Below, one piece after another: positions 1 through 48,132 of a stretch of 48,132 bases of DNA. Each line of letters starts with the position of its first letter. Within the stretch, counting starts at the first letter, position 1. The position numbers and the translations under genes were made by a program. Below the pieces are notes generated by a model. It did no database searches. It was not told the DNA's origin and was given only the letters and a program-made list of their open reading frames with translations. Source of the DNA: a virus (taxonomy: Duplodnaviria; Heunggongvirae; Uroviricota; Caudoviricetes). The DNA lies in IMG/VR virus record IMGVR_UViG_3300042691_020576. The stretch is one strand, 5' to 3'.

Positions 1-1245
1 AAGTTGGCTGACAAAATCAGCGATGTGAGAAATGCATTTGCTGAAATTCTTACATCTGATACGCCTAGACTGAGAGGCATCATTCAGAGAGTGCTGTTAC
101 CATACATCAATATGAGTGACAGAGACTTTGTGAAACTTTCTCAAAAAGCCGTAACAGACTTGTTTGACTGGGCTGTACAGACAGACCAAGACTTCAATAG
201 ATGGATTAAGAACATCATGATTAAGGATGGTGGTGTAGCAAGAGAGGTTGCATCATTTGTGAACGAGGTTAAGAAAGATCCAAATCATCCTCTGTACAAC
301 AACGAGATTGTTAATATGATAGAGGGAGTGCCTTCTCCAAAAGCTAGCGGTGAGGGTGTGAACAATATCAAGCTCAATCTTGGTGAGAACAAAGTGTATG
401 ACCAGAACAACATCATCTATGCTTTCCGTGAACTCAGAGATTATCTTAAGGGTGAGAACAGTGAGCTGTACAGAAGAATTGTAACCTTGGCAGTTATACA
501 GAGTGGTTTATCCAGCTCACCAATCTCTTTTACATCACTGATTCCTTACGAGGATTTTGAGGTGGTGTATAACAAAACTTTGTCTAGATTGGAGACAATT
601 AGTAACTTAGAGGACTTTTACAATCTTGGTGTATTCCAGAGAAACAACTGGAATAACGATGATGTAGTTCCATACATGAGAGCTCCTTGGATCAAAGGAA
701 GAGATGGTAACATGTACTACAATCCTGGTATGAGATTTTTACCAGATGCAGCTAAGAACGCTGTAGCTAGTAAAAATGTTCCTCCACTGGTGAGCATCTC
801 AACAAGAAATAGGGAATCTAACTCTGACTACATTGTGTACACCTGGGAGAAATACATAGACTTGCTTACTCCTGAGGAGAATGAAGCATTTGCTGCTAAG
901 AATTATTCAGGGGTGAATAACTTCATCAAGAAGAAGAAAGCAGCGATGAAAAAAGCTGGTGACTATTCCTACCTCAACAAAGGATTGTTTAAGAAAGTGT
1001 ATGATGATTTTGGAGAACCTCTTGAACATGAATATAAGGATAGAAAGTATTTTATATACAAAGCTGCGAATGCTTGGGGTGATAGTTTCAGAGCAAACGA
1101 GTTTTGGGATCATGATCAACAGTCTGTGATTGATAATGGATTTGTAAAGGTGACAGATGTTGACAATAATATGATCATTGATAAGTTCTTGGCTGGTAAG
1201 ACTAAGGCTGATAAAAAAGGTAAAAAGGATCCATTTACTTGTTAA
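1..1245 (+). CDS. C-terminal part of a large virion/ejected protein (5' truncated by window edge)
   Basis: Frame open from base 1; ends KDPFTC 13 nt before another giant gene; position typical of crAss-like cargo-protein cluster; no catalytic motif recognised. Confidence 0.5.
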   Translation, partial: KLADKISDVRNAFAEILTSDTPRLRGIIQRVLLPYINMSDRDFVKLSQKAVTDLFDWAVQTDQDFNRWIKNIMIKDGGVAREVASFVNEVKKDPNHPLYNNEIVNMIEGVPSPKASGEGVNNIKLNLGENKVYDQNNIIYAFRELRDYLKGENSELYRRIVTLAVIQSGLSSSPISFTSLIPYEDFEVVYNKTLSRLETISNLEDFYNLGVFQRNNWNNDDVVPYMRAPWIKGRDGNMYYNPGMRFLPDAAKNAVASKNVPPLVSISTRNRESNSDYIVYTWEKYIDLLTPEENEAFAAKNYSGVNNFIKKKKAAMKKAGDYSYLNKGLFKKVYDDFGEPLEHEYKDRKYFIYKAANAWGDSFRANEFWDHDQQSVIDNGFVKVTDVDNNMIIDKFLAGKTKADKKGKKDPFTC

Positions 1246-1258
1246 AAATTGATACTGA

Positions 1259-4200
1259 ATGACTTGTAATGTACGACAGAATGCTGTAGGTTATTTGAAA
1301 GAAACAGGTGCTCTTGATGAAAACATGATCATTAAAAGCGCTTCATTCTATGCTGAAAATGACAACCTTACAAATATTGCTAGGAGCAAGTATGGTGTGA
1401 AAGGTGAAGGTAGACTCTTTAATGTAAAGAGACTCCCAACTGACAACTATAAAGCTGTAGCTAATGAGGAACTATTCAATGAGCTTCAGCAGAAGTTTGA
1501 TAACTACCAAAGCACCAGATTAACAGATGAGGAGTTGGATGAACTCTATAAAGAGGAATCTCCTATTGATGTTGAAGGAGGTGTAGTGCTTTATCAAATA
1601 GATAATCCATTACAAATTGAACCACAGATAGAAACCTTGGATAAGTTCCTTCTTGACTTTGTAAGCCAGTTTGGTGTAAAGTCAAAAGAGTTTGATGATC
1701 TCAAGGATAGACTGGGCGTTGATGCGCTTGGTGCTACAGATGTTCTCAACAAGTTGATCTGGTACTCAAAGAACAGAAACGAAGAGACTGTTCCTGAGGA
1801 AGTTGGTCACATGTTGGTGATGTTGATGGGAGAGAACCATCCAATGATCAAGGAACTCATGGTTGAAATCAAGAGTTGGTCAGAGTATAAAGAGATAGAG
1901 AAAGTCTATCTTCCTATATACAAGAACGATAAGAAGGTGAAGGTTGAGGCTGTAGGTAAACTGTTGGCAAAAGCTTTTGTGAGAAATTACAAAGCTAGTG
2001 GTCTGAATCCTACACTTCTTCAAAGAGCCCTGAAAGCTATTGAAGAATTCATCAATTCTATACTTGACATCTTCTCTGCATACAACTATTCTGAGAAACT
2101 GGCTGATAAAATTGCTGTGAATGTTCTATTGGGCAACAGAGACTTTGTTGCTAACCTGAAACCTGCTGCTGAAGCATTGGACTTCAACAGAGCTATGGAA
2201 ACAAATGAGCACGCCCAGGAAATATTAAATGTGTTTGGAAAGGAGTTGAACAATCCTCTTACAGGTTCATTGGCTATTGCTGGTCAAGGAGAAACTATCT
2301 ACAGACCATCAGAATCACCTATTCATGATTTGGATTTTGTAGTGAATAACACTTCTCCTGAAAATCTTAAAAGATTGGAAGACAAGTTGATAGAATACAA
2401 AGCTGTAAATATCCACTATGGTTGGAAGAATAGAAACAAGTCTTACACCACCTATGCATACATGATTCCTAAGAAGGGTTACACTATTCAAGAGGTAGAA
2501 AGAGATGCATCAGGCTGGTTGAGAAGCTATTACCTTCGAGATGAGAAGGGTAATATTGTCACTGCGAATTCCACCAACATGATGGCAGTTGACTTCTTTG
2601 TATCTGATGTTCCAGCAAACAGAAGAAGCGTTGGTGACTTTATTAGCTGGAATGACGTATATTATGGTAAGCTCACTCTGAGTCCTATTGGTGAGAAAGA
2701 GGTGCTCTTTCAAAGAGAGAAAGATCAAGAAGACTTTGTATTCTTGGATCCTCAGGATAGATCAAGAATGTCTGATCCTGCATTTATCTACTACCAAATA
2801 GCTCCAAACAAACAGGAGAAAGAACTCACTCCTGCACAAAAAACTTTGCAACAACGCATTCTTGATACTCAGAACAATATTAAGAAAGTGTATGAGAAAA
2901 CAGCAACTGATCCTATTCTGTTAGATACAGAAGAAGCATCTAACTGGTATGAGGCAAAGCAACCTGATGGTACGTTCAAACGTGTAACCAAGAGGGTAAC
3001 TGACCGTGTGAAAGCATGGTATAAACAACGTTTCTCTGACAAGGTGTTCACCAAGGAAGAGATTGAGTTCAACGAATTCAAACGAAAGTTTGGTGTTAAA
3101 GGACACGGATTCTTTGAAGAAATCCATGCTAGATACTTCAACAAAGATGGTACAAGAAAACTGAACCCTGATGCTCGCTCATTAAAACTTTCTGAGGTGG
3201 ACACTCAGATATATGACAAGCTTGAGAAGTATTACGTAGACCTGATTGCTAAGTTCTCAGAAGGAGGAAAGAACCCTCTTGTATTCTCTGAAATCATCAT
3301 CTATGATCCTAAGGAGAAAGAAGCTGGTACCATTGACCTTATGATTGTTGAAGAGAGTGGTAAGGCAAACATCATTGACTGGAAGTTCATGAATGTTCAT
3401 GAGAATGCCAAGGATGTAGCTTGGTATAAGCAGGGAGCATACAACATCCAGTTGACTAGATATAAGGACATTCTTCGTGAGAGATATGGTGTGAAAGAGT
3501 TTGGTATGAACCGAGCAATCCCCATCATCATGAAGATTGAGAAAGAAAACCCCAAGGCAGATAAATCTCCTATGGTGGTGAAAGGTATTGCCATTGGTTC
3601 AGTGGACACTGCAAAGATTGAAGACTTACGTCTGATGCCTGTGTCTGAAGAAACTGAAAGTACTGGTTATGCACAGCTTGATGAGTTGATCAGAGTGTTA
3701 AATGCTACATACAAGCAGATCAGTAAGAAGACTGTCACTGAGGAAGATGAACGTGAGTTCAAGCGTGACCGTCTGAATATTCTGAAACAAGCTATTCGTG
3801 TAGCTCAAAGTACATTGAACATTGCTCCTCTGGTTGATGTAATCAAGATTATGAGAATTGAGGGTCAACAGATCCTTGATGACTATAACACAATCTACAA
3901 AGATAGACCTGCCAACAGTCAAGGTGAAGACTTCACTGATGAAGCTCTTTCTGAAATGGCTGCTAACATGAGAGAGTATACAGCATTCTCAGAAGTGTTT
4001 GGTACAATCAACGACTTGATTGGTGATCTCATCTATACCAAAGATATGGAGAGAGAAGCTAAGACAGAAGCTGAGAAAGATGATGTTGCTGCAAGAAAAG
4101 AACTGTTCAACAATATCAATGAAGAATCTAGACAAATTCGTATTTCTGCAAGAGAAATCAAAGATGTTTCTGGAAAGTTTGCTGACAAATTCATAGGACA

Positions 4201-6961
4201 GAAGAATCTTGTGAAAGGGTTATTGAATCCAGAAGCAGTGGTGAAAGGTTTATCTTCCATGTTCAGAGGTGTTTCTGAATTACCATTAGCATCTCTACAA
4301 GTGCTGTTTAAGATTGTAACGAACGCTAAAGGTAAAGCCTCCAGAGATGCTCTTGAGGAAGTGGATAAGTTGATGGCCATTCGTAAGAAGCTTGTTGACA
4401 GAGGTGGTGATGTTAGAGAACTCGTGAAGAAAATCTATCAGAAAGACGACAAGAACAAGATTGTAAACAAACTGATTTACAAATACAGTAAGTCTTTCTA
4501 TGAGTCTGTAGATAACAATGCTCTTGAGGGTGCTCGTAGCAAAAAGTGGTTACTGGACAATATTGATGTTGATGCATATAAGAAAGAAGCTGGTGAGCTT
4601 CTCCAGAAGAAGATTGAAAGAATCAAGAAACTTCACAGTGATGATGTTGAGATGATGGAAAGCTTAATCTTGGATGAGCAACGTAAGTGGGACATTAGTA
4701 GAAAAGACTTTAACGGTTTCAACAACTACATTATCAAGAGACACCCTCTTCAGAAGTGGGAGTCTGAAGAATACAAGAGTCTGAAGCAAGATCCAGACTT
4801 GATGGAGCTGTACAATTTTATCTCTACCATCAATGAAAAAGCAAAAAGTGCTGGCTATATTAGCAACCAACTTGCATCTACATTCTTACCATTTGTAAGG
4901 AAGAGCATGGCTGAGAGTTTAGCTTGGGATTTTGATTTGTCTGCAGTGATGAATATTGGGGAAAGTTTGAAGATCCAGGCTGATGATGTAGGCTATGGTA
5001 AGGTGAATGAACTCACTGGTGAACTGGAGAACGCTATTCCTAAATACTACACCTATGATTTCACTCGTGGGGAAGATGGTACAAATGACTACTCTGATGT
5101 AAGTGAAGACATCTTCAAGAACATGATCTTGTATATCAACCACATGGAGAAGTACAAGTATTTGTCTGCTGTAGAAGATCAGCTTCAGCTTGTGAAAACC
5201 ATCGAAACATTCAAGAACCACTTGAATACCAATAGGTTAGGTGAGGTGATCCGTCTGAAAACTGGTAAGCCTGAAGAGCTGAAGGGTAACGAAGAGAACA
5301 CCAAAATGTTTGATGACTTCTTGAGAGCTCTCCTGTACGAACAGAAATATCCTTTGTCTGATAGTGATTCTGCCCTGGGCGTTGGTAAGGTGGCAAACTT
5401 TGTAAAGAAAGCCATCAATAATGTAGCTGATAGAGAGGTGTTCAAAATTGATGAGAATCCATCTGCTACATCTCTGGTAAAAACCATGGATGCTGCAAAC
5501 AGAGCTTTCCAATTGAAAACCCTTGGTTTGGAATTCATCTCTGGTGCGGTGAACGCATTTGGTGGTAATATTCAGATTGCTACACAGGCTGGTAACTACT
5601 TCAAAGCTAGAGAGGTGCTGGCAAACGAAACAAAACTGATTGGTAATAAGTGGAAGAGTGATGATGAGCGTGAGATGTTCATCCAACTGATCAACAACTT
5701 TATGCCTCTCAAAGATGATCCTACATATGACAAGCTTCAGGAGGCTGGTTTAACCACGCTCACTAGAGCAAATTTCTCTGATATGCTGATGGTGTTCATG
5801 AGACAGCCAGAACAGCACATTGAGAAATCCATATTCCTTACCCTGTTAGATAACATGATGGTGGAAGATGGTAAGATTGTGAGCATCCGTGAGTTTGTCA
5901 AGAACAAGTATAAGGATAGATATGCATCTGCAAGCAGATATAGAGAGCTGGGCCCCAAGATTGAAGCTGAAATTGATGAGCTCAAGAGGACCAGATCAAT
6001 CAATTCTATCAAAAAACTGGAGAACGGTAAGCTTGTAATCCCTGGTCTTGACCTATCAAATATTCAGGAATTACAGCGTCTGACCAATTTGACCAGACGT
6101 ATTTCCAGAAATGCTACAGGTAACCTGGCTGATGCTGACATAAACCGTATGGGAATGAACATCTGGACCAAGTCCATGATGATATTCAAGAACTGGATCC
6201 CTAAACTGGTAGACACACGCTTTGGTGAGTTCAGAAAGGTGAGTGATGATTTCTCTGTAGAAATTGGAGATGATGGATTGACAACTGGTGAGAAGTATGA
6301 CATTGGTAGAATCAGACTCTTTGCAATGTTTCTCTCTTTGAATATTGTCAAGACTGCTAAAGACATCACTGATGTTCTATCTGTAAATGATGATGGTCTT
6401 GCAAAGCTGGACAAGATGTACGAGGAGTTTGCTGAACAATACGAGAAACGTACAGGCAAACCATTGGAGATGAGCAGAGAGGACTTTATTGACATGATTA
6501 GAACCAATCTTAGAAATCAGATCAAGGAACTTACAATCCTCCTGTCTATGTTTGGTGCCATGTTTGCTCTTGGATTTGCAGCGCCTGACGATGATGATGA
6601 TAGAGCTGACAAGAACTTCCACAGATATGCCCAAAGAGTGATTGACAAGTTCATTGGTGAATTATCATTCTTCTACAATCCTGCTGAGTTTCAGAAGATT
6701 TTGAGTGGTTCTGCCTTCCCAGCCATGGGTATCTTTGGTGACATTTCTAGATTCATCAGTCATATCACTATGGAAATGACAGGAATAGATACGTCTAATC
6801 CTGAACTCACTCCTGAGCAGGTGAGGAAGAAAGCACAACCCATTAAGAATTTGGGTAAGATGTTCCCTGTCACTAAGTCACTGTTCACTTATGGAGCTAT
6901 CATAGATGCTGAATTTGCTAAGGAATTTGACGTTACAATACAGAAAGAAAGCAGGCGATGA
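1259..6961 (+). CDS. Giant (1900 aa) polyvalent virion/ejection protein: zincin-like, nucleotidyltransferase-like and PD-(D/E)XK nuclease modules, helical C-terminal region
   Basis: Motifs PEEVGH...E (1793-1810), TGS-x18-DLD (2261-2335), GTIDL...IIDWK...QLTRY (3325-3463). Confidence 0.65.
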   Translation: MTCNVRQNAVGYLKETGALDENMIIKSASFYAENDNLTNIARSKYGVKGEGRLFNVKRLPTDNYKAVANEELFNELQQKFDNYQSTRLTDEELDELYKEESPIDVEGGVVLYQIDNPLQIEPQIETLDKFLLDFVSQFGVKSKEFDDLKDRLGVDALGATDVLNKLIWYSKNRNEETVPEEVGHMLVMLMGENHPMIKELMVEIKSWSEYKEIEKVYLPIYKNDKKVKVEAVGKLLAKAFVRNYKASGLNPTLLQRALKAIEEFINSILDIFSAYNYSEKLADKIAVNVLLGNRDFVANLKPAAEALDFNRAMETNEHAQEILNVFGKELNNPLTGSLAIAGQGETIYRPSESPIHDLDFVVNNTSPENLKRLEDKLIEYKAVNIHYGWKNRNKSYTTYAYMIPKKGYTIQEVERDASGWLRSYYLRDEKGNIVTANSTNMMAVDFFVSDVPANRRSVGDFISWNDVYYGKLTLSPIGEKEVLFQREKDQEDFVFLDPQDRSRMSDPAFIYYQIAPNKQEKELTPAQKTLQQRILDTQNNIKKVYEKTATDPILLDTEEASNWYEAKQPDGTFKRVTKRVTDRVKAWYKQRFSDKVFTKEEIEFNEFKRKFGVKGHGFFEEIHARYFNKDGTRKLNPDARSLKLSEVDTQIYDKLEKYYVDLIAKFSEGGKNPLVFSEIIIYDPKEKEAGTIDLMIVEESGKANIIDWKFMNVHENAKDVAWYKQGAYNIQLTRYKDILRERYGVKEFGMNRAIPIIMKIEKENPKADKSPMVVKGIAIGSVDTAKIEDLRLMPVSEETESTGYAQLDELIRVLNATYKQISKKTVTEEDEREFKRDRLNILKQAIRVAQSTLNIAPLVDVIKIMRIEGQQILDDYNTIYKDRPANSQGEDFTDEALSEMAANMREYTAFSEVFGTINDLIGDLIYTKDMEREAKTEAEKDDVAARKELFNNINEESRQIRISAREIKDVSGKFADKFIGQKNLVKGLLNPEAVVKGLSSMFRGVSELPLASLQVLFKIVTNAKGKASRDALEEVDKLMAIRKKLVDRGGDVRELVKKIYQKDDKNKIVNKLIYKYSKSFYESVDNNALEGARSKKWLLDNIDVDAYKKEAGELLQKKIERIKKLHSDDVEMMESLILDEQRKWDISRKDFNGFNNYIIKRHPLQKWESEEYKSLKQDPDLMELYNFISTINEKAKSAGYISNQLASTFLPFVRKSMAESLAWDFDLSAVMNIGESLKIQADDVGYGKVNELTGELENAIPKYYTYDFTRGEDGTNDYSDVSEDIFKNMILYINHMEKYKYLSAVEDQLQLVKTIETFKNHLNTNRLGEVIRLKTGKPEELKGNEENTKMFDDFLRALLYEQKYPLSDSDSALGVGKVANFVKKAINNVADREVFKIDENPSATSLVKTMDAANRAFQLKTLGLEFISGAVNAFGGNIQIATQAGNYFKAREVLANETKLIGNKWKSDDEREMFIQLINNFMPLKDDPTYDKLQEAGLTTLTRANFSDMLMVFMRQPEQHIEKSIFLTLLDNMMVEDGKIVSIREFVKNKYKDRYASASRYRELGPKIEAEIDELKRTRSINSIKKLENGKLVIPGLDLSNIQELQRLTNLTRRISRNATGNLADADINRMGMNIWTKSMMIFKNWIPKLVDTRFGEFRKVSDDFSVEIGDDGLTTGEKYDIGRIRLFAMFLSLNIVKTAKDITDVLSVNDDGLAKLDKMYEEFAEQYEKRTGKPLEMSREDFIDMIRTNLRNQIKELTILLSMFGAMFALGFAAPDDDDDRADKNFHRYAQRVIDKFIGELSFFYNPAEFQKILSGSAFPAMGIFGDISRFISHITMEMTGIDTSNPELTPEQVRKKAQPIKNLGKMFPVTKSLFTYGAIIDAEFAKEFDVTIQKESRR

Positions 6962-6995
6962 TAGCTATATTATGTCAGCTTTTTATTCATAACTC

Positions 6996-7026
6996 ATTGA
7001 AAATACATCACTAACAATTAATTTCG
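6996..7026 (+). promoter_or_regulatory. Bacteroidota sigma70-type promoter, ATTG-N19-TAATTTCG
   Basis: Near match to TTTG(-33)/TAnnTTTG(-7) consensus; ATG 5 nt downstream. Confidence 0.55.
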
Positions 7027-7031
7027 CAAAC

Positions 7032-7427
7032 ATGCGTACTGCTTCAATTTGCCCAACTTGCGCCACTTATGAGAATGCTGTATGTGTTCTTTACAATGGT
7101 GAATACCTTACCAATATTGACGTAAATCCTCTTGATTCTCTGGAGGTTGCTCTTGGTAAGATTAATGACAACCTCGTTCCCAAATCTGGAACAGGTGCCC
7201 CCACTGCTGCAGCCATATATCTTGGCCAACTTTATACACGAACAGGTGGTGCAACCAATTTATACTACGCACAAACTACTGGTACGGGCGCACTTGACTG
7301 GAGAATTCTCCTATCTGTAGACTACACAGGTGCTCCTGAGTATCTAGACAACAATGACGCTATTACTAATGGTTTGCTTGTTGGTCAAGTTTATCGTACA
7401 GATGATGTATTGAAAATCGTACATTAA
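7032..7427 (+). CDS. Small tail/structural protein
   Basis: N-terminal C-x7-CVxYxG domain shared with next gene; C-terminal YLDNNDA...GLLVGQVYRT...LKIV motif seen in Bacteroidota phage tail proteins. Confidence 0.5.
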   Translation: MRTASICPTCATYENAVCVLYNGEYLTNIDVNPLDSLEVALGKINDNLVPKSGTGAPTAAAIYLGQLYTRTGGATNLYYAQTTGTGALDWRILLSVDYTGAPEYLDNNDAITNGLLVGQVYRTDDVLKIVH

Positions 7428-7435
7428 TCATTGAA

Positions 7436-9169
7436 ATGAACGTATTACCATCCATATTGAACTATGATGGTACGTCAGGAGTTTCTGGTGCATGTAGTAC
7501 ACCTGAACCAGTTATTATCCCAAACGTACCCTTAGAGACTAGCCCTGAGACACAAGGATCATCCTTTCTCTCAAGGCTATACTCATTTAATAACACTTGC
7601 TCAACATGCGTGTCTCCTACACCAGTTCTTTGTGGTGGAGATGCATGTCCTATTATTCTAGATTCTAACTGTGTGTTTTATGAGGGAGGAAACCTCATTT
7701 ACACAAAGATCAATACAGGTGATACAGTCCAAGAAGCTTTTGAGAAAATTGAAGCTTTCTTTGCGTCTGGTGCTTCTGCTACCTCTGGTTCTAGTGGAAG
7801 TTCTGGCTCCTCAGGATCTAGTGGTTCATCAGGAACATCAGGATCTAGCGGAAGTTCAGGAACTGACGGTACTAGCGGATCAAGTGGTAGTTCAGGTAGT
7901 TCAGGAGAAACTGGATCTGCAGGTAGCTCAGGAACGTCTGGAACAGATGGTTCTGCAGGTAGTTCGGGTACATCGGGTTCCACTGTAGGAAATTTATTTG
8001 TAGATAATATTCTTGTAAGCTTGAGTGGTATAAAGACTCTTGGTAGATATGGAAATGGAGACATCATTCCATCAGCAGGATTAACTTCTGAAGAAGTGAT
8101 GAATCTGATTGCTAGAGAACCACTTAATCCAACTGTAAGTTTGTCTTCTCCAACTGTAGTTCAGTTTAATCAAACTGCCATCAGCAACATATTGAACTTC
8201 TCTTACACAATCAACTCTATTGGTGCGACTGTGGCAAGTGCTGTTCTTTCCTACAGAAGACAGGGTGATGTTACTTGGACAGTTTTGAGTACAAGCACAA
8301 TCACTCCGTCAAGCTTTACACATGCTTTCACAGACCCTATTCCATTCTCAGGAGCTACAAACGCTGCAGGTAACAACGTCTTAGCATATCAGTATCAATA
8401 TGTTGTAACTGATACAGCTGGTGCTTCATCAACTGCAACTTTCAATGTTACACCTCAATCTTATGTGGCTCCAAGTATCAGTTTCTCTGCTCCTGCTGTT
8501 GCTTTTGCATATCCTGCAATTGAAACAAATACTAAGAGAGAGATTGGTAATACATCTTCTACACTTCAAGGTTCTACCTCCAGAAACTCTTCTTTGGTAC
8601 CAATTAGTGGTTATCAGTTTCAAGTTTCTGTAAATGGTGGTGGATATACAAACCTAGGAAGTGTTGTGTCCTTAGGAGCTGCTGGTGGTAGCTTTACATC
8701 TTTACCAGATGCACAGTCTACAGCCAACAATATAACATCTGTAACATATAGAGTGTTAGTGTATGATGCTTACAATGCAACTACAGGATCATTTGCAAAT
8801 TCTGTTTACGGTATTATATTCCGCAACATTATATTCTATGGTCCAGTTGCTGCTTCTGTTACAAACTCTGCAGAAGTGAGAGCTCTATCATCATTTATTT
8901 TTACAGATGGTTCAAATCCATTCATCCTTAATACAGGTAGTACGTTGGTGAAATTTGTTGCAGCTATGCCTGCAACAGTTCCAGTTGTTAAATCAATCAC
9001 TCAAGTAATTGACTTAGATGCTTTGAATGCTAATATTACTGCTTCATATATTCTAAGTCAATTCAATGTTCAAAATGGTGGTGGTGTGAACGTGTTGTAC
9101 AATGTTTATGAAATGACCATTGGATCACCATATTCATCCAACCATAGACATCAAATAACCACAACTTAA
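7436..9169 (+). CDS. Virion structural protein with Ser/Thr-rich collagen-like (X-X-G)n segment and Ig-like beta-rich C-terminus
   Basis: About 22 X-X-G triplets; T/S/V-rich beta pattern; directly upstream of tail fibre. Confidence 0.6.
   Translation: MNVLPSILNYDGTSGVSGACSTPEPVIIPNVPLETSPETQGSSFLSRLYSFNNTCSTCVSPTPVLCGGDACPIILDSNCVFYEGGNLIYTKINTGDTVQEAFEKIEAFFASGASATSGSSGSSGSSGSSGSSGTSGSSGSSGTDGTSGSSGSSGSSGETGSAGSSGTSGTDGSAGSSGTSGSTVGNLFVDNILVSLSGIKTLGRYGNGDIIPSAGLTSEEVMNLIAREPLNPTVSLSSPTVVQFNQTAISNILNFSYTINSIGATVASAVLSYRRQGDVTWTVLSTSTITPSSFTHAFTDPIPFSGATNAAGNNVLAYQYQYVVTDTAGASSTATFNVTPQSYVAPSISFSAPAVAFAYPAIETNTKREIGNTSSTLQGSTSRNSSLVPISGYQFQVSVNGGGYTNLGSVVSLGAAGGSFTSLPDAQSTANNITSVTYRVLVYDAYNATTGSFANSVYGIIFRNIIFYGPVAASVTNSAEVRALSSFIFTDGSNPFILNTGSTLVKFVAAMPATVPVVKSITQVIDLDALNANITASYILSQFNVQNGGGVNVLYNVYEMTIGSPYSSNHRHQITTT
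7781..7978 (+). repeat. (S/T-S/D-G)n triplet repeat
   Basis: TSGSSGSSG...TDG...SAG; Gly every third residue, heterogeneous Ser codons. Confidence 0.85.
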
Positions 9170-9179
9170 TATATAAAAG

Positions 9180-12100
9180 ATGCCATTAGTACCAGGCTTA
9201 CAATTACCTTTTGGAATACAACCTGTTAACCCAGTGTTGGTGGATAGTTATGCTGGTCCATATTCATCTATTGTGGAAGCCCTATCTAGCATCCCATCAG
9301 CTCTTCGTGTACAAACAAGATTTGTACACATTATTGATGGTGGTGTAGGTAAGTTGTATTGGTTTAGAGATGGTATAGCAGATGGTAATCTTGTAGAATT
9401 TTCCACTGCAGCAATTGCTTCATTGAATGGGCTAACTGCTAGTTCTCAAACATTTGCAACAGGATCAACAGGAACTGATTTTGGCATTTCTTCTGTAGGC
9501 AGTGTACATACTTTTAACATTCCTACAGCAAGCAGTTTGAACAGAGGCTTGTTAAGTTCTGCTGATTGGTCAACATTTAATGGTAAAGAACCTGCAATTG
9601 CTGCAGGTACTACCACTCAATATTGGAGAGGAGATAAAAGTTGGCAGACATTAGATACAGCTGCTGTTGCAGAAAATCCAGGCTTTTTATATTTTACAGA
9701 AAACAGAGTACTTAACACTCCTCTTACAGGATTGAATGTCACTGGTGGAACTGTATTAGCAACTGATTCACTTTTGGCTGCTTTTGGTAAGTTACAAAAC
9801 CAGATTAATGGATTAATGGGTGGTGTTGTATTTGTTGACTTTTGGAATGCAAGTACAAATACTCCCACTATACCAACCGCAGTTGGAAATAAAGGTAAAT
9901 ACTACATCGTTAATGTTCCTGGTAATACAAATATTGATGGTATTACAGAATGGCAGGTTGGTGACTGGGTAATTAGTAACGGTACTGTTTGGGGAAAGGT
10001 GGATAACACAGATTCTGTTGTTTCTGTAAATGGATATACAGGAGCTATAAATTTAGTGACTGGTGATATATCTGAAGGTGCGGGAACTATTCCTGGTAGA
10101 CCTTCTCAACTGTTTTTCACAGATGCACGGGCTAGAGCAGCTTTATCATTTGTTGCAGGTAGTGGTGCGTACAACAGTACTACAGGTGTTATCACTATTC
10201 CTACGAATACAAATCAGCTTACCAATGGTGCTGGTTATATTACATCTGTTACAGGAACATTAAATAGAATCGCTGTAACTGGTGGTACTACAATTGATAT
10301 TGCATCAACTTATATTGGTCAATCTTCCATTACCACTCTTGGTACAATTACAACTGGTGTATGGAACGGATCTGCTATTGGAGATTCATTTATATCTTCT
10401 TCAACCAATTGGAACACTGCTTTTGATACAAGAATTCAATTTGGTATTTTATCAGCTAGACCAGCTGCTGGTACAAATGGTAGAAACTACTATGCTACAG
10501 ATAATGGAATAGAGTATTTTGATAATGGTTCGGCTTGGGTGATAAAAGGTGGCGCTTTGACAGGAGATGTAAACTCATCTCCAAACAGCCTTTCAACCAC
10601 TGTTGTTGGCTTAAGAGGAGCAGCTTTACCAACTCTATCTGTAGGTAATCTTAGATATAATGGTAGTGCTTGGGTATTTGATAGTACAGGATATCTTCCT
10701 TTGAGTGGTGGTACAGTTACTGGTGCTGTGACAGTACGAAATACACTAAACATTATGTCTAGTGACGGTATTATGGGGGTTAGAATATCAGCTCCTATAA
10801 ACTTTGGTAGTCAAATGAATATTGACATAGACCAGCCCAGTCAAAGAATTTTAATAGGTAATGGAAACTTAAACCAGAGTGTAGGAATACAAAGAGATAG
10901 TGCTCTTGGAGGTTTAATTATTCGTTCTGCGTTTGGTCAAGGTTTTGCTTTTTATGATGGTGCTAGCCAAATAGCCACTTTATCTGGAGGTGGTAATTTT
11001 ACAGCAAACTCATTTATAAAATCAGGTGGTACATCAACACAATTCTTGAAAGCAGATGGTTCTGTAGATTCCAATACATATGCCACAACGTCTTCATTGG
11101 GAGCATATCTACCTTTGAGTGGTGGAACGTTGACGGGAATAACAACAATGCAAAATACCTATTTAGGTTTCAATACGGCTTCTGCTCAAAGGGGTATTGT
11201 TTCAACATATAACTATATCATCGGTGGTAGTAGTACAGATTATTCATTTGGACTATTTTCTGAAGGTGAAATATTCTTCGCTGCAGGTGGTTCAGCTACA
11301 AAAAGACTGACGATTGCAACCACAGGCGCAGCTACGTTTTCATCATCGGTAACAGCACAAGGAAATTCACGCTTTATAGCAAGTGGTGGTATTGGCACTC
11401 CATTGCTTCATTTAATGCAGTCAAATAATGTGGATGGTTATTACCTATCTGTTGACAATGCTGTTGATGGAAGAATGGAATTGAGAAGTCAAGCAGGTGC
11501 GGTAATTCAAACATGGTATAGAAGTAATTTGAATACTGTTTTCCCAAATGGCAACGTAGGTATTGGTATTGCAAGTCCTGGTAATACATTACATGTAAAT
11601 GGTACGGCAGCTTTTGGTGTTACTTCAACGGCTCATACTGTAGGTATAACTGCGGCAAATTCTGCAGATGCAGATATACTTATAGTAGGGATGAGTGGTG
11701 TTACTAACGGTTTTAGAGTTCAAAGGGTTTCTTCTGTTATGAGATATACAATGCTTGATGGTAATTTGGGCATTGGTACAGGGACTCCTTCTTATAGGCT
11801 TCATGCATCTAATTTATCTAATGGTACAACTGCTGCATTTGGTGGTTCATCATTTGGATTAAGAATAGATAATGGCGGCTCTTTTGGTAACGGAGGTTCT
11901 ACTATTCACGGTGTAGATAACACTTTTGTTGGTAGCTATCAGAAACTAAGTATCAATGGAAGCAGTCTTGAATTTATGACTGACTATTCCACAAGACTAA
12001 CTATTGCAAATTCAGGTGTAGTCACTTTCACAAATACATTATTATTAGGTAGTAATTCTACTATTTATAAGCCAAATGTTTCAAGTGGAACTTTTGCTTC

Positions 12101-13154
12101 GCCACTTTTTGAAAATATAATGTCCTATGGAACTAGTACATTTCTTTCGTATATACAAGGTGGCAATTCGTTCAATTCAACTACAGGCACTTGGTTAAGA
12201 TTTGTTGTAAACAATCATGGCGGCACTCTACCTATAAATGCGCTTACAATAGTTCCAAATGGAAATGTAGGCATTTTAAACACTACACCATATTCAGCAT
12301 TAGATGTTAGTTATGAAAATTCATTTAATTCAACTACTCCTGGCACTTCTCCTTACGGTATCTATTTAAGCGGACAAGCTACGAATGGATTCGCAACAGG
12401 TATAACTTTTAGTGCAGGGGGTGCATCAGCAGGCTCAGCTCAAGCAGGTATTTATTCGCAAGGTTCGGGTTCATATGGTACACGAATGTATTTTGCCACA
12501 ACGAATAACTATGGAGTTGGCTCTATTACTCGAATGATGATAAATGAAAACGGTAATGTGGGAATAGGCACATCGCCTGCATTTAATCTTCATGTAAGAG
12601 TAGACCAAGGAAGTGGAACATTGATAACTTCTCAAAACAATGCAACAGGGAACTCTTTCAACTACGCAGGCTTTAACGCAATCGCAAGAACAACAGGCGG
12701 TGCAGAAATTGGGTTTGGTATTGCGGCTTGGGGTGGGGGTAGTGTAAGGCAAAATGAAGTTTGGCTTGGTTCATATACTAATCATCCACTTGTGTTAAAT
12801 GTGAATGATTCAGAGAGACTTAGAATTGCAACAAGTGGAGCAATAACTGCTCAATCCTCCATTACAGCCACATCATTCTTTGAATCATCCGACTTACGCC
12901 AAAAAAGTGTTTTTTCTACATTGAATAGTGCAGACGGAATTGCTGCTATTAATTACATTTTCCTTCCAGATGGTTCAACTAAATGGGGATATGGTGCGCA
13001 GCATGTACAAAATATCCTCCCATATGCTGTATATGAAGGATCTGATAATTTATTAAAAGTTGATTACACAACTGTGCATACATATAAGATTGCTATGTTG
13101 GAACAAAGAATTGAGGAGTTAGAAAAAGAGTTGGATAATTACAGAAATGCTTAA
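9180..13154 (+). CDS. Tail fibre/spike with C-terminal intramolecular chaperone (Peptidase S74-like)
   Basis: G/S/T-rich; four GN[VL]GI repeats; duplicated YLPLSGGT; C-terminal SDLRQK...GYGAQ...coiled coil typical of autocleaving chaperones. Confidence 0.8.
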   Translation: MPLVPGLQLPFGIQPVNPVLVDSYAGPYSSIVEALSSIPSALRVQTRFVHIIDGGVGKLYWFRDGIADGNLVEFSTAAIASLNGLTASSQTFATGSTGTDFGISSVGSVHTFNIPTASSLNRGLLSSADWSTFNGKEPAIAAGTTTQYWRGDKSWQTLDTAAVAENPGFLYFTENRVLNTPLTGLNVTGGTVLATDSLLAAFGKLQNQINGLMGGVVFVDFWNASTNTPTIPTAVGNKGKYYIVNVPGNTNIDGITEWQVGDWVISNGTVWGKVDNTDSVVSVNGYTGAINLVTGDISEGAGTIPGRPSQLFFTDARARAALSFVAGSGAYNSTTGVITIPTNTNQLTNGAGYITSVTGTLNRIAVTGGTTIDIASTYIGQSSITTLGTITTGVWNGSAIGDSFISSSTNWNTAFDTRIQFGILSARPAAGTNGRNYYATDNGIEYFDNGSAWVIKGGALTGDVNSSPNSLSTTVVGLRGAALPTLSVGNLRYNGSAWVFDSTGYLPLSGGTVTGAVTVRNTLNIMSSDGIMGVRISAPINFGSQMNIDIDQPSQRILIGNGNLNQSVGIQRDSALGGLIIRSAFGQGFAFYDGASQIATLSGGGNFTANSFIKSGGTSTQFLKADGSVDSNTYATTSSLGAYLPLSGGTLTGITTMQNTYLGFNTASAQRGIVSTYNYIIGGSSTDYSFGLFSEGEIFFAAGGSATKRLTIATTGAATFSSSVTAQGNSRFIASGGIGTPLLHLMQSNNVDGYYLSVDNAVDGRMELRSQAGAVIQTWYRSNLNTVFPNGNVGIGIASPGNTLHVNGTAAFGVTSTAHTVGITAANSADADILIVGMSGVTNGFRVQRVSSVMRYTMLDGNLGIGTGTPSYRLHASNLSNGTTAAFGGSSFGLRIDNGGSFGNGGSTIHGVDNTFVGSYQKLSINGSSLEFMTDYSTRLTIANSGVVTFTNTLLLGSNSTIYKPNVSSGTFASPLFENIMSYGTSTFLSYIQGGNSFNSTTGTWLRFVVNNHGGTLPINALTIVPNGNVGILNTTPYSALDVSYENSFNSTTPGTSPYGIYLSGQATNGFATGITFSAGGASAGSAQAGIYSQGSGSYGTRMYFATTNNYGVGSITRMMINENGNVGIGTSPAFNLHVRVDQGSGTLITSQNNATGNSFNYAGFNAIARTTGGAEIGFGIAAWGGGSVRQNEVWLGSYTNHPLVLNVNDSERLRIATSGAITAQSSITATSFFESSDLRQKSVFSTLNSADGIAAINYIFLPDGSTKWGYGAQHVQNILPYAVYEGSDNLLKVDYTTVHTYKIAMLEQRIEELEKELDNYRNA

Positions 13155-13163
13155 CTTTGTGAC

Positions 13164-13982
13164 ATGGGATATGTTGACATAGCTAATAATCAAACTGTAT
13201 CTTTAGATAATTTGAAAGATGCTGTAACACTTGGTTTGTTTCAGCAGCTTACAACTATTCCTTCTGGTACAAAGTCTATCACTAAGAGTGAAGCTAGTAC
13301 GTATGTTAGTTTAGATACAGCATATTCTCCATTTGCTGCAAAGGCTAGTAATCAATTAGTTGTAAAGAGTAATCTGAAAGCTAATTTTCAAAACTCTGCG
13401 ACATTTTACTATTCATCTGCAAAAGTTAGACTGGAAGGATGGACCTCTAGTGGATCAGCATGTTCGAGCTACGCTGGAGCACCTACATCAACTATCTATT
13501 GGAACGGATCTTTTACAGCAGGTACACAAATATTTACACCTTCTACATTATTTCAAGTTGGAGGTAGCTCTTCTGGAATATATTTTGTTGTTGTGATTGG
13601 GGGTACACCAAATTGGTTTACGGTGAATAATTGGACATTCTATGATAGTGCGTCAGGTACTTATGCTGCAACAATAAATGCCACTGGAGTTTGTGGAAAT
13701 ACAGTGACAAACCTTCAAGGTTCTTTCTATTTAGACCTAAGCGATTATTATGTAACAGCAGATGTTACGTTACAATCACCTGCTACATCAACTGTAACTT
13801 TTACTGTTGATGTTACTACACTAAACATTGGTGTAATTAATGTTACTGTCACAATTTCTTCTGGAAATACAACAGGTAGTGGTCAGACATTTGTTGGACC
13901 ATCAGATCCTATTAGCGTAACGGATGTGTGTATTTCTTCTTCTACTGATGGAACAATTAACCTTAATGGATACGGTTGTTAA
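13164..13982 (+). CDS. Tail-associated structural protein
   Basis: S/T/G-rich beta protein after the fibre; preceded by TAACTTTG box. Confidence 0.45.
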   Translation: MGYVDIANNQTVSLDNLKDAVTLGLFQQLTTIPSGTKSITKSEASTYVSLDTAYSPFAAKASNQLVVKSNLKANFQNSATFYYSSAKVRLEGWTSSGSACSSYAGAPTSTIYWNGSFTAGTQIFTPSTLFQVGGSSSGIYFVVVIGGTPNWFTVNNWTFYDSASGTYAATINATGVCGNTVTNLQGSFYLDLSDYYVTADVTLQSPATSTVTFTVDVTTLNIGVINVTVTISSGNTTGSGQTFVGPSDPISVTDVCISSSTDGTINLNGYGC

Positions 13983-14034
13983 AAACCTTTAACTCTTGAT
14001 AAAATTAGCTACCTTTGTCTAAAATCAAATAAAT

Positions 14035-14346
14035 ATGAACACACTTTTTGTCATTATTGTAGCAATTGCATGTGTTGTACTGGTGTATCTTATCCTTAAA
14101 GGACAGAAAGATCCAGTTACAACCACATCCACTACAACATTAGCTCCTCCTTCAGGTCCTTGTTCTCTTTACAAAATCTCTGTAAAAGATGACAGAAACT
14201 TTCTATCTTACATCAGTTGTGATGGTACAAGTGTAGATGATAGTGGTCTTCCTGTAGGTTTGGAAAATGTAATTTGTTGTAAAACAGGTTCGATCACTGG
14301 TAGTGGTATGGAAATTATTTATGCTGGAGAATGTGAACCAATTTAA
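14035..14346 (+). CDS. Small membrane-anchored protein with Thr-rich linker and Cys-rich C-terminus
   Basis: N-terminal hydrophobic helix, PVTTTSTTTLAPP, five Cys downstream. Confidence 0.55.
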   Translation: MNTLFVIIVAIACVVLVYLILKGQKDPVTTTSTTTLAPPSGPCSLYKISVKDDRNFLSYISCDGTSVDDSGLPVGLENVICCKTGSITGSGMEIIYAGECEPI

Positions 14347-14381
14347 AAATTACCTATCTTTGAGTTAAATCTTCAAAACGT

Positions 14382-14735
14382 ATGAAATCAATCAACTTGA
14401 AAGTGGTCAAGGAAGAAATTAACGGTGTTCCTACAGTTCTTACCACTCATGCTCTTCTAAGAATGGCGGTGAATAGTCCTGAACAAGGTGGTTATGACAT
14501 TGATGAAATGATGAAACGTCTTAGACTTCTTGAGAAGATTGACGCTTTCAAAGACAAGTTTACCATCAAGGATGAAAAACAAGAGCCTTCAGATGAGTTT
14601 CTTGCAACAGAAGCCACTCTTGAACTTGAAGACAGTGACTTTGAGAAATTGAAATCTCTGTTTACAAAAATGAAGTGGGGCGTTCTTTGCAACTATATCA
14701 TTGAACTGAACGAAGAATTAAAGCAGGCTCAATAG
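14382..14735 (+). CDS. Hypothetical protein (possible tail-fibre assembly factor)
   Basis: 117-aa charged helical ORF with TATCTTTG box upstream; function by position only. Confidence 0.4.
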   Translation: MKSINLKVVKEEINGVPTVLTTHALLRMAVNSPEQGGYDIDEMMKRLRLLEKIDAFKDKFTIKDEKQEPSDEFLATEATLELEDSDFEKLKSLFTKMKWGVLCNYIIELNEELKQAQ

Positions 14736-14747
14736 CCTGCTTTTTTT
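14721..14747 (+). terminator. Intrinsic terminator between convergent genes
   Basis: AAGCAGGCT-CAAT-AGCCTGCTT then T-tract. Confidence 0.85.
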
Positions 14748-16801
14748 ATTTCTTTATATACCATTTCTGCTGTAATTGATTTCTGACACTCATGCATTCT
14801 GTCTGTATTCTTGTACAGAGGACACCAATTCCAATCTCCTGGATCAAATCTATATTGTGGTTTGTTCCAACAGCCATTACACACATCTGTCTTCACTGGA
14901 CGCATGCAATAAAATTCATGATTAGGTTGTGTGAAATTTGCAATCATAATAACAGGTTTCTCCATAGCCCAAGCTAGCCAGCTGAGTCCTGAACTTAACC
15001 CAATAAAGAACTCACTCTCTGCAATCTTATCCATAACTTTCTCTAGGGATCTGTCATATAATTGATCACAATTGTTGAACGGATTGTCCTCCAGAGAAAC
15101 ATTCACCACTTCATATCCCTGTTCCACCAGATAGTTAATCACCTCTTGCCAACCTTCCTTGGTCCAGAACTTACAACCAGCTGTAGAGTTGGTGGCAATG
15201 GTAACAAGCTTTCTCTTTTGTACATCAGGATTGTATGCAAGTCTTGCTTTAATCTCTTGATATTCAAGACCTAAGATGTTAGATGCAGCTTTCTGTAAAG
15301 GAATAGTGTTACAAAGTTCTGGTTCTTTGTCAGGATTATAGAACCAGCCAATTGTATAGTTACCAAAGATGTTATTTACGGGAGCACCTGGCTCTACAAA
15401 TTCAAGCTCTGGATATGCATCTTTAAACAGAAAGTTCTTAAACGTACTGACAATCACATGACAATTATGCTTCTTCTTAAACTCTAGCACATAAGGCATC
15501 CATGCAATGCTGTCTCCTAAGGATTTACTATCTAATGCAATATAGACACGCTTATCTGTATAGTTTAGTGTATACTGGTAGTATATACTATCATCCTTCC
15601 ACACTTTTATAGTCCACTTGGTGTACCATTGTCTATTCACCTTTGCCCAGTGCTGCACACCTATAACCGTGCTGTATTGACAGACGTTCTGTTCATCATA
15701 AAACTCTACACGGAACTTTGATTTAGATCTACCTTTGATTTCAATAAATGGTCCATGTACAAAATGATTAGTGATGGTGATGTATTCATCAACTTGTTTT
15801 GGAGCCATTAATGTACTTGTGTACATACTGATGTGAGCTTTGGCAAATTCTTCCTCCTGATTCTCAGGAATGTCATATGTCTTAGGGTTGCTCAATTGCT
15901 CATACACCTGTTCTTTCAATCTGGTAGGATCTAGTTCAACAATATAGTCATCGAACATGCCATCATACTGATGCAGGTTCCTAGCAATGATGGGCTTACC
16001 AAAACCAATTATCTCTCTGATTACCAACGGGTTACATTCAAAAACACTGTTGAACATAAACAAATCACAGCCTGCCATAAAGCTTCCTACATCAATTCTC
16101 TCTCCCCACACATGTACATTCGGAGGAACATCTTTCATAATAGGACCCCAGTAGTGTTCAAAGTTATCAGCCTGGTTTCCTACAAAGTGAAAATGTACAT
16201 CTGGCATTTGTTTGGCCAGCTCTACAGCTTCTTTCTGGTTCTTGCCAGGAGTCCATAATCCAACATTTAACACGTGTTTCCCTGGTCCAAAATCAATTGG
16301 AACAGGTTTCATCTTCCTTTTTTCTATAGGATGTTGGATTACATACTTAGGAGAAGGCATGTTTACAAATGTCTTCAGGTGGTATGGGGTACAGAATGCA
16401 TATGCATCTGGTTGGTAGCGCTTCTCAATGTCTGGTTTGAACACAATGTTGTGGCAGGTTTCTATCACCCTCCATGTTCTGTCTGGTGCATAGATTCCTT
16501 CTCTCACCTGCTCAGACCAGTTGTTATAGCCATCCTCCACCATCTCCTCTATGTGCACAATATCAATATTGTTGCTTCTGATAATGTCTATGAGCTCCAT
16601 TTTATCCTCACCCAATGTCCAGAACTTGGCTATGCGATTCTTAATTTGACTCTTCTGTACGATAAAATGGTCACTGTGATTGTCATATTCTACAACATGA
16701 ATGTCTACATCTGTGTATTTTTGTAGGACCTTGATCCTTTTAAGTAGAAATGCTGGCATACCTCCTGTAGATAAATGAGGTGCTACGTACAGTATTTTCA
16801 T
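14729..16801 (-). CDS. Fused glycosyltransferase: GT4-like N-terminus plus TibC/AAH-like (GT9-related) protein O-heptosyltransferase C-terminus
   Basis: MKILYVAPHLSTGG, KNQK and E-x7-E GT4 motifs; RVYIALDSKSLGDSIAWMPY, IGLSSGLSWLAWA and C-terminal CxxC..C..C as in TibC; start moved to ATG 16801. Confidence 0.75.
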   Translation of the reverse strand: MKILYVAPHLSTGGMPAFLLKRIKVLQKYTDVDIHVVEYDNHSDHFIVQKSQIKNRIAKFWTLGEDKMELIDIIRSNNIDIVHIEEMVEDGYNNWSEQVREGIYAPDRTWRVIETCHNIVFKPDIEKRYQPDAYAFCTPYHLKTFVNMPSPKYVIQHPIEKRKMKPVPIDFGPGKHVLNVGLWTPGKNQKEAVELAKQMPDVHFHFVGNQADNFEHYWGPIMKDVPPNVHVWGERIDVGSFMAGCDLFMFNSVFECNPLVIREIIGFGKPIIARNLHQYDGMFDDYIVELDPTRLKEQVYEQLSNPKTYDIPENQEEEFAKAHISMYTSTLMAPKQVDEYITITNHFVHGPFIEIKGRSKSKFRVEFYDEQNVCQYSTVIGVQHWAKVNRQWYTKWTIKVWKDDSIYYQYTLNYTDKRVYIALDSKSLGDSIAWMPYVLEFKKKHNCHVIVSTFKNFLFKDAYPELEFVEPGAPVNNIFGNYTIGWFYNPDKEPELCNTIPLQKAASNILGLEYQEIKARLAYNPDVQKRKLVTIATNSTAGCKFWTKEGWQEVINYLVEQGYEVVNVSLEDNPFNNCDQLYDRSLEKVMDKIAESEFFIGLSSGLSWLAWAMEKPVIMIANFTQPNHEFYCMRPVKTDVCNGCWNKPQYRFDPGDWNWCPLYKNTDRMHECQKSITAEMVYKEIKKAGY

Positions 16802-16806
16802 AGTCA

Positions 16807-16838
16807 CGAAATTAGAAAAAAAATTTGGTAGTTTCAAA
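16807..16838 (-). promoter_or_regulatory. Promoter TTTG-N20-TAATTTCG for the GT gene
   Basis: Consensus spacing; ATG 5 nt downstream. Confidence 0.65.
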
Positions 16839-16855
16839 TGTATTTTTTACCTTGC
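16824..16855 (+). promoter_or_regulatory. Divergent overlapping promoter TTTG-N20-TACCTTGC for lysis cassette
   Basis: Correct spacing, imperfect -7 box. Confidence 0.4.
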
Positions 16856-16890
16856 GGGCTTAAGTCCTATTCATTTTATTTTAACTATAT

Positions 16891-16937
16891 AACACGTGTT
16901 TCCCCCCTGAGTTGGGAGATAGCGTGTTTTATTTTTT
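16891..16937 (+). terminator. Terminator-like hairpin in the lysis-cassette leader
   Basis: ACACGTGTTTCCC...GGGAGATAGCGTGT stem with G-U pairs and one bulge, followed by TTTATTTTTT. Confidence 0.55.
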
Positions 16938-16961
16938 AATCCCTACTGTTATGTGTTTAAC

Positions 16962-17279
16962 ATGGAAAACATTTTTGAAGAACAAGTAAAACAAGAATTA
17001 AAGAGCATGGATCAGCGTCTGTTTGATATGGAGGAAAAGATTGGCTCCATAGACACAAAGCTCACTCAGGTTGTAGACGCTATCTTGGGAAACCCTCTCA
17101 CTAAAACTGGAGGATTTGTCAATGATATTGATGTGTTGAAAGACAAGATCAAAGAGCTGGAAAAGAAAGTGGAGAAACAAGAAGAGTTTAAGAGAAAGGT
17201 TACTTGGACTATTGCTATCATTGTTGCAGTTGCAACAATAATTCAGTATGCAGTTTCTGTCTATTCTAATGTAAAATAA
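16962..17279 (+). CDS. Holin-like protein (coiled coil plus C-terminal TM helix)
   Basis: Coiled coil then WTIAIIVAVATIIQYAVSV; first gene of lysis cluster. Confidence 0.5.
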   Translation: MENIFEEQVKQELKSMDQRLFDMEEKIGSIDTKLTQVVDAILGNPLTKTGGFVNDIDVLKDKIKELEKKVEKQEEFKRKVTWTIAIIVAVATIIQYAVSVYSNVK

Positions 17280-17284
17280 CCAAC

Positions 17285-17896
17285 ATGAAGTTTGTTGTAA
17301 GTAATTTGGTAAATCTTTTGGTGCTATTTCTTGTGGCCATCCTTTTTGTACAAAGATGTTCAGAGAAGCCTGTAGAGAAGCCTATTCCTACAATTGTTCG
17401 TGACACTGTATGGGTGGTGCATGACAGTGTGATATATACTAAACCTCAGGTGATTAACACTATCAAGATGAGTTCTAAAGATTCTCTCATCTACCTTCCA
17501 GATAGCAATTATGCTGGTTTAGTGCTCCAATATCAAGAGGCTGTAGCTATGCTTTTAGCAAAGAATGTTCAAAAGGATTCAATTCCTATTGACAGTAATG
17601 GTTATGTGAAAGTGATTGACACAGTGCAAAAGAACCTTATTGTAAGTAGGAAATACGAAACTCAAGTGAAATCTCGCACAATTAAGGAATACATCCTTGT
17701 TCCACCAAAACCCGTTAATCAGCTATACGTAGGAGGAGATGTTACAGGTTCGCAAACTAATATAATCAATCAGGTTAGAGCTGGACTTCTGTTCAAAAAC
17801 AAAAAAGACCAAATTTTTACAGGGTCAGTAGGACTTCAAACAAATGGTCAAGTTGTATATGGAGTGGGCTCTTACTGGAAAATTAAATTCAGATAG
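17285..17896 (+). CDS. Spanin-like membrane protein
   Basis: N-terminal hydrophobic anchor with Cys, DTV/DSI repeats, C-terminal amphipathic beta strands ending YWKIKFR; lysis context. Confidence 0.45.
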   Translation: MKFVVSNLVNLLVLFLVAILFVQRCSEKPVEKPIPTIVRDTVWVVHDSVIYTKPQVINTIKMSSKDSLIYLPDSNYAGLVLQYQEAVAMLLAKNVQKDSIPIDSNGYVKVIDTVQKNLIVSRKYETQVKSRTIKEYILVPPKPVNQLYVGGDVTGSQTNIINQVRAGLLFKNKKDQIFTGSVGLQTNGQVVYGVGSYWKIKFR

Positions 17897-17898
17897 TC

Positions 17899-18114
17899 AT
17901 GGCAAAGACAAAATTTGGATGGAAATACTACTTTGCACCCACTCCTAAGAGAGTGAGGGTATTTGGAGATAGTTTGTTTGCTGCTGGTAGCGTTGCTGCT
18001 GGCTTTGCTGTTTTAAATGATCATCCTAAAATAGGTGTAACTATCAGTATTGTGTCAGTGTTGGGTAAATTCATTTCTAACTTCTTTACAGAAAATCCTG
18101 AAGAAAATGGCTAG
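17899..18114 (+). CDS. Small holin-like membrane protein
   Basis: Two hydrophobic segments; overlaps amidase start. Confidence 0.5.
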   Translation: MAKTKFGWKYYFAPTPKRVRVFGDSLFAAGSVAAGFAVLNDHPKIGVTISIVSVLGKFISNFFTENPEENG

Positions 18115-18646
18115 AAAAATCATCATATCTGCTGGTCACGGTGGTACAGACCCTGGTGCATCAGGTAACGGCTATATTGAGAGAGACTTGGCTATTGAGC
18201 TGAGAGATCTCATTATTGTTGAACTTAAGGCGTTGGGTATCAATGCTTTAACTGACGATAACCGTAACGCATTATCCCAAACCCTTGCTTGGTTGAGAGG
18301 AAAGTTCAGTGATAAGGACATTCTGGTAGATATTCATTGGAATGCTGCTGGCAATCCTGAAGCTAGAGGTAGTGAAGTAATTATTCCTACAGTAGCATCT
18401 GACTTTGAGAAAAAACTTGCGAGAGCTCTTTTGAGTGTATTTTCTGCTTTAGGATTTAGAGATAGAGGTGTGAAACCTGAAACTCTCACTGCTAGAAAAT
18501 CACTTGCTTGGATGAGACCTAATGCAGAAAACATTCTAATCGAAGTGTGCTTTATCAGTAATTCCCTAGACATGAAGCTATATCAGGCTAATAAACACAC
18601 TATTTCAAAACGTATTGCTCACGTTCTCAATCAATTTAGTAAATAA
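18107..18646 (+). CDS. N-acetylmuramoyl-L-alanine amidase (Amidase_3) endolysin
   Basis: SAGHGGTDPGA, E, DIHWNA, ILIEVCFISN Zn-binding motifs. Confidence 0.9.
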   Translation: MARKIIISAGHGGTDPGASGNGYIERDLAIELRDLIIVELKALGINALTDDNRNALSQTLAWLRGKFSDKDILVDIHWNAAGNPEARGSEVIIPTVASDFEKKLARALLSVFSALGFRDRGVKPETLTARKSLAWMRPNAENILIEVCFISNSLDMKLYQANKHTISKRIAHVLNQFSK

Positions 18647-18662
18647 TTCTTAATTTTACACA

Positions 18663-19703
18663 ATGATTAACCTTGCATCTTATTTAGGAGATACTATTTC
18701 AAAGTTCTTCAGACGACCTGAAGTACGTAGAACTATGCTAGACGTTCTAAAATCTTCTGGAATAACTAGTTCTACACAACCCAGTGTTCAGATCATTCCT
18801 GGTGAAGGAGGATCTTTTCAGGAACGAGTTGAAATCAGTTGTACAAACGCTGGTCAGTATATCTTTTACAACGCAGATGGTTTTATTACACCTGTCAGTG
18901 GTCCTGTCAATTTAACTCCTGACATAGAGCTTACTGAGATAAACATCAGAGTTGATGCTTATGAGGGGATTACTCCTAATATCAAAGAAATCATCATTAA
19001 CGGTACAAAGTATGTTAGCACAGATGGTTATGATGACAGTGGTATCAGTATCTATGATTGCACTTCTTTAGAATGGATAACCTTTTCTCCTAACGTTCAG
19101 TACGTAGGTATTAATGACGGTGGTGTACAAGGTTATTTTGAGTTTAACGGTTGTTTCCCTAAAGTGAGAGGTGAAGGTTTAGTTAGGATTAGTGACATAA
19201 ACTACAACACTTCTATACTTGATGTTAATACAGATTTAAGTAATGCTTTTCCTGCTGGTGTTACTATAGAAAGTCTTGATTTCTACGGTAACAGTGGACA
19301 AAGTGACCTTAACAGTTTTATCACACCAGCTTGTACCATCAAAGAAATGTTCTTAGCTAACTTTTCATTTGGTTTTGCTTTAGATACACTTGATATATCT
19401 AATACTACTTTCATCTATGAAAATGGTGATCTTAGGTTCTTTCCTGGTATTACTAATCTAGTGCTACCAGTTGGAGCTAAACAAATGCCTTTTAGTATCA
19501 GTTTTGACAATAGTCCAAACATCAATTGGGACAACGTTGAAGAGTTATTACAGTTGTTGATTGATCTTGATGGTACTAACGGCACTACAACTTGGGTAGG
19601 TGAACTGTTTTTGGAAAACTTACCTGAACCAACTCAAAATGCTCTTACTCTGATAGGTATCCTTATTGATAGAGGAGCCACTGTTACATACACTCAACCA
19701 TAA
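18663..19703 (+). CDS. LRR-like/beta-solenoid structural protein
   Basis: Repetitive LxxhDh pattern; C-cap resembles 22801-23391. Confidence 0.4.
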   Translation: MINLASYLGDTISKFFRRPEVRRTMLDVLKSSGITSSTQPSVQIIPGEGGSFQERVEISCTNAGQYIFYNADGFITPVSGPVNLTPDIELTEINIRVDAYEGITPNIKEIIINGTKYVSTDGYDDSGISIYDCTSLEWITFSPNVQYVGINDGGVQGYFEFNGCFPKVRGEGLVRISDINYNTSILDVNTDLSNAFPAGVTIESLDFYGNSGQSDLNSFITPACTIKEMFLANFSFGFALDTLDISNTTFIYENGDLRFFPGITNLVLPVGAKQMPFSISFDNSPNINWDNVEELLQLLIDLDGTNGTTTWVGELFLENLPEPTQNALTLIGILIDRGATVTYTQP

Positions 19704-19706
19704 CTT

Positions 19707-19931
19707 ATGTACGTACAAACTAATTCATTTGGTACCAAAGACACTGTTGTAGACAACAAGTGGGTACTTTTACATGACGGTAAGAACGTAGTACGTCTTA
19801 CAGGTCCTGTTTCATGTAGAGTTGTAACTAAACATGAAGTCTTTGTAGCTGACTCTAAAGATGCAGCTGAAGCTGAAATCTCTCGTCTCAAACTCAAAGT
19901 AAAAGAATCTAAGAATGGCAAAGGGGAATAA
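19707..19931 (+). CDS. Hypothetical protein
   Basis: 74-aa ORF tightly packed after previous gene. Confidence 0.5.
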   Translation: MYVQTNSFGTKDTVVDNKWVLLHDGKNVVRLTGPVSCRVVTKHEVFVADSKDAAEAEISRLKLKVKESKNGKGE

Positions 19932-20037
19932 CACTAATAACAAAATGACCTTTGGAAAACGCAAAGGCGGGAAGGCAAAGAAATCTTCTGGTCCAAAGGA
20001 TAAGCATGTAAGTAAGTACAGAGGGCAAGGAAAATAA
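19915..20037 (+). CDS. 40-aa basic peptide ending YRGQGK (not in ORF track)
   Basis: MAKGNNTNNKMTFGKRKGGKAKKSSGPKDKHVSKYRGQGK translated by hand; YRGQG terminus recurs in small phage basic peptides. Confidence 0.6.
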   Translation: MAKGNNTNNKMTFGKRKGGKAKKSSGPKDKHVSKYRGQGK

Positions 20038-20091
20038 CAAAGTTTGTTATACTGATTTAACGACATTGGTTAACCTATTTCGTTAGAGCTC

Positions 20092-20122
20092 TTTGTAATT
20101 TGCGAATTGAAAATTAATTTTG
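20092..20122 (+). promoter_or_regulatory. Promoter TTTG-N19-TAATTTTG
   Basis: Full consensus; ATG 5 nt downstream at 20128. Confidence 0.7.
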
Positions 20123-20127
20123 TAGAC

Positions 20128-20949
20128 ATGGCTATACCTTCACGACAGATAGGCTGGGGCCCACAAGAAAATCTCCTGTGGGAAATCAACAAGCAACTAG
20201 AAAAGCTTGGTTGTCAGCTTTGTAATGTGGGTATTCCAGGTCCTCAAGGTCCTCCAGGTCCTGCTGGTACATTAGCTGATGCTTATCATGGAGCTTTCAT
20301 ATTTGATAGCGCCACCACTCTTACAGCTGGGATGAACTCCAATACTACTAGTCCAATTCAAGTGGCAAGTACAGCAGGATTCTATGCTCCTGGATATATA
20401 AGAATTGGTACAGAAATCATAGCATACACAGGAATATCTGGAAATACATTTACAGGAATCACTAGAGGTGTAGCTAGTTCTGGTGGATCTAACCATAGTA
20501 TTGGTAGTGACGTTGCTCAAGCACAACTCACTGCTGCTGGTGTGCCTAAACAGGTGCTTCTAGATCAAACAGATCTTTCAAATGGTGTGACACTCAATCC
20601 TCTGACAGGAGATGTAACAATTGTGAACGCTGGAACATACAATCTACAATTTAGCATTCAGTTTGAAAACTTTAGTAATGATGTTGAGGATGCTATAGTG
20701 TGGTTTGCTGTAAATGGAAACAATGTTTCTAAATCAGCTAGTTATATTACCACTCCCACTATCCATGGTGGTACACCAGGAGCCACTCTCATGACAGTGA
20801 ATCTTTTCTTAGCACTTTCCGCTAATGATGTAGTGGCATTGAAATGGACTAGTAATCAAGGAAAAACAGCTATAACAAGCATACCTCCTGTAGGTAGTAC
20901 AATACCACAATCTCCAGGAGTAATTTTTACAGTGAATAGAATCGCATAA
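20128..20949 (+). CDS. Decoration/fibre-like protein: MAIPSR anchor, short collagen segment, BclA/C1q-like C-terminal domain
   Basis: GIPGPQGPPGPAG; VTIVNAGTYNLQFSIQF beta-sandwich motif. Confidence 0.6.
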   Translation: MAIPSRQIGWGPQENLLWEINKQLEKLGCQLCNVGIPGPQGPPGPAGTLADAYHGAFIFDSATTLTAGMNSNTTSPIQVASTAGFYAPGYIRIGTEIIAYTGISGNTFTGITRGVASSGGSNHSIGSDVAQAQLTAAGVPKQVLLDQTDLSNGVTLNPLTGDVTIVNAGTYNLQFSIQFENFSNDVEDAIVWFAVNGNNVSKSASYITTPTIHGGTPGATLMTVNLFLALSANDVVALKWTSNQGKTAITSIPPVGSTIPQSPGVIFTVNRIA

Positions 20950-20960
20950 ATTTTTATAAC

Positions 20961-21104
20961 ATGGCAATCCCTTCAAGACCGTTAAGTCAGGACCCACAGT
21001 CCCAGCTCCTTTGGAACATCTCCAAACAGCTTGAGCAGTTGATTGGATTGGTAAGTAAGTTGACTCCAACTACTACTACCACCACAACCACTGCAGCTCC
21101 ATAA
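20961..21104 (+). CDS. 47-aa MAIPSR-family paralogue with poly-Thr tail (not in ORF track)
   Basis: MAIPSRPLSQDPQSQLLWNISKQLEQLIGLVSKLTPTTTTTTTTAAP; matches N-terminus of 20128 gene. Confidence 0.8.
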   Translation: MAIPSRPLSQDPQSQLLWNISKQLEQLIGLVSKLTPTTTTTTTTAAP

Positions 21105-21129
21105 TTAGCACAAACCAACAAAACTACAT

Positions 21130-22146
21130 ATGAAGGATCTTAAGTATGTCTGCGTCCAACCAGATGATAACTACTATACATGGCAAGTTCATCTTTGGTT
21201 GGAGAGTTTGAAAAACAGAGGAGAGAGCGATAAAGCAATTGTGCTGGTGTTCACTCCCAATTACAGAACTCAGAATCCTAAATGGCAACAGATAGTTGAT
21301 CTCTATCCAGAAGCACAGTTTCACTTCTATAAAGATGAACATGATGTAAGTTCCTTATTAGGAATCTATATTCCAGTGCTTAGACCATACACTTTATGGA
21401 GACATTGGAAGGAGCATCCTGAACTTAGCAATAGTGCTATCCTCTACTGTGATTCAGATGTTATTTTTACAGAACATTTTGATATTCAACAGTTTGTAGA
21501 AAACGATGTTTGTTATCTGTCTGATACGAATAGCTACATCAACGCTAAATACTTTGACAGCAAGGTGAACGATGTTCTTCCTGATAAACTGGAAGAATAT
21601 AAAACACGAGACATCCTAGCTGAGATTGGTAGTGTAATTGGTATCAGCAGACAAGAAGCTGAAGCAAACAATGACCATTCTGGAGGAGCTCAATATCTCC
21701 TGAAGAACATTGACGCAGCTTTTTGGAACAAGGTGATGAATGATTGTATTCTGATCAGATCCTACTTACAGAGAATCAATAAGGAATATTTCCAAAGCGA
21801 AGACAAAGGTTTCCAAAGTTGGTGTGCTGATATGTGGGCTGTCCTGTGGAATCTTTGGGTGAGAGAGAAACAAGTGGAAGTGATTCCAGAAATGGGCTTC
21901 TCTTGGGCCCCTGACCCAATCACCAAGCTAGAAACTCATCCGATCCTTCATAATGCAGGTGTAGTAGGTACCAACATGGATGGTATAAACTACTTCTACA
22001 AAGCTAAATACCACCAGAGTGGTGATCCTACAAAGGATGCACATCTGGAAGCTGTATTGAACGATGAGAAAGCTCAAGTTAAATGTACATGGTATTACGC
22101 AAACGAACTGAAAAAACTTAGTCAAAAATACAACCTTAACTATTAA
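21130..22146 (+). CDS. GT-A glycosyltransferase resembling plant peptidyl-Ser galactosyl-/Hyp arabinosyltransferases (GT96/GT95)
   Basis: NYYTWQ, LRP...W, YCDSDVI (DxD), GGAQ, WCADMW, ILHNAG motifs in the order of the SERGT/HPAT family. Confidence 0.65.
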   Translation: MKDLKYVCVQPDDNYYTWQVHLWLESLKNRGESDKAIVLVFTPNYRTQNPKWQQIVDLYPEAQFHFYKDEHDVSSLLGIYIPVLRPYTLWRHWKEHPELSNSAILYCDSDVIFTEHFDIQQFVENDVCYLSDTNSYINAKYFDSKVNDVLPDKLEEYKTRDILAEIGSVIGISRQEAEANNDHSGGAQYLLKNIDAAFWNKVMNDCILIRSYLQRINKEYFQSEDKGFQSWCADMWAVLWNLWVREKQVEVIPEMGFSWAPDPITKLETHPILHNAGVVGTNMDGINYFYKAKYHQSGDPTKDAHLEAVLNDEKAQVKCTWYYANELKKLSQKYNLNY

Positions 22147-22164
22147 CCCTTTAACTTTTTTAAA

Positions 22165-22380
22165 ATGGGAAGCATTGATAAACGTCCTTTAAAAGCTTAT
22201 GTCCGTTTCGATGGAAGCGGAAGAATAGTTGCAGGTAGCCTTATTCTGAGAAGAAAGAAGCCCAAGGTAGGTAAGTGGGTGGAAATTCCAGCGTATGAGT
22301 GCTGCAATCCTACAACTACCACAACAACAACTGTGGCACCAACAACAACAACCACAACCACCGAGGCTCCTATCGGTTAA
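22165..22380 (+). CDS. KAYVR-family small protein with double poly-Thr (mucin-like) tail
   Basis: ECCNPTTTTTTTVAPTTTTTTTEAPIG. Confidence 0.75.
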   Translation: MGSIDKRPLKAYVRFDGSGRIVAGSLILRRKKPKVGKWVEIPAYECCNPTTTTTTTVAPTTTTTTTEAPIG

Positions 22381-22390
22381 AACATAACAC

Positions 22391-22789
22391 ATGGCAACTA
22401 ATAATAAATTAAAAGCGTACGTCCGTTATGATGGTACAAGACGTGTTATTCCTGGTAGCTTGATTCTTCAGAGATTCAAGCCAAAGGTGGGTAATTGGAA
22501 AGAGATTCCAGCAAATGAATGTTGCAATTATGAACCTCTACCTGCAAACTGTATTGAGTTTGTTGTAAACACAACGGGTGATACATGGTTTACTTTTAAC
22601 TTTACCACTACAGGACCTATCAACTTCACTGTTGATTGGGGGGATGGTACAACATATTCTGATTCAGAAATTGGTGAATTTCATGAAGTGTCACATTACT
22701 ATCCTCAAGAAGATCAGCAGTACACTGTTAGAGTTTGCTTTGATAATATCGCATCTGTAACAGAAATTGAGTTTCCTGGCAACGACTAA
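22391..22789 (+). CDS. KAYVR-family protein with PKD-like C-terminal domain
   Basis: N-terminal 45 aa paralogous to 22165; VDWGDG...H.Y...YTV PKD motif. Confidence 0.65.
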   Translation: MATNNKLKAYVRYDGTRRVIPGSLILQRFKPKVGNWKEIPANECCNYEPLPANCIEFVVNTTGDTWFTFNFTTTGPINFTVDWGDGTTYSDSEIGEFHEVSHYYPQEDQQYTVRVCFDNIASVTEIEFPGND

Positions 22790-22800
22790 ACTTATTAAAA

Positions 22801-23391
22801 ATGGCAGCAAGAATAACATCAATAACAGGTTTGCAAAACTTAACAGGGTTAGTAAACTTCTATGCAGATTGGAACTCACTTACATCTGTTAACTTATCTG
22901 GACTTACAAATCTACTTTTAGTAGATGTGAGTGACCAAAATTCAATTATTGGTAACCAAAACTGTTTAACATCTATTAATCTATCAGGATCTACAGCTAT
23001 TGAAGTGTTACGTCTTGATGACAGCGATTTCTCAGCTGGTTATCCTGACATCTCAGCACTTGCTAGTTTACTAGTATTAGATATGGATCAGTGTCAATTA
23101 TCAGGAGTTATAGACTTATCCATATTTCCCAATCTTATATCCATTGATCTTAGTAGTAACAATAACATTACATCAGTAATTTTACTTGAACAATTTTTAA
23201 ACCATGTTAATCTTGGCCAAAATGCTCTTACACAAGAATGTGTAGATGATGTCTTGATGTGGTTAGATGGTAGTGGTGTAGAGAATGGATATGTAGATTT
23301 ATCAGGTGGTACAAATGCTGCACCTAGTCAACAGGGGATAGATCATGCTGATAGTCTTATTAGTAAAGGTTGGCAAGTGTTATACAACTAA
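22801..23391 (+). CDS. Leucine-rich-repeat protein
   Basis: LTSVNLSGLTNL, LTSINLSG, LISIDLSSN repeats with C-cap. Confidence 0.65.
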   Translation: MAARITSITGLQNLTGLVNFYADWNSLTSVNLSGLTNLLLVDVSDQNSIIGNQNCLTSINLSGSTAIEVLRLDDSDFSAGYPDISALASLLVLDMDQCQLSGVIDLSIFPNLISIDLSSNNNITSVILLEQFLNHVNLGQNALTQECVDDVLMWLDGSGVENGYVDLSGGTNAAPSQQGIDHADSLISKGWQVLYN

Positions 23392-23432
23392 TCAACTGCT
23401 GCCACTATAACAACAGTATAATATAAAATCAA

Positions 23433-23846
23433 ATGGCAAAATCATTATTTCCTTCTCAAATGTTAGAGGGTGGTGCAGGTGAAATGACCTTAGAAGGTAT
23501 TGCTGGTAAGCTCACCTATTTTCATGAACAATTACACTTATTGCATTGGACTACAACTAGTTATGCAGAACACCAAGCTCTTGGTGGTCTGTATGATTAT
23601 GTGCATGATTTCAAAGATGGTGTGATTGAGAAACTCATGGGCTATACAGGCAAGCGTCCTAAGGCATTCAAAATAGAACAATGTTCTGATACAGCAAGTG
23701 CTGATGCTGTTGTAAGTTCTTTGATGGGCTTTGCATCTAGTCTGAAAAGCTTTGCCGAGTCTAATGGCTATCATGACATCTCTAACCTGGCTGATGCTCT
23801 GAGTGGCGAAGCTGCGAAAACTAAATATCTCTTAACTCTGTCCTAA
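23433..23846 (+). CDS. Ferritin-like (Dps/DUF5856-like) protein
   Basis: QLHLLHW...YAEHQALGGLYD...DGVIEKLMG four-helix-bundle metal motifs. Confidence 0.7.
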   Translation: MAKSLFPSQMLEGGAGEMTLEGIAGKLTYFHEQLHLLHWTTTSYAEHQALGGLYDYVHDFKDGVIEKLMGYTGKRPKAFKIEQCSDTASADAVVSSLMGFASSLKSFAESNGYHDISNLADALSGEAAKTKYLLTLS

Positions 23847-24130
23847 TGACAATCAGTAAGAAGTTTTTTCCTCAAGTGATGGCAGACAATGAGCTCGCTT
23901 ATTTCTCTCATCTTGAAGGAGTGATAGATTCAGTTGATGAACTTTGCTCCATGGAGATTACGAAAAAACCTCACTCATATCATTTCAGAGTGGCCCCATC
24001 AGTTCCCAAGTATACACAGTTGATTCTTGAGGAACTGTTGAAGTTTCACAACATGTTTGGAATAAGACTTGACTTATCAAAAAGCATCAAGACTTCCAGT
24101 ACAGTGACCTTTGAAATAAATTTGGACTAA
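23846..24130 (+). CDS. Hypothetical protein
   Basis: Overlapping stop/start (TAATG). Confidence 0.55.
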   Translation: MTISKKFFPQVMADNELAYFSHLEGVIDSVDELCSMEITKKPHSYHFRVAPSVPKYTQLILEELLKFHNMFGIRLDLSKSIKTSSTVTFEINLD

Positions 24131-24152
24131 TGGTTGTTACAACATAAATTTG
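24121..24152 (+). promoter_or_regulatory. Promoter TTTG-N20-TAAATTTG
   Basis: Full Bacteroidota consensus upstream of basic-protein block. Confidence 0.7.
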
Positions 24153-24173
24153 TGGTAACCAAAAAATTATATA

Positions 24174-24410
24174 ATGGCAACGTACAATCCTAATGCTCGT
24201 TACACATGGAATCCTGAAGACAAGTTTGAACTGACAGGTTCTGAATTTGGTCTGATGTTAAACGCTTTTCGTGCTATTCTGAATACACCAGAAGCAGGTA
24301 GAATCCTAATGGCTAGCGAGGCGAATGATGCTGTTGAAAGAGTGTTAGCAAGAGCTGTAGAAGCTGATATTGTTAAAGAAGTTCCTCAAGAGAACAAAGC
24401 AAGTTTGTAA
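24174..24410 (+). CDS. Hypothetical protein
   Basis: 78-aa ORF downstream of promoter. Confidence 0.55.
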   Translation: MATYNPNARYTWNPEDKFELTGSEFGLMLNAFRAILNTPEAGRILMASEANDAVERVLARAVEADIVKEVPQENKASL

Positions 24411-24411
24411 T

Positions 24412-24885
24412 ATGGCAAGAATTAAAAAAGCTCAAGGTGGTGACACGCTCTCCAAAAGAGAGCTGTCTGCCCTTGCTCATCAGAAAAGAGGTATGGGCAA
24501 AATGAGTAACACCTTTGTTAAGAAAAGTGGCGCTATCAGAAATGAAACTGGTCAGTTGACTGATAGTCAAATGAAACAGTTGAAGGACTATATGGGTAGG
24601 TCAAGCAAAGCTGAGAAGGTTTACCAAGCTCTTCCTAACGTGGGAAGAATGGTGGGCAAGAGTGCTGCTGACATTCCTAAAGGTTCTAAGCTTGAGAAGC
24701 AACGCTCTGGTGGCAAAATGAAGAAAGCTAAAGCTGGAAAGCAAATGCTCAAACGTGCTGATGGAAGCTACTCACAACGTGGTTTGTGGGACAACATCCG
24801 TGCGAACAAAGGTAGTGGTAAGAAACCCACTGCACAGATGCTCAAACAAGAGCGCAAGATTAAAGCATCCTCTAAAAAGAAATAA
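24412..24885 (+). CDS. Lysine-rich modular protein 1 (putative DNA-binding/core)
   Basis: Very basic; GLWDNIRA...KKPT terminal module. Confidence 0.6.
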   Translation: MARIKKAQGGDTLSKRELSALAHQKRGMGKMSNTFVKKSGAIRNETGQLTDSQMKQLKDYMGRSSKAEKVYQALPNVGRMVGKSAADIPKGSKLEKQRSGGKMKKAKAGKQMLKRADGSYSQRGLWDNIRANKGSGKKPTAQMLKQERKIKASSKKK

Positions 24886-24886
24886 G

Positions 24887-25264
24887 ATGGCAAAAGTTAA
24901 GAAAGCCCAAGCTGGCTTAAAGGCTTCTTCTAAACGTGTTGGTCCAGTTAATCCAGACGGTGCTTGGACCAAGGTGCAAGAGATGAATCTACCTCCTAAG
25001 AATGTTAAGACTAAGGTTAGTCTTACTCCTAATAAAGAACAAGGTGCTACCAAAATGAAAAAGGGTGGTAAACTGACTAAGGCTGAAGGTGGTAAGTGGA
25101 TTCAAAAGGCTATTAAAAAACCTGGTGCACTGCGTAAACAACTTGGTGCTAAACCTGGTAAGCCAATCCCTGCTGCTAAACTTGCAGCTGCTGCAAAGAA
25201 ACCTGGTAAATTAGGTCAGCGTGCACGTTTGGCTCAGACCTTGAAAAAGATGAAAAAGAAATAA
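24887..25264 (+). CDS. Lysine-rich modular protein 2
   Basis: KWIQKAIKKPGALR...GQRARLAQTL module. Confidence 0.6.
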   Translation: MAKVKKAQAGLKASSKRVGPVNPDGAWTKVQEMNLPPKNVKTKVSLTPNKEQGATKMKKGGKLTKAEGGKWIQKAIKKPGALRKQLGAKPGKPIPAAKLAAAAKKPGKLGQRARLAQTLKKMKKK

Positions 25265-25479
25265 TGGTTATCTTTGAACCACAGAATCGAGTGGATGTTT
25301 CAACTCCCAAAGGTGATGGTGTTATATGGTTGGTTACAGACTACGGTCATGAAAGCAATACGATATACACAATCATCATCAATGATACAGGAGAAATGTG
25401 GCAGTTCACTCACAAGGATATAGTGGTGAAGAGTAACGTAACTTTTGGAAGAGATGGCTACACTAAAAAAAGTTCTTAA
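25264..25479 (+). CDS. Hypothetical protein
   Basis: Overlapping stop/start with neighbours. Confidence 0.55.
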   Translation: MVIFEPQNRVDVSTPKGDGVIWLVTDYGHESNTIYTIIINDTGEMWQFTHKDIVVKSNVTFGRDGYTKKSS

Positions 25480-25906
25480 GTCTGATGTTAGAATGCGCAA
25501 TTCTATGCCTCGTAAGGCAAAGAAGGGCGACACTATCACCTCTGTAAAGGGTGCAATCACTCCTGTTCCTGATGGTCCATTGATCAAAAAGCGTGGGGTG
25601 TATTCAGGTTCTACATTGAAGAATGGTGGTAAGACACCAGCCTGGCAAAGGAAGGAAGGTAAGAATCCATCTGGAGGATTAAATGCTAAAGGTGTTGCAT
25701 CCTACAGAAGACAAAATCCTGGTAGCAAATTGAAGACTGCTGTTACCACAAAGCCTTCTAAACTGAAAAAGGGTAGCAAAGCTGCTAATCGTAGAAAGTC
25801 ATTCTGTGCTAGAATGTCTGGCATGAAGAAGCGCCTCACGAGTGCAAAGACTGCCAACGATCCAAATAGCAGAATCAATAAGAGTCTTCGTAAATGGAAT
25901 TGCTAA
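25454..25906 (+). CDS. Lysine-rich modular protein 3 (DUF6321-like C-terminal module)
   Basis: TPAWQRKEGKNPSGGLN...RRKSFCARM...DPNSR...KWNC. Confidence 0.6.
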   Translation: MATLKKVLKSDVRMRNSMPRKAKKGDTITSVKGAITPVPDGPLIKKRGVYSGSTLKNGGKTPAWQRKEGKNPSGGLNAKGVASYRRQNPGSKLKTAVTTKPSKLKKGSKAANRRKSFCARMSGMKKRLTSAKTANDPNSRINKSLRKWNC

Positions 25907-25925
25907 TTCAAAAACTTATACAACA

Positions 25926-26450
25926 ATGGCAACAATGAAAAAAGCACAACGTGGTGCTGGTGTCCCTAAAGGATATGTTCGTGGAGAAATGAGTGGTAAG
26001 CTCATGAAAGAATCCAAACTGAACAAACGTACAGATGAAATAGCTAAAGACCTTGAAAAAGGTAGAAAGGCCATGGCTAAAAAAGCTGCTCCTAAGAAAA
26101 TGAAGAGTGGTGGCAAATCTTTCCCTGACCTGAATAAGGATGGTAAGATTACCAAGGCTGACATTCTTAAAGGTCGTGGTGTTATCGCTAAGAAGGGTGT
26201 AAAGGTTAAGAAGGCTCAAGCTGGTACAGCTGCCCCTATGAAGGTAGGTTTACGTGCTGGTCAAATGAAACGCTTAGGTCGTCTTGCTGCAAAAAATCCT
26301 GACAAAGCTACAAAAGTAGGTTCTAGAATGGTAGAGCGTGCTACACGTAAACAACGTGGTAAAGAGTTCCTCCAGAAGAACTTATCTAGCCTAATGCCTC
26401 AGTCTAGATCAGGCAGCAAAATGAAGAAGTGTAAATATGGTTGTAAATAA
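25926..26450 (+). CDS. Lysine-rich modular protein 4 with single EF-hand/dockerin-like loop
   Basis: FPDLNKDGKITKADILKGRG module. Confidence 0.6.
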   Translation: MATMKKAQRGAGVPKGYVRGEMSGKLMKESKLNKRTDEIAKDLEKGRKAMAKKAAPKKMKSGGKSFPDLNKDGKITKADILKGRGVIAKKGVKVKKAQAGTAAPMKVGLRAGQMKRLGRLAAKNPDKATKVGSRMVERATRKQRGKEFLQKNLSSLMPQSRSGSKMKKCKYGCK

Positions 26451-26465
26451 TTAAATCCCTATACA

Positions 26466-26612
26466 ATGAAAAAAGCATCTGCTCCAAAATCATCTGCAGT
26501 TTCTTTGAAACTGGGCTCTTACAATAGCGCTAAGAGAACTATTGGTAAGAATCAGACAGGTAAGAACGTAAAGGTAGCTGGTTTGAAGAAAGCTGGTAGA
26601 ACAAAAAAGTAA
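26466..26612 (+). CDS. 48-aa basic peptide (not in ORF track)
   Basis: MKKASAPKSS...KKAGRTKK translated by hand; A-rich leader. Confidence 0.55.
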   Translation: MKKASAPKSSAVSLKLGSYNSAKRTIGKNQTGKNVKVAGLKKAGRTKK

Positions 26613-26616
26613 TACC

Positions 26617-26754
26617 ATGAAATCAGGAAAACCTAGAAAGGCTCCTAAAGTTAAGAATCCTAGGCCCAAGGATAACTATATGAAGGAAGCTGATACAAAG
26701 CTTCGTTTGAAAAGTAAGATGTGGCCTATGAAACAGAAACGCTTATCTAAGTGA
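26617..26754 (+). CDS. 45-aa basic peptide (not in ORF track)
   Basis: MKSGKPRKAPKVKNPRPK...KRLSK translated by hand; ends at terminator. Confidence 0.55.
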   Translation: MKSGKPRKAPKVKNPRPKDNYMKEADTKLRLKSKMWPMKQKRLSK

Positions 26755-26790
26755 TAAAAAGAAACCCACCGTTTGGTGGGTTTTTTATTT
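26755..26790. terminator. Bidirectional terminator at the strand switch
   Basis: AAACCCACC-GTTT-GGTGGGTTT with A-tract before and T-tract after. Confidence 0.9.
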
Positions 26791-27318
26791 CAGTGAATTG
26801 TACACAGATAGTATTCTGTCTATGTACCTGTATGTTTTGCTTTTCTGTCTGCACTCGTATGCAAATAATCCATCAGCATCATATCTATCCAACACCCAGC
26901 GTGTATCACCTATTAGGCAATTGGACGTAATGAAGTTGTGAGAATCAATGTTATTTAGGCTGACGTTAAATCCTGTGAGTCTCAATGCACCAGACTTCCA
27001 CACTTGTCTGAATGATATGAAATCATTGTCCAGGTCCTTTATGCTATCCCATAGCTCTGGATGAAGTGTGGTATCATCATCATTGAAATATACATGACCA
27101 GATGTAACTTGGTCCAATCCGTAGTTCCTTTGGGCATTACCAGAGGTACTCTTTGAATCCTTGATAGCGTACAATTCAGCATCAATGTTGATGTCTGGAA
27201 CTGTTTCTGCGTCAAACACAACAATCCATCTATACCATTCCTTTGGAATATTGATACTCTGTGCAATCTTCTGTAGGTTCTCTGGCCTACTACACGGTGT
27301 GATGATGTTTAGAAACAT
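26785..27318 (-). CDS. GT2-family glycosyltransferase
   Basis: IITPCSR, IVVFD, GNAQRNYGL, FNDDD. Confidence 0.75.
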   Translation of the reverse strand: MFLNIITPCSRPENLQKIAQSINIPKEWYRWIVVFDAETVPDINIDAELYAIKDSKSTSGNAQRNYGLDQVTSGHVYFNDDDTTLHPELWDSIKDLDNDFISFRQVWKSGALRLTGFNVSLNNIDSHNFITSNCLIGDTRWVLDRYDADGLFAYECRQKSKTYRYIDRILSVYNSLK

Positions 27319-28057
27319 AGTCTTTAAGCATTTGTACATAATCATGTTTCCATCTAGGAACAAGTTGCACTTCCCCTGTAGGAATTTTTCCTTGTTGTCT
27401 TAGATTTTCAATATATGCACTGTGTCTCTGAATTGCATTAGGTCTATTAGGAGTATCGTGTCCCTGACCAGACATGTGATAACTACGTCCGCCCCACATG
27501 TAAAACCAACTTGCTTCATGCTTTGGAGGAGTGGCAAACAATAGCCCACCATGGGCATGTAGATTTTGTATAAAGGTCATGTCATACCCAGCGTTCTCAT
27601 CAGGGTGACCACCTATAGCTTCCCATGCAGACTTCCTGAATACAATACCAGAATTGCCTATCCATGTAACATCAGTGATGCTATCCCCATTAAAGAACAC
27701 ACCAGGATTCCAATGCATGATGTTCACACCATCTTTGAAATACTTGGCTACATTCTGTAAATGCCATGGCATAGCTACATCATCATCATCCCATTGACAG
27801 ATAATATCCCCTCTACAGATGTCTGTAGCATAATTCTCCTTCTGACCAATGGTGGAGAAGGTGAATTCTGTATTATGGATTCTAACCTGTGGGTGATCAA
27901 ACCTAAGCTTCTGTAACGGATAGTCATTCACTATCACAAGCTCACACTTATCTGCAGGATAGTCCTGCTTGAGGAAAGCGTTCAAGCTCTCCTCAAGCGT
28001 TTCCACCCTACCATAAGTGATCATCTTACAGCTTATGAAAGGTAAATTACCAGACAT
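27290..28057 (-). CDS. GT2-family glycosyltransferase
   Basis: ISCKMITYGR, QDY..ELVIVND, GDIICQWDDDD. Confidence 0.8.
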   Translation of the reverse strand: MSGNLPFISCKMITYGRVETLEESLNAFLKQDYPADKCELVIVNDYPLQKLRFDHPQVRIHNTEFTFSTIGQKENYATDICRGDIICQWDDDDVAMPWHLQNVAKYFKDGVNIMHWNPGVFFNGDSITDVTWIGNSGIVFRKSAWEAIGGHPDENAGYDMTFIQNLHAHGGLLFATPPKHEASWFYMWGGRSYHMSGQGHDTPNRPNAIQRHSAYIENLRQQGKIPTGEVQLVPRWKHDYVQMLKDYVSKHHHTV

Positions 28058-28340
28058 GTACAATATCAAATGGTGACACCAATAACACCTCACGTTCTTT
28101 TGACAGAGGGATGATTGTGGCTTTTCTGGCTAATGCCTCAGGATCAACCAGCACTTCATCACCAGCAGCAAACGAGGTTACCAGATCACCTACAGCATAC
28201 ACTTTCAATCGTGACATTTTACCCAGCAATTCCTTCTTCAGGGCTTCCTTGGTGTTCTCATCAACGATCAGCTTACTTTCTTCTTCTTTCTTGGGCATCT
28301 CAAGATATACACGATTGCCCAGCAGTTTCTTAAACTCCAT
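28047..28340 (-). CDS. groES: GroES-like co-chaperonin
   Basis: KLLGNRVYLE...KVYAVG...AGDEVLV...LLV..FDIV pattern of Cpn10. Confidence 0.6.
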   Translation of the reverse strand: MEFKKLLGNRVYLEMPKKEEESKLIVDENTKEALKKELLGKMSRLKVYAVGDLVTSFAAGDEVLVDPEALARKATIIPLSKEREVLLVSPFDIVHVW

Positions 28341-28342
28341 GA

Positions 28343-28615
28343 TTATTGGATATTTGTAAGGTTTGACAATCTAGCGTAGTCTTCTTTAGACAATGTGATT
28401 TCACTCTGGAACACATCCTTTACACGCTTAGTTCCTATAATTGCTCTTGTTTTAGGATGCATATCAGGAATCTCATGAGCACGTTCATGAAGATCATCTA
28501 ACAATACTAAGGCTGATCCATCTTCGTTTTGCACGGTACGAATCACCTTGTTTACATTAAAACTGTCTTTGAAAGTTTTGTCTTCTACGGTTCTTGTATA
28601 AAAAAACAGGTTCAT
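28343..28615 (-). CDS. Hypothetical protein
   Basis: Packed ORF in operon. Confidence 0.55.
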   Translation of the reverse strand: MNLFFYTRTVEDKTFKDSFNVNKVIRTVQNEDGSALVLLDDLHERAHEIPDMHPKTRAIIGTKRVKDVFQSEITLSKEDYARLSNLTNIQ

Positions 28616-28618
28616 TGA

Positions 28619-28864
28619 TTAATATTTAAAAGTGATTGCTTTTACAATGTTCATTTGAGCATTCAGGATTTCTGAGAAAGCATTTTGATGAATACCTACA
28701 CTTAATTGAGAGTGTCCTTTAGATGTAAGATTATCTTGAACAATGTCTGCCAGTTCTGCACAGAGCTGTTTTACTCTATTCACCTTTGGGTCTCCTGAGG
28801 GATTGAAATCTACACCTACCAACATTTCTCCAAATGTCATAGGTCTTGTTGTCATGTCTTCCAT
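28619..28864 (-). CDS. Small helical-hairpin protein, possibly Acb2/Tad1-like
   Basis: FGE..VG..FNPSG...VKQ..AEL...AQM..VKAIT. Confidence 0.4.
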   Translation of the reverse strand: MEDMTTRPMTFGEMLVGVDFNPSGDPKVNRVKQLCAELADIVQDNLTSKGHSQLSVGIHQNAFSEILNAQMNIVKAITFKY

Positions 28865-28865
28865 G

Positions 28866-29309
28866 TTACAAATTGTATTTGGTTTTTAAATAATTACGTT
28901 GTTCATTGATCTTATCATACCTGTAGATGTCCATCTCCACTTGATCATGTTCTTCCCATGTCAAAAGTATAATATTTTCCTCATCGAAACAAGCTTGAGG
29001 ATATTTTTCTTTGGGCAAAATGTGATGGAAGAATATTGTCAAAGGCTCTTTTCCTAGAGAGATGCCACTTATCTCTGACCTATGTGGTTTCTTGTTCCAG
29101 ATAGTCATGAAAAACTCATTCATTTTCAATGAGTTATGAGAAGAATTGTCCAGTTTTTTAGTAAATAAACTGGACATTTTCTTCGCATTTTTGCGGAGAA
29201 TAGGGGATTTATTCTCCGCACGAGATTTAGGAATAGGCTTTCTAGGTTTGTGCCTGAAGCAATATTCTCCTTCACATTTAGCTTTACACGTTTTGCACTC
29301 GTTTTTCAT
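28866..29309 (-). CDS. Zn-finger plus HNH-like (NinG-type) nuclease
   Basis: CxxC...YCFRH; HHILPK...NIILL..EEH. Confidence 0.55.
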   Translation of the reverse strand: MKNECKTCKAKCEGEYCFRHKPRKPIPKSRAENKSPILRKNAKKMSSLFTKKLDNSSHNSLKMNEFFMTIWNKKPHRSEISGISLGKEPLTIFFHHILPKEKYPQACFDEENIILLTWEEHDQVEMDIYRYDKINEQRNYLKTKYNL

Positions 29310-29646
29310 AGTAGTAGATGATAGATCTATCTCTATTGATAAGCTTGGCAGCTTTACCATAATTGATTTGATGGTGTGCAATATTCTTACAGAAGTCCTC
29401 AATAGCTAATCTTTCGTTCTCGTGACTGTTCATAAACAATCTACAACCACTTTTGATAACATCTAAGGAGGCGCTATATTTAACAAGAGCTTGGTCTAGT
29501 AGTTCTTGTGCTGTAGGGGTGTTGTTACCTTTACTTCGTCTTACACCTTTCATACTGTTCCAATCTATGATTAGCTTCTTGCCATACTTTTCTTCAAACT
29601 CTCTCTGGTAACCCTTAATTGTCATTAACTCTTGTGCGTTCATCAT
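29284..29646 (-). CDS. Hypothetical protein with C-terminal HTH (DnaA_C-like)
   Basis: AAKLINRDRSIIYYY. Confidence 0.4.
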   Translation of the reverse strand: MMNAQELMTIKGYQREFEEKYGKKLIIDWNSMKGVRRSKGNNTPTAQELLDQALVKYSASLDVIKSGCRLFMNSHENERLAIEDFCKNIAHHQINYGKAAKLINRDRSIIYYYEKRVQNV

Positions 29647-29837
29647 TTGATTTTTGAATAACATTTAAAACCCACTCTGTCATTATGCTTTGTGATCAGA
29701 GCGTTTATCTTGTCTTTCCACTCCTCGTACAGTCGCTTCTTGCGTTTGTCCATTTTATCTCCTTCTTCAAACAAGGCTTCAATGTCCTGTTGCATTTCTA
29801 CCACTAATGTGTATTCTTTTTCAGAGCCTTCTGACAT
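29643..29837 (-). CDS. Hypothetical protein
   Basis: Packed ORF. Confidence 0.5.
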   Translation of the reverse strand: MSEGSEKEYTLVVEMQQDIEALFEEGDKMDKRKKRLYEEWKDKINALITKHNDRVGFKCYSKIK

Positions 29838-29844
29838 AGAGATG

Positions 29845-30291
29845 TTATTTTACTCCCGTACTACCAAACCCACCCTCACCACGTTCTGTAGAGGAGAGCT
29901 CTTCAACTTCCTCAATATCAAAGTCTTGGACCTTTTCAAAGTAGATTTGACCACATCTGTCACCAACACCAAAAGGTATAGGAGACTCCATCATTTCACC
30001 CAAACATCTGAACACCATCATCCATTCACCACGATAGTCAGCATCAATTACACCCATGGAGTTAGCTAACACCCAATTGGTTTTTGAAATGCCACTACGA
30101 GGTAAAACTAGTCCTTTGTACCCAACAGGGATTTCTGTGCTGAATCCCAGCTTGACAGTCATTTTGTTTGGATATTCCACTAGGATTTCACGTGCATGTA
30201 CATCATAACATGCAGCATGAGCACTCCCCTTTACGGGGAGCTTGCTCTGCTCATCAATCTTCTTGAACTTGATTACTAACTTCTTCGCCAT
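29845..30291 (-). CDS. dut: Trimeric dUTPase
   Basis: AACYDV, PRSG, GVIDADYRGE, GQ, RGEGGFGSTG. Confidence 0.95.
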   Translation of the reverse strand: MAKKLVIKFKKIDEQSKLPVKGSAHAACYDVHAREILVEYPNKMTVKLGFSTEIPVGYKGLVLPRSGISKTNWVLANSMGVIDADYRGEWMMVFRCLGEMMESPIPFGVGDRCGQIYFEKVQDFDIEEVEELSSTERGEGGFGSTGVK

Positions 30292-31291
30292 CTTTTAATT
30301 TGATTTTGTTAAGAATTTCTTTTACCACCTCTTCATAGAACTCTGGATTGTCAATGAGCATTTTCTTGAACTCTTCCAGGTCATATTTGGTCTCTTTGAA
30401 GGTCATGGTTTTGCCATACTTTCTACCAATCTCATATTCATTCATGAGCTCCAACACTTCGCCCACCTTATCAATACCCTCACCATACACAATCTCAAAG
30501 CTTGCCATTCTATACGGAGGACTCATCTTATTCTTTGTGGCTTTCACCTTGGTGAGATTACCATAAGTGACATCACCTTCTTTAGCCAATGATCTACTCA
30601 CCTCAATACGAACATCTGAATAGAACTTCAGAGCATGTCCACCTTGTGTTGTTGTAGGATTGCCAAACATTACACCAATCTTCTCACGATACTGACTGAT
30701 AACAATCACACAAACTTTGTTATTAGCAGCAGCAGTTTTGAGCTTTGGATAGGCGTTGCTGTTCAATACAGCTTTCTTACCAATAGCACTGTCACCCACA
30801 TCACCATCTAACACCTTCTTAGGAATAAGTGAGCTATCTGAATCAATAATCACCAAGTCAATCTCTCCTGTTTGAATCATTTCCATGGCAATATTGAAAC
30901 CTTCTTCACCGCAACTTGGCTGAGCAATCAACATCTTTGTAGTGTCTACACCCAATGCTTGGAAGTATTTCTTATCAACAGCATGTTCACCGTCAATATA
31001 TAACACTGTACCACCTTTCTTTTGACATTCTGCAGCAGCGTGACCACAGATGGTGGACTTACCTGTACCTTCCCATCCCATGAGTTCGTACAGCTTACCT
31101 TTTACAAAACCACCTACACCCAATGTAATGTAGTCAAAACCAATTGATCCTGTGCTGATTATATCATAATCACCACCAGGCTTACTATCAAGTGCAAGTA
31201 CACTACCTACACCATAAGCCTTATTTAATTTTTCCATTGCCTCTTGGAACTTACTTTTTCCTTCGGCTGTTTCTTGTTTTGCTTTAGCCAT
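30254..31291 (-). CDS. recA: RecA recombinase
   Basis: ISTGSIGFD, GWEGTGKST, YIDGEHAVD, GGHALKFYSDVRIE. Confidence 0.95.
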   Translation of the reverse strand: MAKAKQETAEGKSKFQEAMEKLNKAYGVGSVLALDSKPGGDYDIISTGSIGFDYITLGVGGFVKGKLYELMGWEGTGKSTICGHAAAECQKKGGTVLYIDGEHAVDKKYFQALGVDTTKMLIAQPSCGEEGFNIAMEMIQTGEIDLVIIDSDSSLIPKKVLDGDVGDSAIGKKAVLNSNAYPKLKTAAANNKVCVIVISQYREKIGVMFGNPTTTQGGHALKFYSDVRIEVSRSLAKEGDVTYGNLTKVKATKNKMSPPYRMASFEIVYGEGIDKVGEVLELMNEYEIGRKYGKTMTFKETKYDLEEFKKMLIDNPEFYEEVVKEILNKIKLKDGEEVSNQVQED

Positions 31292-31311
31292 TATTTGATA
31301 TTTATTGTCTA

Positions 31312-31342
31312 CAAATTTACAAAATTAAGAGGACTTTTCAAT
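31312..31342 (-). promoter_or_regulatory. Promoter ATTG-N19-TAAATTTG for recA operon
   Basis: Consensus -7 box and spacing, just downstream of a terminator. Confidence 0.65.
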
Positions 31343-31355
31343 GAAAAAAGACCAT

Positions 31356-31390
31356 AAAAAAGAAGCCCCAATGTAGAAACACCAGGGCTC
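31356..31390 (-). terminator. Intrinsic terminator
   Basis: GAGCCCUGGUGU-UUCU-ACAUUGGGGCUUC stem with G-U pairs plus U-tract on - strand. Confidence 0.75.
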
Positions 31391-31415
31391 ATTAACCATA
31401 AATCAAAAACCAAAA

Positions 31416-31583
31416 TCATCTCTTTTCACGTTCCTTATTTCCCTTGATGTGTTTAGGAGTGTATGGACAATGTCTACATTTGTTTCCACAACAGCTACCT
31501 CTTTCTAAATGGTATTTTTCTGTGAACACCACTCTTCCACCTTCAAGATAATAATGCACGCCTTCTATGAATTCTTTTTTCAT
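31416..31583 (-). CDS. 55-aa Cys-rich protein (DUF5522-like; not in ORF track)
   Basis: RGSCCGNKCRHCPY; ATG overlaps nrdJ stop. Confidence 0.7.
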   Translation of the reverse strand: MKKEFIEGVHYYLEGGRVVFTEKYHLERGSCCGNKCRHCPYTPKHIKGNKEREKR

Positions 31584-33496
31584 TAGATATTAATTTCACA
31601 AGCGCCACCAGCACATGCTGCCACTTGACCAAACTCCACTGTATCATCCAACTCAATCACTTTGGTTAAGTCAACTAGCTTCAATGTCTGAACACGCTTT
31701 TCATATTCCCCTCTTGAGATGTCTTCAAAAGGAGCCTGAGTATAAGATCCGTTATCATAAGGTAGCACACTCAAACCATTGTAATACTCACGATTGTTCC
31801 ACATCCATTCTCCTACAACTTCCCATTCGTTTATAGTAGTTGTAGTTTCATTACCCATCATATCAAACTTACCAGTTCCTACAGTTCTTTTAGAATCAAT
31901 AGAAATTGTAGCAGATACGTTGTGTGTATTGTCACCTGTGTTATGACCAGCCTTAATCCACTCGGTTGCAAATTTCTTTACACGTTCCAGAGTGTCAATT
32001 GCTGTTTCTGTTCTGAAGATTGATCCTTCAGGAGCCTTCACAGGGATGCGTACACAAATGGTATCATGAGGTCTACGTACATCATCTTCAACGAGTTCTG
32101 GATGATTTACAATCAGATAGCTTGCAATGTCTTCATTCTTACCAAAGCGCACTGTACGCAGATAGTAGTTATTATGCCATGCATGAATACCACTAGCTGT
32201 GCCCAGCACCAATGATGTGGTACCAGAAGGCTTAATACATGTTACACGAGCAGCTTCGTTGATGCCAATCATCTCACTCACTATAGAGTTTGTGAGTTTT
32301 GCTACATGGGCTGCAGCTTCCAGATTGTATTTCAGGATTTCACCACTACCAATACCTGTCATACCAATGCCTAACAGAGCATCCTTTTGAGTGGTTTTCT
32401 GCCAAATAGGTCTGAGGTAATGGAAGTCTGTAAAGCCAGCCTGTAATGTACCAAAGAATGCAGCAGCTGTTACACGGTCATTCAGGTCTTCCTGACTAAC
32501 GATGTCTGATACATTCACCTCACACAAGTTACAGAACTGATAAGGTCTAAGGGCAATCTCACAACATGGATTGGTTCCCCAGTCCAGATTGTTGGTCCAA
32601 TAAATACCAGGCTCACCGCTACCAGAAGCTTCAATTCGCTTCCAGAGGGCATCAAATTCCTCCTTACCTACAGAACCTCTCAACAACACAGCAGAATTGT
32701 TTGCTCTACCACGCTGTTCGTTAGTCTCCCACCAATTATCATACTTACATGTGATCATTTCTTCATCATCATGACTGAACAGACTAATCATAGCGCTTCT
32801 ACGAATACCGCCAGCCAATACACTGTTTGCAATGTGGCACAGAATATCATGACATTCCAGAGGACTAAGTTTATCACCTTCCTGCTTTCTGTCTAAGATA
32901 GCTTGTACATGGACTAAGCAAATCTTCAAGGGCTCTGGACCAGGAGCTTTACCACCAGCCGTAATCAATCTAGCACCCTTCTTACGAATGGCTCTAAAGT
33001 CAAACTTAGGCATGAAGCTTCCTTCCAGATAGGCTTTCATCAACACTTTTACAGCATCAGCCCATCCCATAATGCTGTCCTCAATGAGGTAATTTCTTTG
33101 TTTTCCAGGTTTTTTGATGTCTGGTAATTGTGCAACGTGTTGTTTCTGAACACTATAGCCTACACCTGTACCACCTAACAGCAAGAACATAGTCTCACTG
33201 AAACTGTGTACACTATCAATAGGTAGATAGCAACAGTTGTAAATTCTTGAGTTGTTCACTTCTGCTGCTGGTCCAGCAAATTGCAACGCACGCATAGAAG
33301 GTAACACTTTTTTGTCAAGGATGAACTTAGAAGTCTGCATGATTGATTCTTCAATCTTAGGATACTTCTTAATCATCATCTGCTGATACCTAGTAATAAT
33401 TTCTTCCCAGGTCTCTCTTCTCTGTAATTCTGGAATGTATTTAGCATACTTGCTAAACACAGTCAACTTGCTCAATACGTCCAATCCTAAATCCAT
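31583..33496 (-). CDS. nrdJ: Class II (B12-dependent) monomeric ribonucleotide reductase
   Basis: YNCC, TNPCCEI, CNLCEVN, IKPSGT; no NrdB partner nearby. Confidence 0.85.
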   Translation of the reverse strand: MDLGLDVLSKLTVFSKYAKYIPELQRRETWEEIITRYQQMMIKKYPKIEESIMQTSKFILDKKVLPSMRALQFAGPAAEVNNSRIYNCCYLPIDSVHSFSETMFLLLGGTGVGYSVQKQHVAQLPDIKKPGKQRNYLIEDSIMGWADAVKVLMKAYLEGSFMPKFDFRAIRKKGARLITAGGKAPGPEPLKICLVHVQAILDRKQEGDKLSPLECHDILCHIANSVLAGGIRRSAMISLFSHDDEEMITCKYDNWWETNEQRGRANNSAVLLRGSVGKEEFDALWKRIEASGSGEPGIYWTNNLDWGTNPCCEIALRPYQFCNLCEVNVSDIVSQEDLNDRVTAAAFFGTLQAGFTDFHYLRPIWQKTTQKDALLGIGMTGIGSGEILKYNLEAAAHVAKLTNSIVSEMIGINEAARVTCIKPSGTTSLVLGTASGIHAWHNNYYLRTVRFGKNEDIASYLIVNHPELVEDDVRRPHDTICVRIPVKAPEGSIFRTETAIDTLERVKKFATEWIKAGHNTGDNTHNVSATISIDSKRTVGTGKFDMMGNETTTTINEWEVVGEWMWNNREYYNGLSVLPYDNGSYTQAPFEDISRGEYEKRVQTLKLVDLTKVIELDDTVEFGQVAACAGGACEINI

Positions 33497-33517
33497 AATA
33501 AGGGTGATTTTTAAATG

Positions 33518-33553
33518 AAAAATAAAGGGCAGCAAATTTAACTCGCTGCCCTC
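33518..33553 (-). terminator. Intrinsic terminator just upstream of nrdJ
   Basis: AGGGCAGCGAG-loop-UUUGCUGCCCU plus UUAUUUUU. Confidence 0.75.
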
Positions 33554-33578
33554 TAACTTCCAAGACAATGAGAAAATT

Positions 33579-33833
33579 CTAGCTAACTAGTTTCCTTATC
33601 GCTGCACCCAATTCTTGATCATTGGAATACAAGTCAACTAGTCTTCTCATCTCCTTGTTTAATGACATTTCTTTCTCTATGTAGAGAGTGGCATCCATTA
33701 GCTCCTCTTGAAGATGTTTTAAATAACTATCTTTGTTATTCTGGCCTAATGTGGTGCCATACTTCTGCATCCCTACATCACTCCGCTGGACATATTTCTC
33801 CAACACCTGTTGTACTATGGGATCCTTCATCAT
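33579..33833 (-). CDS. All-alpha NTP pyrophosphohydrolase-like (MazG/dATP-dGTP diphosphohydrolase-type) small protein
   Basis: GMQKYGTTL...HLQEELMDATLY. Confidence 0.5.
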   Translation of the reverse strand: MMKDPIVQQVLEKYVQRSDVGMQKYGTTLGQNNKDSYLKHLQEELMDATLYIEKEMSLNKEMRRLVDLYSNDQELGAAIRKLVS

Positions 33834-34209
33834 CTGTTGAAAGTTTTGGCTCAAGCCTGTGATTTAATAATGTAAATGCTCTTTTGATGGCCCATGTTTC
33901 AGCCTCTTTTCTGTTGTCATGATAAGGATCCATGCTCCATACATCATTGATGTTCCAGAGGAATCCTCCTTCTTTCTTTACAACATTGATAATTAACTTG
34001 TTATCATCAAAGACATCAAATAGTAGCCTAGGATTTGCATCAATCACCTTAGAAAGCGCTTCATCAGATATGCCTTGTTGACGCATATATTCCTTGAACT
34101 CCTCAGGAACATCTCTATCTTTGAAAGATTCGATCATTTCTCCCATAAACCATGCTTTGATTACCTCAGTAGCATATGGGTGTTTTTCTAACATTTCTAT
34201 TGACTTCAT
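33778..34209 (-). CDS. Hypothetical protein
   Basis: Start moved to ATG 34209. Confidence 0.5.
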   Translation of the reverse strand: MKSIEMLEKHPYATEVIKAWFMGEMIESFKDRDVPEEFKEYMRQQGISDEALSKVIDANPRLLFDVFDDNKLIINVVKKEGGFLWNINDVWSMDPYHDNRKEAETWAIKRAFTLLNHRLEPKLSTDDEGSHSTTGVGEICPAE

Positions 34210-34408
34210 TGTACTTTTTATTAAGTTCTTCAAATTTGTTTTTCCACCAATCACGTTCAAAATCGTGTTCTGTAGGTTCATCCCTACCTTCTTTGACAGC
34301 TTCCTGATGAAGAATACCGTGCATAAAAGATACCATTTCGGCAAATTTTACCATTGATTCTTCACCAAACTTTTCTGTCATTCGACTTACAAGTTCATCA
34401 TTGTACAT
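34166..34408 (-). CDS. Hypothetical protein
   Basis: Packed ORF. Confidence 0.5.
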   Translation of the reverse strand: MYNDELVSRMTEKFGEESMVKFAEMVSFMHGILHQEAVKEGRDEPTEHDFERDWWKNKFEELNKKYNEVNRNVRKTPICY

Positions 34409-34952
34409 GCTGTTTAGCTTTTTCAATGTTTAAAATCTCATACTCCTCCTCGAAGCTATACCAGATCTCTTGATCATCATCAAATGTCACGTCAAGTTTC
34501 TCTTCCCAAAACTTAATCAAGTCTTCTGTCTTGTTGAAGATACGATACTGCAAACTGACTTCATCCTTATGCAAACCGTTCTTTTTGATCTTGATCACTT
34601 TAGGGAACAGTGCTTGAAATGCAGGAGAAGTTTTGGAATACTTGCTTTGTCTAACCAATGCAAAATCTTTGGAGTATTTATCATCAAGCTGATACACCAC
34701 CACTACAAATCCATCTTCACAATCATAATCATCAACGATTGCCTTGGTTCTGTCATACTCCTTATCCAAAAATTCCCTGAACTTATCAAGGTTCTTAGGC
34801 TGGAACAGTAGATAGATGCAGCCTTCATAATGCACATCTCTACCGCCATCCTTTATATAGCCATTAATAAAACCATTATCCATGAGGTCCACCCTAGGAA
34901 TACCAAGGGTGGGCACCATGAATATACTTGTGATAGTCTTCTTTCTATCCAT
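34398..34952 (-). CDS. Hypothetical protein
   Basis: Overlapping start/stop with exonuclease gene. Confidence 0.6.
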   Translation of the reverse strand: MDRKKTITSIFMVPTLGIPRVDLMDNGFINGYIKDGGRDVHYEGCIYLLFQPKNLDKFREFLDKEYDRTKAIVDDYDCEDGFVVVVYQLDDKYSKDFALVRQSKYSKTSPAFQALFPKVIKIKKNGLHKDEVSLQYRIFNKTEDLIKFWEEKLDVTFDDDQEIWYSFEEEYEILNIEKAKQHVQ

Positions 34953-35998
34953 TACATAATGTTTACCAATCCGTTATTCATACTATTTTCTCTAGATATG
35001 TTCCATGTGTTGTTTTCAATGGCCCATTGTAAATCCTTAATAAGCGTAGCTACACCTTTATACTCCCTATTCTTATGAGTGAAACCGTTATAGGCATTCT
35101 CCAAATCTTTATCAGAGAGAGTATAAATCAGTGGATTGTAATAGTTTGTACTGTCACAAACAATGAACTTTGGAGGTTCTACACGATAGCCTCTGATCTC
35201 TGGTGTATTGTTCATGTAGTGAATTGCAGCTTTGTAATACAATAAAGCTTGAATATATGCTCTGCGGTAGAGATAGTATTCTTCCAAGAAATTCTCTACA
35301 GACCATGTGCACTTAAGATCATATACCTGCACTGTTTTTTCCTCATGGTCAATAACCACCTTATCCATCATGCTTTTAAACTCATGGTGGTCCAGTGTAT
35401 AACCTTCCACTTGAAGCTGATTGTGCACTGTATATCTAGCACTGCTCACCAGATTCACTACATCCTTGGTAACAGGATTGTTACGCAGCTCTTCTACAAT
35501 CTTCTCTGCAGTGTTTACATCTTCTGCTGTCACCACTGTAAGACCCATGGTTCTCACCTTGCGGATTTCATTATAGTAGATTTCTGCATCAGATCCTGCA
35601 AACTTACCAATCACTGCATCATACTTGATTTTGAAACCAGATTCTGCATATGCATCCTTAGAGATTTCCTCAAAGCTTCTGGTAACATTACCATCTTCAT
35701 CTGTAGCCTCTCTGGTAAACTTGTACAATGCTTCAACAAATGCAAGCATCAATCCTGTAGGTGCACTTATACATGCTGACATGTAGAACTTCTGGTCAAA
35801 CAACTCTGGTTCCATCAGTAAGGTTTCTACAATCTTGCCCATTGTGGCTGCTTGATTCTCTTTATCCTCTATGTTTTCACCAAGGATATACTTTTTGTAA
35901 TACTTCTTTCTGTCCATGCTGAATTCCTTCAAGCTGGACGAGCTATCAATTGCTTTTGCACGATAGAGTGCTTCTGTTTTTACTTCTCCTGTGATCAT
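34952..35998 (-). CDS. PD-(D/E)XK exonuclease (RecE/DUF3799-like)
   Basis: SSSSLK, MGKIVE, KSMMDKV...YDLK, YIQA..Y. Confidence 0.75.
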   Translation of the reverse strand: MITGEVKTEALYRAKAIDSSSSLKEFSMDRKKYYKKYILGENIEDKENQAATMGKIVETLLMEPELFDQKFYMSACISAPTGLMLAFVEALYKFTREATDEDGNVTRSFEEISKDAYAESGFKIKYDAVIGKFAGSDAEIYYNEIRKVRTMGLTVVTAEDVNTAEKIVEELRNNPVTKDVVNLVSSARYTVHNQLQVEGYTLDHHEFKSMMDKVVIDHEEKTVQVYDLKCTWSVENFLEEYYLYRRAYIQALLYYKAAIHYMNNTPEIRGYRVEPPKFIVCDSTNYYNPLIYTLSDKDLENAYNGFTHKNREYKGVATLIKDLQWAIENNTWNISRENSMNNGLVNIM

Positions 35999-36243
35999 TT
36001 TTTGGTTTGTTTAAATGCTTCGATAATTGAATTGTACATAACTCTAACTTCACGTGGCACCCTGGCAAAGAACCATCTAACCTCTGGAGCATATTCATTC
36101 CCCCTAGGATCTGTACCCTGAGGATCAATAAGCCAGAAGTAATGACGTTCTCCTTTGGATTCAATATATCCTTCATGCCACACCTCTGTAAATGAGGGTT
36201 CTTTGTTAATCACTATTTGATTAACCTCTTCTTTATTATCCAT
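35995..36243 (-). CDS. Hypothetical protein
   Basis: Overlapping start/stop. Confidence 0.55.
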   Translation of the reverse strand: MDNKEEVNQIVINKEPSFTEVWHEGYIESKGERHYFWLIDPQGTDPRGNEYAPEVRWFFARVPREVRVMYNSIIEAFKQTKK

Positions 36244-36599
36244 TAGCTTGATTTTTGATGTTCATAAAATAATCCTAACTCATCAGCTTTTTGGAACATT
36301 TCTGCAATTAAGCCAATATCCTTAATGCTAACACCTTCATTATCAATGAATTCAGCAAATTCCTCTGGATCAACAATCTTTTGATTTAAGTACCATGGCA
36401 TGATCACTTTCTTGTAAAAGGTATCATGTAGGTAGGAATCATTGTCCCAGTAGAATATATCTTTCTCATATGTCATTCCATAGTCTCTATAGGCTATGAA
36501 AGATGGCATGTGATAAGACTTAGTCTTTGGTTCAAAGAGTGCTGATAGTACGTAGGTGAGCTCTTTGCCCTCTACGATTAGTTCAAAATTACCATACAT
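36243..36599 (-). CDS. Hypothetical protein
   Basis: Overlapping start/stop. Confidence 0.55.
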   Translation of the reverse strand: MYGNFELIVEGKELTYVLSALFEPKTKSYHMPSFIAYRDYGMTYEKDIFYWDNDSYLHDTFYKKVIMPWYLNQKIVDPEEFAEFIDNEGVSIKDIGLIAEMFQKADELGLFYEHQKSS

Positions 36600-36601
36600 A
36601 A

Positions 36602-36994
36602 CTATTTGGTTTTTTCTGCTTTCGTTTTCTTGTCATGGCATTTCTCACACATCACTTGAAGATTGTCCTGTTCACAGAATAGACGATCTACAAATCCTGG
36701 AAGATCTGCTGAACAACTTAAACTACCTGCGGGAACAATATGGTCCACGTTAATATGCTTCTCTGGAAACCAATTCTTACATTCATTACATTGATATTCA
36801 AACTTTTGTCTCTTATTGGGTCCTTTATAGACTCTACGAGCTGCAAGCTTTGCTTGTAATATAGGTTTCCAAAATCTACTTTTCTGCCTAAGAGCGCTGC
36901 GTATGAATGACCAAAATCCACTTTCAGTCATTGTTCCAGCATTTCTAGTGCGGACCACTCTAGGCTTAGACACTCGTTTCTTTCTTGTTTTCAT
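36602..36994 (-). CDS. HNH endonuclease
   Basis: CxxC...VDHIVP...NLQVMCEKCHDKKT. Confidence 0.85.
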   Translation of the reverse strand: MKTRKKRVSKPRVVRTRNAGTMTESGFWSFIRSALRQKSRFWKPILQAKLAARRVYKGPNKRQKFEYQCNECKNWFPEKHINVDHIVPAGSLSCSADLPGFVDRLFCEQDNLQVMCEKCHDKKTKAEKTK

Positions 36995-37009
36995 ATGCTA
37001 TAATAAAAA

Positions 37010-37508
37010 GGGCTGTCACAAATTTATTCTATTTTTGTGAATTTAAGTAGTCAATTGCTGACTGTAAAATTGCAACATCATCTCTACATGCACCTAGTAA
37101 TTGATTACATTTTGCACATAGAAGACCTCTAACTTTTCCAGATGAATGGCAATGATCAATATATAATCCGCCATGTTTACTAACATCTTCATAAACATCA
37201 CCACAGATTTTACATTTTTTATTCTGTGAATGATGCATAGATTTTAGTTCATCTAATGTTAAGTTATAAGACTTGCGAAGTCTACGATTGAAAGCATTAT
37301 TGTAATTGTATGTCTGTTTTTTATGAGCAGACATACAATCTTTACAATAATGATGTTTACCAAACTTACCATTCTTGACATTATGGAAATCTGATAAAGA
37401 CTTTTCTATTTTACATTTACTACATGTTTTCATGCAGTAAATATATGTAACTTGTCGCAATTTTGTCACAAAAATATGTTAATGAATTGTTATAATTTGT
37501 GACAACCC
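37010..37508. repeat. 15-bp inverted repeat flanking the EndoVII gene, plus 9-bp direct repeat
   Basis: GGGCTGTCACAAATT (37010-37024) vs AATTTGTGACAACCC (37494-37508), one mismatch; TGTCACAAA at 37014 and 37464. Confidence 0.85.
37029..37469 (-). CDS. Endonuclease VII-family (probable free-standing homing) endonuclease; start GTG 37469 or ATG 37433
   Basis: CKIC...IDHCH..GKVRGLLCAKCNQLLG; N-terminal CxxC..CxxC; AT-rich. Confidence 0.8.
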   Translation of the reverse strand: MTKLRQVTYIYCMKTCSKCKIEKSLSDFHNVKNGKFGKHHYCKDCMSAHKKQTYNYNNAFNRRLRKSYNLTLDELKSMHHSQNKKCKICGDVYEDVSKHGGLYIDHCHSSGKVRGLLCAKCNQLLGACRDDVAILQSAIDYLNSQK

Positions 37509-37516
37509 TAGTTAAA

Positions 37517-38899
37517 TTAGTCCAAAGAAACGACTCTCTTGCTAATCTCTTTCTTTATATCATCAAGCTTCAGAACAATGTTGTTAATTTCTGCAGTTGA
37601 AATATGAGGGAGATTGAATGAATGTTTACTAGTTTCTGCTACAAAACCAGCTTTAGCTTTTTCAGCTAAGTCTTCCAATTCACGGATAGCATAATCTTCA
37701 TCCAGCTCCAGTGTGTCAAAGTCCAAATCATGCAAGATTTGTGTAGCTTCATCACGTGGAACAGTCATGATTGGTAAATACTCATAGCATCTACCCTTAA
37801 AATGACCAATACCAACCACCTTCATTGGGTTAATGAGGACTAAAACAGATTGGTCACCACATCCTACATAGTGAATCTCATTAGCAGTGAAATGTAAACC
37901 TGCAGCAGCACAATCCTGTGTGCTCCAATTACATTCTTCCATAGGCATGTTCACCACTCTGCCCACTCTGATGTCAAAAGTCTTGGTCCAATCATCTGTA
38001 AATCTGTTCTCAGCCATGTTTGGCAAGTCCAAATAAAGCTGTGTAAGATTACCGATCATCTTGTTATCACCAGTGGGATTATTAACAGTGGTGAGAACGT
38101 ACTCATTCTTTTCGTTCTGAATAACAAAATAATCATCTGGCTTCTTTTTCCATACAGCTTTAATCTTGTTGTAGGAATTGCTGACAAACTGAACCAACTC
38201 ATTGTCTGAACGAAGTGTTACTACGTTCCTCAATGCTACAAAGAAGCCCTGCTTGGTGATGCGGAAACTGTTCTCTGTCAAGAAACGATATAGCTCATTT
38301 GCCACCTCTGCACGTGGGTTAAGGCAACACCACATAAAGAAGCGCTTAAGCGATTGATACTTTTCATCTTCATTTAAAGCTGCTTGCAAATCTCCATTAG
38401 GACAATTTTCGTGGCTGTCTACAATACGAATGAATTCTTCCACAAGTAATTGAGGCAGGCTTCTGTTGATTCCTTTCAGATAAACAACATTGTCTTCCAC
38501 TCTGAAATCATTAGTATTCTTTAACACCTCAATGCCTTTTTGAATGGCTTTCATTTTACTCACTTGCTCTTCTTGCTTCTGTCTTTCAGCAACAAGTTCT
38601 GGAGTTGCTACAATAGCCAGAAGTTGTTTCTCAGAAGTTGCTTCTCTTGCTTCTTTGAAATCTTCTTCAGTAGCTTTCATTTTTGACAAAATGCTACCGT
38701 CTTGAAGAACAATTGTTAACACCTTGTTTACCAACTTGATTTTCTTGTAAGGCTTTTCACTTTCTCTTACTGGTGGAACAGAAGGTCCCTGTGTTTTTGA
38801 TAGCTCTTCTTGTAAGCGTTTCAGTTTCAGTTCTTCTTGTAACTCTTGGATTTGCTTTTGTCTTTTTGACTTGAACCAGTTCAAACTAAAAATACTCAT
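37517..38899 (-). CDS. rIIB: RIIB-like protein
   Basis: LKRFFMWCCLNP...LYRFL...ITKQGFFVA; CAAAGLH...VLINPMKVV...KGRCYEY; follows rIIA. Confidence 0.7.
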   Translation of the reverse strand: MSIFSLNWFKSKRQKQIQELQEELKLKRLQEELSKTQGPSVPPVRESEKPYKKIKLVNKVLTIVLQDGSILSKMKATEEDFKEAREATSEKQLLAIVATPELVAERQKQEEQVSKMKAIQKGIEVLKNTNDFRVEDNVVYLKGINRSLPQLLVEEFIRIVDSHENCPNGDLQAALNEDEKYQSLKRFFMWCCLNPRAEVANELYRFLTENSFRITKQGFFVALRNVVTLRSDNELVQFVSNSYNKIKAVWKKKPDDYFVIQNEKNEYVLTTVNNPTGDNKMIGNLTQLYLDLPNMAENRFTDDWTKTFDIRVGRVVNMPMEECNWSTQDCAAAGLHFTANEIHYVGCGDQSVLVLINPMKVVGIGHFKGRCYEYLPIMTVPRDEATQILHDLDFDTLELDEDYAIRELEDLAEKAKAGFVAETSKHSFNLPHISTAEINNIVLKLDDIKKEISKRVVSLD

Positions 38900-38916
38900 A
38901 CGATTGGGTTTTTAAG

Positions 38917-38942
38917 AAGGGGGAACTAGTCCCCCTTTTTTT
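38917..38942 (+). terminator. Hairpin with + strand T-tract between rIIA and rIIB
   Basis: AAGGGGGA-ACTAG-TCCCCCTT TTTTT. Confidence 0.65.
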
Positions 38943-38946
38943 GTGA

Positions 38947-41280
38947 TTAATCTTGATTTTCTAACACTTCTATTGTGTCTTCTGTTAATGTTTCTTGCAA
39001 AGGAGCATCTTCATTCAATACAATTTTGTAGTTCTCCCAATTAATTCTATGTTTATGATACTTCAAGAGATCTACTAATGCAGCCAACAAAACATTTTTT
39101 CTTTCAGAATTATAATGTGGAAGCTCTCCTAAAATTACGTTAATAAACGGAAACTTCTTAGAAATTTCTTCCACTTTTTTACAGTCATCATAGATGGAAG
39201 GATCGAAAGCATTCACTTCTTTAGCATAATCAATGATGATATTTCTAACATCATCGTTTACGTTTTTGAAATGTTTATCTCTATAACTCTCCATTCCATT
39301 AATCATCTCATGTAAACTTTTAGAAATGCTACAGAGTTCATTTTTTTCTGAGAACAAGTGTCTGTGTTCATACATCAGTTTATCAATTAGACAGGCTGTT
39401 GCTATTCTCTGAAAAGGCTTATTCTTTCCTTCCATAAATTTACTGAATGACATCAAGTTATGTAAATTGATTCCTTTTGCTACTTTCATCTCACGATCAC
39501 TAAGAACAGCAAAGCGAACTCTTGTTCCTTTTGTAGCTTTGTACCACTTGTCCATCTTTTCAACCTCCTCCTGACTACCATACACCAGGATAAAATTATT
39601 CTTGTGGAAGTTTTCCATCTGGAAAGTCTTACTCACCCATTTACAATTCTTACCATCTACCCAGCGTTCCAAATCTTCAGCCACTTTACAGATCATCTCA
39701 CCTTTCAGCTTGGTGCGTCTTACTGTTTGTCCTGAGGATGTAACCTTAACACGACTAACTGAAGGAGCTCTCATTGCTTTACGCATATCAATGAACTCTT
39801 GAGGAATCTCCAGCTTATCTATATCAATAAAATTGTCTGAGAGAAGCTTGACAATGTGCTGAAACTCTTTGATAACTTGTCTCCATTGATGCTTAGGATA
39901 TGCTCCTAATCCAATGATTCTGTGATAGTTATCATATTCACCACTTGTAAACTTTTTACCGTAAAGCTTAAATTCCTTTGTCTTCTTGACAATCATTGCT
40001 TCATTTGTGTAAGACCTCTGAAGATGCTTGATATAGTCTTTCATTATACCAGGCAATTTATCCCCACTGTAGATGTAAACTCTCTCTGGAAGACTCTTAA
40101 TTGCTGTAGGTCTGTAATAGTGCTTGGCCTGTCTTATTCTTTTACCATCTACAAAGAATTTAGGAGCATATTCATCTAAGACATACTCCTGAATCTTACC
40201 AAGTCTTTCTATATCAAAGAGTTCTATACCATCAAGCTTTGGTACAATCATCTTAACACTAGCATATTGCATTATATTACTAATGTCATATCTCCTTGAT
40301 TCTGATAGATTGACATAACGATAGCTACTTGTTAAATAATCAACTATTGTAGGAACGTCTTTACAATTTTCCACAGAGGCATTATACTTTTCGACAAAAT
40401 AATTAGCCATCAAGGATAACTTGTTGAGAATGATGTCTTTAGCTTCTTGTGTATATCTAATAGACTCTCGGTTTGGAGTGGGATAGATACCATCTGTAAG
40501 ACTGAAACGAAGTGCAACAGGAATGTAGATTCTAGAGATCTCCAGCTTATTGAAATCTAAAGGATAATACACATTATCCAAACAGATGTGTAAGCTTGAA
40601 TCACTAGCCAGTTCTGAAAATTGAAAATGTTCACTACGAATAATAGAGAAATCATTATCAATAGCTTCTGCATTGAAGTAAACATTCTCAAAATAAGCAA
40701 GCTGCTCTCTGATCTTGTTTCTGAATATGTAACGGTCACTGTAATCAATAGGAACAATCACCTTCACACCATTGCGTTCTGTAGTGGGAGTTTCATACAG
40801 AAGGTCAATTGTGTTCACATCTTCACCTTCATACATCATATACTTGCGCTCCATACCATCCTTACGACACACAAAGTAGAAGCTGGAAGAATATGCTAAT
40901 GGTGCCTTGAAACCTAAGCCCATCATACCTAACTCGTTAGCACTGTTACGTTTGGTAGACTTACCATATTTGCTGATAATATTCTTTACGTCTTCAGCAT
41001 CTAAACCAGTACCAAAATCTTCTACAGAGAACTCAAAGTTGTCCTCTTGGTTTTTTTGTAAGGAAACAATAATTGGTTCGTCCACACCAGCTCTTCTGTG
41101 ACTATCCAGTGCATTACTTGCACACTCACGGATAGTAGAGCCTATCGAATCTGAATAGAGATTCTTACTTAACATCTGCATCAAAATCTGAGCAGAATCT
41201 AAGTCTAGGGACATGCTAATTGATTCCTGTGTTTCGCCTTCTTGATGTACTAACGCTTCGGTTTGTTTTTCTAAAATCAT
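38947..41280 (-). CDS. rIIA: RIIA-like protein with N-terminal GHKL ATPase
   Basis: LYSD..GSTIRECASNALDSH, VEDFGTGL, YGKSTK...GMMGLGFK. Confidence 0.8.
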   Translation of the reverse strand: MILEKQTEALVHQEGETQESISMSLDLDSAQILMQMLSKNLYSDSIGSTIRECASNALDSHRRAGVDEPIIVSLQKNQEDNFEFSVEDFGTGLDAEDVKNIISKYGKSTKRNSANELGMMGLGFKAPLAYSSSFYFVCRKDGMERKYMMYEGEDVNTIDLLYETPTTERNGVKVIVPIDYSDRYIFRNKIREQLAYFENVYFNAEAIDNDFSIIRSEHFQFSELASDSSLHICLDNVYYPLDFNKLEISRIYIPVALRFSLTDGIYPTPNRESIRYTQEAKDIILNKLSLMANYFVEKYNASVENCKDVPTIVDYLTSSYRYVNLSESRRYDISNIMQYASVKMIVPKLDGIELFDIERLGKIQEYVLDEYAPKFFVDGKRIRQAKHYYRPTAIKSLPERVYIYSGDKLPGIMKDYIKHLQRSYTNEAMIVKKTKEFKLYGKKFTSGEYDNYHRIIGLGAYPKHQWRQVIKEFQHIVKLLSDNFIDIDKLEIPQEFIDMRKAMRAPSVSRVKVTSSGQTVRRTKLKGEMICKVAEDLERWVDGKNCKWVSKTFQMENFHKNNFILVYGSQEEVEKMDKWYKATKGTRVRFAVLSDREMKVAKGINLHNLMSFSKFMEGKNKPFQRIATACLIDKLMYEHRHLFSEKNELCSISKSLHEMINGMESYRDKHFKNVNDDVRNIIIDYAKEVNAFDPSIYDDCKKVEEISKKFPFINVILGELPHYNSERKNVLLAALVDLLKYHKHRINWENYKIVLNEDAPLQETLTEDTIEVLENQD

Positions 41281-41654
41281 GATTTGAGGAAATTTAACTT
41301 GATTAATGTTTCTTTTGCTTTAATGTATGCTTCATTTTTTTCTTCATCTGCAAACAGTAGGTCTGGTTCTTTTACCACCATCACTCTCCAATTACCCACT
41401 GTGTTTATGTAGGTTTTGTAGAGACTTTTGACAGTGAATCCTTTAGAGAATCTACGTCCCAAATAGGTGGTAGTATCAAGATTTAGTTTCCAGTCTTCAT
41501 AACTTTTTGCAGTGGCATTAACAACTGGAACTGTGTAAAACTGCAATGTGCTGTTACCAACACCTGTTCCTGCAACCCAACCATAATATAAATGGTTGTC
41601 ACAAGCAATGATTACAAAGTCTCCAATTTCTACTTTAAGACCGTTGATTTCCAT
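41277..41654 (-). CDS. Hypothetical protein
   Basis: Packed ORF. Confidence 0.55.
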   Translation of the reverse strand: MEINGLKVEIGDFVIIACDNHLYYGWVAGTGVGNSTLQFYTVPVVNATAKSYEDWKLNLDTTTYLGRRFSKGFTVKSLYKTYINTVGNWRVMVVKEPDLLFADEEKNEAYIKAKETLIKLNFLKS

Positions 41655-41657
41655 ATA

Positions 41658-41972
41658 TTATACTTTTTTTTCAAGTAACCAAATGTTTTTACGATTCAGA
41701 TCCACTCTCTTTTGATGATTGTATTCACCCTCGCACATATATGTCTTCTTTGTATATGTGTGCACTTTGTTAGCAAATTTGTATGTGTAAACTTTTGCTA
41801 CAAGTATCACTTCAAGTAAGAGTGATGTGTAGAAAGTTTCACCTGGATTTGCATAACTAGGTTGAGTTTTCATTGGTCTTGGATCTCTCATCACTCTTGC
41901 ACGCATAACATTACTGTTAGCACCAATGAGTATCTCATCACCTATCTTCAGATCTTCAATTTTGACTAGCAT
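41658..41972 (-). CDS. Hypothetical protein
   Basis: Start likely ATG 41972. Confidence 0.55.
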   Translation of the reverse strand: MLVKIEDLKIGDEILIGANSNVMRARVMRDPRPMKTQPSYANPGETFYTSLLLEVILVAKVYTYKFANKVHTYTKKTYMCEGEYNHQKRVDLNRKNIWLLEKKV

Positions 41973-41974
41973 AA

Positions 41975-42697
41975 TTAAAACGGGGCTTCTTCGCACAACC
42001 AGCTAATTTCATAACCGTTGTTCTGTTTAAGAATGTTGTTTACTTTCTTGAACACTCCTTCACTATCCCAGTCAGTATTCTTGTAAGCTGCTGATGCAGG
42101 GTGACTGAGTTTAAATGACCATGTAAAAGGTGCTACATACTTCTCATATTTTGCTGCTTCCTTACCTAGAAATATAATAGGTACGCCTGCTGTAGCAATC
42201 ATCTCTTCAAAGAAATACTTGGTGAAAGGTTCCCATAAAGCCATATGTGAGCCTGCCTTATTGATTTCTGTTGTAAGAGCTGCGTTAAGCATTAGTACAC
42301 CCTGGGAAGCTAGATAGCTTACGTCTGGAGTTTTATAATGCTTGAGATCTAGTCCATCATAGAGTTCTCTTTCAATAGCTCCATAGAACTGTTCCAGAGA
42401 GGGCTGCATCCTGTTTGTTACAGAACAACCCATGAGCAAACCATCTGCTACATATTCTCCTGTATAAGTCATTGTGTGATAGGGGCACATGCCTAGCAAT
42501 ATCACCTTGAGATTGGTTAGAGATGTTTCCTTGAAAGCTCTGTAAGTGTTTGCAGATAGAGGAGCAATCTTCTTCCCTCTTTTAGATTCCTTCTTGAGGA
42601 ATTCATAAATCTTGTCACACTCTTCGCTCTCAATAAAAGGTCTCACCTTATCATGCCAACTCTCATCAAACTTGTCACTGAATTTACTCCAATCCAT
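41975..42697 (-). CDS. ung: Family-1 uracil-DNA glycosylase with atypical motif A
   Basis: GMCPYH, QGVLMLN, SHPAS. Confidence 0.8.
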   Translation of the reverse strand: MDWSKFSDKFDESWHDKVRPFIESEECDKIYEFLKKESKRGKKIAPLSANTYRAFKETSLTNLKVILLGMCPYHTMTYTGEYVADGLLMGCSVTNRMQPSLEQFYGAIERELYDGLDLKHYKTPDVSYLASQGVLMLNAALTTEINKAGSHMALWEPFTKYFFEEMIATAGVPIIFLGKEAAKYEKYVAPFTWSFKLSHPASAAYKNTDWDSEGVFKKVNNILKQNNGYEISWLCEEAPF

Positions 42698-42908
42698 CTT
42701 GAAACATTTCTAACTGTTTAAACTTTGGTTTCTCTTCCTCAACCGATTCCTCTTGATCAGGATTGAGGGATATTCTTTTACCAAAAAATCTGGAAAGTGC
42801 CCCTTCCAGATTCTCGATAGAGATGCATTCTATTACATCTCCTTCACTTGTTTCCAACCATTCAATGTTGAAACCGATTTCTTTCTTGAGATTTTCTAAG
42901 TCCTTCAT
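42684..42908 (-). CDS. Hypothetical protein
   Basis: Packed ORF. Confidence 0.5.
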   Translation of the reverse strand: MKDLENLKKEIGFNIEWLETSEGDVIECISIENLEGALSRFFGKRISLNPDQEESVEEEKPKFKQLEMFQDGLE

Positions 42909-43909
42909 ATCAATTGTTTTTCTTTCAGATGAAACTCAACAGCTTTTAGTCCGTGAGCCTTGGCAAGATCTGCCCAGTCTTTGATACCTTCAGACAAATA
43001 CTTACGTGGGACGTTAGTATATTCAAAACCAAAGAGTTCTGTAATCTGTAGAGAATTCTTTACACCAGTTTCGTCACTATCAAAACTCAGTATCTGTCTA
43101 TCAGAGTTTGCTTTTAGATATTCAACATTACCATCAGAGAAACAACCCAATCCTTCGTTCTGGACAGCACAACAGCAAGGGAACACTTTCTTCATCACCA
43201 TATAGTCTTTCTTGGACTTATTAATGATGGCTATGCTACAATTAGTGATATCTTCCTTACCATCCATGGCTGTAATAGGAACATTGTTGGGGATCCATTT
43301 ACTTTTCTTATCAGCAAATGGGCGGTAGATTTTCCAATGTCCATCATAGAAATAACCAAATCTGAGCTCTGTGTCCTTCAGATGAAACAACTGCCTATTG
43401 AGATAGAGTTTCTTAATGGCATATATGTTGTTTGCTCTAAGATCATCAAGGCTCTGGTAATACTGGTTCCAATATGCCAATTCTTCGTTTGTAAACTTGC
43501 GTGTAACCACTTGTATAAGAGAGTAGCGCTTACCAACCTCTTCAGGCTGTTTGTACTCCTTGACGATTTGTTTATACTTTTCAGTGGAGGTATTGTTTGA
43601 AAACCCTAGTCCGAAATCTTTATCAATCATCTTCAGGACATCATCCATGGTACGTAGATTGAACAAAAGCTTTACGAACGTGAAACAATCACCTTTTTTA
43701 GAGGTGTCACCAAAGTCTATGAATGACAGAAAACCTCTCTTGTTACCTATTACGAAGGATGGGTTTCTCTCGTTTCTGAATGGAGATAGCGTAGCTTGAT
43801 TCACTTTCCAGGTTTTATCTGGCATGTAATATCTGAATATATCATACTCTGATATTTTCTTAAGCACCGCTTCAGGTGTGAGTCTCACCTTTATTTCTCC
43901 TGTAATCAT
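42905..43909 (-). CDS. DNA primase (crAss-like)
   Basis: SPFRNERNPSF...DFGD..GDCF; TOPRIM SFDSD; KDWAD. Confidence 0.75.
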   Translation of the reverse strand: MITGEIKVRLTPEAVLKKISEYDIFRYYMPDKTWKVNQATLSPFRNERNPSFVIGNKRGFLSFIDFGDTSKKGDCFTFVKLLFNLRTMDDVLKMIDKDFGLGFSNNTSTEKYKQIVKEYKQPEEVGKRYSLIQVVTRKFTNEELAYWNQYYQSLDDLRANNIYAIKKLYLNRQLFHLKDTELRFGYFYDGHWKIYRPFADKKSKWIPNNVPITAMDGKEDITNCSIAIINKSKKDYMVMKKVFPCCCAVQNEGLGCFSDGNVEYLKANSDRQILSFDSDETGVKNSLQITELFGFEYTNVPRKYLSEGIKDWADLAKAHGLKAVEFHLKEKQLI

Positions 43910-44286
43910 TTGTATTCTGTGTATTGTTTAACCTCGTTGGGTGAATTTGTCATTAGATTGATCTTTGTCTTCAGCTGATGACGCTGATCATTGAGAATAT
44001 ACACTGATCTTGCACAAGAAACAAACTCTTCATCAAACTTGCCTTGTCTTTCAAAATCACGAAGCTTATCCTCTATATCCCACAACTGAAGGTTTACGCC
44101 AATCAAGTCTTGATACAAATCACCCATAACAGGATTGATTATATAATCACTTACAAGTCGTAACAATGCTTGTTTTTCATTTTCTACTTTACCAAGCTTG
44201 TCTATATCTGTGATTTTTTTACTCTTGATGTGTAGGATGCTATATCTATCAATGAGCTCTCCTACACTAACTGTAAGTGTTACCAT
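43906..44286 (-). CDS. DUF6165-like protein
   Basis: SVGELIDRYSILHIK...VNLQLWDIED..R...VY..ND.R...K. Confidence 0.7.
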   Translation of the reverse strand: MVTLTVSVGELIDRYSILHIKSKKITDIDKLGKVENEKQALLRLVSDYIINPVMGDLYQDLIGVNLQLWDIEDKLRDFERQGKFDEEFVSCARSVYILNDQRHQLKTKINLMTNSPNEVKQYTEYK

Positions 44287-44291
44287 AACGC

Positions 44292-44327
44292 AAAAATAAA
44301 AGCCCCCACCATTTCTAGTGAGGGCTT
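44292..44327 (-). terminator. Intrinsic terminator
   Basis: AAGCCCUCACUA-GAAA-UGGUGGGGGCUU plus UUAUUUUU. Confidence 0.8.
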
Positions 44328-44342
44328 GTTAAGAATTATTGT

Positions 44343-45206
44343 TTAATAATCATCACCATCTGTTGTCAGAGGTGCATCAGAAGCTACCAGATTATCATCT
44401 GCATTGTATTCCTGAATATCACGCAGAGTATAATAGTCTTTGCAACCATACTCACCTGTAACAGTCAGAACAAAACGCTCATGAGGCTTCAGGTCTTTTG
44501 ATTTCTTAGCACGCAAACCGCTTTGAACAGTGGCACTATTGTAATCAACCAGACGGAAGTTCTTCAGATAATAGGCTGGAAGGAATGCCTTGTTGTAGAT
44601 GCTCTGATATTCCTTGGTTTCACCATCTTTCTCTTTTACAGATACAGTGGCTAACGCAACAACATTTACAGAATACGCACCATCAACCTGATCCTTCAGA
44701 TCCTTCACATTACCTTTCATCAGTTTCTTCCACTCAAGCTGTAACACTGTGCTTTCTTTAGCATAATCCAGTTCACCCAGCCATACACGGAGGAAGCTAT
44801 ACAAATCTTCTTCACCCATCTTGGCTACACGATACTCACGCTTCGTAAACCATTCAGGTAAATCATTCTCGTCAGCAGCCCACGTACAGCTACCAATGTT
44901 ATTGATATACTGCTTCTTGGTACCATCTTTGTTTTCACGATCTTTGTCTTCCAGGAAGAATGTAACCTTGAACTTGTCACCATTCTTAATTTCCTGCAGC
45001 CAAACATCAACACGCAAGAATGTATTATCATCCTTGCTTTTGCCTAAATACTCTGTTAACTTGCTTTCTGCTGGCAAATCCACACCTGTCATATCCTTGT
45101 ACTCTTCTGCAGATGGGTTGATAGCAATTACTTTTGCTTCAAATAAGCCAACTTTCTTACTTACTTCGGGTAGTGATTGTCGTTTTTCTCCTGAGATTCC
45201 GCTCAT
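44343..45206 (-). CDS. Putative ssDNA-binding/recombination protein
   Basis: Beta-rich, acidic tail TTDGDDY, in operon with AAA ATPase as in crAss-like phages. Confidence 0.45.
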   Translation of the reverse strand: MSGISGEKRQSLPEVSKKVGLFEAKVIAINPSAEEYKDMTGVDLPAESKLTEYLGKSKDDNTFLRVDVWLQEIKNGDKFKVTFFLEDKDRENKDGTKKQYINNIGSCTWAADENDLPEWFTKREYRVAKMGEEDLYSFLRVWLGELDYAKESTVLQLEWKKLMKGNVKDLKDQVDGAYSVNVVALATVSVKEKDGETKEYQSIYNKAFLPAYYLKNFRLVDYNSATVQSGLRAKKSKDLKPHERFVLTVTGEYGCKDYYTLRDIQEYNADDNLVASDAPLTTDGDDY

Positions 45207-45217
45207 TTTGTTTTGTT

Positions 45218-45499
45218 TTATTGTTTATTAAAGATTTTTTTCCAACGTTCGATTTCTCTCTTAGGATTGTTTACGTAAGCATACAGCTCTTCGATAGCTT
45301 CCTTTGCTGATCTAAAAGGTATGGTTTTACATCCTATTCTAATCATTGCTCCCACTGACAAGAATTCAATGAATATATTGTGTTGCTGTAACACTTCTTG
45401 ATCAGTGAGGGTTGGTAACCCTGATGGTACTGCTTCATCTATAGTAAGAGGATTTTGTCTTAATGTAGCTCCTTCGGGATTATACACTTGGTCACGCAT
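45218..45499 (-). CDS. Hypothetical protein
   Basis: Packed ORF. Confidence 0.5.
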   Translation of the reverse strand: MRDQVYNPEGATLRQNPLTIDEAVPSGLPTLTDQEVLQQHNIFIEFLSVGAMIRIGCKTIPFRSAKEAIEELYAYVNNPKREIERWKKIFNKQ

Positions 45500-45511
45500 A
45501 ATTTTTTGGTT

Positions 45512-46183
45512 TTATGAATAATACTCTTTTACTGTGTCTACTACCAGCTGCAGGTTGTTTGGAATCTTCACCTCTGCAAACATTCCATCAGGACTCTTAG
45601 CTGGATATTTCTTGAATCTGTTGGTTACGAAATAGTAACTTACAACACCTTCCTTGTTCTCTTCAACATGTGTGTACAAGCACACTGTAAGCAAACCTTC
45701 CAATAACACTTGGTTATCAATCAGCTTACCTGCAGTTTTGATTTTGTAACCCACAATATCACCACCATCTTCAATAGTTTCAGGGTGAGTGATATAGAAC
45801 ACTGTAATATCATCACGCAACTTACGAGCTTCTCTAAACATATCCACCATGTCTTTTGCCATCAGGCTAAACTTGGTGAAACCTGTTTCTGTAGCCTTTG
45901 CCACCATATTGAAACCCATGATGTAGTTACTGTCCTCAATTACAACATTCTTGATATGAGGAGCTTTTTCTGAAAGCGTCTTCAACAAGCGTGTGATTTC
46001 GTTTGCATCATCTACCTCTTTGTAATTCTTCTTCTCTGTGTTATACAGTTTTTCAGAACCTTTGAAAGGTAATTCTTTCTTTGCTACGTTAATGATGTAC
46101 GTTTCTTCTGGATTCAAATGCTTGATTGCTGTGGACTTACCTGTACCAGTTGGGCCCACAATACCGATTAATTTACTTGCCAT
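45512..46183 (-). CDS. AAA-family ATPase (Sak4/AAA_24-like)
   Basis: GPTGTGKST, VVIED, YITH, GKLID. Confidence 0.75.
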   Translation of the reverse strand: MASKLIGIVGPTGTGKSTAIKHLNPEETYIINVAKKELPFKGSEKLYNTEKKNYKEVDDANEITRLLKTLSEKAPHIKNVVIEDSNYIMGFNMVAKATETGFTKFSLMAKDMVDMFREARKLRDDITVFYITHPETIEDGGDIVGYKIKTAGKLIDNQVLLEGLLTVCLYTHVEENKEGVVSYYFVTNRFKKYPAKSPDGMFAEVKIPNNLQLVVDTVKEYYS

Positions 46184-46214
46184 TTTTCTTGTTTATTTAT
46201 GTAGTTTAGTGTGA

Positions 46215-46246
46215 TAAAGATACGAAATACAAGTGATTTAGGCAAA
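46215..46246 (-). promoter_or_regulatory. Promoter TTTG-N20-TATCTTTA
   Basis: One mismatch to consensus; upstream of the ATPase gene. Confidence 0.55.
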
Positions 46247-47320
46247 TCTGATTTTGTCTTTATCGAAGAATGCAAGAGCTTTTTTCAACCAGTTTCGCTC
46301 AACTTCCTCGTTAGTACAGATGATATATATGATGGCTTTTTTCTCTGGATTGTTGTATTCCATAGCCATACATCTATTGATCTTCTGTGCTAGATTTTCA
46401 GCATTACTATCAAAGTAGTTGATAATCACCATGTTAAGTGGTTTATAGGTAACTCCTGTGTTACCTATCTTCACCACTGCTAAGTGATTACCTTCACCTT
46501 CAGCAAACTTGTCAAACACTTCTTTCTCTCCAGCCTTGCTGTGATAGGAAGGAATTCCCAACTCATCAGCAATCTTTGTCACACCACAAAATACAAGAAT
46601 ACGATCATCTTTGTGTTGCTGTAATATTCTTTTGGTAAGTTCCTTTTTAGCAATACTGTTTTGGATGATGCGCATTCTAGCAAGTCTGAGAAACATAGTT
46701 TCCCTACCAACTATCTGGTTGTAATTGATTGCCTTGGTGTAATTATCAAACTGCTGCTTCTCTGTACGAATCTTTCCTTTGAAGTCCATCTTAACTCTGT
46801 TGTCCAAAGGAACTGTTCTAATAATGATTTCGTAGTCTGTAATTACACCTTCCTCAATAGCTTGCTCAATGGGATATTCTGCAACAACTGGTAAATCCAG
46901 TTCTCGCAATAGTGTTTCTTCTGTCCATTTGGACAAGGTGCCTGTTAAGCCAAGCACTACGGGATTATTCTTCAGGAGGTCCTGTGCTGCAACTATTTGA
47001 TTTTCAGACAGTAAGTGAATTTCATCAATCACCACAATATCAAACACCTCATCCACATACTTATGCATAGAAAGGTGTGTAGTGTATGTGACATGATCAT
47101 GATCATCATCATACTTCAGATATTCAAAATCTGCTTTCCAGGAATCTCTGATCTTGTTGTCTGGATAGGCAATGAGTATGCTTTTAGGCTTCAATTTCTT
47201 GAATGCATTGATGCTCGTGCGGATCTTACCAAATCTAGCACATAGATACAATATGCCTCGTTTACCACTGCTTATCCAGGTTTCAGCAAATTCTTTTTGC
47301 CGTTGATCTCTTAATGTCAT
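46238..47320 (-). CDS. Superfamily-2 helicase-like protein
   Basis: Q motif QRQKE, RFGK, VVIDEIH, LGLTGT, QKINR. Confidence 0.75.
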   Translation of the reverse strand: MTLRDQRQKEFAETWISSGKRGILYLCARFGKIRTSINAFKKLKPKSILIAYPDNKIRDSWKADFEYLKYDDDHDHVTYTTHLSMHKYVDEVFDIVVIDEIHLLSENQIVAAQDLLKNNPVVLGLTGTLSKWTEETLLRELDLPVVAEYPIEQAIEEGVITDYEIIIRTVPLDNRVKMDFKGKIRTEKQQFDNYTKAINYNQIVGRETMFLRLARMRIIQNSIAKKELTKRILQQHKDDRILVFCGVTKIADELGIPSYHSKAGEKEVFDKFAEGEGNHLAVVKIGNTGVTYKPLNMVIINYFDSNAENLAQKINRCMAMEYNNPEKKAIIYIICTNEEVERNWLKKALAFFDKDKIRFA

Positions 47321-47589
47321 ACACTTTTTATGTAATGTCCTTCTTTGTCCATCAAATGCCTCACTGAAAATCTATTATCCAGCTTGTTAATAATAGATTG
47401 TGATAAATCATGAATTGCTACAGCAATTTCAGGTTTATGGAAGGTCCACATGTTTAGATACATAAACAACTCATTGAATGAAAGAAATGGTTTATGCTTT
47501 TCACGATCAAACTTCTCTACATAATAGTTGTAGACAATCATAGCTCCATTACCATCGTTTCTAAGTTGAAGGTACTCTTCTCTTGTCAT
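47317..47589 (-). CDS. Hypothetical protein
   Basis: Packed ORF. Confidence 0.5.
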   Translation of the reverse strand: MTREEYLQLRNDGNGAMIVYNYYVEKFDREKHKPFLSFNELFMYLNMWTFHKPEIAVAIHDLSQSIINKLDNRFSVRHLMDKEGHYIKSV

Positions 47590-47752
47590 GAATTAAGATT
47601 GAAAGGTTCCAAAATAACCACTCAAAGTTTACCACTGTATAACGTTCTGATTTACATCTCACTACAGAAATCGTAGGGATAATCACTAATTGCCACATAT
47701 CATCCTTCTCATGAGGAGTTGTGGAGAATAATTTAACTTCCATAGTGTACAC
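47561..47752 (-). CDS. Hypothetical protein
   Basis: Short packed ORF. Confidence 0.4.
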   Translation of the reverse strand: MYTMEVKLFSTTPHEKDDMWQLVIIPTISVVRCKSERYTVVNFEWLFWNLSILIHDKRRVPST

Positions 47753-47755
47753 TGT

Positions 47756-48130
47756 CTACTTGTTTAGGAAATACGTTTTGTCTAAAATTGACTGATAGAT
47801 GTCCTCAGTCATGTCTCTTTTTCTTGGGAGTTCCTTGAACATACCAATCTGGCCCATAAAGCCCAAACCAATACGCACATCATCCTCTCCATAGGAATTC
47901 TTAATGAGCCTCAAGCTCCTGAAATACTTTGCACCAAAATCATCCTTGAGCTTCTCTAGTTCATATCCTGAAGGATCAGCAACCTTATATCGCATAGGAT
48001 CAAACAATGCTAACACAATATCAGCATCGTTCTGCGTGGATGATGAATCTGCAAAATCTTCTAGCTGGGGCTCTACATCACCATTCTTGATACGAATAGG
48101 ATTTGAAATCTCACGGTTAAACTGACTAAC
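47756..48130 (-). CDS. dnaB: Replicative DnaB-type helicase, C-terminal part (truncated by window edge)
   Basis: Frame open to window end: VSQFNR...PQLEDFADSSSTQNDADIV (H3/H4 motifs). Confidence 0.8.
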   Translation of the reverse strand, partial: VSQFNREISNPIRIKNGDVEPQLEDFADSSSTQNDADIVLALFDPMRYKVADPSGYELEKLKDDFGAKYFRSLRLIKNSYGEDDVRIGLGFMGQIGMFKELPRKRDMTEDIYQSILDKTYFLNK

Positions 48131-48132
48131 CA

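Follow-up and report, generated by a model that had tools for sequence, protein, structure and literature searches.

What does a glycosyltransferase-like gene do between two very small genes whose products end in runs of threonine? The question is raised by a locus in a 48,132-nucleotide stretch of phage DNA, hereafter the window, in which the gene for a 338-aa protein is enclosed by two mini-ORFs with threonine tails, here called stub A and stub B, in the arrangement that the original prediction had described (Table 1). A six-frame scan of the whole window found three in-frame threonine runs inside ORFs, two of which flank the enzyme gene, while the third lies at 14119-14139. The codons of the threonine runs are a mixture of ACA, ACT and ACC in which the longest stretch of a single codon has a median of 2, so the runs are selected as threonine and are not slippage repeats; an origin as slippage-made microsatellites is thereby ruled out. 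Runs are no longer than 7-9 residues, with xAP or Ser as punctuation. We consider it probable that the 338-aa protein is a cytoplasmic O-glycosyltransferase that glycosylates the threonine tails of neighbouring virion proteins.

Table 1. Genes of the threonine-tail locus, in coordinates of the window
Feature	Position	Strand	Length	Architecture	Remark
Long paralogue of stub A	20107-20949	+	280 aa	A module, collagen-like GPQGPPGPAG stretch, fibre-type C-terminal domain	
Stub A	20961-21104	+	47 aa	N-terminal module of ~35 aa, then PTTTTTTTTAAP to the end; C-terminus ...KLTPTTTTTTTTAAP	Candidate acceptor
Enzyme	21130-22146	+	338 aa	Soluble GT-A fold, predicted glycosyltransferase	phrog_4417
Stub B	22165-22380	+	71 aa	N-terminal module of ~48 aa ending ECCN, then two T7 runs with VAP between; C-terminus ...CCNPTTTTTTTVAPTTTTTTTEAPIG / PTTTTTTTVAPTTTTTTTEAPIG	Candidate acceptor
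Long paralogue of stub B	22391-22789	+	132 aa	B module, then small globular domain, without Thr run	

We find that the 338-aa protein has the α/β/α fold of GT-A enzymes, in an AlphaFold2 model that was built on a 53-member family alignment and reached a pLDDT of 97.1 and a pTM of 0.93. D108, D110 and H274 are invariant in this alignment, as are Y80, Y136, F257, K291 and Y323. The DxD motif, D108-S-D110, follows directly on the strand at 103-106, and H274, in ILHNAG, ends the strand at 272-274; the model places both at the usual metal-site positions of the GT-A fold. All of the motifs singled out in the original prediction (YYTWQ, VLRPYTLW, CDSDVIF, SGGAQYLL, QSWCADMWAVLWN and ILHNAGV) are present and fall in conserved columns of the alignment, and the prediction of a glycosyltransferase is upheld in the form of a GT-A fold with conserved catalytic motifs. 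By sequence, a Pfam search with E values of up to 1 allowed gave no family for the protein, and the family profile retrieved nothing significant from the PDB sequences. Its clear match is to phrog_4417, a group of unknown function (E 4.8e-55, residues 4-330 on profile positions 1-291 of 293). The family is large: 2728 proteins of the 90% clusters belong to it at E 0.001 or better, and clustering at 50% identity leaves 754 representatives. Its members include fusions to GT2, GT6, GT7C, GT25, Gly_transf_sug, methyltransferase and radical-SAM domains, as expected of enzymes that take part in glycan assembly. Taken on its own, the statement that the 338-aa protein is a glycosyltransferase is one in which we have high confidence.

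The prediction had gone further and called the enzyme plant-type, naming GT95 and GT96. In a search of reviewed UniProt entries, and with predicted models on both sides as in all our GT95/GT96 structural comparisons, the top match is Arabidopsis SGT1, a peptidyl-serine alpha-galactosyltransferase of GT96 (E 1.4e-10), followed by HPAT1-3 of GT95 (TM 0.62-0.63 over residues 1-332) and their legume orthologues, with overall TM values of 0.60-0.63. The GT96 and GT95 models of reviewed UniProt span TM 0.57-0.63 at 11-13% identity, whereas GT8 enzymes reach only 0.41-0.48 in the same search. Other model collections point the same way. With clusters of the protein's own family set aside, proteins labelled 'HPAT-like domain' dominate the AFDB cluster matches, and in the ESM Atlas the TM is 0.71 for a chlorophyte HPAT cluster and 0.59 for a GT8 one. 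When clusters are compared by language-model features, PF23452, the Pfam HPAT family, is present on 10% and 58% of the members of the nearest named ones. Therefore, the plant and algal SGT1 (GT96) and HPAT1-3 (GT95, PF23452) enzymes are the closest named families both by predicted structure and by language-model features.

The family assignment itself did not carry over with the shape. The 338-aa protein matches PF23452 at no E up to 1, and among 53 relatives 52 are likewise without a match, the remaining one being weak (E 0.012). PF23452 was also found in none of 3 homologue-encoding and 401 other Bacteroidota genomes, a search in which the controls were silent too, so that absence is not implied. 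A search started from a distant member of the family led only to relatives that lack annotation. Nor is there a membrane anchor: the plant enzymes sit in the Golgi as type II membrane proteins (PMC8012813), whereas the phage protein, judged by its sequence and its AlphaFold2 model, has no hydrophobic N-terminal segment and begins directly with the first strand of the fold, from residue 4. The two also differ in their acceptors, which would be threonine in the phage and are Ser or Hyp in plants. In this sense, we describe GT95 and GT96 as the nearest named families by modelled shape, a resemblance that stops short of family membership. The resemblance bears on function nonetheless, as these plant enzymes place the first sugar onto runs of hydroxy-amino acids in extended, repetitive proteins (PMC8012813). 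As of 2021 GT96 had no representative crystal structure (PMC8476585), and no GT95 or GT96 structure was among the matches listed in fold searches of the April 2026 PDB.

Two other comparisons were less close. The GT8-type retaining GT-A enzymes (LgtC, glycogenin, Skp1 alpha-galactosyltransferase and GlyE from the pneumococcal serine-rich-repeat adhesin pathway) have lower TM values and lack some 80 residues of helical insertions found in the phage protein, which does not match PF01501 (Glyco_transf_8) in Pfam at E up to 1. The capsid-glycosylating glycosyltransferase A64R of chlorovirus PBCV-1, a eukaryotic-virus enzyme that builds N-linked glycans, is tied to the phage protein no more closely than by the general GT-A fold.

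The surroundings of the gene bear on what the enzyme might modify. The plus-strand arm of the window, spanning 1-26.4 kb, encodes very large structural proteins, collagen-like tail fibres, an Amidase_3 lysin and LRR proteins, and the minus-strand arm encodes rIIA/rIIB, ribonucleotide reductase, a UvsX-like recombinase, primase, helicase and Sak4. Related viral contigs measure 95-117 kb. The nearest cultured phage is Chryseobacterium phage MA9V-3, yet it is distant (33% identity for the enzyme and 45.5% for the recombinase), and a nucleotide search with positions 20000-23500 found no match among cultured phages. Since all 15 homologous loci in reference prokaryote genomes are from Bacteroidota, and the three closest of them (60-65% identity) come from contigs that were binned with genomes of Cytophagales, Saprospiraceae and Sediminibacterium, the host is likely a member of the Bacteroidota.

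Phage glycosyltransferases commonly act on DNA (summarised in PMC12619734), and by that precedent the enzyme could add sugars to hydroxymethylated bases of the phage genome and so evade restriction. We regard this as very improbable. The gene sits in the late structural arm amid fibre and lysis genes, and in small siphophages it separates the capsid or tail-tube gene from the structural gene that comes next. Moreover, no base-hydroxymethylating enzyme was recognised in the window, and the nearest structural relatives of the model are GT-A enzymes directed at proteins or glycans, not DNA glucosyltransferases of the T4 type. DNA glycosylation was set aside on the position of the gene and the absence of partner genes.

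Each stub duplicates only the N-terminal module of the long gene that adjoins it: over its first 27 residues, stub A shares 63% identity with residues 8-34 of the 280-aa fibre protein upstream (E 6e-8), and stub B, over residues 9-48, shares 72.5% identity with the N-terminus of the 132-aa protein downstream (E 6e-19). The upstream ORF, whose true start is probably the ATG at 20128, matches tail-fibre and baseplate PHROGs and, weakly, BclA_C; the downstream product has a weak match to PKD_4 that is below cutoff. In 80 related viral contigs (63-83% identity), which were gathered with the single 338-aa protein as query, both modules recur. Threonine runs of at least five residues are present in 44 of the 47 A-module ORFs of up to 100 aa and in 39 of the 45 B-module ORFs of that size. 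The dN/dS estimates for the two modules, ~0.23 for A and ~0.11 for B, were taken at a dS of ~1.4, and because this amounts to purifying selection, both small ORFs are real genes and not debris. Across relatives, longer proteins with an A or B module have a threonine linker that leads into a globular domain; one example for the B module is L007 1282-1923. As one long paralogue is a fibre protein, we suggest that the A and B modules are docking or oligomerising heads.

Partial duplication of a neighbouring gene would also be seen if the stubs were not virion parts at all. They could be leader-core peptides of a RiPP or glycocin-like kind, decoys in competition with the long paralogues for docking sites or by-products of threonine-linker shuffling, with the enzyme gene a passenger inserted where such recombination took place. 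It speaks for such an origin that these modules head proteins of very different length in the relatives, and that a 497-aa bacterial homologue of the enzyme has a C39-peptidase ABC exporter and a GT2 gene as neighbours, surroundings that recall a bacteriocin locus. Against it, the stubs remain intact ORFs in most of the 80 relatives at the dN/dS values given above, and the short ORFs with an A or B module usually stop about three residues past the last threonine run. The collagen-like fibre that is paralogous to stub A also suits a docking module better than a leader peptide. We consider a non-virion origin of the stubs quite unlikely, and continue with the reading in which they are tail-bearing proteins of the particle.

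The original prediction had proposed, as a check, that homologues of the enzyme be examined for co-occurrence with poly-Thr genes in other phages, and this association proved to hold across distant phages. An ORF directly adjoining the enzyme gene has a threonine run in 70 of the 80 related contigs, where such runs number 1.3-2.5 per kb up to 1 kb from the gene and ~0.03 per kb elsewhere. The same arrangement is found in phages cultured on other hosts. In Enterococcus phiFL1A the homologue comes directly after the gene for a major tail protein ending in ...NGTTTTTSTTTTTTSSTTTTTTTQASSK, and in Clostridium phage FA88 directly after the unannotated Thr-tailed ORF18. The gene just ahead of it codes for a major capsid protein with a threonine tail in Enterococcus phage 4995_1 and likewise in Lacticaseibacillus phages R9.1 and R3.3; in these last two, the capsid and tail proteins both terminate in a threonine run and then SHV or SHA. 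In Lactococcus phage 1706 the homologue is orf14 and comes after the Thr-tailed major structural protein orf13; orf13 and the capsid/protease orf10 both terminate in a threonine run followed by HHD. Staphylococcus phage DH5 and Lactobacillus phage Iacchus each have it after two small Thr-rich ORFs, Chryseobacterium phage MA9V-3 after two proteins with long Thr/Ser linkers, and metagenomic contigs after giant proteins of 1659-2069 codons (stop to stop) with threonine runs near the C-terminus. Single-domain forms among the metagenomic representatives of less than 50% identity have a Thr/Ser-rich neighbouring ORF in five of six cases, the sixth contig being almost flankless.

To count these cases we used a strict rule that admits only an immediately adjacent ORF on the same strand in which some stretch of 10 residues holds 8 or more Thr/Ser, 5 or more of them Thr. 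Such an ORF was found in 12 of 19 diverged lineages, which are not fully independent, compared with 1 of 225 size-matched ORFs from viral control contigs (binomial p ~3e-24), an enrichment of ~140-fold over the control rate. The partner genes encode proteins of the capsid, tail tube and fibres as well as giant and small proteins, and since these are non-homologous, they argue for an association that came about repeatedly. The reverse search gave a signal of its own: the enzyme is present at 7 of 118 viral loci chosen for eight consecutive Thr codons, directly adjacent at 6 of them, and at 0 of 117 control loci chosen for acidic runs (Fisher p 0.007).

Homologous tail-tube proteins offer a further comparison, as those of phiFL1A and R3.3 are Thr-tailed and both phages possess the enzyme. 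The tail-tube proteins of Streptococcus phages Javan47 and Javan505 and of Lactobacillus phages Bassarid and phiJL-1 are 50-60% identical to that of phiFL1A and have no threonine tail, and whole-genome searches of these four phages found no homologue of the enzyme. The link has limits within the family. Chromosomal homologues of 480-830 aa in Bacteroidota, which have a second domain fused to them, are without Thr-rich neighbours, as are two representatives of ~500 aa, one of them the 497-aa homologue described above. It follows that the threonine link is a feature of the single-domain phage branch, one that the family at large does not share.

These long homologues, fused to glycosyltransferase domains and lacking Thr-rich neighbours, also lend some weight to the view that the phage enzyme acts on another target altogether, either a host envelope polymer or a glycan on some other phage protein, and that the threonine runs are ordinary flexible linkers. 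Thr/Pro-rich linkers are common in Bacteroidota proteins, which counts in the same direction, and the enzyme is not nearby at most of the poly-Thr loci that we sampled, only ~6% of which have it within the stretch examined. For a host polymer, the purpose would be superinfection exclusion or receptor masking. We judge a different target to be unlikely overall. Ordinary linkers would not readily account for an adjacency that recurs with non-homologous partners in two phyla so far above the control rate, or for the joint gain and loss of threonine tails and enzyme among the homologous tail-tube proteins. In addition, the protein shows no membrane segment in its sequence or model, and partner genes of the Gtr type were not recognised in the window. 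Gtr-type serotype conversion in particular was set aside on the position of the gene together with this absence of partners.

The reading in which the threonine tails are the substrate can be set out as a sequence of steps. The 338-aa protein would most likely be a soluble, metal-dependent GT-A glycosyltransferase made late in infection, which would transfer a sugar from a host nucleotide-sugar to the threonine hydroxyls of (T7-xAP)n tails in the host cytoplasm. The linkage would probably be alpha, since the nearest relatives of the enzyme are all retaining. The tails that receive the sugar would be borne here by the two small flanking proteins and, in relatives, also by fibre-like proteins with the same N-terminal modules. 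Each small protein would combine a head that docks onto the virion or oligomerises with a glycosylated, mucin-like tail, so as to form a sugar-coated brush on the particle, which might act as a glycan shield or in adhesion.

How far this might extend beyond one locus is a broader matter. Our literature search returned no paper on this enzyme family and none that ties HPAT/SGT1-like enzymes to phages, nor any report of biochemical or proteomic evidence of glycosylation for a carrier phage or a family member. We regard as evenly balanced the proposal that tailed phages of Bacillota and Bacteroidota have a widespread and so far unrecognised mucin-type O-glycosylation, in which an HPAT/SGT1-like enzyme is linked to poly-Thr tails on capsid, tail-tube or fibre proteins or on dedicated small anchor-plus-tail proteins, and in which the enzyme family is a prokaryotic-virus sister of GT95/GT96, which glycosylate extensins in plants and algae. 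At the level of genes, the association of an enzyme of glycosyltransferase fold with Thr-tail genes in many unrelated phages suggests a putative route to sugar-coated particles.

If this is true, a family now annotated as unknown would gain a function, and a Thr-run tail beside a phrog_4417 gene would become a simple signature by which to predict modified virion proteins. This would matter for dairy-phage biology and for how immunogenic therapeutic phages of enterococci and staphylococci are. The enzyme and its tag could serve as a compact pair for glycoengineering, and the family would provide a microbial relative for the study of plant GT95/GT96. Because phages already in culture carry the enzyme gene, these ideas are open to direct testing.

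To our knowledge, mycobacteriophages are the only phages for which experiments have shown that phage-encoded enzymes glycosylate the virion, a modification that blunts antibody recognition there. As far as the accounts in PMC12619734 and PMC11652166 of the work of Freeman et al. (2023, Cell Host Microbe) go, phage-encoded glycosyltransferases carry out this O-glycosylation, and the glycans are reported to sit on the C-terminal ends of capsid and tail-tube subunits. By these accounts, the mycobacteriophage system resembles the arrangement in our set, in which homologues directly follow capsid or tail-tube genes with Thr-run C-termini. A glycosyltransferase gene beside structural genes with Ser/Thr-rich C-terminal tails is thus encountered among the relatives, and at the present locus the tails are on the small flanking ORFs. 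Unlike what the same accounts relate of mycobacteriophages, the candidate acceptors of this clade are homopolymeric T7 runs on dedicated small proteins, known here from the genes. The enzymes, too, appear to be distinct, in that the 77 phage records with a homologue (tblastn, E 1e-5 or better) include 0 Mycobacterium phages. If our reading is correct, a different enzyme family would do the same job in many phages of lactic acid bacteria, enterococci, staphylococci, clostridia and environmental Bacteroidota.

Thr runs also recur on virion proteins of cultured phages that carry a homologue of the predicted glycosyltransferase. In phages 1706, R9.1 and R3.3, a capsid and a tail protein of the same phage have an identical short terminal motif behind the Thr run. 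In each phage, this end (HHD, SHV and SHA, respectively) looks like one C-terminal tag of which two unrelated proteins have received copies, and the tag may possibly serve the enzyme as a signal for recognition or for stopping. Elsewhere among viral contigs, its gene lies immediately 3' of giant open frames that measure 1659-2069 codons from stop to stop and have their Thr runs approximately 100-200 residues short of the C-terminus.

Features discussed in the text (L-numbers denote other loci)
Feature	Location	Strand	Remarks
Collagen-like fibre protein (GPQGPPGPAG)	window 20107-20949	+	weak similarity to BclA C-terminal domain
Leucine-rich-repeat protein, 196 aa	window 22801-23391	+	Pfam LRR matches, all below cutoff
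103-aa ORF	window 14035-14346	+	hydrophobic N-terminal segment, then VTTTSTTTLAPP
Lactococcus phage 1706 proteins	L324 468-2528 and 3238-3975		HHD after Thr run
R9.1 proteins	L086 3882-4931 and 7339-7938		SHV after Thr run
R3.3 proteins	L340 321-947 and 3258-4175	- (both)	SHA after Thr run
Giant open frame preceding enzyme gene	L137 3207-9413
Giant open frame preceding enzyme gene	L172 7135-12111
Giant open frame preceding enzyme gene	L183 3268-8277
Locus of the 497-aa bacterial homologue	L334 1068-7276		homologue between C39-peptidase ABC exporter (with 248-aa partner) and GT2 gene

BclA, to which the collagen-like protein of the window is weakly similar, is itself a collagen-like glycoprotein of the Bacillus exosporium. 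The TTG listed as the start of the window protein is probably not the true one, and the module that this protein shares with the 47-aa Thr-tailed stub begins at the ATG at 20128. On the other side of the enzyme, the leucine-rich-repeat gene immediately follows the long paralogue of the 71-aa stub. The 103-aa ORF, the third in the window with a Thr run, lies 7 kb from the enzyme gene and, if its hydrophobic segment spans the membrane, topology would determine whether a cytoplasmic enzyme has access to the Thr stretch.

The stub-enzyme-stub order is also present on contig JBBAJS010000010.1 (111,986 bases, similar in size to related viral genomes). This contig probably represents a phage genome that ended up in a Sediminibacterium MAG during binning, which provides a host lead.

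Chromosomal homologues in Bacteroidota (Chitinophaga, Sphingobacterium, Mucilaginibacter and relatives; L346-L350, L352-L356) are two-domain proteins of 480-830 aa, and we found no Thr-rich neighbours beside them. A 581-aa Bacteroidota cluster in the ESM Atlas matches the AF2 model of the phage enzyme with a TM of 0.86, and 64% of its members carry Glyco_transf_7C. The surroundings of the 497-aa homologue constitute a bacteriocin-like export setting, with no precursor peptide seen at this locus; the setting hints that the long bacterial branch of the family may modify secreted peptides.
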